Positions 1 through 64,000 of a stretch of 64,000 nt of DNA are shown here, one piece after another. Origin of the DNA: an uncultured Gemmatimonadales bacterium. Its GTDB lineage: Bacteria; Gemmatimonadota; Gemmatimonadetes; Gemmatimonadales; GWC2-71-9. Position 1 is the first letter of the stretch, and each line of letters starts with the position of its first letter. The DNA lies in contig CAVUAK010000003.1 of NCBI GenBank assembly GCA_963739455.1, positions 160,001 through 224,000 on the forward strand, written 5' to 3'. The position numbers and the translations under genes are program-made. Under the pieces are notes generated by a model. The model did no database searches. It had not been told where the DNA came from and saw only the letters and a program-made list of their open reading frames with translations.

Positions 1-890
1 CATGCCTCCACGGCAGGGCGAAATGCGCGGCGCGCTACCTCACGGCGCAGCGGCACGAAAAGGCCGTCTCCCGCGAGCGTCACGCCGCCGCACACCACCA
101 CGACCTCCGGGTTGAGCACGTTGACGAGGTTCGCGATACCGGTACCGAGGAACTTCGCCGTCTCGCTGACGACCTGCAGTGCCACCACGTCGCCATGACT
201 GGCCGCTTCGTAGACCGTCTGCGCCGTGACGTTGAGCAGGCTGCCGCCGGCAAACTCCGCCAGCCGGCTCACGCCACCCGACTCGACTTCTTCCACGGCG
301 CGACGCGCAATGGCGGGACCCGAGGCGTAGGCCTCGAGGCAGCCATAGTTGCCGCACTTGCAGCGCCGGCCCTCGGTCTCGATCGTGACATGCCCGATCT
401 CGCCGGCGCAGTCCGACGCGCCATGCACCATCTCACCATTCACGATGAGGCCACCGCCGATACCCGTGCCGATGGTGATGCCCACGGCGTGGCGCGCACC
501 CTTGGCCGCGCCAATCCACCACTCGCCGAGCACGGCGCAATTGGCATCGTTGTCGAGCGCGGCGTGCAGGTCGAGGCCCGCCGACACCCGCTCCCGGAGC
601 GGCATGTTGGTCCAGCCAAGGTTGGGCGTCAGCAGCACGACGCCGCGGCTCCGGTCGAGCGGGCCGGGAGCACCGACGCCCACGCCCGCGATCTCCACCT
701 TCGGTATCGTCGCGCGGGTCTCGGAAATGGAGCGACGCGCCAGCCTGAGCAGGCGCTCCATGACGTCGTCGGCGCCGGACTCGGGCTGGGTCGGCTCGCT
801 CATCAGCCCGTGCAGCGCCGAGCCATCCTCGGCTACACAGCCGACGACGAGGTTGGTGCCGCCGATGTCGATGCCCACGACGTATCGCAT
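1..890 (-). CDS. ROK family sugar kinase (glucokinase-like), runs off the left edge
   Basis: Manual minus-strand translation from ATG at 890: MRYVVGIDIGGTNLVVGCVAEDGS; later NDANCA, GTGIGGG, EIGH and CKCGNYGCLEAYA. Absent from the ORF track because there is no stop in the window. Confidence 0.9.
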   Translation of the reverse strand, partial: MRYVVGIDIGGTNLVVGCVAEDGSALHGLMSEPTQPESGADDVMERLLRLARRSISETRATIPKVEIAGVGVGAPGPLDRSRGVVLLTPNLGWTNMPLRERVSAGLDLHAALDNDANCAVLGEWWIGAAKGARHAVGITIGTGIGGGLIVNGEMVHGASDCAGEIGHVTIETEGRRCKCGNYGCLEAYASGPAIARRAVEEVESGGVSRLAEFAGGSLLNVTAQTVYEAASHGDVVALQVVSETAKFLGTGIANLVNVLNPEVVVVCGGVTLAGDGLFVPLRREVARRAFRPAVEA

Positions 891-899
891 GTGCCCGTC

Positions 900-2186
900 T
901 CAGTGAAGCAGGGAGTGATACAAGGCCAGCAGCGGGGCCGCCAGCACCGTCGCGTCGAAGCGCTCGGCCCACGGCCGCCCGGCATCGCGCATGCGAGCGG
1001 CAAGGTCGGGATCGTCGAGGATATCCCGCATTGCCGCCGCCAGTCCCACCGCATCCGTCGCCGTCACGTATCGCGTGGACGGTCCACCGGCATCCGGGAA
1101 GCAGCCACCCGCGCTGCTGATGACCGGAAGCCCGGCGCTCATCGCCTCCACGATCGGCATACCAAAACCCTCGAACAGGCTGGGGTACAGGAACAGCGAT
1201 GCGCCTTGATACACCACGGGCAGGTCGCTGCTGCTGACGCTGCAGAGGATGTGCACGCGCGCCCCGACGCCGCGCGCGTCCGCGAGTGAGCGCAGCGACC
1301 GCGCCTCGCCACCATCTCGGCCCACCAGCACGAGCGGAGGCGTGGCGCCGGGGTCGAGCAGTGCCAGGGCCTCGACCAGCACCTGGTGATTCTTCCGCCG
1401 CTCGAGCGTGCCGACGCTCAGCAGGTATGTCGCCGGCAGCCCGAGTCGCGATCGAACCGCCCGGGCGTCGGCTTCCGGTACCGCGCGCGCGAACGCCGGG
1501 TCCCGGGCCGGGGGAATGATCGTCACATCCGCGGGGTCCACGCCATACCACTTGACGAGGTCGTCTCGCGTCTGTCCGCTCACCGCCACAATGGCCGACG
1601 CATGCTCGGCGCTCCACCGGTATCGCCAGGCATAGCTCAGCCGGTCGGCGACGGGGAAGAGCTCGGGATGACGCACGAAGAGCAGGTCGTGAAAGGTCAC
1701 GACGCCCGGAATACCGGTGCGCGGCAGGTCCCGCGGAATTTCATGCGACAGGCCGTGATAGAGGTCGACACCGTCGCGCCGCGCCGCCCGGCCAGTGCGG
1801 AACGTGCGCCAGTATTGCCGCGCTGGCGATGGTCGCATCGCCGCCGGCGGCAGGCACATTGTCGTGTGGGGCGGAAGGGTTGCGAGCCACGGCGTGTATT
1901 CGCTGCGCGGCTCCCTCGGGGCGTAGAGCGTGACGCGCGCGTCGGGTACCACCGCGGTGATTCCGGACAGGAGCCGGCGGCTGTAGTTGCCGAGCCCGGT
2001 CTGGTTGCGGAAGGCCCGGGCAGCGTCGAAGCCGAGGGAAATGCCGCGCGGCGTCAGCGCCGCGCTCCCGCCCGCTGGCGCACCGTGGCCAGGGCGCTCA
2101 GCACGCGGTCCACGCTCAGTTGGCGCAGGCAGCGATGGTGATCCAGTGGACAGGCGGCCGGCCCGAAGGTGGCGCAGGGACGACAC
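900..2186 (-). CDS. GT4 family glycosyltransferase (true start probably nearer 2060-2190)
   Basis: GTLERRKN, YPSLFEGFGMPIVEAM and TGLGNYS motifs. Confidence 0.88.
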   Translation of the reverse strand: MSSLRHLRAGRLSTGSPSLPAPTERGPRAERPGHGAPAGGSAALTPRGISLGFDAARAFRNQTGLGNYSRRLLSGITAVVPDARVTLYAPREPRSEYTPWLATLPPHTTMCLPPAAMRPSPARQYWRTFRTGRAARRDGVDLYHGLSHEIPRDLPRTGIPGVVTFHDLLFVRHPELFPVADRLSYAWRYRWSAEHASAIVAVSGQTRDDLVKWYGVDPADVTIIPPARDPAFARAVPEADARAVRSRLGLPATYLLSVGTLERRKNHQVLVEALALLDPGATPPLVLVGRDGGEARSLRSLADARGVGARVHILCSVSSSDLPVVYQGASLFLYPSLFEGFGMPIVEAMSAGLPVISSAGGCFPDAGGPSTRYVTATDAVGLAAAMRDILDDPDLAARMRDAGRPWAERFDATVLAAPLLALYHSLLH

Positions 2187-3083
2187 AGGAGCTCGTCTTC
2201 GCCCAGGCAGATCGCGTCGGGATCGAGAGGTCCGTAGCCGAAGGACGGAACGGTTGGGCCGAACAGAGCCACCATCGGCGTGCGCGTGGCGAGTGCCAGG
2301 TGCAGCGGCGAGGAATCGTTGGTGACGATGGCGGCGGCGCGGGCAATGATCGCGGTGGATGTGCGTGGCCCGACCTGTCCGCAGGCGCTGTGCGCCCGGC
2401 CGGGAGCCGCCGCCTCGATGGCATTGCCGATGACCGCGTCGGTGGGACCGCCAATCGCGACCACCGGCCCCTCGAGGCGCGCCGCGAGCTCGGGAAAGTA
2501 CGGCCAGCGCTTGGCGCCCCAGGGACTGCCGGCGCCGAGTGCCACGAAGTCACCATCGATGCCGCGGCTCGCGAGCCAGCGCTCCGCTTCCGCTTCATCC
2601 TCGTCGGTGAGGCCCAGCGTCACCGGTGGTACCGGCGCGCCGAGTGGGAGCCCGGCCAGCGACCAGAGGCGCGCCGTTTCATGCGCCTGTACCGGGCGTG
2701 GAAGGCGCTTGGTATACAACGGCGCCGCGGGGCTGTCCTCGAAGCCGATGCGCTCCGGGATCCGCGCGAGCAGCACCATCGTGGCCGAGCGCCAGGAGCG
2801 ATGCGGAAGGTAGGCGGCGGAGTAGGCCTGGCTGCCGCAGGAGGCCGGCCACGCGTCGCAGCCCGGGCCAGCCGCGATCGGCGCCCCGCTTGTCGTAGCG
2901 GATCACGGCGCCGACGGCGGGATGGGTATCGAGGAGGGTGGCCGACTGCGGCGTCGCCACGACGTCCACCGGCCCGTGCAACTCGGCCAGGGTCGTGAGG
3001 AGCGGCGTCGTGAGGATCACGTCGCCCATGTACGCCGTCTGGATGACGACCGCGCCCGAGCGCTTGCGCCAGAAAGGACTCAC
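2054..3083 (-). CDS. GT9 family LPS heptosyltransferase (WaaF-like), frameshift near 2825
   Basis: N-part IQTAYMGDVILTTPLL in ORF 2679-3083; C-part AKRWPYF and TNDSSPLHLA...ALFGPT in ORF 2054-2779. Confidence 0.85.
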
Positions 3084-3128
3084 CGGCCGCCTTGCCGCCC
3101 TGACTTCTTGCCGCCTGCCGCCGGACGG

Positions 3129-4931
<1,803 letters not shown>

Positions 4932-4950
4932 GATGGAGGAGAATATAGCC

Positions 4951-5919
4951 ATGAAGGCCATTCGTATCCGCGCGACGGGAGGCCCCGAGGCGCTCGAGTT
5001 CGAGGAACTGCCGCTGCCGGCGCCCGGCCCGGGGCAGGTGCTGATCCGGGTCGAGGCCTGTGGCGTCAATTTCATCGAGGTCTACCAGCGCACCGGGTTC
5101 TATCCGGTGACCTTCCCGGCGACGCCGGGGACCGAGGCCGCGGGTCTCGTGGTGGTCCCCGGCGAGGGCGTCGTGGGCTTCCGGCCGGGCGACAAGGTGG
5201 CGTCCACGAGCGTTATCGGCGCGTACGCCGAGTACGCCCTGGTGGCCGCCGACCGGCTGGTGCGTGTTCCCCAGGGCATCACCACGCATCAGGCGGCGGC
5301 GGTGCTGCTGCAGGGCATGACGGCGCACTACCTGACCCACGACACCTTCCCCCTGGCGCCCGGCGACACCTGCCTGGTGCATGCGGCGGCCGGTGGCACC
5401 GGCCTGCTGCTGGTGCAGCTGGCCAGGCAGCGCGGGGCACGCGTGATCGGCACCACATCCAGCGAGGAGAAGGCCGCCCTCGCCCGCCAGGCCGGCGCTG
5501 ATGAGGTGATCCTCTACACCAGGGAGGACTTCGTTGAGCGGACGAGGGCCCTCACGGGTGGCGTCGGTGTCCAGGTGGTCTACGACTCGGTGGGTCGCAC
5601 CACCTTCCTGCCCGGTCTCGACTGCCTGAGGACGCGCGGCATGATGGTGCTGTTCGGCCAGTCGAGCGGTGGCGTGGACCCGGTGGAGGTGTCCCTGCTC
5701 CAGCGGAAGGGCTCCCTCTTCCTGACACGCCCCACGCTCAATCACTACATCGTGACGGCGGACGAACTGCAGGCCCGCGCCACAGCGGTGTTCGCGGCGG
5801 TGGCCGATGGTACGCTGACCGTCCGAATCGGCGCCGAGTTTCCTCTGGCAGCAGCGGCCGATGCGCATCGCGAACTCGAGGGCCGGCGCACGACAGGAAA
5901 GGTGCTGCTTCTTCCGTAG
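4951..5919 (+). CDS. NADPH:quinone oxidoreductase (zeta-crystallin/Qor family)
   Basis: [56 protein letters not shown]. Confidence 0.92.
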
Positions 5920-6807
5920 ATGCCGCTGACCACACCTGCCTACGGCCTCCTCCTCGTCATTCTCATCTGGGGAGGCAACTTCACCGCCACCAAGCTGGCG
6001 TTCGCCGACATTTCGCCCCTCGCCTTCACGGCGGTGCGATTCGCCTTCGGTTCGGTGCTCATGTGGCTCGTCCTGGCGCGCAAGGAAGGCTGGCGGCTGC
6101 CGCCCCGCGCCACGTGGGTGCCGCTCATCCTGCTCGGCGTGGTCGGCAATACCATCTACCAGCTGTGCTTCATGACCGGGCTGTATCGCACGACCGCGAC
6201 GAACAGTTCGCTCATTCTCGCCAGCATGCCGACCGTGGTGACGGTGGCGGCAGGGATGCTGGGGTTCGAGCAGATCACGGCGCGGCAGAAATGGGCGCTC
6301 GCCATCGCCACACTGGGCGTGCTCCTTGTGGTCGCGTCGCGGGGCATCACCCTCGACGGCGACCTGGCGGGCGACCTGCTCATGCTTGCGGCGGTGCTCT
6401 GCTGGGCGACGTACACGCTCGGTCTCCGCAGCCTCAGCGGTCGCGTGAGTACCCTGGCGCTGACCACCTGGACCCTCATCACTGGTACCCCCGGCCTCAT
6501 CCTCGCGGGCGTGCCGGCGGTGCGGGCAATGAACTGGGGTGCCGTCTCGCCGACCGGATGGTTCGGGCTTGCCTACGCCACGCTGCTCTCGCTCGTGGTG
6601 GCGTACCTGCTCTGGAATCGTGGCGTGCGCCAGATCGGCCCCAGTCGCGCCGCCATCTTCACGACCCTCACGCCGCTCGTTGCCACCCTCACGGCAATCG
6701 CGGTCCTGGGAGAGCGGCCCGGTTTGCTCCACCTCGCCGGTGGAGCGATGATCATCGCGGGCGTGCTGGTGTCACGGAAGCCGACGCTCCCCACCTCGAC
6801 ACCCTGA
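5920..6807 (+). CDS. DMT/EamA family transporter
   Basis: About 10 hydrophobic segments; IWGGNF and LGERP..H.AGG patterns. Confidence 0.88.
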   Translation: MPLTTPAYGLLLVILIWGGNFTATKLAFADISPLAFTAVRFAFGSVLMWLVLARKEGWRLPPRATWVPLILLGVVGNTIYQLCFMTGLYRTTATNSSLILASMPTVVTVAAGMLGFEQITARQKWALAIATLGVLLVVASRGITLDGDLAGDLLMLAAVLCWATYTLGLRSLSGRVSTLALTTWTLITGTPGLILAGVPAVRAMNWGAVSPTGWFGLAYATLLSLVVAYLLWNRGVRQIGPSRAAIFTTLTPLVATLTAIAVLGERPGLLHLAGGAMIIAGVLVSRKPTLPTSTP

Positions 6808-6823
6808 CGGAAGGCAACGGCGC

Positions 6824-7036
6824 ATGCGCATCGTGAACGAGCCGGGCGGTGACACGTGGATCTGCCTGCAGGTGCCCGAGCGGCCCGACACGGCGGCCGG
6901 AACGGTGCTTGTCGAGTGCAACTCGGGGGCGGAGCGGGTGGAACTGGTGCTGCAGCCGGACTGGGAGGACATCGACGAGGAGGCAATGATCGCGGCCATT
7001 CACGATGGCGTTGCGCGGAACAAGGGCCGGGACTGA
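6824..7036 (+). CDS. Small hypothetical protein (70 aa)
   Basis: Follows the EamA gene on the same strand with protein-like composition; no family recognised. Confidence 0.55.
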   Translation: MRIVNEPGGDTWICLQVPERPDTAAGTVLVECNSGAERVELVLQPDWEDIDEEAMIAAIHDGVARNKGRD

Positions 7037-7059
7037 CCTTGGGCGAGTGCGCGACCCGC

Positions 7060-7404
7060 TCAACTCGGGGCCAGTTCCTCCAGCCGGGCCATTGCCCGCC
7101 GCAGGTGCGGAATGACGATGCTCCCTCCCACCACCAGGCCCACTGAGAAAATTTCCAGGAATTCTTCCCGCGTGGTGCCTTCCTCATGGCAGCGGACCAC
7201 ATGGTACGTGATGCAATCGTCACAGCGCAGCACCAGGCTCGACACGAGGCCCAGCATCTCCTTGGTCTTGGTGCCCAGCGCCCCCGGCTCGTAGCAGCGG
7301 TGATCGAGGGCGAAGAAACGATTGATAGTGAGGTTGCCCGCATTGAGGATGATGTCGTTCATCCGCCCGCGGAATGCATTGAAGTCGACGAGGGAATCGG
7401 TCAC
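7060..7404 (-). CDS. Carboxymuconolactone decarboxylase/AhpD-like protein
   Basis: KTKEMLGLVSSLVLRCDDCITYH (CxxC...H). Confidence 0.85.
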   Translation of the reverse strand: MTDSLVDFNAFRGRMNDIILNAGNLTINRFFALDHRCYEPGALGTKTKEMLGLVSSLVLRCDDCITYHVVRCHEEGTTREEFLEIFSVGLVVGGSIVIPHLRRAMARLEELAPS

Positions 7405-7655
7405 TGCTTGCGTCGCTTGAGTTCCGGTTCGCCAGTGCTCTGGGGGGGCTTCGGCCGGTCAGCCGCCGGCGGCGCGGGCCGGCTCGGCGGCGCTGGAGCA
7501 GGTTGCGGTGCCGCCTTGCCCCCGTTGGACGGTTGCGGCTTGGGCTGCTCCTTCGGCTTCTCCGCCTGCGCGTGAAGCACCGGGCTCCCGGGAACAGCGG
7601 GAGCCGCGGCGAGAAGAGCGATGCTGATGACTGCCGTTGTGACCAGGGACTTCAT
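7401..7655 (-). CDS. Small secreted Pro-rich hypothetical protein
   Basis: GGAGG RBS before MKSLVTTAVISIALLAAAP signal peptide; overlaps the start of the next gene by 4 bp. Confidence 0.6.
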   Translation of the reverse strand: MKSLVTTAVISIALLAAAPAVPGSPVLHAQAEKPKEQPKPQPSNGGKAAPQPAPAPPSRPAPPAADRPKPPQSTGEPELKRRKQ

Positions 7656-7846
7656 GAAACCTCCACCCTCATCCGGGAGTACGGTCGAAGCAGCAAATGT
7701 GCCACCCCGCGGCCCGCATGCAAGGTCTTTGCTGACAATCACCACCTGTTTCGAGATGGCCAGCACTGTCCCCTGGGAGTGTCCCGCCTTCCGGTCACCG
7801 CTGTGCGTTGACGGCCGATGGGGTGTACCCGTACGTTGCGCCCCGC

Positions 7847-8767
7847 ATGTCGCGTCCTGAAGCACCTGCTGCCCGAGCCCGGCTCGATCTCCTCGATCCG
7901 GTGGACGTCGCACGCCTTGGAGGGCTCGAACTGGTAAGTGAGGGGATCGTGGAGGGGTTCCTCAGCGGACTCCACCGGTCGCCGCGCCGCGGGTTTTCAG
8001 TGGAGTTCGCCGAGCACCGCATGTACCAGCCGGGCGATGAGTTGCGGTACGTCGACTGGAAGATGCTGGGCCGGAGTGACCGCCTCTATGTGAAGCAGTA
8101 CGAGGAGGAAACCAACCTCCGCGCCATGATCGTCTGTGATGCCAGCCGGTCGATGGCCTGGTCGGGCGCGCCCGATACCGTGCTGCCGAAGCTGGCCTAC
8201 GCACAGCGTCTCATTGCGTCACTTTCCCTCATCCTCCTGCGCCAGCGTGACGCCACGGGCCTGATCGTGTTCGACGATGAGGTGCGCCACGTCACGCCCC
8301 CCCGCGCGCGCGCCGCCCACTGGCGCCAGCTGCTCGCCACCCTCGCCGCCACGAAGGCCGGCCAGGGAACCGCCGCGGCACCGGCACTCAAGCGGGTGGT
8401 GGATACCCTGCGCCGCCGGGGACTCGTGGTGTTCGTGTCCGACTTGCTGCTCGACCGCGACCTGGCGCTCACCGCGCTGCGCTTCCTGCGGCATCGCGGG
8501 CATCAGGTGGTGGTGCTGCACCTCATGGACCCCGCCGAAGTGACGCTGTCGGGCCCCGCCGAGGCGCGCTTCGAGGATCCGGAGACCGGAACCTCCGTCG
8601 TGCTCCGCCCCCGTGACTGGGCCGAGGCGTACGATCGCACCGTCCGGGGGGCGGTGTCGGACTGGAATGCGGCCTGCCGGCGCAGCGGCATCAGCTATCA
8701 TCGCATCGTGACCGATACCCCGTTCGGTCATGCCCTGCGGGTCATATTGGCCAACTCGTCAGCATGA
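7847..8767 (+). CDS. DUF58 domain protein (vWA-like, MoxR-associated)
   Basis: GLHRSPRRGFSVEFAEHRMYQPGDELRYVDWK...YVKQYEEETN. Confidence 0.93.
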   Translation: MSRPEAPAARARLDLLDPVDVARLGGLELVSEGIVEGFLSGLHRSPRRGFSVEFAEHRMYQPGDELRYVDWKMLGRSDRLYVKQYEEETNLRAMIVCDASRSMAWSGAPDTVLPKLAYAQRLIASLSLILLRQRDATGLIVFDDEVRHVTPPRARAAHWRQLLATLAATKAGQGTAAAPALKRVVDTLRRRGLVVFVSDLLLDRDLALTALRFLRHRGHQVVVLHLMDPAEVTLSGPAEARFEDPETGTSVVLRPRDWAEAYDRTVRGAVSDWNAACRRSGISYHRIVTDTPFGHALRVILANSSA

Positions 8768-10545
8768 CCTTTCTCCATCCCTGGTTGCTCGCCGGCCTTC
8801 TTGCCGCCGGCGTGCCGCTGCTGCTGCACCTGGTGCAGCGGCGTGAGCCGCCCACCGTCGTCTTTCCCGCGGTGCGCTACCTGCTCGATGCCACGCGGGA
8901 GCACCAGCGCCGCCTCCGGATCCGTCACTGGCTGCTGCTCCTGCTGCGCACCCTGCTCGTGGTGGCGCTCGTCCTTGCGGCGGCAGGACCGAGCGTGCGT
9001 CGCACCGGGGTCACCGGGCACGCACCGAGCGCCCTGGTGCTGGTGCTCGACAACAGCCTGAGCAGTGCGGCGGTGGTGGGAGGAACGCCTCGCCTGGCAC
9101 AGCTTGTCCGTGCGGCCGACGGTGTCCTCGCGCGCGCCACGCCCGGGGATGCGGTCTGGCTGCTTCTCGCGGACGGTGCCGCGCGGCGCGGAGATCCCGC
9201 GACATTGCGGTCGGCGCTGCATGACTTGCAACCGTCCACCACGCGACTCGATCTCGGTCACGCCGTGCAGGCGGCTGATGAGGTGCTCGCCGGCGAGTCG
9301 CTCCCGGGAGAGATCGTCATCGTCACCGACCTGCAGGCCACGGCGCTGGGCGCTGCGGCGCCCCGTGTGCCGGTGACCGTGTCACGGCCTGAGGGAGCGA
9401 TACCGCCGAACATCGGCGTGGCGGAAGTTGTCGCTGGTGCGCAGCCGTGGTCGACCGATGGTGGCCAGGTCCAGGTGCAGGTTGTGGGCGACTCCGGTGC
9501 GCAGGCGCCGCTCTCGCTCACGGCTGGTGATCGCCCTGCTCGGCAGGCCCTGGCGACCGTCGGGGGCAGGACGCAGGTCGCGGTCCCTGGCGCGCCGGCC
9601 GGATGGTATGCACTCCGCGCGACGATCCAGGCCGACGAGCTTCGCCTCGATGACCAGCGCGTCCTGGGCTTGCGCATGGCGCCGCTCGCGCGCGCATCGT
9701 GTGCGCCGGCGGGGCGCTTTGCCGAGGCCGCCTGTGACGTGCTTCGCTCCAATGGCCGGCTCCTGCCGGGCGATGACATCGTGCTGGGCGGCTTTGGGGC
9801 CTCGGCATCGATCGTCGTACCGCCCGCTGATCCGGCGTCGCTCGGTGCAGTCAACCGTGAACTCGAGCGGCGCGGCGTCGCGTGGCATTTCGGTGATGCC
9901 GCCGCCGCGAGCGCCACCGACAGCAGCAGCATCCTCCCTCCCGCCCGCCTGTTCCGGCGGCTCCGCCTCCTGCCATCGGGGAGCGGGCGCACGGGCGTGC
10001 TGATGACAGCGGGTGGCGAGCCCTGGCTGGTGCGAAGCGGCTCGGTGCTTCTCATTGGGAGCCGTCTGGACACGGCCTGGACGGCACTGCCGTTTCAGGC
10101 GGAGTTCGTCCCCTTCATCGACGTGCTCCTCAACCGGCTCGCCAGGGGTGAGGTCGCCTCACTGGAGGTGGCCGCGGGAGCTGCTGGAACCGTACCGGAT
10201 CTTGTTTCGGCGGCGGTGAAAGGGTCGCAACAATGGCCGCTTGAAGGAGGAGGGCGTTTTGCGCCTCCCGATACCGGTCTTTACTTCCTCCTGCGGGGCA
10301 CCGACACGGTCGGCGCACTCGCGTCCAATCCCGATCCGCGTGAGTCCATGCTCCAGCAGGCAAGTGATGCGCAGGTCCGCGCGCTCTGGCGTGGCGCCAG
10401 CGTCGTTCCCCTCGACCAGGTAGCGTCGGCCGCCTTCTCCGCGGGCGCGCGGGGCGACCTGCGCGGCCCTCTGCTGTGGCTGGCACTGGTGCTCGCGCTC
10501 GCCGAAGTGGGACTCGCCAGCGTGTGGGGCAGGAGGCGGGCATGA
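8764..10545 (+). CDS. BatA N-terminal/vWA domain membrane protein
   Basis: MTFLHPWLL...PLLLHL...FPAVRYL, MIDAS-like DNSLS, C-terminal NPDPRES plus a TM helix. Confidence 0.85.
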   Translation: MTFLHPWLLAGLLAAGVPLLLHLVQRREPPTVVFPAVRYLLDATREHQRRLRIRHWLLLLLRTLLVVALVLAAAGPSVRRTGVTGHAPSALVLVLDNSLSSAAVVGGTPRLAQLVRAADGVLARATPGDAVWLLLADGAARRGDPATLRSALHDLQPSTTRLDLGHAVQAADEVLAGESLPGEIVIVTDLQATALGAAAPRVPVTVSRPEGAIPPNIGVAEVVAGAQPWSTDGGQVQVQVVGDSGAQAPLSLTAGDRPARQALATVGGRTQVAVPGAPAGWYALRATIQADELRLDDQRVLGLRMAPLARASCAPAGRFAEAACDVLRSNGRLLPGDDIVLGGFGASASIVVPPADPASLGAVNRELERRGVAWHFGDAAAASATDSSSILPPARLFRRLRLLPSGSGRTGVLMTAGGEPWLVRSGSVLLIGSRLDTAWTALPFQAEFVPFIDVLLNRLARGEVASLEVAAGAAGTVPDLVSAAVKGSQQWPLEGGGRFAPPDTGLYFLLRGTDTVGALASNPDPRESMLQQASDAQVRALWRGASVVPLDQVASAAFSAGARGDLRGPLLWLALVLALAEVGLASVWGRRRA

Positions 10546-13500
10546 GCATTCCCCTGCTGCTCGACGCCTTCGAGCGGACGCCCGCGGCGCGGGACCTGAT
10601 GACGCGCCTGCCCGGTCGGGGTGCCGTGCTCGATATCGGCGGCCTGCCGGGGTCGAGTGGCGCCGTGCTCGCCGCTGCGATGGTGCGCTCGTCACCCCAG
10701 CGCGTCATGGCGGTCGTGGCGCCGACGCCCGCCGATGCGGAGCGATGGCTGACCGACCTGCAGTTCCTCTCCGACGAGCCGGTCGCGCTCTATCCGCAGC
10801 GCGAGGCACTGGGCGAGGACGAGCCGCACTACGAGATCGCGGGCGAGCGGGTCGAGACGATCGAGGCGCTCCTCGGCGGCCGGCTGCGCATCCTCATCAC
10901 GACGGCACGCGCCATCGCCGAGCGCACGCTCGTGCCAGCGTCGCTCGAGAAGCGCCGCATCCGGATCGCCAAGGGCACCCGCATCCGGCCCCAGGTGCTG
11001 GTGCAGGATCTCGAGGCGATGGGTTTCACGCGCGTCACCACCGTCACCGAAGTGGCGGAGTTCTCGTCGCGCGGCGGCATCGTGGATGTCTACGGCTTCG
11101 GCATGGCCTCGGCGACACGACTCGAGTGGTGGGACGACGAGGTCTCGTCGCTGCGCGCGTTCGACCTCACCACGCAGCGGTCCGGCGCGGAACTGGATGA
11201 GGTGACGGTGCTGCCGATCAAGGCAGTGGAGGTCGGAGAGTCGGGGAGGGCGGGGAAGGCGGGTACTGCGGGCGACGTGCGCCGGACGCTGCTCGACCTG
11301 CTGCCCTCGGACGCGCTCCTGTTGCTGGACACGCCGGGGCCCATCGACGACGAGATCGACCGCGCCTGGCGCGAGGCGGAGCATCACCTCGAGATCGCGC
11401 GCCGGCTGGGCGAGGACGTCCCGGAGCGCGAGGAGATCCTGGAGGCACCTGCGGCAGTGCGCGACGCGCATGCATGCGCTGCCACGCCTGCGCCTCGTGG
11501 CCGAGGGCGCGCAGCTGCAGTTCGGTTTCCTGCCGCCGGAGAAGATCGACCGCCAGGTGAATCGCCTGCGCGACCTGCTCCATCGCCCGCCTGATACCAT
11601 CATCCTCTGCGACAACGAGGGCCAGATCGAGCGGCTCGACGAGTTGCTCGAGGAGCGCGGAAACCTCCCGGCGCATGCGACGCTCGTGGTGGGCGCGCTC
11701 GACGGCGGCTTCCTGATGCCGGGCCTGCGGGTCCTCACCGACCACGAGATCTTCCGCCGCGCGCGCCGGCTGCGCCGCGCGCGGCGCTACCGCCAGGCGG
11801 CGCCCTCGGCGGCGACGGGCGCGCTGGTGAAGGGCGACTACGTGGTCCACCTCGACCACGGCATCGGCATCTATCGCGGTATCGAGACGATCACGGTGGG
11901 GTCGTCGACGATGGAAGTGGCGGTGGTGGAGTACGAGGGCGGCGACCGCCTCAACGTGCCGCTCTACCGGCTCGACCAGCTGGAGCGCTATCGCTCCGCC
12001 GAGGATGACGGCGACCGGCCGCCGCCGCGGATCCACGCCCTCGGTGGATCGCACTGGAAGAAGGTGCGGGAGAAGGCGCAGCTGGGCATCCGGCAGATGG
12101 CGGGTGAACTGCTCGATCTCTACGCGCGACGGAAGCTCGCCACCGGCTACGCCTTCCCGCCCGACACCCGCTGGCAGCGCGAGCTCGAGTCGAGCTTTCT
12201 CTACGAGGACACGCCCGACCAGCGGAAGGCGACCGAGGACATCAAGCGCGACCTCGAGCAGGCCCGGCCCATGGATCGCCTGCTGGTGGGCGACGTGGGC
12301 TACGGCAAGACCGAGATCGCGGTGCGCGCGGCGTTCAAGGCGGTGCAGGGCGGCAAGCAGGTGGCCGTGCTGGTGCCGACCACGATCCTCGCGGAGCAGC
12401 ACGGGCGCACCTTCACCGAGCGCCTGGCCGACTATCCGGTGAAGATCGAGGTGCTCTCGCGCTTCCGGACGGCGAAGGAGCAGAAGGCGGCGCTGGCGCG
12501 GCTGACGCTGGGCGAGATCGACATCATCATCGGCACGCACCGGCTGCTCTCGTCGGACGTGACCTTCAAGGACCTCGGCCTGCTCGTCGTCGACGAGGAG
12601 CACCGCTTCGGCGTGAAGCACAAGGAGCGGCTCAAGGCACTGCGCCTCGCCGTGGACGTGCTGACGCTCACCGCCACGCCGATTCCGCGCACGCTGCACC
12701 TCTCGCTGGCCGGCCTGCGCGACCTGACGCTCATCGAGACGCCGCCGCGCGACCGTTCGCCGATCCTCACCTTCGTGGAGCCGTGGGACGACGGCCTGCT
12801 GGAGGAGGCGATGGCCCGCGAGCTCGATCGCGGCGGCCAGGTCTTCTTCGTCCACAACCGGGTGGAGACGATCGAGACCATCGCGGCCCGCGTGCGGCAC
12901 CTGGCGCCGCGCGCCCGTGTCGGGGTGGCCCACGGCCAGATGGCCTCGACGCCGCTCGAGGACGTCATGCAGCGCTTCGTGTCGGGCGAGATCGACATCC
13001 TGGTGAGCACGATGATCGTCGAGTCGGGCCTGGACGTTCCCAACGCCAACACGATGATCGTGCACGATGCGCATCGCTTCGGCCTCGCCCAGCTCTACCA
13101 GTTGCGGGGCCGGGTCGGGCGCAGCCATCGCCGGGCGTACTGCTACCTCATCGTCCCCGACTCGATCGATGCCGACGCCGAAGAGCGGCTCAAGGTGCTG
13201 GAGCATCACACCGATCTCGGCGCAGGCTACCGGGTGGCCCTCAAGGACCTGGAGCTCCGCGGGGCGGGCAACATGCTGGGCGCGGAACAGTCCGGCCAGG
13301 CCCACGCCGTCGGGTTCGACCTGTACCTGCGATGGCTGGAGGAAACGGTGCAGGCGCTCCGGGGTCAGGGGGGCCGCGAAACCCAGCCACCACCCGAGGT
13401 GGTGCTCGATCGGCCGGCCCACCTGCCGGACTCGTTCGTGGGCGACGACGACACCAAGCTGGACCTCTACCGTAGACTGGCGCGAGCGGAGACGCCTGAC

Positions 13501-13821
13501 GAGATTGATGGGCTTCGCTCGGAACTTCGGGAACGCTTCGGTCCGCTTCCCGTGGAGTCCGAAACGCTGCTGGACATGGCACGGCTCAGGGTGCTCGGGG
13601 CCACGCTTGGAATCCAGCACATTCTCATCCGCGGCGACGAAGCCCGGGTGACATTCCGCGCCGGTGTGGCGCCGCGAATGGCGAAGCTGAGTACCGCGCT
13701 CGACGATGTGCAGCTGGTGGCCGAGGTGCGACGCACCGTGCCGCTGGCCCTGCGCCTCGAGCGCCTCGGGGGGGAAGCATTGATGCCCGCGCTGGTGCGG
13801 GCGCTGCGGGCCGTGGTCTGA
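10542..13821 (+). CDS. mfd: Transcription-repair coupling factor, frameshift near 11465
   Basis: EFSSRGGIVDV, VVHLDHGIG, MDRLLVGDVGYGKTE, DEEHRFGV, TATPIPRTL, QLRGRVGRS across two consecutive ORFs. Confidence 0.95.
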
Positions 13822-13859
13822 CACGGCGCGCCTTGACTCGAACACGAATCGGAGATGGC

Positions 13860-15299
13860 ATGCGGCGACTGTTGCTGGTGGTGTCGATGGTGGTACTCGC
13901 GGGCTGTAATCGCGACATGTTCAAGCCCTCGAGCACGGTGGCCGTGGCCGGCTCGGCCAAGCTGTCGCCGGAACGGCTCGCCGACTTCGTCCTCGAGGCG
14001 AAGGGTGCGCAGCTGAACAACGAGACCGCCGACTTCATCACGAATGTGTGGGTGGACTATTCGCTGTTTGCCCAGGCCGTGGCCAAGGGAGTGAACCTCT
14101 CGGACTCCGCCACCATCGCGGGTGCCATGTGGCCGCAGATCACCGAGCTCAAGGCCACCCTGTGGCACGACTCGCTGATGGCTCAGCGCATCAAGATCAC
14201 GCCCGAATCCGTGACGCAGGCCTACAATGCGGGCGATGTCCGGATCTTCCAGCACATCCTGGTGCGGTCGTCGGCGACGGCCACGCCCGAGGAGAAGGCG
14301 GCCGCGCGCAGGACGGCCCAGAAGGCCATCGCAACGGTGAAGGCCGGGACACCATTCGCCCAAGTGGCGTCGCAGGTGTCGCAGGACCCGGGCAGCGCCC
14401 GCGACGGCGGGTTCCTGCCGGCGGGTCCCAAGGGACGGTTTGTGCCGCAGTTCGACAGTGTGGCGTGGAACCTCGCGCCCGGCGAGATGACCGGGATCGT
14501 GGAGACGCCGTTCGGGATTCACGTCATTCGTCGCCCCCCGCTTTCCGAGGTGCAGGATCGCCTTGACGCATACCTGCGCCAGAGCGAAATGGGCGCGCTC
14601 GACTCGCTCTACATGGACAGCCTCGCGATCCACCGGAACCTGAAGATCGAGGCCGGGGCGCCCGCGCTCATGAAGGAAGCGATTGCGGACCCCGACAAGC
14701 AGAGCAAGTCCACCAAGTCGCTCGCCGTGTACGATGGCGGGAAGCTCACGGTGCAGGACTTCCTGCGCTGGGCGCGCGTGCTCCCGCCGCAGGTCACCGG
14801 GCAGCTGAAGACGGCACCAGACAGCATGCTGACGCGCTTTGCGCGGATCCTGTCCACCAACATCCTCTTGATCAACCAGGCCGATTCGGCCGGCATCAAG
14901 CCGTCGGCGGCGCAGTGGGCCGACATGGTGACGCAGTACAACCAGCAGCTTGACACCGTGAAGGCGCACATGGACCTGGCGCCTGCCGCCGATTCATCCG
15001 CCTCGCAGGCGGAGCGGCTCAAGGTGGCGGACGCGAAGGTCGATGCCTACATGGACCAGATCCTCGTCGGCACCAAGCGGTTCATCCCGCTGCCCTCGTC
15101 GCTGGCCATGGTGCTGCGCGAGCACAACAAGGTCGACCTCTCCGATGCCGGCGTGGCGAAGGCACTCGAGATCGGTCGCGCGCGGCGCGCGGCGAAGGAT
15201 TCCACCGCGGGCAAGGACTCGACGGCGCAAGCGCCAACCGGCATGCAGCCGGCGCCCGGTCCCGCGCCCGTCCCGGCAGCCCCCGCGCCGGGGAACTGA
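13860..15299 (+). CDS. Parvulin-type peptidylprolyl isomerase lipoprotein
   Basis: Lipobox VLAGC; HILV...SQDPGSARDGGFL...FVPQF...VETPFGIHVI. Confidence 0.85.
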   Translation: MRRLLLVVSMVVLAGCNRDMFKPSSTVAVAGSAKLSPERLADFVLEAKGAQLNNETADFITNVWVDYSLFAQAVAKGVNLSDSATIAGAMWPQITELKATLWHDSLMAQRIKITPESVTQAYNAGDVRIFQHILVRSSATATPEEKAAARRTAQKAIATVKAGTPFAQVASQVSQDPGSARDGGFLPAGPKGRFVPQFDSVAWNLAPGEMTGIVETPFGIHVIRRPPLSEVQDRLDAYLRQSEMGALDSLYMDSLAIHRNLKIEAGAPALMKEAIADPDKQSKSTKSLAVYDGGKLTVQDFLRWARVLPPQVTGQLKTAPDSMLTRFARILSTNILLINQADSAGIKPSAAQWADMVTQYNQQLDTVKAHMDLAPAADSSASQAERLKVADAKVDAYMDQILVGTKRFIPLPSSLAMVLREHNKVDLSDAGVAKALEIGRARRAAKDSTAGKDSTAQAPTGMQPAPGPAPVPAAPAPGN

Positions 15300-15320
15300 C
15301 GCGGCAAGGGAGGCGTGACG

Positions 15321-16728
15321 ATGTACCGGAAGGTTGGGGCTGGACTTGCAGTGGCGGCGTGGCTCGCGGGTGCGAGCCACGCCGTGGCACAAGTAGACAG
15401 CACAAGCGACAGCACGAAAGTCACGGCGGAGGTGCAGTCCGACCTCGATGCGCAGGCCAGCGCCGACCTCTTTCGGCGCCCGGCCATGTCGGTCGACCGC
15501 ATCGTAGCCATCGTCGGCAAGCAGGCCATCATGCAGTCGCAGCTCGACGAGCAGTTCTTCCAGCTCGCTCGGCGGCATGCCGCCGGCTGCGGCGCCCAAG
15601 ACGGCGGCTGACACCGCCAGGATCCGCAAGCAGGTGCTGTCCGACCTGGTCGATGACGAGCTGCTGGTGCAGGAGGCGGTGCGCGACACGTCGATCAAGG
15701 TCACCGACAAGGAAGTGTTCGATGCCGTGGCTGCGGCGGTCAAGAACATCCGCGACCGCTATACCACGGAAATCGAGTTCACGACCCAGTTGCATGCCGC
15801 AGGGTTTTCCAGCCTGGACGAGTATCGCCGGTTCCTCGCCGAGCAGTCACGACGCGACATGCAGAAGGAACGGCTGAAGCAGCAGCTCAAGGACAAGGGC
15901 AAGCTCAAGCCGATCGCCCCCAGCGAGCAGGAAATGAAGGCGTTCTTCTCGGAGCAGCAGGGACAGTTCGGGAGCCGTCCGGCAACGGTCACGTTCCAGC
16001 AGGTCGTGGTGGCACCGCGGCCATCCGATGCCGCCAAGGCCCGGGCACTCGCGCTGGCCGACTCGATCCTGGCCGAGCTCCGCAAGGGGGCCGACTTCGC
16101 CGTGGCGGCGAAGCGGTTTTCCGCCGACCCCGGCTCACGTGAGCGCGGGGGCGAGCTCGGCTGGGCCCGGCGCGGCGTCTTCGTGCCCGAGTTCGATCGC
16201 GTCGCGTTCTCGCTCAAGATCGGGGTCATTTCGGAGCCGGTGGAGACGCCGTTCGGGTACCACCTCATCCAGGTGATGCGCACCCAGCCCGGCGAGATCC
16301 AGGTGCGGCACATCCTCATTGCGGCCGAGGTGACCGCGGCCGATGTCGACAGTGCGGCGGCGCATGCCCAGCAGGTGTACAGCGCGGCGCTGGCCGGGGC
16401 ATCGTTCGACTCGTTGCAGCGCGCGTGGCACGACGGCACCGAGGAGCGCGAGGCGTCTGCCGTGCCGCTCGACAAGCTCCCCGAGGTGTACAAGCGCGGC
16501 ATCCTCAAGACCGACAGCACGACGATCGTCCCGCCCTTTGCGCTCGAGTCCCCCGGTGGCGGGAAGAAGTACGCGGTCGTGCTGGTCACCGAGCGGCGCG
16601 CGGAGGGCGAGGTGACGTACCAGGACGTGCGCGATCGCGTGCGACAGATTCTCTCCGAGGATCTCGCGGTCCAGAAGTACGTCGCCCAGCTTCGTCGCGC
16701 CACATACGTCGAGGTGCGGGCGTCCTGA
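15321..16728 (+). CDS. surA: SurA-like peptidylprolyl isomerase, frameshift near 15566
   Basis: Signal peptide and VDRIVAIVG; SADPGSRERGGELG...VETPFGYHLI; lies directly before pdxA as in the conserved surA-pdxA order. Confidence 0.8.
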
Positions 16729-17642
16729 TGCGCCGCCTCGCGGTGACCCTCGGCGATCCGCGCGGCATCGGTCCCGAGATCACCCGGGCGGCGCTGCAGC
16801 TGCCGCTGGACGCCACGGTAACCGTCGTCGGGCCCGACGACCTCATCGAAGACATTCCCGCAACACATCGAATCGGCGTCGGCACCTGGGCCCAGGGCAC
16901 CGGTGACCGGCCCGACCACGCGCGAACGCTGCGTGCTGGCCGCCTGGCGGGCCATGCGGTCGAGGCCGCCGTGCGCCTGGCGCAAGCCGGCGAAGTGGAC
17001 GCCATCGTCACGGCGCCGGCCAACAAGCACGCGCTCCACCTGGCCGGATTTCCGTACCCTGGCCACACCGAATGGCTGGCGCACCTCTGTGGCGACGTAC
17101 CGGTGGCGATGATGCTCGCCTCCGACCGCCTTCGGGTGGTGCTGGTCACGACGCATGTGGCCCTCCGCGACGTGCCGGCGCTGCTTACCAGCGAGCGCAT
17201 CGTGCGGGTGGCACGCACCACCGATCTTGCGCTTCGCGACTGGTGGGGCATCGCGGCGCCCCGGCTGGCGCTCTGCGCGCTCAACCCGCACGCCGGCGAG
17301 TCGGGGCTGTTCGGGGACGAGGAAATCCGTGTGCTGCGCCCGGCCGCCGAGACGGCGCACCTGGCGGGCCCGTTCCCGGCCGACACGGTCTTCGTGCGCG
17401 CAATGCGGGGTGAGTTCGACGCCGTGCTCGCACCCTACCACGATGTCGGCATGACGGCGATCAAGGTCGCGAGCTTCGGCGAGGCCGTGAACGTGACCCT
17501 GGGGTTGCCGTTTCCCCGGACCAGCCCTGATCACGGCACGGCGTTCGACATCGCGGGGAGAGGGACCGCCGATTCGACTTCCATGCGAAGGGCGGTTGAG
17601 CTGGCGGGCGTGTTGTCAAACAGCGTGAGGGGTGAGGGGTGA
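16728..17642 (+). CDS. pdxA: 4-hydroxythreonine-4-phosphate dehydrogenase
   Basis: TLGDPRGIGPE, GHTE, LNPHAGE, GPFPADT, YHD, VNVTLGLPFPRTSPDHGTAFDIAG. Confidence 0.96.
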   Translation: MRRLAVTLGDPRGIGPEITRAALQLPLDATVTVVGPDDLIEDIPATHRIGVGTWAQGTGDRPDHARTLRAGRLAGHAVEAAVRLAQAGEVDAIVTAPANKHALHLAGFPYPGHTEWLAHLCGDVPVAMMLASDRLRVVLVTTHVALRDVPALLTSERIVRVARTTDLALRDWWGIAAPRLALCALNPHAGESGLFGDEEIRVLRPAAETAHLAGPFPADTVFVRAMRGEFDAVLAPYHDVGMTAIKVASFGEAVNVTLGLPFPRTSPDHGTAFDIAGRGTADSTSMRRAVELAGVLSNSVRGEG

Positions 17643-17645
17643 GGG
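17625..17645 (+). repeat. (GTGAGGG)x3 heptamer array overlapping the pdxA stop
   Basis: Read directly; reverse complement of the array at 18088-18209. Confidence 0.9.
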
Positions 17646-17723
17646 GGCGATCCGTGCGCTAGAATGGCACTACGCCGAGCCATATGATGCGGTAGGGAGT
17701 GCGCGTATCCCTGAAGCTGTGGC

Positions 17724-18077
17724 ATGCGCGATCATCGATCTTTGGAAGCGTGGCAGGAGGCCCGCTCAACCGTTCTGGAGGTTGTGGCACTGTCGCAGGG
17801 CAGTTGGAAGCCGTGGGCAGCCGCGTTGTTCTCCCAGTTGCAGCGCTCGTCCCTATCTGTTCAGCTGAATCTTGCCGAAGGCTACGCATACGGCAGGACG
17901 CGCACTGCCTTGCGACACTGGCGCATCGCGTATGGATCCGCCATCGAGACGGGAGATCTGGTGCGACTCCTGGGGGACGCCTCGGTGATCGGTCAAGTTG
18001 AGTCGCGCGCAATGGCGCTGCGCAATGATCGCGTGCAGCGGCTTATCTGGGGACTCATTCGGTCGTTGCAGGAATAG
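17724..18077 (+). CDS. Four-helix-bundle protein (23S rRNA IVP/bAvd-like family)
   Basis: MRDHRSLEAWQEA...QLQRSSLSVQLNLAEGY...IAYGSAIET matches the family pattern. Confidence 0.88.
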   Translation: MRDHRSLEAWQEARSTVLEVVALSQGSWKPWAAALFSQLQRSSLSVQLNLAEGYAYGRTRTALRHWRIAYGSAIETGDLVRLLGDASVIGQVESRAMALRNDRVQRLIWGLIRSLQE

Positions 18078-18087
18078 GCCACATTCG

Positions 18088-18209
18088 CCTCACCCCTCAC
18101 CCCTCACCCCTCACCCCTCACCCCTCACCCCTCACCCCTCACCCCTCACCCCTCACCCCTCACCCCTCACCCCTCACCCCTCACCCCTCACCCCTCACCC
18201 CTCACCCCT
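18088..18209 (+). repeat. (CCTCACC)x~17 perfect heptamer tandem array
   Basis: About 122 bp of uninterrupted 7-mer ending at the hisG stop codon. Confidence 0.97.
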
Positions 18210-18838
18210 TACGCTGTTTCCTCCAGCCTCCGCATCACTTCAAGATGTCTCTCGAGCTTCAGCTTCTGGCTGGCGCGATTCGCGATCAGGGTCGCGGTGA
18301 CCGCCAGGATCGTTTCGTGCTCGACCAGTCCGTTGGCGCGAAGCGTACTCCCCGTATCCACCAGGTCCACGATCCAGTGTGACAGCCCCAGCAGTGGCGC
18401 CACCTCGACCGATCCGCCCACCTCGATGATCTCCACCGCCCGGCCGAGTGCGGCGAAGTAGGCGCGCGCGAGGCGAGGATACTTGGTGGCGACGCGCGGC
18501 GTGATACCCCCCGGCAACGACGGATAGGGCACTGCGGCGGGCGCGGCGACCACCAGGCGGCACTGTCCGAAGTCGAGCTCCAGGGGCTCGAGCACGTCGG
18601 GGTTCGCCTCGCGCAGCACATCGGTGCCGGTGATTCCCAGGTCCGCAGCGCCCGACTCGACGTAGATGGGCACGTCACCCGGTTTCACCTCGAGGAACTC
18701 GATGCCCGGTTCCACCGACGGGACCAGCAGGCGACGACCCTTGTCGCTGGCCGGAGCCATGCCGGCCCGGGTGAAGCGCGCGATCGCTGCGTCCCAGAGG
18801 CGGCCCTTGGCGAGGGCAATGCGCAGCGGCGCACTCAC
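18209..18838 (-). CDS. hisG: ATP phosphoribosyltransferase, short form
   Basis: LRIALAKGRL, DVPIYVESGAADLGITG, RVATKYP, GSVEVAP, DLVDTGSTLRANGL; 209 aa. Confidence 0.96.
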   Translation of the reverse strand: MSAPLRIALAKGRLWDAAIARFTRAGMAPASDKGRRLLVPSVEPGIEFLEVKPGDVPIYVESGAADLGITGTDVLREANPDVLEPLELDFGQCRLVVAAPAAVPYPSLPGGITPRVATKYPRLARAYFAALGRAVEIIEVGGSVEVAPLLGLSHWIVDLVDTGSTLRANGLVEHETILAVTATLIANRASQKLKLERHLEVMRRLEETA

Positions 18839-19806
18839 AGCACAAGCTCCGCGATGGCGTCGAGGTCGAGCGACAGGCCGACGGCGGGCATCGGGTGCCC
18901 GAAGCGTCCCATGAGGCCGTCGTACCGGCCGCCCGCCCCCGCGGCCCGCCCCGCCCCCGCCACGAACAGCTCGAACTGCAGGCCGGTGTAGTAGTCGAGG
19001 CCCCGCACCTCGCCCAGGTCGTAGACGACATGCGCCCGCTCCGCGGCGGTGAGGGCCGCATCCAGCGCCAGGAGGTGATCGAGTGCCGGCTGCGCGGCGG
19101 CGCTCGCACTCCCGCGCGCCGTTTCCAGGGCCGCGCGACGGCCCATGACGAACGGCAGCGTGAGGAGGGAGCGCGCATCGCCGTCGAGCGGCGTGAGGGC
19201 GCGGACCAGGCTGCCGCGGTCCTTGCGGTCGATCCAGCGCCGGGCATCAGTCCGGAGCGCCTCGGGGAGCGACGCGAGGGCGGGCGCCAGCGCACCAATG
19301 TGACCCACGTTCAGCTGGAAGTCGCGCAGCCCCACCGCAGCGGCGAGGCGCAGCACCAGGCGGATGAGCTCGAGGTCGGCGGCAAGCCCTGCAGCGCCGA
19401 GCAGTTCCGCGCCCACCTGGAGGATCTCGCGCGGGCGCGCCCCGCGGTCGGGCTCCTGGCGGTACACCTTCCCGGAGTAGCAGAGGCGGAGCGGCAGCGG
19501 CCGGTCGGCAAAGGCGGTGGCCGCCACGCGTGCCACGCTGGCGGTGAAATCGTATCGGAGTGCGAGGGCCCGGCCGTCGAGGTCGAGGAAGCGGATGAGG
19601 CGCTCGATCACTGTGGGTCCGCCGGCGCGCACGAAGATCTCCTCGTACTCGAAAGTGGGCGGGCTCACCTCCTCGAACCCCGCCTCCTCGAGCACCGTGA
19701 GCGTCGCCCGCTGGAGCGCGCGCCGACGCCGCACGGCTTCACCGGTGAGGTCGAGCGCGCCAGGGGGCACGAGGGCAATCGCCGAGCGTGGCAGCGGGCC
19801 GCTCAT
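18835..19806 (-). CDS. hisZ: ATP phosphoribosyltransferase regulatory subunit
   Basis: HisRS-like LRYDFTASVAR, REILQVGAEL, LDYYTG, GGRYDGL; coupled to short hisG. Confidence 0.93.
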   Translation of the reverse strand: MSGPLPRSAIALVPPGALDLTGEAVRRRRALQRATLTVLEEAGFEEVSPPTFEYEEIFVRAGGPTVIERLIRFLDLDGRALALRYDFTASVARVAATAFADRPLPLRLCYSGKVYRQEPDRGARPREILQVGAELLGAAGLAADLELIRLVLRLAAAVGLRDFQLNVGHIGALAPALASLPEALRTDARRWIDRKDRGSLVRALTPLDGDARSLLTLPFVMGRRAALETARGSASAAAQPALDHLLALDAALTAAERAHVVYDLGEVRGLDYYTGLQFELFVAGAGRAAGAGGRYDGLMGRFGHPMPAVGLSLDLDAIAELVL

Positions 19807-21134
19807 CGTTCGGCACTTCCCTCGTCGGCCGGCTTCGATCGCCCGACGACGCGCACCCGTTCGACCCGGCGCCCCGCCATCGAACGGATCTCGAAGTCGA
19901 AGCCGCCCACCTGCACCAGGTCGCCGGGCTTGGGCAGGCGGCCGAGCTGGCCGAACAGCAGGCCACCCACCGTCGTGTAGCTGGTGTCGTCGAGCGTCGC
20001 GTCGTACTCGGTGTTGAACTGGCTGATCGTCGTCGAACCGTCGATCACCGTGCCACCCTCGTCAGTCGGCAGGTGATCGGGCCGGTCGTACTCATCGAAG
20101 ATCGGTCCCACGATCTCCTCGAGCAGGTCTTCCATGGTGACGAGACCTGCCGTGCCGCCATACTCGTCGAGCACCACCGCGAGGTGGACCTTGAGCTTCT
20201 TCATGTCGGCCAGCACATCCTCGACTTCGCGGGTGCCGGGCACGAACAGGGGCGGGCGCATGATGGTGCGCACGACGGCACCGGGCGCCTGCCGGAGCGC
20301 GGACAGGATGTCCTTGGCGTGAACCACGCCGACGATGTCATCCAGGCTCTCAGTGAACACGGGATACCGCGAGCGGCGCGCTTCCGCCACCCGGTCGGCC
20401 GCTTCTCCCACCGGCAGGTCGGCATCGAGCGCCACCATTTCCGTCCGCGGCGTCATCACCTCTTCAGCGGTCTTCTCGGTGAACTCGAACACGCCCTCGA
20501 GCAGCCGGGCATCCTGCTTCTGCAGGGAACCGAACTCCTGGCTCTGTTCCACCAGCAGCCGGATCTCCTCGGGCGAGTGCAGGCGGTCATGCTCGCCGGT
20601 GCGCTCGATCTTGAAGAGGCGCAGGATCGCGTTCGCGGTGCTGTTGAGGATCCAGATGGGCAATGCCATGACCCACGCGAAGGCCATCAGCGGTGCCGCC
20701 ACCCACCCGCTTACTTCTTCGGGGTACAGGAGCGCGAAGGTCTTGGGCACGAGCTCGCCCAGGATGATGTGGAGTACGGTGATGATGGTGAACGCAATCG
20801 CGACCGCGAGCGTGTGGGTCGCGATCGTGGCCATGGTGGCAGGAAGCCAGCGGAACCCCGCCTCGATCAGGTGGGCCAGCGCCGGTTCACCCACCCAGCC
20901 CAGGCCCAGGGATGCGAGTGTAATCCCCAGCTGGGTGGCCGAGATGTACCGGTCGAGCGATTGAACCGCGCGCCGGGCAAGCCTAGCTTTGCCGTCGCCA
21001 GCCCGGCCCATCTCCTCGAGCCGCGTGCGGCGAGCGCCCACAAGGGCGAACTCCGCCGCGACGAAGAACGCGTTGGCGAGGACAAGCAGCAGGACAGCGA
21101 ACAGTCCGGCCGCGAACGGCTGGTCGGGTTGCAT
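19803..21134 (-). CDS. CNNM/DUF21-CBS-CorC (hemolysin-family) protein
   Basis: NAFFVAAEFALV, QLGITLASLGLG, GELVPK, VMTPR, DEYGGTAGLVTMEDLLEEIVG. Confidence 0.93.
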   Translation of the reverse strand: MQPDQPFAAGLFAVLLLVLANAFFVAAEFALVGARRTRLEEMGRAGDGKARLARRAVQSLDRYISATQLGITLASLGLGWVGEPALAHLIEAGFRWLPATMATIATHTLAVAIAFTIITVLHIILGELVPKTFALLYPEEVSGWVAAPLMAFAWVMALPIWILNSTANAILRLFKIERTGEHDRLHSPEEIRLLVEQSQEFGSLQKQDARLLEGVFEFTEKTAEEVMTPRTEMVALDADLPVGEAADRVAEARRSRYPVFTESLDDIVGVVHAKDILSALRQAPGAVVRTIMRPPLFVPGTREVEDVLADMKKLKVHLAVVLDEYGGTAGLVTMEDLLEEIVGPIFDEYDRPDHLPTDEGGTVIDGSTTISQFNTEYDATLDDTSYTTVGGLLFGQLGRLPKPGDLVQVGGFDFEIRSMAGRRVERVRVVGRSKPADEGSAER

Positions 21135-21174
21135 CCCGGCAACTGTAACCACTTCCCGGAAGGCCCGCGAGTCG

Positions 21175-22506
21175 ATGATCCGCCGTCTCGTCGTTCCGCC
21201 GCTGGAGGGGCTTCGGCCCTTCCTGCCGCAACAGGGTCCTGCGGACACGGCGACGCGGCAGACGGTTGCGCGCATCCTTCAGCGAGTCGCCACCGAGGGC
21301 GACCGCGCGGTGCAGGCGCTCACCCGGGAACTCGATGGCCTCGACCTGTCCCCCACGGCTTGGGAAGTGCCGCGGGCAGAATGGGTTGCGGCACTGGGCC
21401 GACTGCCCGCACCGCTCCGGGCGGCGCTCGAGCTGGCGGTGCGTCGCGTGCGCAGCTATCACGAGCGGCAGCGCGATCCGGGGTTCGCCGTCACCGAGCC
21501 CGACGGGACGATCCTCGGCATGAAGGTGACGCCGCTCGATCGCGTGGGACTCTACGTGCCAGGTGGAAAGGCATCGTATCCGTCCTCCGTCATCATGAAC
21601 GCCGTGCCCGCCGTCGTCGCCGGCGTCCGCGACATTGTCGCGGTTACGCCTCCCGGCGGCTTCCTCACCGACGCTGTCCTTGCCGCCTGTCACCTTGCCG
21701 GGGTCACGCAGCTATTCCGCATTGGCGGTGCACAGGCCGTGGCGGCGCTGGCATACGGTACGGAGACCATACCGCGCGTGGACAAGATCGTGGGCCCTGG
21801 AAGCCGCTGGGTGGCCGAGGCGAAGCGGCAGGTCATCGGGATGGTGGGCATCGACTCGATCGCCGGACCCACAGAACTGCTGGTGATCGCCGATGACTCG
21901 ACTGATGCACTGCGGGTGGCCACCGACCTCATCGCACAGGCCGAGCACGACGAGGATGCCTCGGCCTGGTGCGTCACGACATCGGCCGCACTGGCCGATG
22001 CGCTCCCGGCTGCCCTCGAGGCAGTGCTGTCCCTTGCCCCGCGCGAGGCTATCGCGCGCGCCTCGCTCGAGCGCAATGGCATGGTGATCCTGGTGCCTGC
22101 CATCGACGATGCCATCCGCGTGGCCAACCTGCGCGCACCGGAGCACCTGGAAATCCTCGCTCGCGACGCCGGCACGGTGGCCGCAGGTATCCGCCACGCC
22201 GGCGCCATCTTCATCGGGCGCTTCACTCCCGAGCCGGTGGGAGACTACATCGCCGGCCCGAGTCACGTCCTGCCCACCAGCGGCACGGCGCGCTATGCCT
22301 CCCCGCTCGGCGTGTACGACTTCATCAAGCGCACGAGCGTCATCCAGTACAGCGCAGCCCGGCTCGCGGAAGACGCGCCGCACATCATCGCGCTCGCGGA
22401 GGCGGAGCAGCTGGCGGGGCACGCGGAAGCGGTGCGGCTGGCGGCGGGAAGTCAGGCGGCGGGAAGTCAGGCGGCAGGAAGTCAGGGGGACGGGTTCACA
22501 GAATGA
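21175..22506 (+). CDS. hisD: Histidinol dehydrogenase
   Basis: GLYVPGGKASYPSS, DKIVGPG, AGPTE, QAEHD, APEHL, GDYIAGPSHVLPT. Confidence 0.96.
   Translation: MIRRLVVPPLEGLRPFLPQQGPADTATRQTVARILQRVATEGDRAVQALTRELDGLDLSPTAWEVPRAEWVAALGRLPAPLRAALELAVRRVRSYHERQRDPGFAVTEPDGTILGMKVTPLDRVGLYVPGGKASYPSSVIMNAVPAVVAGVRDIVAVTPPGGFLTDAVLAACHLAGVTQLFRIGGAQAVAALAYGTETIPRVDKIVGPGSRWVAEAKRQVIGMVGIDSIAGPTELLVIADDSTDALRVATDLIAQAEHDEDASAWCVTTSAALADALPAALEAVLSLAPREAIARASLERNGMVILVPAIDDAIRVANLRAPEHLEILARDAGTVAAGIRHAGAIFIGRFTPEPVGDYIAGPSHVLPTSGTARYASPLGVYDFIKRTSVIQYSAARLAEDAPHIIALAEAEQLAGHAEAVRLAAGSQAAGSQAAGSQGDGFTE
22441..22485 (+). repeat. 15-bp tandem repeat (GCGGCRGGAAGTCAG)x3 in the hisD 3' end, encoding AAGSQ x3
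   Basis: Read directly. Confidence 0.9.
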
Positions 22507-23459
22507 CAGCCAACGACTCGGATCAGCCTGCCGCCTCACCTCCTGCCGCCAATCGCCTCAAGCAGGTGCTCCTGCTCACGGCTGGTTTCATGGTCGTCGA
22601 GGCCATCGGTGGCTGGGTCAGCGGCTCCCTCGCGCTCGTGGCCGATGCCGGGCACATGCTCACCGACGTGGGCGCACTGGCACTGGCGCTCGTATCGGCC
22701 CGGATGGCGCAGCGCCCCGCCGATCATCGGCGCACGTACGGCTACCTTCGCCTCGAGATCCTTGCCGCGCTGGTGAATGGTGTCGTCCTCGCTGCGCTCT
22801 CGGCCTGGATCATCTTCGAGGCAATACGCCGGTTCCGGTCGCCCCACGCCATCGAGGGCCTGCTCTTCGCGGGCGTGGCGCTTGCGGGTCTCGTGGTAAA
22901 CCTGGTGGCGTTGCGCCTGCTCAAGCACGACTCCCACGGGAGCCTCAATACCCGGGCCGCCTACCTGCACGTCATGGGCGACCTGCTCGGCTCGGTCGGT
23001 GCGCTGCTGGCGGCGCTGATCGTCATCCTCACCGGCTGGACCCTCGCAGACCCGATCGTGTCGGTGCTGATCTCGCTGCTCATCATCGCCGGCAGCTGGC
23101 GGTTGCTGCGGGAAAGCGTGGAGATCCTGCTCGAGGCGGCCCCGTCACATATCCCGTTGCAGGAGGTGGAGCGGCGGATGCGCGGCGTGGAAGGCGTCAT
23201 TGCCGTGCACGACCTGCATGTGTGGACGCTGACGAGCGGGGTGGTGGCCATGAGCGGGCACGTCGTCGTCCCCGATCTCGCCTCGCATCCCCGCGTGCTC
23301 GCGGCGGTGCAGCGGGAGGTCCGGGACATCGGGATCGGGCACGTCACCATCCAGGTGGAGTGCCTCGACCAGTGCATGCCGGACGCGGAGGGACCCCTCG
23401 CCCGGGGAAAGGGCGGCGCGGGCGGGGCCCATGCCCACGGACACCCCCATTCGCACTAG
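22503..23459 (+). CDS. CDF family cation efflux transporter (CzcD/ZitB-like)
   Basis: SGSLALVADAGHMLTD, TYGYLRLE, AYLHVMGD, HDLHVW, His-rich tail. Confidence 0.94.
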   Translation: MTANDSDQPAASPPAANRLKQVLLLTAGFMVVEAIGGWVSGSLALVADAGHMLTDVGALALALVSARMAQRPADHRRTYGYLRLEILAALVNGVVLAALSAWIIFEAIRRFRSPHAIEGLLFAGVALAGLVVNLVALRLLKHDSHGSLNTRAAYLHVMGDLLGSVGALLAALIVILTGWTLADPIVSVLISLLIIAGSWRLLRESVEILLEAAPSHIPLQEVERRMRGVEGVIAVHDLHVWTLTSGVVAMSGHVVVPDLASHPRVLAAVQREVRDIGIGHVTIQVECLDQCMPDAEGPLARGKGGAGGAHAHGHPHSH

Positions 23460-23600
23460 TCTGGAAGTCGGTGCGGGAGCGGCACTTCCGGAGGGGTCGG
23501 GCGGTCTCTTGCGGTGCCGACCGTCGCAGTCTATATATGCGCCGCTCAGGCCCCGTCCGGGGTCACAACGTTGGTGAATTCGCAGGGGAAGCGGCACACA

Positions 23601-25449
23601 GTGATTCGTAACATTGCAATCATCGCGCACGTCGACCACGGCAAGACCACCATGGTCGACCAGATGCTCCGGCAGGCCGGGGCGTTTCGCGCGAACCAGC
23701 ACGTCGAAGAGCGCGTCATGGACTCGAATCCGCTCGAAAAGGAGCGGGGCATCACCATCCTGGCGAAGAACACGTCGGTCAACTGGCATGGCACGAAGAT
23801 CAACATCGTGGACACGCCGGGACACGCCGACTTCGGTGGTGAGGTCGAGCGCATCCTGCGCATGGTCGACGGCTTCGTGCTGCTGGTGGACGCCGCCGAA
23901 GGCCCGATGCCGCAGACGCGGTTCGTCACCCGGAAGGCGCTGGCACTGGGGCTCAAGCCGATCGTGGCGATCAACAAGATCGACCGCTCCGATGCCGAGC
24001 CGCTGCGGGTGCACGACGAGGTGCTGGGCCTGTTCATCGACCTCGAGGCGACGCACGAGCAGCTCGACGCGCCGTTCCTCTACACCTCGAGCCGCGCCGG
24101 CACCGCCACGCCCGAGCTCGATCATCCCGGCACGGACCTGTCGCCGCTGTTCCAGGCGGTCATCGACAACATCGCGGCGCCCACCGGCGACCCCGAGGGC
24201 CCGTTCCAGATGCTCGTGTCCACGCTCGACTTCTCGACGTTCCTCGGTCGCATCGCGATCGGTCGCATCGAGCGCGGCCGGGTGCGTGTCGGCGACCAGG
24301 TGTCCCTGCTGCCCATGGGCGAGCCGGGAATGGTGGTGGATGAGCCGATGGAGAACGGCCGAGTCACCAAGCTGTACACCTTCGACGGTCTCGCCCGCGT
24401 CGACGTGCAGGAAGCGAGCGCCGGCGATATCGTCTGCCTGGCCGGCTTCGAGACCATCGAAATCGGCAAGACGTTCACCTCCATCGAGCATGCCCGAGCG
24501 GCTGCTCGGCATCGCGGTGGAAGAGCCGACGATCTCGGTCGACTTCATCGTGAACAACGGGCCGTTCGCCGGGCGCGACGGCAAGTACGTCACCAGCCGC
24601 CAGCTGCGCGACCGGCTCTACAAGGAGCTCGAGCGCAACGTGGCGCTGCGGGTCGAGCCGACGGACACGCCCGACACGCACTCCGTCTCGGGACGCGGCG
24701 AGCTGCACCTCGGCATCCTCATGGAGACGATGCGGCGCGAGGGCTACGAGTTCCAGGTGTCGCGTCCGCGGGTCATCACCCGCACCGGCGAGAACGGCGA
24801 GCGCCAGGAGCCGTATGAGGAGCTGATGATCGACGTCCCCGAGGAGTACATGGGCGTCGTGATGGAGCGGCTCGGGCCACGCCGTGCCGAGATGAAGGAA
24901 ATGAAGAACAACGGCACCGGCCTGGTGCGGCTCACGTTCAAGATCCCGGCGCGCGGCCTGTTCGGCTACCGCTCCGAGTTCCTGACCGACACCCGCGGCA
25001 ACGGGATCATCCACCACCGGTTCCTCGAGTACGGACCGTGGGCTGGCCCGCTGGCCGGCCGGAAGCGCGGGGTGCTGGTGGCCGACCGCGAGGGCGCCGT
25101 GGTGGCGTTCGCGCTGGGCAACCTGCAGGAGCGGGCCCAGATGTTCGTGGCGCCCACCGACCTGGTGTACGAGGGCATGATCGCGGGCGAGAACTCCCGC
25201 CCGGGCGACCTCGACGTTAATGTGACGAAGGAAAAGAAGCTCACGAACATGCGCGCGTCCGGATCCGACGATAACATCCTGCTGGAACCGCCGCGCCAGA
25301 TCACCCTCGAGTACGCGATGGAATACATCGAGGAGGACGAGCTGATCGAAGTAACCCCGAAGACGATCCGCCTGCGCAAGCGCGTCCTGCAGGTGAATGA
25401 TCGGAAGAAGGCTGCCAGGGCCGCCGCCCGGGTAGCGGACGCGTCGTGA
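23601..25449 (+). CDS. typA: Translational GTPase TypA/BipA, frameshift near 24490
   Basis: [62 protein letters not shown]. Confidence 0.96.
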
Positions 25450-25526
25450 CCCAGCGACTTTCACCCTCTCTACGGATGGCGGAGGCGATCATGCCGGCCA
25501 GCGAGACGTCGTACGGAGCCCTGCAG

Positions 25527-25700
25527 ATGCGGCGGAAGTTCGACGACGATGAGTTCGAGGAAGATACGTTCACCTTCGACGACGATGACGACGACGAGAA
25601 GGAGGACGATGAGGACGAGGACGAGGACGATGATCTCGAGAGCCTCGACGACGAGGAAGTCGAGGAGTTCGATGACTTCGACGAGGACGATGATCGCTGA
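25527..25700 (+). CDS. Hyper-acidic small protein (57 aa)
   Basis: GGAG before the ATG; MRRKF followed by mostly D/E codons. Confidence 0.55.
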
Positions 25701-25711
25701 CGCCTGAGGCG

Positions 25712-26662
25712 TCAGTCGTCGAATCGCTCCCGATCGTCCTTGTCCACCGGCCCGTCTTCGGCCGGCTCCGCGCGGCCGCCCTCCGACTCGAGGGCGGCCC
25801 GCGCTGCTTTCAGGGCCTCGCGCTTCGCATCGTCCAGCTCGGGATAGTGCAGCTTCAGGCCCTGCAGCGTGTCCACCGCCGCCGCCGCCACGATGAGGCG
25901 CGTCACCCACTTGTGGTCGGCCGGCACCACGTACCAGGGCGCGTGCGGCGTCGCCGTGTGGCGGATCATGTCCTCGTACGCCGTCCATGTACTCGTCCCA
26001 GTGGTCCCGCTCCTGCACATCGGCCGCGGAGAACTTCCAGTTCTTCTCCGGCTGGTCCAGCCGCTCCAGGAAGCGCTTCTTCTGCTCCTTCCGTGACACG
26101 TGCAGGAAGAACTTCCGCACGATGACGCCGTTGCGCGTGAGGTAGCGCTCGTAGCGCGTTGATGTCCTCGAAGCGCTCCTGCCAGATGTGCTTCGTGACG
26201 AGGCTGGGCGGGAGGTGCTGCCGGTCGAGCAGCTCGCGGTGCACCCGCACCACCAGCGTCTCCTCGTAGTAGGACCGGTTGAAGATGCCGATGCGGCCCC
26301 GCTCCGGCAGGCACCGGTTGGTGCGCCAGAGAAAGTCGTGGTCCAGTTCCTCGGCGGACGGCGCCTTGAAGGAGAAGACCTGGCACCCCTGCGGGTTGAT
26401 CGCCCGACATCACGTGCTTGATCGCGCTGTCCTTGCCCGCCGCATCCATCGCCTGGAAGATGAGCAGCACGCCGTAGCGGTCCTGCGCGTACAGCATGTC
26501 CTGCAGCTCGGCGAGCCGCTCGACGCCGCGCCGGAGGGTGTCCTGCGCGCGCTCCTTGTCCTTCACGCCGGCCCGGTCGCCGGTGTCGAAGTCCTTGAGG
26601 CGGAACTTGCTGCCGTCGATGACCCGGTAGGGCCGGGAGAGATCCGCGGCGATGTCTGCCAT
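25712..26662 (-). CDS. ppk2: Polyphosphate kinase 2 family protein, several frameshifts
   Basis: [55 protein letters not shown] spread over frames. Confidence 0.88.
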
Positions 26663-26691
26663 GGCGATGTCGTTGATGAGGGGAGGAAAGC

Positions 26692-27305
26692 TCAGGGCAC
26701 CGACGGCAGTGTCTTGACCAGCTGGCGGATGGCCTTCTGGATCCGGTCCGGCGTCGGGGCCTTGCCCGTCATGTTGTCCTGGTACACGCCGTGCCACGCG
26801 ACGTCGCCGGTCTTCCGGTCCGTCAGCTCCAGGACCACGCCCGCCTCTCGCTGGGTCAGCCCGGCGAACGCGGGGGCACCGCCGGTGGCGCTGTTGTTGT
26901 ATCCGTAGTCCCAGCCATTCCAGCACCCGCCGGAATTGCAGCTGGTCAGGGGCACCGGCACGTCGGGGCCCTGACTGACGACCGGCGACTCCGATTGCGT
27001 GGTCCTCACCCCGACGGCATAGCGCGCGAGGAACTGGGCCGTGGTCGAGTCGACCTTGCGGTACCCCTTGGCCGTCGAGTGCCGAATCGATGGCGACCTG
27101 GATGCGCATCTTGAGGCGCTGGTTCACGACGGTGTACCCCTGGGCGCCTGCTTCCGGCATGGCGAGTGCGCCGCCGCCCCAGGCGTAGGTGCCGGTGCCG
27201 GGCACCAGGGTGGGCGCCTTGGTGCTCGAAACCGAGGGACCGCACGCCTCGACTGAGGGCGAGCATCGCGGCGACCATCGCCTGCGCAGGCATGTCACGA
27301 ATCAT
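26692..27305 (-). CDS. DUF4136-like lipoprotein, frameshifted
   Basis: Fragments [18 protein letters not shown] and [18 protein letters not shown] resemble the two intact paralogs at 33.6-35 kb. Confidence 0.6.
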
Positions 27306-28088
27306 CGTCGCTCCGGGTGCTGGCGTTCGGCTGCGCGCTGGTAATCTGCAGGGACACGAGCCGGCCGATGAGGACGGCAGGATACAGCTGCCCGATCAGT
27401 CCTTCCATGGTGGCCAGCGATCGCCCGGCGGCATTCACGGGCACGATGTCCCCGTAGCCAATGGTGGTGAGCGTGGTCAGGCTGAAATACATCAACCCTG
27501 ACCGGACCGCGCCGGCATTGGCCGGCTCGTGCGGTGAAGCGGAACGCATCCGGGATCGACCTGCAGCAGGAGCCAGTACGCTTCACCGAAGATGATGCGC
27601 GAGCAGCAGGTAGACGGCGACCGCGCCCTGGAGTCGTGCCGTCGTTATCGGCGCCGCGACGGAAGACGTGCTGCAGCGTCAGCGCGGCCAGCCAGCCCAG
27701 CGCGATCGTCGACGAGCGCGGCCCGCAGCACGCCGGTGTGCGCGCCCGGCACCAGTGCGGTGTACCAGCCCAGCCCGATCGGGGCCGTCATGGCCAGCAG
27801 GCCCGCGATCCGGGCGCGCGCGGTGTCTGCGTCACGGTGAACACGCCGCTGATGCCAAGCACGCGAGAACCCGCCCGCGATCAACAGGCTCTCGCGTCCG
27901 CCGATGATCCCCACGCCCGAAAGCGGGATGGCCACGAAGAGCATCACGATCAGGAATACCAGCATGATCGTCAGGCTCAGGTCGGCTTCCCAGATGCCGC
28001 CCACCTTCTGTCGGACCTGCTCCGGCATCGAATGCATCAGTGGCTCCGGGACCGTGTCAGGGGAATGTACTGCGGGCGAACGCGCCAT
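27295..28088 (-). CDS. Potassium-channel-family (ion channel 2) membrane protein, frameshifted
   Basis: YFSLTTLTTIGYGDIVP selectivity-filter motif and EGLIGQLYPAVLIGRLV. Confidence 0.75.
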
Positions 28089-28188
28089 GGTGATCGGGGA
28101 CAGGGCGCGGGTATTATCCCACCCGCTGGTTGATGGCCCGACGTCCCGTTTCCTTGCCCGGCAGGTTCATGCGTTCCATCGAGCACCC

Positions 28189-31100
28189 ATGCCGACTGCT
28201 CGTCACTGCTTCGTGTTCCTGTGTGCCGCCGGCTCCCGGCGTCGCGCTGGCGCAGGGTACCCTGGACCCGGAGCCGCCGCAGCTATTCCACACGATGGGA
28301 CAGCCGCCGCGATGGAAGCCATATCTCGGCGCGTTCGCCGGCATCAACAACATCACGACCACCGACACGACCACCAGCGTCGGTGGACTCGGCCTCATCG
28401 GCCTGTACCGCGACCTCATCAATCCGCTGGTGGGTGTGGGTGTCGCCGCTGAAGCGTACGCAGGATCAATTGGGCAGCAGCTGGACGGTGGCGCGCGCCT
28501 CAACGTGGCACTTCCCGGTGGTCTTCCTGCAGGGCGGGGTGGACTACTCGATCAGCGACCATTCGTTTGCGTTCATCCTGAGCTTTGCCCTGCCGATCCG
28601 CCGGGGCGGCATCCTCGGGCTCGGCAGCCTCGCCCGCGTGGACTGGCTGCCGGCCAGGGGACAGACGGTCAACGTCGGCCTGCAGATACCGGTGCTGCAG
28701 CCGTGGGTGGGGAAGACCCGGCCCAAGGCGCAGGACATCACCATTCCCCGGGCACCGCACGCGCAGTTCGAGCGCTCGGACAGCATCGCGCAGGCGGACA
28801 CCACCGAGCCGGCCGCCGCGGCCCTCGCGCAGATGCGGCGCGAGGCGGTCTGGTACATCAACCTCATCAACGTCTTCTATACCGGGCTGGGCAAGTCCTA
28901 CGACGACGCCATCCAGACGCAGCGCGACACGATCGCGAGCTTCATCAAGGCGGCAGAGTCGCCCGACGCGCTGCACCCGCAAGGGCTGGAGTCCGTCGAA
29001 CGAGATGGACGTCTGGCATGCGCAGATGAAGGTCGCCTTTGCGGTGGCGGCCGGTACGCTCGGCCCTGCCTCGACCGCCCGCGGCGGGCGGGAATCCAGT
29101 TCCGGCAGCGGCACCGAAATCGCTCGCGCCGCCCGACGCGCCCTGCTCGACTCCGTACTCATTCCCTATGACGCGCGATTCGGGCAGTACAAGGACCCCA
29201 ACCAGATCACCGGCTACGGGTCACGGGGGCGGCTGGCGTTCGAGGCGTGGGTGTCGCGTCAGCGAGATCGCGCCCGATCGCGCAAGCCGCGGTGCTGGCG
29301 GTGTTCGACGGGATCATCGGGATCCTCGAGCAGTGCCGGCGGGAGCTGTACCGCGTCAACGGCACCGACTCGCGCCTCAACTGGATGCCGATGCAGTTCG
29401 CGCTCGAGGCCGATGAGCACGATGACCAGGAGGAGATCGACCGGCTCATCGAGCGGGTGGTGGACCGGCCGTTCACGCCGGCCAATGCGGCGGTGTTCAT
29501 GGCTGGGCAGCAGTTCCAGGTCGAGCTCGCAAACCAGATCGCGTCGGCGCGTTCCTACCAGGTGCTCTGGATTCACGAGTATCGCGGCATCACCGAGGAC
29601 GCTGCCCGACCGCGTCGGCGCGTTCCAGACGCTCAACTACCTGCGGGCGCTGCTGCGCGGGGTCGAGCGCTTCGACTCGCTCGGCCACATGCCGTCCTTC
29701 TTCATTTTCTACGACCAGAATTACTACGAGGCCGGCAAGTCGAAGATCTGGATGGACGTGCTGGAGAATCCGCTGCGGCACAACCTCAAGGTCCCGAAGG
29801 CGGACTCGTTGCATGGCGCGCCGGTTCGGCGCGCTGCAGGACAGCCTGCGGGAAGCCGTCGCCTCCTCGACGCGCCTGCAGGAACTGGCGCGGGTGCAGG
29901 GGAAGGCCTTCGTGGAGAAGCTCGTCCGGGTCAACGTGAGCATCACGCAGCCGTCCGACCTCAGCTTCCGGTCGACCCGCATCATCGGCGTACTGCCGAT
30001 CGCGGCCGACAACCTCGTGCGCGACCACCGCAAGGTCACCTTCTTCGACCTCAGCGAGGACGACCCGGCGGTCGGGCGAGCCGCGTTCACCGGCGTCGGG
30101 TGTGGCCCAGGGCTACGCGGATCCCACGTGGGACGACCGGGTCCTCGTCGTGGCGGGCCCGGCCACACTGACCCTCAAGGAGGACGCGCGCCGGCTGCTG
30201 CTGCGCAACGGCTTCACGCCCGACGAGATTCCGGAACCGCTGCGCGCGCGGGCGCTCGGCCCCGACTACGGCGCGAAGGTCGCCGCCCTTGAGGCGCAGG
30301 GTTTCTCGGCCCACGGCGTCCAGGTGCAGAACGACGTCGGCTTTGGCTGGAAGCGGGCGAGCGTCGTCGAAATGATGCTCATCACCCTGATGCCGCCGGG
30401 CAGCCTTATCTTCATTCCAGATTCGCTGTGGACCAGCCTGACCTACGCGTCGCACCTGGTGGCGGCCGCGCTCCGCGGCTGCCAGGTGTACCTGATTGCG
30501 CCGTCCTTCGCGAATTCGCCCGAGCGCCTCCTGGCTCACCGTGACGCGCAGCATGGACCTCCTCGGCCGGCTGCTCGAGGTGCAGAATCACCTGGCGGCT
30601 GAAATGGCGAAGGATGGCGGCGGACTGCGGGTGGGGATCTACACCAGGACATCGCCGGTCAACAACGCCGAGCTGCGATATGCGCGAGGTGGCGAGGACC
30701 TTCGACGCCAATCCGTGGCTCCAGCAGCTCTTCCTGATGACCGACACGCTGATGGCCGACCTCAATACGGCGCCGGCGCGGCTGCAGGCCTCGGGGTATG
30801 TGCCGCAGCGGATGGTCGAGGACAGCCTCGCCCGCCGGCCAAAGCTGCACGCCAAGACGCAGCTCTTCGCGACCGCCGCCACGCTGCAGGCCATCTCCCG
30901 CCTGCCGGACTATCAGCAGTACATGCGGGAGCAGTTCCAGTCCACGCTCGAGGTGCTCCACTCGCCGGAGAACATGGGCATGCCCGGACAGGCACGGGCC
31001 GGGAACTCGATGGCGCTGGAGCGGGCTTTCGGCAGGCTCACGCCTGCCCAGCGGGACAGCGCGATATTGTTCCTCACCGTCGGGTCGCAGAACAAGGATA

Positions 31101-31327
31101 CGCGCGGCCTGTTGCTCGACGGCGAGACCAACTTCATTGTGTCGGGTGCCTGGGCACTGCAGGCCTACACCGAGATGTTCTACTTCGTCGGAGTGACCAC
31201 GTGGATCGAGACCCAGGAACAGTTCAAGTCCCTGTTCCCGACGTACCCCGAGCGAGTTCGGCGGCTCGGGTTACCGGCTCCGGAAGGCCAGTTGATGCCC
31301 CAGCGGCGGAGTCCCGGCGCATGCTGA
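28189..31327 (+). CDS. Large secreted phospholipase-D-superfamily protein, many frameshifts
   Basis: HxKxxxxD motif (HRKVTFFD, about 30026-30049); second half-site LHAKTQLF and VGSQNKDTRGLLLDGE. Confidence 0.6.
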
Positions 31328-33518
31328 TGTTCGGCCTGTTGCTGGCGTTGCAGGGGACCCCCGTCGATACCACGTGCACCACGGCCGCGCTGTGCGAGCT
31401 GGTGGCGCGCGCGGCCGAGGTGAACCGGGTGCCCGGGCGTCTCGCTACGTATACGGCACGTGTCGAGCTCGAGGCGGCGATCATCAGCGTCAAGGAGACG
31501 TTCGTCGACGGGCCCACCGCGGTCCAGCAGGTGGCGACGGATGTCCGCTGGGAGCGGAACGGGCCCTTCACCGCAGCACGGCATCGGCGCACGCAGCCGG
31601 TACAGCCTCGTGCCGCTGTCGCGCATCCGGTACCTGCTGCTCGGCTGGATCGCGCCGCTGACGTACGGCGACCGCTTCCCCATCTTCGGCCGGCAGGGCG
31701 CCAGCGACGTCTCGGACCCGGTTCCGAACGACGTCGATCCCGGCGCTGATCTACGCCGTTCACCCGCTCGCCAGCGACCGCGCCGATTACTACCGGTACC
31801 TGAGCGCGGACACGATGACGGTGATGTTCCCCGACAGCGTGAGCCGCTCCGTCATCCGCATCAGGGTGACGCTCGCAAGCGTCCCCACCGAGCGTCACCT
31901 GCTCGTGGATGGCTTCATCGACCTCGACGCGGCAACGCTGCAGACCGCTGCCATCAGGTCGAAGCTGGTCTCCACCGGCCAACCGTACCGGGCGCAGCGA
32001 ATACTCGGCACGGTCACGATTCCGTCACCCTACTTTCTCGAGCTCGTCAACACCCCCGATTCGACCGGGACATGGCTGCCGGCGACACAGCGCTACGAGT
32101 GGCAGGGACTGCCCGAGGGAATTGAGGGTGCGCGGCCCGCGCTGCGCATCACCGGGCGATTCCTGCACCGGGCCACCACCACCCTCGAGCCCGGCGCTTC
32201 CGCCTCCTTCAACGACAAGCCGCGCTTCGAGCTGTCGGGAGTCTCGCGGGACTCGCTCTCCAAGTTCAACGACTACGACGAGCCGCTCGGCTACGAGACG
32301 GTTCATTTTCATGCCTCGGATTTCGCAGACCTCGGTTCCCGGCAGCCGATCCTGTCGGGAAAGGGCCGGTTCATCTTCTTCAAGGCGATCAAGGACGAGG
32401 ACATCGTTCGGTTCAACCGCGTCGAGGGGATCTACACCGGCATTCCAGTGACGTATATCCCGGGCGACAAGCTCCCCACGGCGTTCCTGCACGCCAACGC
32501 CGGCGTGGCGTGGTGGACCGGCAACGTCATGTATGACGGTGCCGCGGGCCGGGACAACGGCAAGACGCTCCTCGAGGTGAAGGGGGGCCGGTTCCTGACG
32601 GTCACCAACAAGTTCCGCACCCAGTTCGACAACTTCATGCTGGGCGCGCTCTTCGCGCGGGACAACTGGGACTATGTCGACCGGTACAGCCTCATGCTCC
32701 GGGCAATGCAACGCCTGAGCAGCACTCGCGGGTCGCGCCTCCAGGTCGAGGCAGGCTGGACCGAGGATCGGTACCTCGAGCGCGTGATGCTCACGACCCC
32801 CTGGGTCGGATACCTCCGGCCGAACCGCGGCATCTACAGCGGGAGCTACTTCCGGACGGTCGCGACGCTCGACATCAACCCCGACATCAGTCCGCAGTTC
32901 GTGCGCCAGGGGTGGGGCTTCCAGGTCATGTATGACGGCGGATTTGGCGACCTCAACTACTCGCGCATCCAGGCGCGCGCCGTGGCACGGAAGGACTTCT
33001 CCCGGGCATTCATCGGGGCCGTGGTGGAGGCAGGCACCACGCTGGGCGACAGCATCCCGCCCCAGCAGCTCTTCGAGGTCGGCGGTGCGGTCGGGCTGCC
33101 GGGCTACGAGTACAAGCAGTTCGCCGGCAACAAGGGCATCCTGGCGCGTGTGCGGCTCACGCTGCCCATTCCGCTCTTCACCCTGAGTGGGGGCGCCATC
33201 AACCGGGCGCTCTCGGTGCCGCGCTCACTGCCGTCCATCTCCTTCGGCTACCAGGGTGCGTGGACCAGTATCTCGAATACCGGCACGCAGGCCGCGGTGA
33301 CGGCGCTGGGCTATGCCTTCAACACCGGCACCGGCCAGACTGCGGTCGACTCGCTCACCGGCGTTCCGCTCCCCGCATCCACAGCAAGCAATGGATGGAA
33401 GAGTTCGGTCGACGTGCGGGTGGGCTTCTTCGGCGGGGCGCTCGCGGTCGGTGTCGCCAAGCCATTCTTCCAGGGACAGGGGCTCAGCTGGTTCCTGGCG
33501 ATCGGCGGGCAGTTCTAG
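31321..33518 (+). CDS. Putative outer-membrane beta-barrel protein, frameshifted near the 5' end
   Basis: Signal-like start, RFNRVEG motif, alternating beta-strand pattern, terminal Phe (IGGQF). Confidence 0.6.
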
Positions 33519-33534
33519 CCTGGTGGATGAAAAG

Positions 33535-33569
33535 AAAAGGGGCCCGCATCGTCGATGCGGGCCCCTTCT
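33535..33569. terminator. Intrinsic terminator between convergent genes
   Basis: AAGGGGCCCGCATC-gtc-GATGCGGGCCCCTT perfect 14-bp stem with A/T flanks. Confidence 0.88.
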
Positions 33570-33581
33570 GCGTTCTGGTGC

Positions 33582-34217
33582 TTACTTGGGCACCCGCGGC
33601 AGCGTGTTGAAGATCCTCGCCATCGTGGTGTTGATCTCCTGCTCGGTCGGCGCCCTCGAACCGGGCGAACCCTGCCACACACCGCGCCATGCGGTGTTGC
33701 CCGACTTCTCCTCCTGAAGGTCCACCACGAACGAGGCGTCGGTGTTGGTGACCGGCGTGGTGTTGGAGACGGCCATGCCGCCCATCATCCCCATGCCGCC
33801 CATGCCGCCCATGCCCCAGCCCATGCCCCAACCCGGACCCCACATGCCTGGGCCCATCATTCCCATTCCGCCCATGCCGGTCGTGGTGGTGACGAGTGAG
33901 GTGCTGCTGGTGACGCCAACGAAGTAACGCACCCGGAACGTCGCGTCCTGGGTGCTGTCAACCATGGTGTAGCCCCTCTGCGTCAGCTGCGCGATGATCG
34001 CAAGCTGGATCCGGCGGTGCACGATGTTGTTCTGCACGGCGGGATCCAGTTGGTTCGTCCCCTCGAGGACACCGCCCTCGAACTCCACCGTGGCACCGGC
34101 TGGAATGGGGATGGAGCTGTCACGGTCGGACGTGATCTTGGGACCGCATGCAGCGACCAGTACGACGGCAGCCGTGGCAAGCATTTGGGCGCGCAACAGG
34201 AGCGGAGCAGGTGACAT
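33582..34217 (-). CDS. DUF4136-like lipoprotein with Gly/Met-rich insert
   Basis: Lipobox VAAC; HRRIQLAI; FVVDL..KSGNTAWRG. Confidence 0.8.
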   Translation of the reverse strand: MSPAPLLLRAQMLATAAVVLVAACGPKITSDRDSSIPIPAGATVEFEGGVLEGTNQLDPAVQNNIVHRRIQLAIIAQLTQRGYTMVDSTQDATFRVRYFVGVTSSTSLVTTTTGMGGMGMMGPGMWGPGWGMGWGMGGMGGMGMMGGMAVSNTTPVTNTDASFVVDLQEEKSGNTAWRGVWQGSPGSRAPTEQEINTTMARIFNTLPRVPK

Positions 34218-34305
34218 GCGAACGACCTCAGTTGGCTTGAAGAATGGCCGCCGGTCATGCCGACGGAAGCGGCTGCAATATACTAGCGTGGGGACGATGG
34301 AGGCG

Positions 34306-34339
34306 AAAAAAGGACCACATCGAGTGATGTGGCCCCTTT
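34306..34339 (-). terminator. Intrinsic terminator of the upstream DUF4136 paralog
   Basis: GGACCACATC/GATGTGGCCC stem followed by a T6 run on the minus strand. Confidence 0.7.
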
Positions 34340-34362
34340 CGCTGGCGTGACCGGATGGTGAC

Positions 34363-34986
34363 TCAGGGCACCTTTGGCGCGGACGAGAAGATCTTCGCCA
34401 TCGTCATGTTGATCTGCTCCTGGCTCGGTGCCTCGCGCCCCGGCTCCCCCTGCCAGACACCGCGCCACGCGGTATTGCCTGACTTCTGGTCGACGAGGTC
34501 CACGACGAATGACACGTCGGTTGTGGTCACCGCCTGCGTCGAGGTGACCGCGCCGCCGTACCCGTAACCGTAGCCATAGCCGCCCCAGCCGTACCCGTAC
34601 CCGTAGCCCCACGGGGTGTAGTAGGGTGCCGCCATTCCGGTCGTGGTCGTGACGTAGTCGGTGTCCTTCTTGATGCCCACGAAATAGCGCGTCCGGAAGG
34701 TGGCCGGCGCGCCGCTGTCCACCACCTTGTAGCCCTTCGCCTGCAGCTGCTGGACGATGGCCAGCTGGATGCGGCGGTGCACAATATCGTTCCGGACGCC
34801 GGGATCGCCCTGGACCGGCGGTCCCTCGACGGATCCGCCCTCGAACGTCACGGTGGCGCCGGCCGGAATCGGGATCGTGCTGTCGCGGTCGGATGAAATG
34901 GCGGGCCCCCCGCAGCCGACGGCGACGAGGATTCCGGTTGCCGTGGCGATCAGGCGCAGGGGCAGTGGACGAATGACGAGAGACAT
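34363..34986 (-). CDS. DUF4136-like lipoprotein with Gly/Tyr-rich insert
   Basis: Lipobox VAVGC; close paralog of 33582-34217 (SDRDS.IPIPAGATV.FEGG). Confidence 0.8.
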   Translation of the reverse strand: MSLVIRPLPLRLIATATGILVAVGCGGPAISSDRDSTIPIPAGATVTFEGGSVEGPPVQGDPGVRNDIVHRRIQLAIVQQLQAKGYKVVDSGAPATFRTRYFVGIKKDTDYVTTTTGMAAPYYTPWGYGYGYGWGGYGYGYGYGGAVTSTQAVTTTDVSFVVDLVDQKSGNTAWRGVWQGEPGREAPSQEQINMTMAKIFSSAPKVP

Positions 34987-35130
34987 GCGAACGACCTCAG
35001 TTGGCTTTGGATGGCCCGCCTGAGCAAGCCCCCGGCGGCGGCGATCAATATACCGCCCGGCGCGCCGGTTGTCCCGGGGAGGGTAGCTTGTAACCCCGAC
35101 ACGAGTGGATTATCCTGTCCGGTTCTGCAG

Positions 35131-35204
<74 letters not shown>

Positions 35205-35338
35205 CTGACCCAACTGATGACCCGCCCGGGCGCCAACGCTCAGGCGGGTCGTCGTGTCATGGGGCCCTCCGGCGTGCAGTTGCCGCCGCCCAGCCCGGGG
35301 CGCACACTCTACGTCGGGAGGTGCGACGAATGCCCGAT

Positions 35339-36172
35339 ATGTCATGGACCTGCCCGTCCTGCGACCGAGCGGTGGACACCCCGTACTGCCCCGGCTGCGG
35401 GGAGCGACCGCTGCGCGATCGCGAACTCACGCTGCGCGGCTTCGTGGACCAGCTGGTCCAGGCATTCACCAGCATCGATGGCCGCCTGATCCGGAGCTTT
35501 CGCTACCTGGTGACGCGCCCCGGCTTCCTGACCGTCGCGTTCCTGCAGGGACGGCGGAAGCCGTACCTGAGTCCGATCCAGCTGTTCCTCCTCGCCAACG
35601 TGCTTTTCTTCGCGGCTGAGTCCATGACGGGCGGGCAGATCTTCACCACGCCGCTTGAGTTCCACCTCACCAACCAGCCGTGGAGTCCCTTGGCGCAACG
35701 GATGGTGCCGGCGTGGCTGGAAGCCAGCAACCGGACACTCGAGGCTTATGCACCGGTGTTCAATCGCGCGATGGCGCTGCACGCGCGGTCACTCATCATC
35801 CTCATGGCACTGGCCTTCGCCCCCGTACCGGCACTGGTGTTTCGCGCCGCCAGGCGCCCGACGGTGACGCACGGCGTATTTGCCCTGCACACCTACGCCT
35901 ACCTGCTGCTGCTGTTCGTCATCGCCACAGCCATTCCCGCCGTCGACCACTTGTTCGGCGGGGCGGGCTTTGCGTCCGTGCCCCTGGATCACGCCATTTC
36001 CATGGCCCTGTTGCTGGCGTGCGGGGCCTATCTGTTCGTTTCAACCGGAGTCGTCTATGGCGCGAGCGGAGTGAGTCGTGTGCTCAAGACGCTCGTCCTC
36101 ACCACCTCAGTGGGGGCTATAGTGCTGGCGTACCGCTTCGCGCTGCTCATCGTGACACTGTACACCACCTGA
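35339..36172 (+). CDS. DUF3667-like membrane protein with N-terminal Zn ribbon
   Basis: CPSC...YCPGCGE, DGRLIRSF..L..RPGFLT..F..GRRKPYLSP. Confidence 0.82.
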   Translation: MSWTCPSCDRAVDTPYCPGCGERPLRDRELTLRGFVDQLVQAFTSIDGRLIRSFRYLVTRPGFLTVAFLQGRRKPYLSPIQLFLLANVLFFAAESMTGGQIFTTPLEFHLTNQPWSPLAQRMVPAWLEASNRTLEAYAPVFNRAMALHARSLIILMALAFAPVPALVFRAARRPTVTHGVFALHTYAYLLLLFVIATAIPAVDHLFGGAGFASVPLDHAISMALLLACGAYLFVSTGVVYGASGVSRVLKTLVLTTSVGAIVLAYRFALLIVTLYTT

Positions 36173-36181
36173 AAGGACACA

Positions 36182-36781
36182 ATGCGCCTGATTGACATGG
36201 GGACGCTGCCGGTGACGCTGATGGTGTCCCTCTGCGTGGCGGTGGTGCTGCTCATCATTCGCGTCACGATCATGCAGCGGGTGCAGAACATCCGGCAGCG
36301 CGAGAACCGGCAGGATACCGAGCGGCTCAAGTCACTCGCCGGCGCCTATCGGGCGCTGGCGGGATCATTTACCCCGGCGGGCCCCGGGGACCGGCGCCAA
36401 CTGGAAGAGGCGCTCTCCGACATCATCCTCTTCGGGGACCGTCCGCTGGTAGAGCTGGCCGCGAAGGCCGCGCACGACCTCGTTCGCACCGGCAGCGCGA
36501 ACATGGAAGCACTGGTCGAGGAACTGCGAGTCGACCTTCGCGCTCAGCTGGGGCTCGAGAAGTACCCGGCGGGACTTACGATCCCCGTTGCCGGACCCGG
36601 TCGTTCGACACGAGGCGACGGCGAACGCGCTGGCCGTGGTGAGGGCGGTGGGGGTGGGGGTGGGGGTGGCGGAGGTGGTGGGGGAGCTGGCGGCGCCGGG
36701 CTCGGTGGCGCTGCTATTGGGGGGCTCGGCGGCCACGCCCTCTCCGAAGCAGAGAACTCGGAGGGGCGCGGCGAACCTTAG
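36182..36781 (+). CDS. Hypothetical membrane-anchored protein with poly-Gly tail
   Basis: N-terminal TM helix; AAGGA RBS; follows the previous gene by 9 bp. Confidence 0.7.
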   Translation: MRLIDMGTLPVTLMVSLCVAVVLLIIRVTIMQRVQNIRQRENRQDTERLKSLAGAYRALAGSFTPAGPGDRRQLEEALSDIILFGDRPLVELAAKAAHDLVRTGSANMEALVEELRVDLRAQLGLEKYPAGLTIPVAGPGRSTRGDGERAGRGEGGGGGGGGGGGGGGAGGAGLGGAAIGGLGGHALSEAENSEGRGEP

Positions 36782-36782
36782 C

Positions 36783-38834
36783 CTACCACACCTTCACGCG
36801 ATCCTTCGGCGCCAGATAGAGCGCCTGACCCGGCTGCACGTCGAATGCCGGGTACCATGCATCGATATTCCGCACGGTAAACGCGCGATACTCGTCGGGC
36901 GCGTGACCATCCGCCAGGATGCCGCGCCGCAGGATCGGCTCCCGCTCCTTTTCCCGCCAGCTCTGCCCGTACGCAATGAAGAACTGCTGGTCACCGGTAA
37001 AGCCCTGGACCTCGGGCGCAGGCTTGCCCTTGAGCGACACATGGTACGCATCGAGTGCCGTCGCAAGCCCTGCCACGTCCGCGATGTTCTCGTTCAGCGT
37101 CTGCGCCCCGTTGACCGCCAGGTCGGGGAATGGCTTGTACGCATCGTACTGCGCGATGAGCTGCTTCGACGATGCCTCGAAGTGTTTCAGGTCATCGGGA
37201 GTCCACCAGTTCCGGAGCTTGCCGTCGGAGTCGAACTGCGCACCCTGGCTGTCAAAGCTGTGGCTGATCTCATGACCGATGGTCGCACCGATGGCGCCGT
37301 AGTCCATTGACTCGGGCCGCTTGGAGTCGAACCAGGGCGACTGGAGGATGGCCGCGGGAAAGTTCATGGCGTTGAGCGCCGGCAGGTTCACCGCATTCAC
37401 CGTCTGCGGCGTCATGACCCACTGCCCGCGGTCCACTGGCTGGCTCAGCATCGCCAGGTTGCGCTGGTACTCGTACGCATCGGAGCGCTCGGCGTTGCCA
37501 TACAGGTCGTCGGCAACAACCTTGAGTCCCGTGTACTCCGGCCACTTGTCCGGGTAGCCCACGCCCACCTTCAGTACCGCCAGCTTCGCCTTGGCCTCCT
37601 TCTTGGTGGCGGGGTCCATCCACGCCAGGCTGTCGATGCGAACGCCGAAGGCAACAATGAGGTTCTGCACCAGCTGCTCCACCCGCGCCTTGTCGGCCGC
37701 GGGGAAGTACTGCTCGGCGTACAGCTTGCCCACCGCATAGCCCAGCGCGTTGTTGGTGACGTTGACCCCGCGCTTCCATCGATCCCGCTGCTTCTGCACC
37801 CCGCTGAGCGACGTACCGAAGAACGCGAAGTTCTCCAGGCTGAACGCCCGCGGCAGGACACCGCCGTGCGACTGGATGGCGTGAAAGGTGAGGTAGTCCT
37901 TCCAGGTATCGATCGGCTGGCTCGCCACCAGCGCTGAAATGCCGGTAAAGGCACTCGGCTGCCATACGATGAACTCCGCAGGCTTGCTCAGCTGTGCGGC
38001 CGCGAAGTACGTCTCCCAGTCGAGGCCCGGGGCCTTCGAGGAGAAGTCCTTCCGCGACCAGTGATTGTTGCCGCGGGCTACGTCGCCCGATTGCTCCCTG
38101 CTCCAGTGGGCCTCGGCGATCCTCGTTTCCAGCTGCATGATGGACGCAGCCTTCGCATCAGCATCGGCGATGTTCGCCAGCTTCAGCATCGCGGCGATAT
38201 GTGCCTGGTACTTGACGCGAACCTCTGCCATCGCCGCCGAGCTGTCGACGTAGTAGCTGCGATCCGGCATGCCGAGACCGCCCTGGAGCAGGAACGGGGC
38301 GTACTTCTTCGGGTCGTTGAGGTCGGATGCGACCCAGAGGCCAAAAATGTTCTCGGTGTAGAAATTGGTGGAGTTGAGGGCATCGACATCGGCCTGCAAC
38401 GTCGATCCCAGCACCCGGGACAAATCCTTTCGCGTCTTGATAGCAGCAATCGCCGTGAAGGCCGGTTGCAGCGGCTTGGTGCCGGCGGCCTCGATGGCGG
38501 TCGTGTCCATGAAGCTGGCGTAGTAGTCGCCGATCATGCGTTGGGTTGATCCTATCGGCGCATTCGCCTTCGCCGCCGACTGGATCAGTTCCACCACCCT
38601 CTTGTCGGTCAGGTCTGCGAGCTGCGAGCCCGCCCCGATGGCACCCTTGTCCGCCGGGATCGGCGTGTCCCTGTACCAGGTGCCGTTGGTGAAGAGAAAG
38701 AAATTGTCGCCCGGCTTGACCGAGCGGTCCATGCCGGCCAGGTCGAGTCCGTCGTGCGTGGCAGATGGGACGGCGCCCATCAGGAGCACTGCGGCGACGG
38801 CTGCGATGACAATTGGGCGCTTGTTGCGGATCAT
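36783..38834 (-). CDS. M13 family (neprilysin/PepO) metallopeptidase
   Basis: VNA, GHEISHSFD, ENIADVAGL, DGHAP...R; signal peptide. Confidence 0.95.
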   Translation of the reverse strand: MIRNKRPIVIAAVAAVLLMGAVPSATHDGLDLAGMDRSVKPGDNFFLFTNGTWYRDTPIPADKGAIGAGSQLADLTDKRVVELIQSAAKANAPIGSTQRMIGDYYASFMDTTAIEAAGTKPLQPAFTAIAAIKTRKDLSRVLGSTLQADVDALNSTNFYTENIFGLWVASDLNDPKKYAPFLLQGGLGMPDRSYYVDSSAAMAEVRVKYQAHIAAMLKLANIADADAKAASIMQLETRIAEAHWSREQSGDVARGNNHWSRKDFSSKAPGLDWETYFAAAQLSKPAEFIVWQPSAFTGISALVASQPIDTWKDYLTFHAIQSHGGVLPRAFSLENFAFFGTSLSGVQKQRDRWKRGVNVTNNALGYAVGKLYAEQYFPAADKARVEQLVQNLIVAFGVRIDSLAWMDPATKKEAKAKLAVLKVGVGYPDKWPEYTGLKVVADDLYGNAERSDAYEYQRNLAMLSQPVDRGQWVMTPQTVNAVNLPALNAMNFPAAILQSPWFDSKRPESMDYGAIGATIGHEISHSFDSQGAQFDSDGKLRNWWTPDDLKHFEASSKQLIAQYDAYKPFPDLAVNGAQTLNENIADVAGLATALDAYHVSLKGKPAPEVQGFTGDQQFFIAYGQSWREKEREPILRRGILADGHAPDEYRAFTVRNIDAWYPAFDVQPGQALYLAPKDRVKVW

Positions 38835-38857
38835 GAATGTTTCAGCTTTCAGTCGGG

Positions 38858-41404
38858 TTACGGGGTGAGCCCGAAATTGAAGTAGAATCTTGCGGCCCCC
38901 GCGCCGCCAGCAACCGATACGGTGGCCCGCGTGCGTTCGTTCAGGAAGGCGAACCAGATGCCTCCGCCGTATGACGGATGCCAGGTTCGGGAGGATTCAC
39001 CCTCGATGAACACGCGGCCGACATCGACCAGGCCCAGCACTCCCAGGTCACTCGCCAGCGCCCGGGACACCCGGGCCAGCTGGAGCCTCAGTTCAGCGCC
39101 TCCGTACAGTGATGCGTCGCCGGCAAACCTGTTGTACCGCAGGCTCCGGACGGTGACCGCCCCACCAATGAAGGCGGCATCCATGAAGGGGTAGTCGCCC
39201 CAGACCTTCATGCCGCCAACCCTGAATCCAAGCGTCGGCTTCACCCCTCGCGGGTACAGGTTCCACGACCAGTTCACCACTGCATGCAGCTCGGCGTAAG
39301 TGCTCGGTACGCTCCAGACGGGCGCGTAGATGGAACCCCCGATGCTTGCATCGACGCCGGTGCTCGTTGGAGACGCCGCCCTGTTCGCGCTCCACGCTAC
39401 CACCGCGCTGGCGCCAAGCTGGCCGAAGTCGCCGGTTCCAAGCACCGTCTGTGTGCCGATGTAGCGATCCTGATCGTCCGACGTCACCGAGTAGACGCCC
39501 TTTGCACTCAATGAGAGTGTGCTGCGCCGGGTCAGCTGGAAGGTGATCCCCGGTTCGAGGGTGAACTGATTCTGGCGCACACGGTAAAACTCGTTCGGCT
39601 CGGGATCGGTCGTGTTATTCCCGAAGCCGTAGAAGTTGAGCGTCGCAATACCCGACGCACGCGCGAGGATGGTGAAGTGCGTGTTCGAGTTGGCGAGCCT
39701 GATGTCGCCCAGGATGTCGCCATTCAGGGTCTGCGCGCCGGTGGCATAGCCCACCCGGACGCGCCAGTTGCTGGAGTAGGCAACCTTCCTGAATCCATAG
39801 CGAAAGTAGGAAGCACTCACCCCGAAGAGGACGCCGATATCGGGGCCACCGGCTATCAAGGGGGTGTAGTCGCTGCGGGCTCCCCAATCGCGCGCCGAGC
39901 TGTCGCGCGGACTGCTGGTCGGGGGCCACCGCTTGCTGTCGAGCGCGTGCCCGATCGCCGTTGTGCCGTCGTCATCATAGAAATGGACCTTCCGGTTTTT
40001 CTCCGGATCCAGCAACTGGTCATTGCCATCACCACCAATGGCGCGCACCGTGACCGGAAATGTTCCCGCGCCGATGAATACCACGCGATCATCGCCGCCC
40101 AGCAGGTAAAGCCGGACGTCGCTGGTCTCCCTGCTCCAGAAAGTGCGGTCGATGTAGGCGCTCCCGCCTGACGCAGTCGCCGATTCACTGAAGAACTGCA
40201 CGCGCACATGCTCGTCGTCGACGCGTGTCACCGCGGTACTGTCGTTCACGCCGGTGGCGTAAAGATCGACCTGTCCAGCGAGCAGCCGGTAGTATTTGTC
40301 AGCTTGCTTCGGCAGCCGGTCACGACGGCTGATGAGTGCCGCGCGAAGCCACGCTCCATTGAGTGCCCGATACTCGGCGGGCATGCGGGCCACGGCCGAG
40401 TCGATCACGCGGTCAGTCAGGAGCGATGCCAGCTCAGCGGCCATGGAATCCCAGGCCGGTCGGCCGAGTGGCGCCAGGAAACGCCGGTCGAGATTGCGCC
40501 CGTTCCACGTCGACGCCACCACCGGTCCGTACCGGGGGCCGAACGTGAGCAATTGCGGAAACGTGTTCCGGGCAATCTGCGGGATCATCCCTCCGAACTG
40601 TACGAATGCCAGTTCGCGATGCTGGGAGACCGGCATCCAGAGCACCCCGTCCCCGTCCGGCTTCCCGGCCCAGCGCCACTGGTCCTGCTCCAGGTCCCAG
40701 TTGCCCAGATAGACGTCGAGCAGCCGGGCGCGGAGGAAATAGTCCGGGTCGACATGATTTCCCGGTCTTGTATTGATCTGGAGGAGCATTTCATCGGTAG
40801 TCACCAGTTCCGGGGCACCAGTGCTACCGGGAGGCGCGTCGCTGCCGTCGGTCGGTAGCTGCTCCAGGAAGCCAGGCACGCCGCCGAAATCGCGCTGAAA
40901 TTGCCCCAGTCGCGGAGTCTCGGGGAGATACACAAGGGTCAGGCTGCGGTGGAACACCCCAGCCGCCGCCGCGATGGGGTCCGCAACTGCGGGGGACGCC
41001 GGGTGAGAAGCACTGACCTGATCCTGCAATATCCTGGCAGCGAGGGTGCCGCGCAGGTCAGGCGGCAAGAGCCTGATGACGTCCCTGTTGACGGTGCGGA
41101 ACTCATATTCCCGTCCGTCGGCACCAGCGAAGCGAAGCGACCGGGGCTGTATGTCTCCCGTACTGTCATGCTCGACCGGATGCAGGCCTCCGGCAAAAGT
41201 GTCAAGGTCGAGAACCTCGATCCGCATGGGAGTGGTCCAGAGATCCCGGTAGTTGCTCCCCAGCAGCCAGCGATGCAGCCAGCCGGCACCGTAGCGAGGG
41301 CCGGCAACCACCGTCGCGCTGTCTGAGACAAGAGGGGCCGGGCTTTGCGCGTACACGGGCTGCGGCGCCAGACCTTGGGTCAAGACGGCCATCAGCACGC
41401 TCAA
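38858..41404 (-). CDS. Outer-membrane protein with C-terminal Omp85/BamA-like barrel
   Basis: GGAVTVRSL..NRFAGD, DVGRVF, SYGGGIWF, FYFNFG; N-domain YRDLWTTP...DQWRW. Confidence 0.7.
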   Translation of the reverse strand: MSVLMAVLTQGLAPQPVYAQSPAPLVSDSATVVAGPRYGAGWLHRWLLGSNYRDLWTTPMRIEVLDLDTFAGGLHPVEHDSTGDIQPRSLRFAGADGREYEFRTVNRDVIRLLPPDLRGTLAARILQDQVSASHPASPAVADPIAAAAGVFHRSLTLVYLPETPRLGQFQRDFGGVPGFLEQLPTDGSDAPPGSTGAPELVTTDEMLLQINTRPGNHVDPDYFLRARLLDVYLGNWDLEQDQWRWAGKPDGDGVLWMPVSQHRELAFVQFGGMIPQIARNTFPQLLTFGPRYGPVVASTWNGRNLDRRFLAPLGRPAWDSMAAELASLLTDRVIDSAVARMPAEYRALNGAWLRAALISRRDRLPKQADKYYRLLAGQVDLYATGVNDSTAVTRVDDEHVRVQFFSESATASGGSAYIDRTFWSRETSDVRLYLLGGDDRVVFIGAGTFPVTVRAIGGDGNDQLLDPEKNRKVHFYDDDGTTAIGHALDSKRWPPTSSPRDSSARDWGARSDYTPLIAGGPDIGVLFGVSASYFRYGFRKVAYSSNWRVRVGYATGAQTLNGDILGDIRLANSNTHFTILARASGIATLNFYGFGNNTTDPEPNEFYRVRQNQFTLEPGITFQLTRRSTLSLSAKGVYSVTSDDQDRYIGTQTVLGTGDFGQLGASAVVAWSANRAASPTSTGVDASIGGSIYAPVWSVPSTYAELHAVVNWSWNLYPRGVKPTLGFRVGGMKVWGDYPFMDAAFIGGAVTVRSLRYNRFAGDASLYGGAELRLQLARVSRALASDLGVLGLVDVGRVFIEGESSRTWHPSYGGGIWFAFLNERTRATVSVAGGAGAARFYFNFGLTP

Positions 41405-41472
41405 TAATGCAAAGCACCCCGGCGCCGGAGTGGCGACGGGGTGCTGCTGTTTCGACGTGGGGCTTCCAGGGA

Positions 41473-42033
41473 TTAGAACCGCCGGAACCCACCCTGACCG
41501 GGGTTGTAAACCCGATTGATCGCGATGGCGCCGCCATGGTGCGGGGCGCAGTTGTCATCGGGCATGCGGACCATGACACCGCTGCCGCCATGTGCGATGG
41601 TCTGGATCCTCGGGGGGTCGCCGCTGCCCATGGCTACAGCCGGGATGCTCGCGACCGTCTGCCCGGGGGCGAGCGCGTGCCCACCCCCTGCATGTGATTC
41701 CGCGGGTGGCGCGGCCGGCGCGTCGGGAACGACTTCCGGTGCCGGCGCCGGAGCCAGGTCCGTCGCCACCGCAGTTTCTTCGGTGGCGTTCGGACGCGGT
41801 ACCGCTGTCTTCACCTCGGTGACCAGGTGAACCTTGCCGCGACCCTTGCTCGCGGGCTTGGTCATCGACTTGCGCTCCACCGCCGAAAGAACCAGTGGCT
41901 CCGCCGCCGGCTGCGACGCGCCCAGATTCAGGTCGCGACCCGCACCGGCGCCTGCCGAGTTGACCGCTTCACGGTCGTTGCTGCATGAAACGAGAAGCAG
42001 TGCTGCAATTGCGGCGGGAAATAGCTTGCGCAT
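41473..42033 (-). CDS. Hypothetical lipoprotein
   Basis: MRKLFPAAIAALLLVSC lipobox; GGAGGG RBS. Confidence 0.6.
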   Translation of the reverse strand: MRKLFPAAIAALLLVSCSNDREAVNSAGAGAGRDLNLGASQPAAEPLVLSAVERKSMTKPASKGRGKVHLVTEVKTAVPRPNATEETAVATDLAPAPAPEVVPDAPAAPPAESHAGGGHALAPGQTVASIPAVAMGSGDPPRIQTIAHGGSGVMVRMPDDNCAPHHGGAIAINRVYNPGQGGFRRF

Positions 42034-42119
42034 GGACCGACCCTCCCAACGAATCATTCGTACTAAGTGCATTAGCAAGAATGGGGACGTCTCGAGTCCC
42101 GCGCAAGCACACAGCCGCG

Positions 42120-42509
42120 CTACACCAGTCGCAAGTCAGCCTCACGCACCCGATCCGCCGCAACGTCCAAGTGGCCACACCAGTCGTCGATCGCCCGCAG
42201 CAACTCGTTCGCGACCAGGGTGAACTCCGTAGCCTTCTGGTGAAAGGTTGTGAGCCAGGCCAGGCGCTCGCACCGGGCCTCCACCACGTCGCCAGCGGCA
42301 CGCAGCGCGGACCAGGCCTCGGGTTCGAGCAGCGCGGCGAGCCCGCCGGCCGCCTCGCGTTCAGCCCGGAACCGCGGCAGGAACCGTTCCCTCAGGTACG
42401 TCACCGCACGCGCGCGATCCCACACTGTCGCCGACTCGGCGCAGGCGGGCCTGAAGGCGTGTCGGGTCTCGGCGAGCCACAGGGCATGGATGGCCGGCAT
42501 GGTGGTCAT
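42120..42509 (-). CDS. Hypothetical helical protein
   Basis: GGAGGG RBS; overlaps the stop of the upstream gene by 4 bp. Confidence 0.55.
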   Translation of the reverse strand: MTTMPAIHALWLAETRHAFRPACAESATVWDRARAVTYLRERFLPRFRAEREAAGGLAALLEPEAWSALRAAGDVVEARCERLAWLTTFHQKATEFTLVANELLRAIDDWCGHLDVAADRVREADLRLV

Positions 42510-42712
42510 ATAGCCGGCCCTCCACTCCCGATGTCACGCTGCCGCACGACGTGCCAGTTCGGACAGAACCCACAGATGCCCGTCGCTACAAAGACGAGCC
42601 CGAGCAGGGTGAGATAGCGCCACGGTACCGGCAGTGCCCCATAAAAACCGAGCAGCCCCACGCCGACGACCGTCCTGAAGATTCGTTCCAACCACCTCAT
42701 GTCCGGCGTCAT
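42506..42712 (-). CDS. DUF2892/YgaP-like small membrane protein
   Basis: ERIFRTVVG...LLGLVFVATGICGFCP. Confidence 0.75.
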   Translation of the reverse strand: MTPDMRWLERIFRTVVGVGLLGFYGALPVPWRYLTLLGLVFVATGICGFCPNWHVVRQRDIGSGGPAI

Positions 42713-42852
42713 ATCTTGCCTCCACAGCCAATGCCCAGGACATGTTAGCACGGAGGGTATGAAGCACCGGTGGGGCCATCGTGAAGGACTATTGGGTGGA
42801 TCGCTCGCGACCGCGAGGGTCGTTGGTCTGGTGATCGCGCGCAGCTAGCGCG

Positions 42853-43062
42853 TCAACCGACAATGTCGACGTCGCCGGGGGCGACGACGACGTCCCCGTG
42901 GCCCTCCACCTCCACCGTGATGCGGTCGATCAGCGGATCGCTGCTGTGCCGCTGAATACGGCTGACCTCCACGATCGTGCCGGTCTTCCCGCTGACGCGG
43001 GGGACCCCCGTCTTCACGATCTTGACCGTGGTTCCCGGAATACAACGATCGATGTGCGCCAT
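42853..43062 (-). CDS. Small hypothetical protein (KOW/SH3-like pattern)
   Basis: GAGGGG RBS; PGTTVKIVKTG...GKTGTIVEV. Confidence 0.65.
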   Translation of the reverse strand: MAHIDRCIPGTTVKIVKTGVPRVSGKTGTIVEVSRIQRHSSDPLIDRITVEVEGHGDVVVAPGDVDIVG

Positions 43063-43109
43063 GGGCCCCTCGGATAGGAGGATCTGGGCGAAAACTCGTC
43101 TTGCGTACC

Positions 43110-43152
43110 TGTCAATTATATGATACATCTTTAGTGTCAAGTCAACCTGACA
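43110..43152. promoter_or_regulatory. Tandem PpsR/CrtJ boxes upstream of hemB
   Basis: TGT-caattatatgat-ACA (43110-43127) and TGT-caagtcaacctg-ACA (43135-43152), both TGT-N12-ACA, 7 bp apart in an AT-rich patch. Confidence 0.85.
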
Positions 43153-43163
43153 CTAGGGGTAAC

Positions 43164-44189
43164 GTGACGGCCTTTCCTCCCATCTCCAGCGATTCCCTGA
43201 TTTCCCCGGCACCGGTCATCCGCCCAAGGCGGCGCCGGAGGTCGGAGGCCATTCGCGGCCTGGTCCGCGAGCACCGGCTGCACCAATCGCAGCTGATTGC
43301 CCCGCTGTTCGTTTGTCACGGGCGCAACGTGCGGCGTGAGGTAGCCTCGATGCCGGGTGTCTTCCAGCTGTCGCTCGACGCGCTCGAGGCGGCGGCGGAC
43401 GGGCTGGTCGAGGCGGGAATTCAATCGGTCATCCTGTTCGGGCTGCCCGAGTTCAAGGACGACGTCGGGTCGGAAAACTTTGATCCAGAAGGGATCATCC
43501 CCCAGGCGCTGATGCGACTGAGACGCCGTCATCCCTCGCTCTGCCTCATCACCGACCTCTGTTGCTGCGAATACACCGACCACGGACACTGCGGCATCCT
43601 CCGGGGCGAGGAGGTCGACAACGACGCGACGCTCGAGATCCTGGGCCGCGCCGCTGTCGCGCACGCCGAGGCCGGTGCCGACATCGTGGCGCCGAGCGGC
43701 ATGATGGATGGGATGGTGCGCGCCATTCGCGCCGCGCTCGACGGAGCGGGACAGGCGGAGTGTGGCATCCTCAGCTATGCGGTGAAGTACGCCAGCGGCT
43801 TCTATGGACCATTCCGCGATGCCGCCGGCAGCACGCCCTCCTTCGGTGATCGCAAGCAGTACCAGATGGACCCTGCCAATGTGCGCGAGGCGATCCAGGA
43901 GGCACGGCTCGACGAAGCCGAGGGTGCCGACATGCTCATGGTGAAGCCGGCGCTTGCCTATCTCGACGTGCTCGCCACGGTGCGGCGCGAGACCACCCTT
44001 CCACTGGTGGCATACAGCGTGAGCGGCGAGTACGCGATGATCCGTGCGGCCGGCATCAACGGCTGGATCGACGAGCGACGGGTGGTGCTCGAGACGCTGC
44101 TCAGCATGCACCGCGCCGGCGCGGACGCCATCATCACCTATCACGCTGAAGCGGCGGCGAAGTGGATCGCCGCGGACGCGCGCGCATGA
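43164..44189 (+). CDS. hemB: Porphobilinogen synthase, Cys-rich Zn-binding type
   Basis: [52 protein letters not shown]. Confidence 0.97.
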
Positions 44190-45507
44190 CCGCTGCGCTG
44201 CAGGACAGCCTCACCGCCGTATCAGAGGCGCTCTTCGAGCGGGCGCAGGGCCTGCTGCCCGGTGGCGTCAGCAGCCCGGTGCGCGCGTTTCGCGGCGTGG
44301 GCGGTACGCCCCGCTTCATCGCGCGAGGCGAGGGGCCATACCTCTTCGATGTGGACGGCACCCGATACCTCGACCTGGTGCTCTCGTGGGGCCCGCTCAT
44401 CCTGGGACATGCCGCGCCGCCGGTAGTGGCTGCGATCGCAAACGCGGCGCAGCGGGGCACCAGCTATGGCGCACCTTGCGAGGCAGAACTGGAACTCGCC
44501 GAGCGCATCATCGGCACCTTCCCGGCGCTCGAGATGCTCCGCTTCGTCAATTCCGGGACGGAGGCCACGATGAGCGCGCTCCGCCTGGCGCGCGCGGTGA
44601 CTGGGCGCTCGATCATCGTGAAGTTCGACGGCTGCTATCACGGACATGCCGACGCCCTGCTGGTGGCCGCCGGGTCGGGCGTCGCGACCCTCGGGCTCCC
44701 GGATTCGCCCGGCGTCACCGGAGCCGCCGCGGCGGACACCGTCGTCCTGCGCTACAACGATCTCGAGGCCGCCGAGCAACTCTTCCGCGCGCGCGGTGAT
44801 GCCATCGCCGCGGTGATCGTGGAGCCGGTGGCCGGCAACATGGGAGTGGTGCTTCCACGACCCGGCTACCTGCAGGGGCTCCGCGCTCTCACGGCGAAGC
44901 ACGGCGCACTGCTCGTGTTCGACGAGGTGATGACCGGGTGGCGTGTGCACCGGCAGGGAGCCCAGGTGCTCCACGGCATCGAGCCCGACCTGACATGCCT
45001 CGGCAAGGTGCTCGGCGGCGGGTTGCCTGCGGCCGCGTACGGCGGACGCTCGGCCTACATGCGCCAGGTTGCTCCCGTCGGGCCGGTTTACCAGGCTGGC
45101 ACACTTTCGGGTAATCCGCTGGCCATGGCGGCAGGGATCGCGACGCTGGATGCACTCGCGCAGCCGGGCACGTGGGAGCGTGCCGAATCGCTGGGCGGCG
45201 TCCGCGTCCAGGCTGCTCGAGTCCGAGTGCGCCCGCGCCGGCATTCCGGTCGTGGTCAATCGGGTGGGCACGATGTTCACGCCGTTCTTCACCGCGGAGC
45301 CGGTGACCGACTACGACAGCGCGCGGCGCGCCGATCGCGCGACCTACGCGCGCTTCTTCCACGCGATGCTGGCCGAACGGGGTGTACCTCGCGCCCTCCG
45401 CCTTCGAGGCGGCGTTCACCTCGGTGGTGCACGGCGAGGACGAACTGGACCAGTGGAAGGCCGCGGTGGAAGCGGCCGTGGCACACCTTCAGGATTGCAG
45501 GACATAG
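44186..45507 (+). CDS. hemL: Glutamate-1-semialdehyde 2,1-aminomutase, frameshifts near 45190 and 45390
   Basis: [64 protein letters not shown] in another frame. Confidence 0.95.
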
Positions 45508-45508
45508 C

Positions 45509-46907
45509 GTGGCGAACGTGGCCGTGGTCGGTGGCGGACTCGCCGGGCTCACGGCGGCTCACGCGGTGCGCGCGGAACGGCACGATGTGCAGGTGTTCGA
45601 GGTGGGAGGCGACGCCGGCGGGGTGATTCGCTCGGTTCGCGAGGGCGGGTTCCTTGCCGACCTGGGTCCCAACTCGATGATGGTGCCGCCGCCGCTGGTG
45701 ATGAGCCTCTTCGGCGACCTCAACCTGATGAGCGGAGCGGGTCGATGCGAACCCGCAGGCGCGCCGGCGCTATGTGGTGCGCGGTGGTCGTCCCTGTGCC
45801 GTGCCCAGTTCCCCGATGTCATTGTTCACGACGCCGCTGCTCTCGATGGGCGCGAAGCTCCGGCTGGTGACCGAGCCGTTTCGTCGCGCGCCTGCACCGT
45901 CTTTCGAGGAGAGCCTGGGTGAGCTGGTGCGCCGCCGGCTCGGGCAGGAGATCGTGGACTACCTGCTCAATCCCGTGACGGCGGGCGTGTACGCCGGCGA
46001 TCCCGATCGCCTGTCGGCTGCGCACGCCATGCCGTCGATCGGGGCGCTCGAGGCGCGCTATGGCTCGCTGGTTGGGGGTGGCCTGCAGATGATGAAGGGC
46101 CGCAACCACTCGTCGGGCGAGCCGGAGGGGAGGCTCTTCAGCTTTCGCGAGGGAATGGCCGCCATTCCAAGGGCGCTGGCTCGGCGCCTGGGCTCGTCGC
46201 TGCAGCTGCGTACTCGCGTCACGCGCATTGCCCGCGCAGGGTCGAGCTGGAGTGTCTCCAGCCGTGGTCCGTCGGGCATGGTGACCCAGCGATTCGACGC
46301 CGTGATCTGCGCCGCGCCGGCACACGCCTTTCCACTCATCGAGTTCGTGGGCGAAGCCGACGAGCAGTGGGAGACGCTGGCGGACGTGCACTATGCGCCG
46401 GTGGCGGTCGTCGTCACCGGCCTGGCGCGGTCCGACGTGGCGCATCCGCTCGATGGGTTCGGGGTGCTGGTTCCTGCGGTCGAGCACGGCCGGACACTGG
46501 GAACGCTCTTCTCATCCACGCTGTTTCCCGGCAGGGCGCCTGAAGGCTTCGTGACGCTCACGACCTTCCTCGGCGGGGAGCGCCAGCCGGAGATCGCCCT
46601 GGGTGACGAAGCGTCGCTGGCTGCCGCCGCCGATGCCGACCTGCTCGACCTGCTGGGTGCGCGGGGCACGCCGGCGTTCCGGCGCGTCCAGAAATATTCG
46701 CGCGCGATCCCGCAGTATCAGGTGGGCTACGGCCGGCTCAAGGCGGCGGGGGATGCGCTCGAGCGGGCCAACCCGGGGTTCGTGCTCGCGGGGAGCCATC
46801 GCAACGGCGTGGCGCTGAGCGACGTCATGATGTCCGGGCTGCTCGCGGCACAGGAGACCTGCGCCAACTTCGTTCCAGGACGCCAGCCGGCGGCGGTGGC
46901 GGGATGA
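45509..46907 (+). CDS. hemY: HemY-type proto/coproporphyrinogen oxidase, frameshift near 45735
   Basis: [15 protein letters not shown]...DLGPNS, GVYAGD...[16 protein letters not shown]. Confidence 0.9.
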
Positions 46908-47815
46908 TCGCCGCACCGGGACGAATCGATACCATCGACAGCGCCACATGGGCGGCGGTCGTGCGGTCGGGGCACGCCTTGCTTGCCCAGAAGGCCCGCA
47001 CCTTCCGTCTCGCCACGGCGATGCTGCCGGCGGGGCTGCACGATGACATCGCGGTGCTCTACGCGTTCTGTCGCACTGCCGACGACCTTGTTGACGAAAC
47101 CGGAGACGAGGTGGCGCTGTTGCGGCTCGAGCGCGAACTCGGGAATACCGAGCCGGCATGCCCACTGGTGCAGGCGCTGCAGGATCTCTCGCGCCGACGC
47201 GGGATCTCGCTGGCCCACGCGCAGTCGCTGCTGGCCGGCGTGCGACAGGACCTCGGATGCGTCCGCATGGAGAGTGATGGCCAGCTGCTCGGCTACTCGT
47301 GGCAGGTGGCGTCCACCGTAGGGCTGATGGTGAGCCGCCTGCTCGGCGTGGAGGACCCCGCCGCCATGGGCCATGCGGCGGACCTGGGCCTTGCGATGCA
47401 ACTCACCAACATCGTCCGGGACGTGCGCGAGGATGCGACGCGAGGCAGGGTGTACCTGCCGCGGACCCGCCTCGAGGCGCACGGACTTTCCGCCGATGAT
47501 GTGTTGCGGGGTCGCCAGCGCGAGGGCATTCGCGCCGTGTGTCTCGAGTTGCTGGACCTGGCCGACCGCTACTATGCCAGCGGAGAAGCGGGCTTCCGCT
47601 ACATCCCGCTGCGGGCGCGTGTCGGCGTCGCGGTGGCGCAGCGGGTCTACGCTTCCATCGGCTGGCGGATCCGGGCCACCGGGCATCATCCGCTGGATGG
47701 CCGCCTGGTCGTCCCCCGTTCCGAGAAACTCGGCCGTGTGGGCGAAGCGGTGGCCGTCTCCGTGCGCACCTCGTTCAGCCGGCTCCCCACGGCGCAGCAT
47801 ACCTCTCCCGCATGA
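46904..47815 (+). CDS. crtB: Phytoene synthase
   Basis: ARTFRLA, LYAFCRTADDLVD, VASTVGLM, LGLAMQLTNIVRDVREDA..GRVYLP. Confidence 0.92.
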   Translation: MIAAPGRIDTIDSATWAAVVRSGHALLAQKARTFRLATAMLPAGLHDDIAVLYAFCRTADDLVDETGDEVALLRLERELGNTEPACPLVQALQDLSRRRGISLAHAQSLLAGVRQDLGCVRMESDGQLLGYSWQVASTVGLMVSRLLGVEDPAAMGHAADLGLAMQLTNIVRDVREDATRGRVYLPRTRLEAHGLSADDVLRGRQREGIRAVCLELLDLADRYYASGEAGFRYIPLRARVGVAVAQRVYASIGWRIRATGHHPLDGRLVVPRSEKLGRVGEAVAVSVRTSFSRLPTAQHTSPA

Positions 47816-48798
47816 CGCCAGCCGTCCTGGTGGATCAGTCGCGTTCGGCGCTGCCATCCACCGCCGGGGGGTTCCTCGAACACGCCGCGTGCGTCAGTTG
47901 TGGCGCCGATGAGCCGCGACCGCTGCTCGAGACGCCGGTCCAGATGACCGACGAACGCAATGAGTCGTTTGCCTGGGTGACGTGCGGCCAATGCGAGCAG
48001 GTGTACCTCAGTCCGCGAGTGCCACCCGCGCGGATCGGTGAGTACTACGAGAACTACCTTCCGCACCGCGGGTCGGCCGCGTGGGGGCGCTGGGCCTTCC
48101 TCGTCGATTACGACCAGTGGCGGCTCGACCGGGCCCGCCTTCGCACGGTCCGTCGCACTGGTGCACTTACCCGCGAGACATCGCTGCTGGATGTCGGCTG
48201 TGGCTGCCCGACGTTCCTCGCCCGCGTATACCGGGACAGTGGCGCCCGGTCCGTCGGGATGGATTTTGATGCGAATGGCTGGACGGTACCGAGCCCGAGG
48301 TGGAGGGGATTGTCGCTGCACGAAGGTGACCTTGATGTGGTGGCGCCTCTCGCGCCCTTCGATGTCATCACCATGTGGCACGCACTCGAGCACCTCTATG
48401 ATCCCGTGGCCTCACTTTGCCAGCTCCGGTCCATGGCGGCACCGGGCGCGCGCCTGATCATCGAGGTCCCGGACTACGACAGCATCACGCGGCGCCGGCA
48501 CGGCGTGCGCTGGGCGGGATTCCATACGCCGCGCCACACGGCCGCCTATACGCCAGCGACATTGCGACGCCTGGTCGAGCGGAGCGGCTGGCGCGTGCGG
48601 ACCCAGTACCAGCGGGGCACGCTCCATCCCTACATCGTCCACTGGCTGGGCCGCCAGGAAATCGAGGGCCGCACGTGGCGTGGCTCGCTCCAGGGACGCA
48701 TGATTCCCTTCATCATCGGGCGGGCCCTCACGTTCCCCATCACCATGCTGCAGCGGTGGTTGCCGCTCGGAGTGCAGACGCTCGTCGCCACCGCCTGA
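47812..48798 (+). CDS. Class I SAM-dependent methyltransferase with N-terminal CxxC...CxxC
   Basis: LLDVGCG, FDVITMWHALEHL.DP, IIEVPD; ATGA overlap with crtB. Confidence 0.85.
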   Translation: MTPAVLVDQSRSALPSTAGGFLEHAACVSCGADEPRPLLETPVQMTDERNESFAWVTCGQCEQVYLSPRVPPARIGEYYENYLPHRGSAAWGRWAFLVDYDQWRLDRARLRTVRRTGALTRETSLLDVGCGCPTFLARVYRDSGARSVGMDFDANGWTVPSPRWRGLSLHEGDLDVVAPLAPFDVITMWHALEHLYDPVASLCQLRSMAAPGARLIIEVPDYDSITRRRHGVRWAGFHTPRHTAAYTPATLRRLVERSGWRVRTQYQRGTLHPYIVHWLGRQEIEGRTWRGSLQGRMIPFIIGRALTFPITMLQRWLPLGVQTLVATA

Positions 48799-48818
48799 CT
48801 CCCCCAGAAAGGCCCTTC

Positions 48819-49838
48819 GTGCCACCGAGTTTTCCCTTCTCCGCCATCGTAGGCCAGCACGAAATGAAGTTGGCACTGCTCGTGGCCGCCGTGGATCCGG
48901 GGATCCGCGGGGTCATGGTGTTTGGCGACCGCGGCACCGGCAAGTCCACGGCGGTGCGCGCGATGCCAGGGGTGCTGCCGCAGATGATGGCGGTATCCGG
49001 GTGCCGCTACGGCTGCGACCCGGACGATCCCTGCGAGGAATGCACGGAGCGTCGCACGCGCGGCGAGCGGCTGCGCGCGGTGAAGGTGCCGGTGCCGGTG
49101 GTGGACCTGCCGCTCGGTGCCACGGAGGACCGGGTGGTGGGCTCGCTCGACCTCGAGCGCGCGCTGACGTCGGGGGAGAAGCGCTTCGAGCCGGGCCTGC
49201 TCGCTCGCGCCAATCGCGGTTTCCTGTATGTGGACGAAGTGAACCTGCTCGAGGATCACCTCGTGGACCTGCTGCTGGACGTGGCGGCGAGCGGCGTGAA
49301 CGTGGTGGAGCGCGAGGGCCTGAGCCTGCGACACCCGGCACGGTTTGTCATGGTGGGGAGCGGCAACCCGGAGGAAGGTGACCTGCGCCCGCAGCTGCTC
49401 GACCGGTTCGGCCTGTCGGTGGACGTGCGAACTCCAACCGCTGTGGCGGAACGGATCGACGTGATTCGCCGGCGTGATGCGTTCGATCGCGATCCCGATG
49501 CGTTCATGGAGGAATGGAAGGCGGAGGACGCCAAGGTGCTCCGACGCATCCAGCAGGCCCGGAAGCGCATCGACGGCGTGATCATCGATGACGAAATGCT
49601 GGGCCGGGCCACTGCACTCTGCGTGGCGCTCGGCACCGACGGCCTGCGGGGCGAACTGACGTTGATGCGCGCATCGCGCGCCACGGCGGCCCTCGATGGT
49701 GCGAAGCAGGTTGCGCTCCAGCACCTGCGCCAGGTGGCACCCCTCGCCCTGCGTCACCGGCTGCGCCGCAATCCACTCGACGACACTTCGTCCACCACCC
49801 GAGTGGAACGCGCGGTGGCGGAGCTGCTGGTCGCGTGA
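48819..49838 (+). CDS. bchI: Magnesium chelatase subunit I
   Basis: FPFSAIVGQ, GDRGTGKST, DLPLGATEDRVVG, LYVDEVNLL, LRPQLLDRFGL, TDGLRGEL. Confidence 0.97.
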   Translation: MPPSFPFSAIVGQHEMKLALLVAAVDPGIRGVMVFGDRGTGKSTAVRAMPGVLPQMMAVSGCRYGCDPDDPCEECTERRTRGERLRAVKVPVPVVDLPLGATEDRVVGSLDLERALTSGEKRFEPGLLARANRGFLYVDEVNLLEDHLVDLLLDVAASGVNVVEREGLSLRHPARFVMVGSGNPEEGDLRPQLLDRFGLSVDVRTPTAVAERIDVIRRRDAFDRDPDAFMEEWKAEDAKVLRRIQQARKRIDGVIIDDEMLGRATALCVALGTDGLRGELTLMRASRATAALDGAKQVALQHLRQVAPLALRHRLRRNPLDDTSSTTRVERAVAELLVA

Positions 49839-51493
49839 TGCGACGCGCGCTGGCGCTGCTGGCGGTTGACCCGGTCGGCCTGCGCGGGGCGGTCCTGCAT
49901 GGGCACGCCGATGACCGGCGCGACGAGGTGCTGGCCCTGTTCGATGGATTGCTCGATGTGGACAGGGTGCGCCGCCGTCTTCCTCCCGGCATGGCGGCGG
50001 AGCGACTGCACGGCGGCCTCGACCTGGCCGCGACGCTCGCGACCGGTCGCCCGGTGCAGGAGCGTGGGTTGCTGGCGGTGGCAGAGGGTGGCGTGCTGAC
50101 CTTGCCAATGGCGGAGCGCGCCGCAGGACCGGTCGTGGCCGCACTGCTCGGAATGCTCGACCACACCGGCGGAACGACCCTCCTTGCCCTCGACGAAAGC
50201 ATGCCCGACGAGCCACCGGTCGCGACGGCGCTGCGCGAGCGCCTCCCGTTCCTCCTGAAAATGGATGGAGGCGAGGATGAGGCGTGCGCATGGCCGACGC
50301 CCACCGAACTTGCGGCGGCGCGTGCGCGCCTGCCCGGGGTCACAGTGGGCGACGAGGCAATGCGCGTCATCTGCCATACCGCGGTGGCGCTGGGCGTCGG
50401 GTCGAGCAGGGCCGACGTCCTTGCGGTGCGCGCCGCGCGGGCGCATGCGGCGCTCGAGGGTCGCGCGGAGGTAGCGGAGGCCGATGTCGCCGTCGCATGC
50501 GCGCTCGTGCTGGCGCCGCGCGCCACCCGACTTCCCGAGACGCCACCTGAACCGCCTGCGCCCGCGCCTGAGGAGCAAGCGGCGTCGCCTGAGCAGGGCC
50601 AGGAGGATCAGGCCGTGGGTGAAATGGCCGATCGCGTGCTCGAGGCGACCCGCGCGGCACTGTCCCCTGAGATGCTGGAGGGACTGCGGCAGCAGGGTGG
50701 TGGCAAGGCGAGGGGCAAGAGTGCCGCAGGCACGATGACGCCGCGGCATGGCCGGCGCATCGGTTCGCGCGCCGGGGACCCGCGCACCGGCGCCCGGCTC
50801 GATCTCGTCGATACCCTGCGCGCGGCGGCCCCATGGCAGCGCCTGCGCGGTGCCACGCCTGGCAAGGTCGCTGTTCGCCGCCAGGATTTTCGGGTGCAGC
50901 GATGCAAGGCGAAGAACGGCACCACCATCATCTTCTGCGTCGATGCCTCGGGATCGTCGGCATTGCACCGCATGGCCGAGGCTAAGGGAGCGGTCGAGCT
51001 GCTCCTTGCGGAGAGTTACGTGCGCCGGGATCGCGCGGCGCTCATCAGTTTCCGCGGTACTCGCGCCGAGATCCTGCTGCCGCCCACGCGATCGCTCGCG
51101 CGGGCGAAGCGCGCGCTTGCCGCGCTGCCGGGTGGTGGGGGGACCCCACTCGCCGCCGCCCTTGTTGCCGCCGGGCAGCTCGCGTCACAAGTGTCGGCGG
51201 AACGCGATGGCGGCTCGGTGCTGCTGGTGCTGCTCACCGATGCTCGCGCGAACGTGGCGCTCGACGGAACGGGCGGTCGCCCGCGCGCCGAGGCCGACGC
51301 CGAGACGGCGGCCCGCGCCCTGCGAGCGATGGCCGTTCCGGTCCTCCTCATCGACACCGCGCCGCGACCGGGCGCATTCGCGGCATCGCTTGCAGCGGCG
51401 ATGGGTGGTCGGTACATCGCGCTGCCCACGGCTGATGCCGCGGGCGTGAAGGGGGCGGTGCAGGCGGCGCGCGAGGGACTCAAGGCCTCATGA
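49835..51493 (+). CDS. bchD: Magnesium chelatase subunit D
   Basis: GGLDLAATL, Pro/Glu linker, TLRAAAPWQ, VDASGS, ESYVRRD, LPGGGGTPLA. Confidence 0.95.
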   Translation: MMRRALALLAVDPVGLRGAVLHGHADDRRDEVLALFDGLLDVDRVRRRLPPGMAAERLHGGLDLAATLATGRPVQERGLLAVAEGGVLTLPMAERAAGPVVAALLGMLDHTGGTTLLALDESMPDEPPVATALRERLPFLLKMDGGEDEACAWPTPTELAAARARLPGVTVGDEAMRVICHTAVALGVGSSRADVLAVRAARAHAALEGRAEVAEADVAVACALVLAPRATRLPETPPEPPAPAPEEQAASPEQGQEDQAVGEMADRVLEATRAALSPEMLEGLRQQGGGKARGKSAAGTMTPRHGRRIGSRAGDPRTGARLDLVDTLRAAAPWQRLRGATPGKVAVRRQDFRVQRCKAKNGTTIIFCVDASGSSALHRMAEAKGAVELLLAESYVRRDRAALISFRGTRAEILLPPTRSLARAKRALAALPGGGGTPLAAALVAAGQLASQVSAERDGGSVLLVLLTDARANVALDGTGGRPRAEADAETAARALRAMAVPVLLIDTAPRPGAFAASLAAAMGGRYIALPTADAAGVKGAVQAAREGLKAS

Positions 51494-52275
51494 ATACCGA
51501 CGAATCGCGACGTGACCGATGGATCAGTGCCCTTCAGGCACTGGGCCTGGTCGTGCTCTTCTGGTGGCTCGTCACCGGCCTCCTGTTTGGACTTCCGGCC
51601 ACCGTCGAGGGGCGCCGGGCCGCCGCGATTGTGGCGTCTCTGCTCGGGGGATCGGCGCTCGCGCTTGCCATTCTCATTCGACAGGACCGTTCTCCGCGCG
51701 CCGCCTGGCTCGGCTTCCTTGCCGGCGGAACACTCTGGGCATGGGCGCAGGCGGCACTCTATGGTGGGTGGCTGGTGGGGCCGGGAGCGAGCGGCGCGCC
51801 GATTCCCGACAGCCGCTGGGCGGTGGCGATGGAGGCACTTCGTGAGACGTCCTGGAGCGAAGCGGCGGCGCTGGGCGTTCTGGCCCTCTCGGCTCTCCTG
51901 GCGGTTGGTGCCCGGAACAAGGTGGCGTTCGGGACAGTTGCCCTGCTCTGGGCCGCCCACCAGGTGGCGCGGATCAACGTGTTCCTGGGAGTGGCGAATG
52001 CGAGCCCTGGCCTGCTGCCAGATCACCTGCAGTTCATGACCCGCTTTTTTGGACCGCCCGAAAACACCCCATTCCTGGCCGTAAGCGTCGTTTTCTGGGT
52101 GGTTGCTACCCTGTTCCTGCTCCGAACCGGGTGGCGGGCACAGGATGCCTTCACCCGCCGGTCGGCCATGGTGTTTGGGGTGCTCGCCGGACTCGCCGCC
52201 CTCGAGCACCTCTTTCTGGGGCTCTCGGCACGGCTGGCCCTGTGGGACTTTTTCCTCCGCTCGCGGTCCGGCTAG
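51490..52275 (+). CDS. puhE: Photosynthetic complex assembly protein PuhE (DUF3623)
   Basis: FWWLVTG, G.LVGP, ARINVFLGV.N...LP.HL, ALEHLFL..S....LW. Confidence 0.8.
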   Translation: MNTDESRRDRWISALQALGLVVLFWWLVTGLLFGLPATVEGRRAAAIVASLLGGSALALAILIRQDRSPRAAWLGFLAGGTLWAWAQAALYGGWLVGPGASGAPIPDSRWAVAMEALRETSWSEAAALGVLALSALLAVGARNKVAFGTVALLWAAHQVARINVFLGVANASPGLLPDHLQFMTRFFGPPENTPFLAVSVVFWVVATLFLLRTGWRAQDAFTRRSAMVFGVLAGLAALEHLFLGLSARLALWDFFLRSRSG

Positions 52276-52339
52276 CCCCCTTTTCCAGCAGCCAGTAAAA
52301 GAGGAGAGCCCCCGGCGCGCGGAACTTTACGGACCTAGG

Positions 52340-52383
52340 TGTACCAGATGCTTGACAACATTGGATGTAAGCCGCACTTTACA
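52340..52383. promoter_or_regulatory. Tandem PpsR/CrtJ boxes overlapping the bchC promoter
   Basis: TGT-accagatgcttg-ACA (52340-52357, contains TTGACA) and TGT-aagccgcacttt-ACA (52366-52383), 8 bp apart. Confidence 0.92.
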
Positions 52384-52413
52384 ATCGTCTCGCCCCATTG
52401 AAGGTTCCCCCGG

Positions 52414-53373
52414 GTGCCGAGGAGTGAATTGCACACAACGGCGGTTGTCATCGAAGAGCCCAGGCGTCTGGCCCTTCGCCGAGTCTCGCTAGTCGAGCCG
52501 GCGGACGCCGATGTCGTTGTCGCTGTCGAGTGGAGCGGCATCAGCACCGGCACCGAGCGGCTCCTCTATTCAGGGGCAATGCCTCCGTTTCCGGGGTTGG
52601 GCTATCCGCTCGTCCCTGGCTATGAAGCGGTGGGCCGGGTGATCGCGGCGGGCTCGACCTCGGGACGGTCGGTTGGCCAGCGCGTCTTCATTGCCGGTGC
52701 CCGTTGTTTCGATGGGGTGAAGAGCCTGTTCGGCAGCAACGCGGCCCGGCTCATCGTGCCCGGCGCCAAGGCGTTCCCACTGGTCGACGAGGTCGCGATG
52801 GACGGGGCGCTGCTGGCGCTCGCTGCCACGGCGCGGCATGCCGGCTGGCAGCCCGGAGCCACGCCGCCCGACCTCATCGTCGGGCACGGGGCATTGGGAC
52901 GCTTGCTCGCGCGCCTCGCGGTTGCGCTCGCCCCCGGCGGGAAGCCACCAACGGTGTGGGAGGTCAATCCGGCGCGGCGTACGGCGGCGGTGGGTTATGA
53001 CGTGATCCACCCCGACAGTGATGACCGACGCGACTACAGGTCGATCTACGATGTCAGCGGAAATGCCGGACTGCTGAACACGTTCATCGATCGCCTGGCT
53101 CCTGGTGGTGAAGTGGTTCTCGCCGGTTTCTACGACACCCTGACCTTCAACTTCGTCCCTGCCTTCCTGCGCGAGGCGCGCCTGCGCGTCGCCGCGGAAT
53201 GGCGCGCGGACGACCTGCAGGCCGTGGTCGACATGACCAACGCCGGTACGCTGCGGCTCGACGGCATCATCACTCACCGTTCCGACGCGGCAGATGCCTG
53301 TCAGGCATACCCGGTGGCGTTCAGTGATCCCGAATGCGTGAAGATGGTTCTCGACTGGAGGGATGCAGCGTGA
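52414..53373 (+). CDS. bchC: 3-hydroxyethyl bacteriochlorophyllide dehydrogenase
   Basis: WSGISTGTERL...MPPFPGLGYPLVPGYE, LIVGHGALGRL, LAGFY, AAEW. Confidence 0.96.
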   Translation: MPRSELHTTAVVIEEPRRLALRRVSLVEPADADVVVAVEWSGISTGTERLLYSGAMPPFPGLGYPLVPGYEAVGRVIAAGSTSGRSVGQRVFIAGARCFDGVKSLFGSNAARLIVPGAKAFPLVDEVAMDGALLALAATARHAGWQPGATPPDLIVGHGALGRLLARLAVALAPGGKPPTVWEVNPARRTAAVGYDVIHPDSDDRRDYRSIYDVSGNAGLLNTFIDRLAPGGEVVLAGFYDTLTFNFVPAFLREARLRVAAEWRADDLQAVVDMTNAGTLRLDGIITHRSDAADACQAYPVAFSDPECVKMVLDWRDAA

Positions 53374-54383
53374 TTGCACCGGCAGGCACGACATCGGGAC
53401 CGATCCAGCTCATGCACAGCGCGCTGCGCGATGAGGCGGCTGCTGAGCCGGACGCCCCCACCCCCGCGGCGGTCACGAGCGGCACGCAGATCATCGCCAT
53501 CTATGGCAAGGGCGGCATCGGCAAGAGCTTCGCGCTGGCCAACCTCTCGTACATGATGGCGCAACTGGGCAAGAAGGTGCTCCTCATCGGGTGTGACCCG
53601 AAGAGCGACACCACCAGCCTGCTGTTCGGAGGCAAGGCGTGCCCCACGATCATCGAGGTGTCATCGAAGAAGAAGCTGGCCGGGGAGCAGGTAAAGATCG
53701 GCGACGTCTGCTTCAAGCGTGACGGCGTCTTCGCGATGGAACTGGGTGGCCCTGAAGTCGGCCGCGGCTGCGGCGGCCGCGGCATCATCCACGGCTTCGA
53801 GACCCTGGAGAAGCTCGGCTTCCACGAGTGGGGCTTCGACTTCGTGCTGCTCGACTTCCTGGGCGACGTGGTGTGCGGCGGCTTCGGCCTCCCGATCGCG
53901 CGCGACATGTGCCAGAAGGTGATCGTGGTGGGTTCCAACGACCTCCAGTCGCTCTACGTCGCGAACAATGTCTGCTCTGCGGTGGAGTACTTCCGCCGGC
54001 TCGGTGGCAACGTTGGCGTGGCCGGAATGGTGGTGAACAAGGACGACGGCACTGGTGAAGCAGCGGCCTTCGCGGAGCGCGCCGGCATCCCGATCCTCGC
54101 GGCCATTCCGGCACACGAGGACATCCGCCGCAAGAGCGCCAACTACGAGATCGTCGGCCGTCCCGGTGGCGACTGGGCGCCCCTGTTCGAGTCGCTGGCC
54201 ACCAATGTCGCCGAGTCACTTCCGGTGCGCCCGAAGCCCTTGACGCAGGACCAGCTGCTCGGGCTCTTCAGCAGCGACACCGTGGGACGGAACGTGGTGC
54301 TCCAGCCCGCGACCCTCGAGGACATGTGCGGTCGTTCGGAAATCGTGAAGCCGTCGCTGGAGGTGGTGTACGATGCCGTCTAG
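53370..54383 (+). CDS. bchX: Chlorophyllide reductase iron protein X
   Basis: IYGKGGIGKS, GCDPKSDT, GRGCGGRGI, DFLGDVVCGGF. Confidence 0.97.
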   Translation: MIAPAGTTSGPIQLMHSALRDEAAAEPDAPTPAAVTSGTQIIAIYGKGGIGKSFALANLSYMMAQLGKKVLLIGCDPKSDTTSLLFGGKACPTIIEVSSKKKLAGEQVKIGDVCFKRDGVFAMELGGPEVGRGCGGRGIIHGFETLEKLGFHEWGFDFVLLDFLGDVVCGGFGLPIARDMCQKVIVVGSNDLQSLYVANNVCSAVEYFRRLGGNVGVAGMVVNKDDGTGEAAAFAERAGIPILAAIPAHEDIRRKSANYEIVGRPGGDWAPLFESLATNVAESLPVRPKPLTQDQLLGLFSSDTVGRNVVLQPATLEDMCGRSEIVKPSLEVVYDAV

Positions 54384-55944
54384 TCGTGAGTCGTCAGTCG
54401 TGAGTCGTGAGAGTGGGTCGCTGCCGATTCTGGAAGCACCCGCTGCCGACTCACGACTCACGACTCACGACTCCCCAGGCTGCCATGGTGGCGCGGATAC
54501 CATGCACGCCGCCGCGCGAGCCGCCGGCAAGAGCGACGTGCTCGACCAGTACGCCGCCGACTATCCCAAGGGACCGCACGACCAGCCGCAGTCGATGTGC
54601 CCGGCCTTCGGTTCGCTGCGCGTCGGGCTGCGCATGCGCCGCACCGCGACGATCCTCTCCGGCTCCGCGTGCTGCGTGTACGGGCTCACCTTCACGAGCC
54701 ACTTCTACGGTGCGCGCCGCACGGTGGGGTACGTGCCGTTCAACTCCGAGACGCTCGTCACCGGCAAGCTGTTCGAGGACATCCGCGACGCGGTGTACGC
54801 CACCGCCGACCCGGCCCTCTACGACGCCATCGTGATCACCAATCTCTGCGTGCCCACGGCGTCCGGCGTGCCGCTCAAGCTGCTGCCGAAGGAGATCAAC
54901 GGCGTCCGCATCATCGGCATCGACGTGCCTGGCTTCGGCGTGCCGACGCACGCCGAGGCGAAGGACGTGCTCGCCGGCGCGATGCTGCGCTATGCGCGCC
55001 AGGAAGCGGAGCAGGGGCCGGTGCAGCTGCCGCGGGGTGGCCGGCACGATCGCCCGACGGTGACGCTGGTGGGCGAGATGTTCCCGGCGGATCCGGTTGG
55101 CGTCGGGATGATGCTCGAGCCGCTTGGCCTGGCGGCGGGGCCGTCGGTGCCGACGCGCGAGTGGCGTGACCTCTACGCGGCGCTCGACTGCGCTGTGGTG
55201 GCGGCCGTGCACCCGTTCTATACCGCGTCATTCCGCGAGTTCACCCTGGCCGGGCGGCCAATCGTCGGGTCGGGCCCCGTGGGTGTCGAGGGCACTGATG
55301 CGTGGCTGCAGGCCATCGGCGACGCCGCAGGGGTGGGCCAGCGCGCCATCGACCTGGCCAAGGGCAAGGTGCTCGACGCCATTCGCGACAAGCTGCGGCA
55401 GCATCCCATCCAGGGGCGCATCACGATGTCGGGCTACGAGGGCTCCGAACTGCTGGTGGCGCGCCTCCTCGTCGAGAGCGGCGCCGACCTGCGCTACGTC
55501 GGCACCGCGTGCCCGCGCACGGAGTGGAGCATCGGCGATCGCGACTGGCTCGAGGCGCATGGGGTACGGGTGCAGTATCGCGCGTCGCTGGAGCAGGATC
55601 TTGCCGCGATGCGCGAGTTCGACCCGCAGCTCGTCATCGGCACCACGCCCGTGGTCCAGGCGGCGAAGGAACTCGCGAAGCCGGCGCTCTACTTCACCAA
55701 CCTCATCTCCGCCCGTCCGCTCTTCGGGCCGATGGGCGCCGGTTCGCTCGCCACGGTGATCAACGCCGCGATGGGCAACACCGCGCGCTTCGGCCAGATG
55801 CGCGACTTCTTCACCGGTGTCGGCGCTGGGGCCAGCGCCGGCGTGTGGGAAGAACTGCCGAAGGACATTCCGGAGTTCCGCGAGCACTATCGCCGCCACC
55901 TGGCCAAGGTGGCCCGGCAGCGCAAGGCGGAGGAGATGGTCTGA
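54373..55944 (+). CDS. bchY: Chlorophyllide reductase subunit Y
   Basis: [38 protein letters not shown]. Confidence 0.96.
54382..54473. repeat. Inverted heptamer arrays (AGTCGTG)x4 and (GACTCAC)x3.7
   Basis: 54382-54409 (one unit is AGTCGTC) and 54448-54473 are complementary to each other. Confidence 0.9.
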
Positions 55945-57401
55945 TGCTCGTTCTCGACCATGATCGCGCCGGCGGCTACTGGGGGGCGGTATACGTCTTC
56001 ACCGCGGTGAAGGGGCTGCAGGTAGTCATCGATGGCCCGGTAGGGTGCGAGAACCTGCCCGTCACGTCGGTGCTGCACTACACCGACGCGCTGCCGCCGC
56101 ACGAGCTGCCGATCGTGGTCACTGGGCTTGCCGAGGAAGAGCTGGGGCAGAAGGGCACCGAGGGCAGCATGAAGCGGGCGCACAAGACGCTCGATCCCGA
56201 GTTGCCGTCGGTGGTGGTAACGGGCAGCATCGCCGAGATGATCGGCGGGGGCGTGACGCCGGAGGGCACGAACATCCAGCGCTTCCTGCCGCGCACGATC
56301 GATGAAGACCAGTGGCAGACGGCAAACCGCGCAATGTCGTGGCTCTGGGCGGAATACGGCCTGAAGCGCGGCGTGCGTCCCGACCCGAAGCCGCGCGAGC
56401 CGGGTGCGAAGCCGCGGGTCAACATCATCGGCCCGTGCTACGGCACATTCAACATGCCGTCCGACCTGGCGGAGATCCGCCGGCTGGTGGAGGGCATTGG
56501 TGCCGAGATCAACATGGTCTTCCCGCTCGGGTCGCACCTCGCCAACGTGCCGCGCCTGGTCGATGCCGACGTCAACGTCGTGATGTATCGCGAGTTCGGC
56601 CGGCAGCTCTGCGAGGCGCTGGAGAAGCCGTACCTGCAGGCGCCCATCGGGCTCCACTCGACCACGACGTTCCTGCGGACCCTCGGCGAGCTGCTGGGCC
56701 TCGATGCGGAACCGTTCATCGAGCGGGAGAAGCACACCACCATCAAGCCGATCTGGGACCTGTGGCGCAGCGTCACCCAGGACTTCTTCGCAACGGCGAG
56801 CTTCGGCATCGTCGCGAGCGAGACCTACGTCCGCGGCATCCGGCACTTCCTCGAGGACGAAATGGGGCTGCCGTGCACGCTGGCGGTGCCGCGCATTCCC
56901 GGGGCCAAGACTGACAACGCCGCGGTTCGGCAGTCGCTGAAGGAGCGGACACCGCTGGTGCTCTTCGGGAGCTACAACGAGCGGATGTACCTCGCCGAGC
57001 TGGGCGGGCGCGGATCGTACATCCCGGCGTCGTTCCCCGGGGCCATCATCCGCCGGCACACTGGCACGCCGTTCATGGGCTACGCCGGCGCCACCTACCT
57101 GGTGCAGGAAGTCTGCAACGCGCTCTTCGACGCGCTGTTCAACATCCTCCCCCTGGCCACCGACATGGATCGCGTCGAACCGACGCCCGCGCGCCTCACC
57201 GCATCGCTGCCGTGGGATGTGCCGGCGCAGGAGCGGCTCGAGTCGCTGGTGGAGGCGGAGCCGATGCTGGTGCGCATCTCGGCGGCGAAGCGGCTGCGCG
57301 AACGGGCCGAGCGGGTGGCGCGGGGCCGCGGCGACGTGGAAGTGACCCTGGAGCACCTCGACGGCGACGGGTTGGCCGACCCGCGCCTCGCGCATCGCTA
57401 G
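55944..57401 (+). CDS. bchZ: Chlorophyllide reductase subunit Z
   Basis: [51 protein letters not shown]. Confidence 0.97.
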
Positions 57402-58285
57402 GGGGAGAGGCGCCCGGCGGATTCGGTGAGGAGCCGTGCGATGGCGGCGGGTTGTTCCTCATGCAGGAGGTGGCCGCCGGGCAGGGTGTCGAGGGTGCAA
57501 CCGGGTGTGCGTCGCGCAAGTGATCGAAGGTCGTCGAGCGCAATCCAGGGATCGCGGGTCCCGGCGACGAGGTGGAGCGGCACGATGAGTCGCGGCATGT
57601 CGGCCACGAGTCCGGTGAGTGACCAGTTGGCCATCATGCCGAGGACATTGCGGACCCGCTCGTCGGAGCCAAGCATCTGCTCGTAGAGGTGCCGGTTGCC
57701 GGGTGTCACCGAGGACTGGGTCGCGCGAAGCAGTGACGCGATGACGCCCTCGCGACGGGCCAGGGCCGCGGCGGGAGCCGCGACGAAGCGGGCAGTGACG
57801 AGGCGGTGCATGAACGGCGCGATGAGCTCGCGATAGAGCGCCGGCGGCGGGACCAGCGCGGGGTTGAGCCCCACGAGCCGCGATCCGGCAGGGTCACCGT
57901 CGAGCGCCATGCGAATGATGATCGCGGCGCCGGCGGAGTGACCCGCCGAGAGCACCGGGGTGAGGCCAAGGGCAGTGAGCAGCGCGCCGCATGCGCGCGC
58001 CATGCCGGGCAGGGTCAGGGTAGCGCGGTCGGGTGCCGAGGTGAATCCGTGGCCCGGCAGGTCGGGAGCCACCACCGTGAAGTGCCGCGCGAGCAGGGGG
58101 AAGAGGTCGCCCCAGGAGAAGCTCGCCGCACCGGTGCCATGCAGGAGCAGGATTGCGGGACCGGTGCCCGCCACCTGCACATGCCACCGCAGCCCGGCGG
58201 CATCGACGAAGCGGCTCGACGAGGAATTGGGCCAGTGCGGGGCGAGCGATTCCCAGCCTGGTGGAGTGGTTGAAGGGCTGTTCAT
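57398..58285 (-). CDS. bchO: BchO alpha/beta hydrolase (Mg-chelatase accessory)
   Basis: [60 protein letters not shown]. Confidence 0.88.
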
Positions 58286-58373
58286 GGGTTTACGCGGTCG
58301 TATGCCCGAGTGCGGGTGACCGCCCCAGCCGCGTGGGACGACGCGGCATGTATTACAACTCCCGGAGGAGTGT

Positions 58374-58505
58374 ATGGCAGACAACGGCTTGAGCGACGAA
58401 GAAGCACGGGGTTTTCACCGGTATTTCGTGTTGGGATTTGTCTCGTTCACTGGCGTAGCCATCGTCGCGCATTTCCTGGCGTGGCAGTGGCGTCCGTGGC
58501 TCTGA
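58374..58505 (+). CDS. pufB: Light-harvesting beta polypeptide (43 aa)
   Basis: Manual translation [53 protein letters not shown]; not in the ORF track. Confidence 0.96.
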
Positions 58506-58533
58506 TCACAACCCTTTTCCCAGAGGTTGACTG

Positions 58534-58695
58534 ATGTACAAGATCTGGCGCGGATCCGATCCAGTGACAGTACTGGCGGGATTGTTCTTCTCACTTGGCG
58601 TACTCTCGATCGTGCTGCACCTGTTCGCGTTCAGCGCGGTGGGCTACCCGAAGAGTGCCAAGATGAAGTACAACCCGCCGGCGGCGACCCAGTAA
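58534..58695 (+). CDS. pufA: Light-harvesting alpha polypeptide, divergent outer-ring (LHh-like) type (53 aa)
   Basis: Manual translation MYKIWRGSDPVTVLAGLFFSLGVLSIVLHLFAFSAVGYPKSAKMKYNPPAATQ; GAGG RBS; BChl-ligand His at position 29; not in the ORF track. Confidence 0.9.
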   Translation: MYKIWRGSDPVTVLAGLFFSLGVLSIVLHLFAFSAVGYPKSAKMKYNPPAATQ

Positions 58696-58790
58696 GGCGC
58701 CCTGACGCAGGTGCGTAAGCCAGGGTGCCGGCTATCACAGGTGCCCAGCTTGCGACCCTGCGCCGCTCTCTCCTCACCAAGGACCAGCGT

Positions 58791-59006
58791 ATGTATCGCA
58801 TCTGGCTTGCGTTCGACCCACGACGGGTGATGGTCGCACTGACGGTGTTCCTCACAGTGCTGGCCGTCACGATCCACTTCATCCTGCTGAGTTCCAGCCG
58901 GTATGCATGGATCGAGAATGGTACGCTATCGGCAGAGAAGGCGCCGGTAGGGTCCGGGCACGCCGCCGCAGTGGCCGAGATGGCCCCGCTGCCGGCCAAC
59001 CGGTAG
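58791..59006 (+). CDS. pufA: LH1 alpha polypeptide (71 aa, extended C-terminus)
   Basis: [40 protein letters not shown]...; AAGGA RBS. Confidence 0.96.
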
Positions 59007-59127
59007 TCGCACGAATCGAGGTCAGGCGGCAGCGGTCCGGACCCGTTGGTCCGGCCGCAGCCCCGACTTCACCCTGATGTCCTGAACGGTCCGACACGCG
59101 CGCCTGCCTGACGCCGCGCCTGGAGAC

Positions 59128-59961
59128 ATGAATCAAATGGCGATGCTCACGTTCGAACGAAAGTATCGAGTCCGTGGCGGGACCCTGATTGGCGGCGATC
59201 TGTTCGACTTCTGGATCGGGCCATTCTACGTCGGGTTCTTTGGTGTCACGGCCATCTTCTTCGCCGTCACCGGCACGCTCCTGCTGGTATGGGGCGCCGC
59301 AATGGGACCCACCTGGAACCTGTGGCGCATCAGCATCGCGCCGCCCGACCTGAGTTACGGCCTGGGCATGGCACCGCTGGCGAAGGGCGGGCTCTGGCAA
59401 CTGGTCACCGTCTGCGCCATCGGCGCCTTCTCATCCTGGGCACTCAGGCAGGCGGAGATCGCCCGCAAGCTCGGCATGGGCCTGCACATTTCGTGGGCCT
59501 TCAGCGCCGCGATCCTGGCGTACGTGACGCTGGTGTTCATCCGGCCGGTGCTGCTGGGCGCGTGGGGACATGGCTTCCCGTACGGCATCTTCAGTCACCT
59601 CGACTGGGTGTCGAACACGGGATACCAGTACCTGCACTTCCACTACAACCCCGCACACATGATCGCGGTGACGTTCTTCTTCACCAACTGCCTGGCGCTG
59701 GCCATGCATGGCTCCCTGATCCTCTCGGTGACGAACCCGAAGAAGGGTGAGCCGGTCAAGACGAGCGAGCACGAGAACGTGTTCTTCCGCGATTTCCTCG
59801 GCTATTCCATCGGGGCAATCGGCATCCACCGGCTCGGCACCTTCCTCGCCATGAGCGCCGCCATCTGGAGCGCGATCTGCATCGTGATCTCCGGGCCGCT
59901 GTGGACGAAGGGATGGCCGGAGTGGTGGAGCTGGTGGCTCAACCTGCCCATCTGGAAGTGA
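59128..59961 (+). CDS. pufL: Reaction centre L subunit (start may be 59137)
   Basis: [35 protein letters not shown]; cofactor ligands present. Confidence 0.98.
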
Positions 59962-59973
59962 GGCGCCCCGGCC

Positions 59974-61395
59974 ATGCTTGAATACCAGAACATCTTCACG
60001 CGGGTCCAGGTGCGCACCGCGCCCGACCCGGGGCTGCCGATCGACCTCTCGACCGGTGCCCGCTATGGCAAGGGGACGTTCAACTACTGGATCGGCAAGA
60101 TCGGCGATGCGCAGATCGGGCCCATCTATCTCGGATGGAGCGGGATCGCCTCGATCATCTTCGGCTTCTTCGCCATCGAGATCATCGGGCTCAACTTCCT
60201 GGCGCAGGTGCACTGGAGCCCGATCCAGTTCATCCGGCAGCTGCCGTGGCTGGCGCTCGAGCCGCCGCCGCCACAGTTCGGCACGCACCTCTTCCCGCCG
60301 CTGCAGCAGGGCGGGTGGTACCTGCTCGCCGGCGGGTTCCTCTCGGCCGCAATCCTGCTCTGGTGGGTGCGCACCTACCTGCGCGCGCGGGCCCTCGGAC
60401 TGGGGACGCACCTCGCGTGGGCCTTTGCGTCGGCGATCTTCCTCTACTCCACCTTCTTCTTCCAGCCGCTGCTCGTCGGCAGCTGGAGCGAGATGGTGCC
60501 GTTCGGGATCTTCGCCCACCTCGACTGGACCGCGGCATTCTCGATCCGGTACGGGAACCTCTACTACAACCCGTTCCACGCGCTCTCGATCGCGTTCCTC
60601 TACGGCTCGGCGGTGCTCTTCGCCATGCACGGGGCCACGATCCTCGCGGTGAGCCGGGTGGGTGGCGAGCGGGAGATCGAGCAGATCACCGATCGCGGCA
60701 CCGCGGCCGAGCGCGCGGCGCTCTTCTGGCGCTGGACGATGGGCTGGAACGCCACGATGGAGTCGATTCATCGCTGGGCCTGGTGGTTCGCCGTGCTGAC
60801 GACCTTCACCGGCGGGCTCGGTATCCTGCTCACCGGCACCGTGGTGGACAACTGGTATCTCTGGGGCCAGAAGCACGGCCTGGTGGCCGACTACCCGGCA
60901 CAGAATCCGGCCGCCGCCGCTGACATGGAGAAGCTGCGCGGGCAGTACGCGGGTGTGCAGCCGTCAGGCTTCCCGGGCGTCGGCATCGACGACACGATCC
61001 CGGTCGTCATCGTGGCGGAGCAGATCTACGAAAGCGTGACGAAGACGGGACGCGTGGTGACCCAGGCGATCCTCTTCGACGTGGCACAGGCCACTATCGT
61101 CGCCGATTCGAAGGCGCAGCTCGACGAGATCGGCAAGGTGCTCTCCGAGCATCCCGAGCTGACGTTCGTCATCGAGGGCCACACCGACAACACCGGCGAT
61201 CCAGCCGGTAACCAGTCGCTCTCGGAGCAGCGTGCCAGTGCGGTGCGCGACTACCTGATCACGAACTACCAGGTCCTGCCCGGCAGGCTGTCGACGGCGG
61301 GATACGGGGCGTCGCGACCGGTCGCGTCGAATGATTCGCCGGGTGGGCGCGCACACAACAGGCGCGTCGAGCTCGTCACCGGGAGCCAGCCATGA
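59974..61395 (+). CDS. pufM: Reaction centre M subunit fused to a C-terminal OmpA-like domain
   Basis: [54 protein letters not shown], then ILFD...IEGHTDNTG...[10 protein letters not shown]...GYG..RP...NRRVEL. Confidence 0.96.
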
Positions 61396-62651
61396 CACCC
61401 ATCGTTCCAGGCGCCGCGCGGCTGCTGGTGGCCGGCGCCTGCGTCCTCGTGGTTACCGGCTGCCAGCCGGGCAAGAAGGAATCGGTGCAGCGCGGCTATC
61501 GTGGCACCGCCATGGAGGAGATCTACGACAAGTCGGACCTCGCGAAGAAGGTGGCGGAGGTGGCGGCACGCATTCCCGAGCCGATTGCCCCGGCGGGTCC
61601 ACCGACGGCCGGCCCGTCACCATGGAAGAACGTGCAGGTGCTTACCGACGTAAGTCCGGGCGAGCTTACCCGCACCATGCTGGCCATGAGCACCTGGGTG
61701 GCCGGCACGGGCAACTGTGGCTACTGCCACAACCTTGCCGACATGTCCGCGGATACACTCGCCGGCGGGAAGCCGATCTACACCAAGCTGACCGCGCGCC
61801 GGATGCTGCGCATGGTGCGGGACATCAACGGCAACTACGAGGCGCACGTCAAGAACACCGGCGTCACCTGCTATACCTGCCACCTCGGGCAGCCGGTACC
61901 GAAGACCACGTGGGTGTACAACGGCAACCCGAACCAGGTGGAGCGGTACTTCCTCGACCGGTCGGCGGTGCGGGTACAGACGCACCAGGTTGCGGCCAGC
62001 AATGACAACCGGTCGTCGGTGAAGCAGACCGAGTTCACGTACGCCGTGATGATGAAGATCTCGACCGGGCTCGGGGTGTCGTGCAGCGAGTGCCACAACA
62101 GCCGCGCGTTCAACTCCTGGGAACAGGCGCCGCCGCAGCGGGTCCAGGCACTGCACGGGGCCGAGATGGTGCGGCACATCAACTACCAGTACCTCTTGCC
62201 GCTCAACGCCGTGCTGCCGGCGAGTCGACTCGGTCCAATGGGCGACTCACCGAAGGCCCTGTGCACCACCTGTCACAACGGGGCCTACAAGCCGCTCTAC
62301 GGCTACGCCATGGCAAAGGACTACCCGGCGCTGTGGGGCCGGAAGGACTGGAACGGCCAGCCGTTCCCGGCGATTCCAGCGGCGGAGCCGGTGGCTGCCC
62401 CGGCGCCCGCGCCGACCGGTGGTATCGGCACGTCGCCAACCAGTCCGAGTGCTGGCGCGACGGCCGCCGCCCCGGCCGCAACACCAGCCAGGTCGCCGTC
62501 GGGCAATGGCGGAACGGGCGCCATGGGAGGACAGGGACCAACTGGAACGCCATCCCCCGAGGCGGCACCGCGCACGCCGAGAACCGGTGCGATGGGGGGT
62601 CGCGGTCCGAGCGGCAAGGCGAAGCCGGTCGTTCCGCCGCCGGCGCACTAG
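61392..62651 (+). CDS. pufC: RC-bound tetraheme cytochrome c lipoprotein with long low-complexity tail
   Basis: Lipobox [15 protein letters not shown]; four CxxCH motifs (CGYCH, CYTCH, CSECH, CTTCH). Confidence 0.96.
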
Positions 62652-62676
62652 CATCGGCAGGTCGCTGCACCACGCG

Positions 62677-62711
62677 AAAGGGCCCCGCGATCACGATCGC
62701 GGGGCCCTTTT
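62677..62711. terminator. Intrinsic terminator between convergent pufC and puhC
   Basis: AAAGGGCCCCGCGATC-ac-GATCGCGGGGCCCTTTT inverted repeat. Confidence 0.9.
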
Positions 62712-62731
62712 GCTGTGCGGTGCTGGTCGCG

Positions 62732-63202
62732 CTACTGGAAGAGCTGGGAGAAGGACTGGACCTGCGTGGGCCCGAACGAACTCACCGCGATGTGCATGCC
62801 GGTGCTGGGATCGTCCAGAGTCATCCGGCCGTCCTGCCACTTCGTGATGCGGAACGGCGTCGCCGGGTCGGTCTGGGCGACATCGCGCTTCTGCTTGATG
62901 CCGCGCAGCATGCCGAAGATGAACCCGTTCTTGTCGGAGCTGAGCCGCGCGATCTCCCGTGCCTGGCCCACGTCGAACACCGAAAGCGTCCCGTCGCCCT
63001 GCATGTCGAACCGGACCTCGCGCTGCAGTGCCACTGCCGTCACCGGTTCCTGCGAGGCCGTGTGGCCACTGACGCGCGCCTGGATGGCCACGCCGAACAC
63101 CAGCACAACCAGGAGCGACGCCCCGATGAGCGGGCCGCGCGGGACGTGAATGGTGGAGTCGGCAGGGGTGCCTGGTTCCGGTTCGACGAAGATCTCAGCC
63201 AT
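62732..63202 (-). CDS. puhC: Photosynthetic complex assembly protein PuhC
   Basis: TM helix, then NGFIFGMLRGI...R, PFRITKWQDGRMTLDDPSTG..I...SFGPT. Confidence 0.88.
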   Translation of the reverse strand: MAEIFVEPEPGTPADSTIHVPRGPLIGASLLVVLVFGVAIQARVSGHTASQEPVTAVALQREVRFDMQGDGTLSVFDVGQAREIARLSSDKNGFIFGMLRGIKQKRDVAQTDPATPFRITKWQDGRMTLDDPSTGMHIAVSSFGPTQVQSFSQLFQ

Positions 63203-63860
63203 GGGCGCCAACGATCGGTCGGAGGTGGGTGGTGGGCTTGGGCGCCTCCGCGCTCGGGTTATCGAGCTCCAGCACGGAGGCCTGCACCCCATCGCCCGCC
63301 GCGACCTGCATGTGCTCCGCCACGAGCGCCATCTCCACCAGGCCGCGCAGCATCGGTTCGGGATACCGAAGGCGCCAGGGTCGCACGTGGGGCCAGAGAT
63401 GGAAGAAGCCGATGCGGTCGGGCCGCGTCAGGCGGAGTGAGATCTGCCCGGTGCCGTCGCTGAACTGCCGGCACTCGGCGGCCTCGATGAGGCGGAACGG
63501 AATGTTGATGGTCGTCGGCAGCACGAGCCCCGCCTTGAGCACCACGCGCCGGTCGGTGATGGCGTAGACGGTGCTCTTCGCGGTGAAGTGAGCGTACGCC
63601 AGGATGCCGATCACCACGAAGGCGGCCAGGGCAAACTGGATGCCCGCCGCGGTCAGGATCTGCGAGGTGGTTGCACCCTCACGAAGCGCCCCGGCCAGGC
63701 CCAGCAGGATCAGCAGCGCGAAGTAGCCGGCGACGAGACGCACATGGAACGCATGGCGCGCCAGCGGCCGGCTTGCCGGGGCACCGCTCCAGAGGAGCCG
63801 CTCCCCGGCCGGCAGCGGCTGCGAGACGCCGCGGATCCATGTGCGGTCGTCGATGGTCAT
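63195..63860 (-). CDS. puhB: Photosynthetic complex assembly protein PuhB
   Basis: LPAGERLLWSGAP, AFHVRLVAGYF, YAITDRRVVL, LWPHVRPWRLRYPEPMLR. Confidence 0.93.
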   Translation of the reverse strand: MTIDDRTWIRGVSQPLPAGERLLWSGAPASRPLARHAFHVRLVAGYFALLILLGLAGALREGATTSQILTAAGIQFALAAFVVIGILAYAHFTAKSTVYAITDRRVVLKAGLVLPTTINIPFRLIEAAECRQFSDGTGQISLRLTRPDRIGFFHLWPHVRPWRLRYPEPMLRGLVEMALVAEHMQVAAGDGVQASVLELDNPSAEAPKPTTHLRPIVGAHG

Positions 63861-64000
63861 ATGATCGGCTGCGACCGGGCCGCCGTTGCGTACAGGTGGC
63901 CCCCGGCGTAATACGCCGAGATCCGGTCCTCCTCGCGCAGCGTGATCTGCGCGGCGTCCTTGATGCCGGGCACCTCGGCGAACTGGGCCGCGGTGATCGA
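63857..64000 (-). CDS. puhA: 3' end of reaction centre H subunit (truncated by the window edge)
   Basis: Manual translation SITAAQFAEVPGIKDAAQITLREEDRISAYYAGGHLYATAARSQPII*; ATGA overlap with puhB. Confidence 0.93.
   Translation of the reverse strand, partial: SITAAQFAEVPGIKDAAQITLREEDRISAYYAGGHLYATAARSQPII

Follow-up and report, generated by a model that had tools for sequence, protein, structure and literature searches.

An OmpA-like domain fused to the photosynthetic reaction-center M subunit of uncultured Gemmatimonadota, a candidate periplasmic tether to the sacculus

The puf locus

The window analyzed here is a stretch of 64,000 nucleotides from contig CAVUAK010000003.1 of an uncultured Gemmatimonadales bacterium (assembly GCA_963739455.1; forward-strand positions 160,001 to 224,000). 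It contains a puf operon in the order pufB, two antenna alpha genes, pufL, pufM-OmpA, and pufC (Table 1), upstream of which lie bchX/Y/Z-like genes, crtI/crtB-like genes, and hemB. An alpha/beta-hydrolase gene, encoded on the minus strand, separates the bchZ-like gene from this operon.

The pufM gene (59974-61395, forward strand) is a single open frame of 473 aa in which a full-length PufM core is followed by a linker and then by an entire OmpA-like domain. Both constituent protein families score above their cutoffs, and the locus is therefore correctly described, as it was in the initial annotation, as a one-frame PufM-OmpA fusion. Its ATG, at 59974, lies 12 nt 3' of the pufL stop; at the other end, the sequence ATGA at 61392-61395 joins the TGA stop of pufM to the start of pufC, the overlap that had been reported on first reading. 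Among 28 related loci checked, fused or not, pufC begins at the pufM stop or no more than about 135 nt past it in 27, and the 28th is cut by the end of its contig; in most of these 27, the two genes overlap as ATGA. Because G+C content is even over the core (0.67), linker (0.69), and OmpA domain (0.66), with third-position G+C even as well, base composition gives no sign of a chimeric joint.

Table 1. Features of the puf operon in the window, with neighboring and comparison loci. Coordinates are window positions except for the last six rows, which refer to the named proteobacterial loci.
Feature	Coordinates	Strand	Basis
alpha/beta-hydrolase gene	57398-58384	-	
pufB-like antenna beta gene, 43 aa	58374-58505	+	ORF listing; named from sequence reading
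first antenna alpha gene, 53 aa (MYKIW...)	58534-58695	+	ORF listing; named by eye
second antenna alpha gene	58791-59006	+	Pfam LHC PF00556, E 4.6e-13, residues 23-62 of 93-aa ORF
pufL, reaction-center L subunit, 277 aa	59128-59961	+	Pfam Photo_RC, E 1.4e-98
pufM core, residues 1-305	59974-60888	+	TIGR01115, 502 bits
conserved periplasmic linker, residues 306-336	60889-60981	+	aligns with C-terminal extension of solved Gemmatimonas RC-M chains
short variable spacer, residues 337-346 (about 10-11 residues)	60982-61011	+	variable in alignment
OmpA-like domain, residues 347-470 (folded in the model from about residue 345)	61012-61383 (model: about 61006-61383)	+	Pfam PF00691, AlphaFold model
D405 codon	61186-61188	+	
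R420 codon	61231-61233	+	
pufC, reaction-center cytochrome, 419 aa	61392-62651	+	Pfam CytoC_RC, E 1.8e-93
PufC-OmpA frame, L041	4246-5625		Pfam CytoC_RC + OmpA
PufC-OmpA frame, L072	4270-5652		Pfam CytoC_RC + OmpA
PufC-OmpA frame, L077	4015-5397		Pfam CytoC_RC + OmpA
PufC-OmpA frame, L095	4269-5693		Pfam CytoC_RC + OmpA
PufC-OmpA frame, L073	4256-5638		Pfam CytoC_RC + OmpA
PufC-OmpA frame, L052	4253-5629		Pfam CytoC_RC + OmpA

The ORF of the second antenna alpha gene was listed from 58725, with MYRIW at 58791 as its likely start. A pair of alpha genes is also what the available text of PMC12817894 describes for the double-ring complexes of Gemmatimonas, and the presence of one beta and two alpha genes in the window (58374-59006) therefore points to a possible double ring in this organism. 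The window PufC is probably a four-heme cytochrome; the PufC of relatives contains four CxxCH motifs. By eye, this PufC carries a lipoprotein-like N-terminal signal (...VVTGC); its Pfam cytochrome match ends at residue 314 and is followed by a tail of ~100 residues rich in Ala, Pro, Gly, and Thr. Similar low-complexity tails occur on unfused PufM relatives.

The reaction-center core and linker

The N-terminal part of the fusion is an ordinary M subunit. It scores 502.3 bits against the NCBIfam pufM model TIGR01115 (cutoff 364.25), matching model positions 1-303 of 305 and thus belonging to PufM by full-length score, and Pfam Photo_RC (PF00124) covers residues 51-303 (E 8.9e-97). The cofactor-ligand motifs quoted in the initial annotation are all present in the translation, with H182, H202, H219, E234, and H266 in place; from Rhodobacter numbering, we take these to be the His ligands of the bacteriochlorophylls and the His/Glu ligands of the non-heme iron. 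Across 62 sequences, no substitution occurs at H182, H202, E234, or H266, and conservation at H219 is 90% or higher. The structural model contains five long helices (residues 54-78, 115-140, 145-168, 200-228, and 262-300), corresponding to the five transmembrane helices of PufM, and the gene has the expected neighbors, pufL upstream and pufC downstream. The core is 79% identical over aligned columns (Foldseek) to the solved RC-M chains 7o0w_M and 9h19_M, and 83% identical to PufM of G476 and G543, two genomes of Gemmatimonas type in which the tail of PufM matches that of the solved chains.

Solved PufM chains are 302-332 aa in length, with the exception of two Gemmatimonas chains of 367 and 392 aa. 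These RC-M subunits, from Gemmatimonas phototrophica and G. groenlandica (PDB 7o0u-7o0x, 9h19), resemble the window PufM in having a homologous linker and in the adjacency of pufM and pufC; however, they end in a short Ala/Pro/Thr/Ser-rich tail, contain no OmpA domain, and are unmodeled past about residue 336. Linker residues 306-336 (YPAQN...LRGxYxGxxPxxFP) are common to fused and unfused Gemmatimonadota PufM, and, because the matching stretch of the solved Gemmatimonas chains is modeled to residue 335-336, the linker is likely to be ordered on the complex. In the full-length model of the window protein, pLDDT falls below 50 at residues 332-340.

The C-terminus of PufM is known from reaction-center structures to be periplasmic, and the position of the linker in the solved Gemmatimonas complexes is consistent with this placement. 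From the topology of PufM, we infer that the OmpA-like domain is periplasmic as well; on the periplasmic end of M, it would need no signal peptide of its own.

The OmpA-like domain

Pfam OmpA (PF00691) matches residues 367-463 (61072-61362) with 79.4 bits against a gathering cutoff of 27.2, and over the entire profile (positions 1-98 of 98), so that the domain is a full-length member of the family. The limits first assigned to it, 61020-61380, fall near the folded range of the AlphaFold model. Modeled alone, the domain reaches a pLDDT of 94.2 and a pTM of 0.89, with elements in the order helix-strand-helix-strand-helix-strand-helix-strand. Its sequence matches PDB entries 5u1h (E 3.8e-23) and 3td3 (E 1.6e-19), and its best structural matches (Foldseek, probability 1.00) are the peptidoglycan-binding domains of OprF, Acinetobacter baumannii OmpA, TagL, Pal, and MotB, with TM scores of 0.77/0.83 and an rmsd of 1.7 for 5u1h and TM scores of 0.75/0.84 for 3td5. 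The predicted model thus has the alpha/beta fold of solved peptidoglycan-binding domains.

The Asp and Arg whose 15-residue spacing had been described as kept are D405 and R420. Their counterparts in A. baumannii OmpA are presumably D271 and R286, which hold the diaminopimelate carboxylate. Both residues align with the matching residues of 3td3, and the block with the N-x2-L-S-x2-R-A-x2-V motif aligns column for column with the A. baumannii domain, for which there are structures with bound diaminopimelate and with a bound peptidoglycan pentapeptide (by their titles, 3td4 and 3td5). In all 30 intact fused sequences (see below), T404, D405, N413, L416, S417, R420, A421, R463, and R464 are invariant. 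The alignments, this invariance, and the Foldseek matches together indicate that the domain keeps the peptidoglycan-contact residues and the fold of proven binders.

These residues also bear on a different reading, according to which the domain would belong to the photosystem as a structural element. It would dock to the cytochrome, RC-S-like subunits, or antenna C-termini and thereby stabilize or assemble the complex without binding the wall. With a spacer of only ~11 residues, the domain must sit near the periplasmic face of the complex, and extra extrinsic polypeptides are described in the available text of PMC8849296 as clamping the reaction center in its ring in Gemmatimonas; both points would suit such a role. 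However, the residues invariant in 30 of 30 sequences are the family's peptidoglycan-contact residues, which would be unexpected in a re-used protein-protein module, and the solved complexes are stable without an OmpA domain. A purely structural role appears unlikely on this evidence. The same geometry also counts against binding to the wall: since only about 11 residues separate the OmpA domain from the part that is ordered in homologs, the reach of the domain to the wall would depend on where on the complex that point lies.

Were the M subunit a delivery device, the domain would be cleaved from it after export and act as a free periplasmic OmpA-like protein. Processing of reaction-center polypeptides has been noted in other lineages: according to PMC12650329 (available text), maturation of the fused PufL-PufM of Chloroflexota produces two separate proteins, and RC-S of G. 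phototrophica is N-terminally processed (PMC8849296, available text). Yet the alignment of fused sequences reveals no evident conserved cleavage motif in the variable spacer, the position of the domain relative to the linker never varies, and the unfused loci examined have no free-standing copy next to pufM. We regard release of the domain as decidedly unlikely.

Distribution and conservation of the fusion

Proteins combining Photo_RC and OmpA, for which the initial annotation had proposed a search of genomes and MAGs, were recovered repeatedly. When residues 300-473 served as the query, both Pfam families were present in 13 clusters, with lengths of 465-473 aa. Their sources are assemblies from JGI, NCBI, ENA, and Logan, and all those with a name are Gemmatimonadales MAGs. 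With the core (residues 1-310) as the query, the evaluation covered the best 120 clusters listed, all of which are at least 76% identical in the core and, where named, belong to Gemmatimonadota. PF00691 is present on 30 of these 120 closest PufM clusters listed, comprising the same 13, here called type I (465-473 aa, including the window's own), and 17 of type II (482-609 aa); one further PufM cluster, P0272, contains a decayed OmpA copy. In a representative search at 50% clustering, fused proteins fall under unfused representatives, and the joint is visible only in fragments P0152 and P0194.

A genome survey drew on two samples of 401 Gemmatimonadota genomes, one of the window's family and one of the phylum. 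A complete PufM frame was present in 23 surveyed genomes, and the domain in 7 of these 23: four from f1, the window's family (G000, G092, G243, and G397), and three from a second family, f2 (G568, G610, and G630). The fused G630 shares its genus code with G476 and G543, the two genomes with PufM tails like those of the solved Gemmatimonas chains. Relatives that always encoded the two parts as separate genes had been named as evidence that would speak against a fusion; in the flanks of the unfused loci examined, no separate OmpA gene was found beside pufM.

This distribution bears on whether the fusion could be an assembly chimera, an indel, or a wrong gene model, a concern raised in the initial annotation and shared by the authors of a 2025 article, who, in its available text, could not exclude wrong gene models for three PufM-OmpA cases (PMC12650329). 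However, the same frame recurs in independent assemblies and sources, composition is even at the joint, and the frame has been preserved through many synonymous changes; the probability of an artifact is practically nil. Raw reads contribute little in this respect. Among public runs, the best share of the stretch's words was 0.13, with none containing the full stretch, and reads of X1, X2, X4, and X15 at 85% likeness yielded only short contigs of relatives, none of which spans the joint, and which are thus no evidence either way.

In a comparison with G092, a sister genome, the core and the OmpA domain have dN/dS values of 0.041 and 0.047, respectively, and the linker has 0.152, at dS values of 0.43-0.75; dN/dS values of distant pairs rest on near-saturated dS. 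Low dN/dS over so many silent changes indicates that the fusion frame is kept by selection. With the domain on 30 of the 120 clusters listed, and with its dN/dS close to that of the core, the fusion can be considered conserved and subject to purifying selection. Another reading, that a chance fusion left a domain which has lost its function and is now decaying, would be in keeping with the repeated loss described below, with the degenerate copy in P0272, and with the clean absence of the domain from P0342. In the window's lineage, however, dN/dS of the domain is like that of the catalytic core, and the motifs are invariant over copies that, the three nearest relatives of the window's domain aside, are just 41-62% identical to it. 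There is accordingly very little reason to favor a relic.

Gain, loss, and origin of the domain

On a PufM core tree (124 rows, quick IQ-TREE), the fused forms are scattered, such that about 10 changes are needed, at least 4 of them forced by well-supported branches. In a tree of OmpA domains that included 140 free or other OmpA domains, the fused domains form two pure groups, one of 17 rows (type II; 99% support) and one of 14 rows (type I plus P0272; 82%). A constraint joining all 31 fused domains was not rejected (p-AU of 0.66), and the constrained tree was better by 19.6 log-likelihood units. In our interpretation, the fusion arose early within Gemmatimonadota, once or at most twice, and was then lost repeatedly; the 3' part of the gene may also have been transferred between lineages.

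Individual sequences illustrate the absence or decay of the domain. P0342 (472 aa) is without exactly the OmpA domain of its close relative P0367 (609 aa, fused), in frame and with the tail after the domain kept: residues 1-367 of P0367 correspond to 1-363 of P0342 at 85%, and residues 504-608 to 365-471 at 71%. In P0272, decay takes the form of an insert in the HTD-to-R block and loss of NRRVE. The two cultured, structurally solved Gemmatimonas RC-M chains are also both without the OmpA domain. Because relatives have lost it, the domain is accessory and dispensable.

Among free proteins, those most closely related to the window's domain are OmpA proteins at 55-59% identity. Of six named non-PufM matches to the domain, five are from Gemmatimonadaceae or Gemmatimonadales and one is from Steroidobacter, while the best paralog in the window's own genome is 41% identical. 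These data suggest that the host phylum was the probable source of the domain, and that its recruitment probably followed the arrival of the photosynthesis genes.

Two other genomes with the window's genus code, G271 (locus L003) and G018 (locus L005), encode a PufM with a core identity of only 71%, an insert near the N-terminus, and a tail of another kind that lacks OmpA. The existence of two PufM lineages in the window's genus hints at separate acquisitions or at exchange of the gene cluster. In a separate set of four contig-edge fragments (P0131, P0132, P0134, and P0226), a PufM end and a PufC start (Photo_RC and CytoC_RC) share one frame; these could be real M-C fusions or frameshift errors.

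PufC-OmpA fusions in Proteobacteria

Among 80 loci listed, mostly from Proteobacteria, eight from Proteobacteria show a match to OmpA-like domains where the pufC frame ends (3' end). Six of these eight were scanned, and all six, including Variovorax sp. H27-G14, gave CytoC_RC and OmpA matches over cutoff. Querying with the PufC-OmpA domain returned both families in 119 of the 120 proteins listed, with named hits in Variovorax (cultured strains included), Ideonella, and Burkholderiales. Judging from these proteins, PufC-OmpA fusions are common in Burkholderiales. PufC and PufM are alike as periplasmic reaction-center subunits with PF00691, but the subunit that carries the domain differs, and no OmpA domain was found on PufM among the proteobacterial loci listed. 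The OmpA domains of PufC form their own clade (99% support), and the GHTD motif reads G[YF]HS in them by eye, unaligned, so that the contact Asp does not seem to be retained. Derivation of the PufM domain from the PufC-OmpA of a proteobacterial donor was considered and rejected, since the PufC domains are a separate clade and the nearest free relatives of the PufM domain, where named, are mainly from Gemmatimonadota.

Comparison with known systems

Full-text literature searches found no paper on a Puf-OmpA fusion besides PMC12650329, which mentions three PufM-OmpA fusions, described in its available text as rare and as possible gene-model errors. These have the same domain order on PufM as the window gene, but the available text presents only three cases, without an analysis of taxon, conservation, or residues. 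The terms "OmpA" and "peptidoglycan" are absent from the main text of the Gemmatimonas structure papers PMC8849296 and PMC12817894. The initial annotation knew of no description of the fusion; that statement is weakened by the three cases in print in 2025 and by the same idea advanced for PsaB of Gloeobacter (PMC11565984). The architecture is not unprecedented, yet, on the sequences surveyed here, it is far commoner and better conserved than the single published mention suggests.

According to the available text of PMC11565984, PsaB of Gloeobacter violaceus has a 155-residue, outer-membrane-protein-like C-terminal extension, confirmed by mass spectrometry, which is proposed to anchor PSI to peptidoglycan and is not visible in the structure. 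The window's domain matches Gloeobacter PsaB (872 aa; PDB 7f4v_aB) at residues 753-864 with an E value of 1e-12. The extension was reportedly first described by Inoue et al. in FEBS Lett in 2004. Like the PufM described here, which is likewise a core photosystem subunit with a periplasmic C-terminal OmpA-like domain, Gloeobacter PsaB ends periplasmically in such a domain and belongs to photosystems of the cytoplasmic membrane. However, PsaB is a different subunit, of a type I rather than a type II reaction center and in another phylum; reports of its extension are confined to Gloeobacter, whereas many lineages of Gemmatimonadota have the fusion on PufM. Because reaction-center type, subunit, and phylum are unrelated, the two fusions arose independently, and the difference in core subunit points to shared design rather than shared descent.

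MotB/PomB stators, TssL/TagL of type VI secretion, and YiaD similarly unite a cytoplasmic-membrane protein with a periplasmic C-terminal OmpA-like domain of the same fold and contact residues. Their membrane part is, however, unrelated, with one helix as compared with the five reaction-center helices of PufM, and no plug or channel logic is evident here. The MotB, MotD, and MotS models score 55-65 bits against cutoffs of 264-301, over the OmpA part only, which places the protein outside the MotB/PomB stators; no NCBIfam model of the MotB/PomB, TssL/TagL, or YiaD families reaches its cutoff on the window PufM. The comparison with a MotB stator made in the initial annotation is therefore apt as an analogy for an anchor, but nothing stator-like accompanies it.

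Proposed function

The reading that we favor, and consider reasonably probable in view of the conserved sequence and the predicted fold, is that the OmpA domain on PufM is a periplasmic tether of the reaction-center-antenna complex to the sacculus. The M subunit would itself be normal, with its periplasmic C-terminus continuing into the OmpA-like domain in the same polypeptide. The domain would cross the membrane together with the last transmembrane helix and fold in the periplasm, next to the cytochrome subunit, where D405 and R420 would bind the diaminopimelate stem peptides of peptidoglycan non-covalently. Each reaction-center/antenna complex of the cytoplasmic membrane would thereby be held to the sacculus; from the antenna gene content, the tethered unit may be a very large double-ring complex. 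The effect could be less lateral mobility, or a fixed position of this very large complex, with the photosystem staying in the cytoplasmic membrane; a further possible effect would be to set the distance between membrane and wall over the tall cytochrome. Bracing of the envelope and prevention of membrane invagination are further possibilities suggested in the initial annotation. Counting against a tether are the dispensability of the domain, with ~10 gains or losses on the core tree, its absence from P0342 and from both solved Gemmatimonas chains, its decay in P0272, and the shortness of the spacer; moreover, the Gloeobacter precedent is itself a hypothesis.

A broader proposal can be made only speculatively, and we hold it with considerable doubt: wall tethering could be recurrent and convergent in phototrophs with photosystems of the cytoplasmic membrane, with PufM as the carrier in Gemmatimonadota, PufC in Burkholderiales, and PsaB in Gloeobacter. 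In that case, photosynthetic membrane domains would be organized or immobilized by the sacculus in a manner incompatible with intracytoplasmic membranes, and the cryo-EM models of Gemmatimonas, derived from strains that had lost the anchor, would miss part of the native architecture of the group.

Significance

The sequences assembled here indicate that Puf-OmpA fusions, once dismissed as possible gene-model errors, are real and common. PufM-OmpA provides a second case, of type II, for the old wall-anchor hypothesis formulated on Gloeobacter PsaB. Should the domain indeed bind the wall, the reaction-center/antenna complexes of many uncultured phototrophic Gemmatimonadota, a large share of them, would be fixed to the sacculus. 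If true, this would bear on how photosynthetic complexes are placed in bacteria without internal membranes, on how a horizontally acquired photosystem is fitted into a new envelope, and on how representative the two solved Gemmatimonas complexes are.
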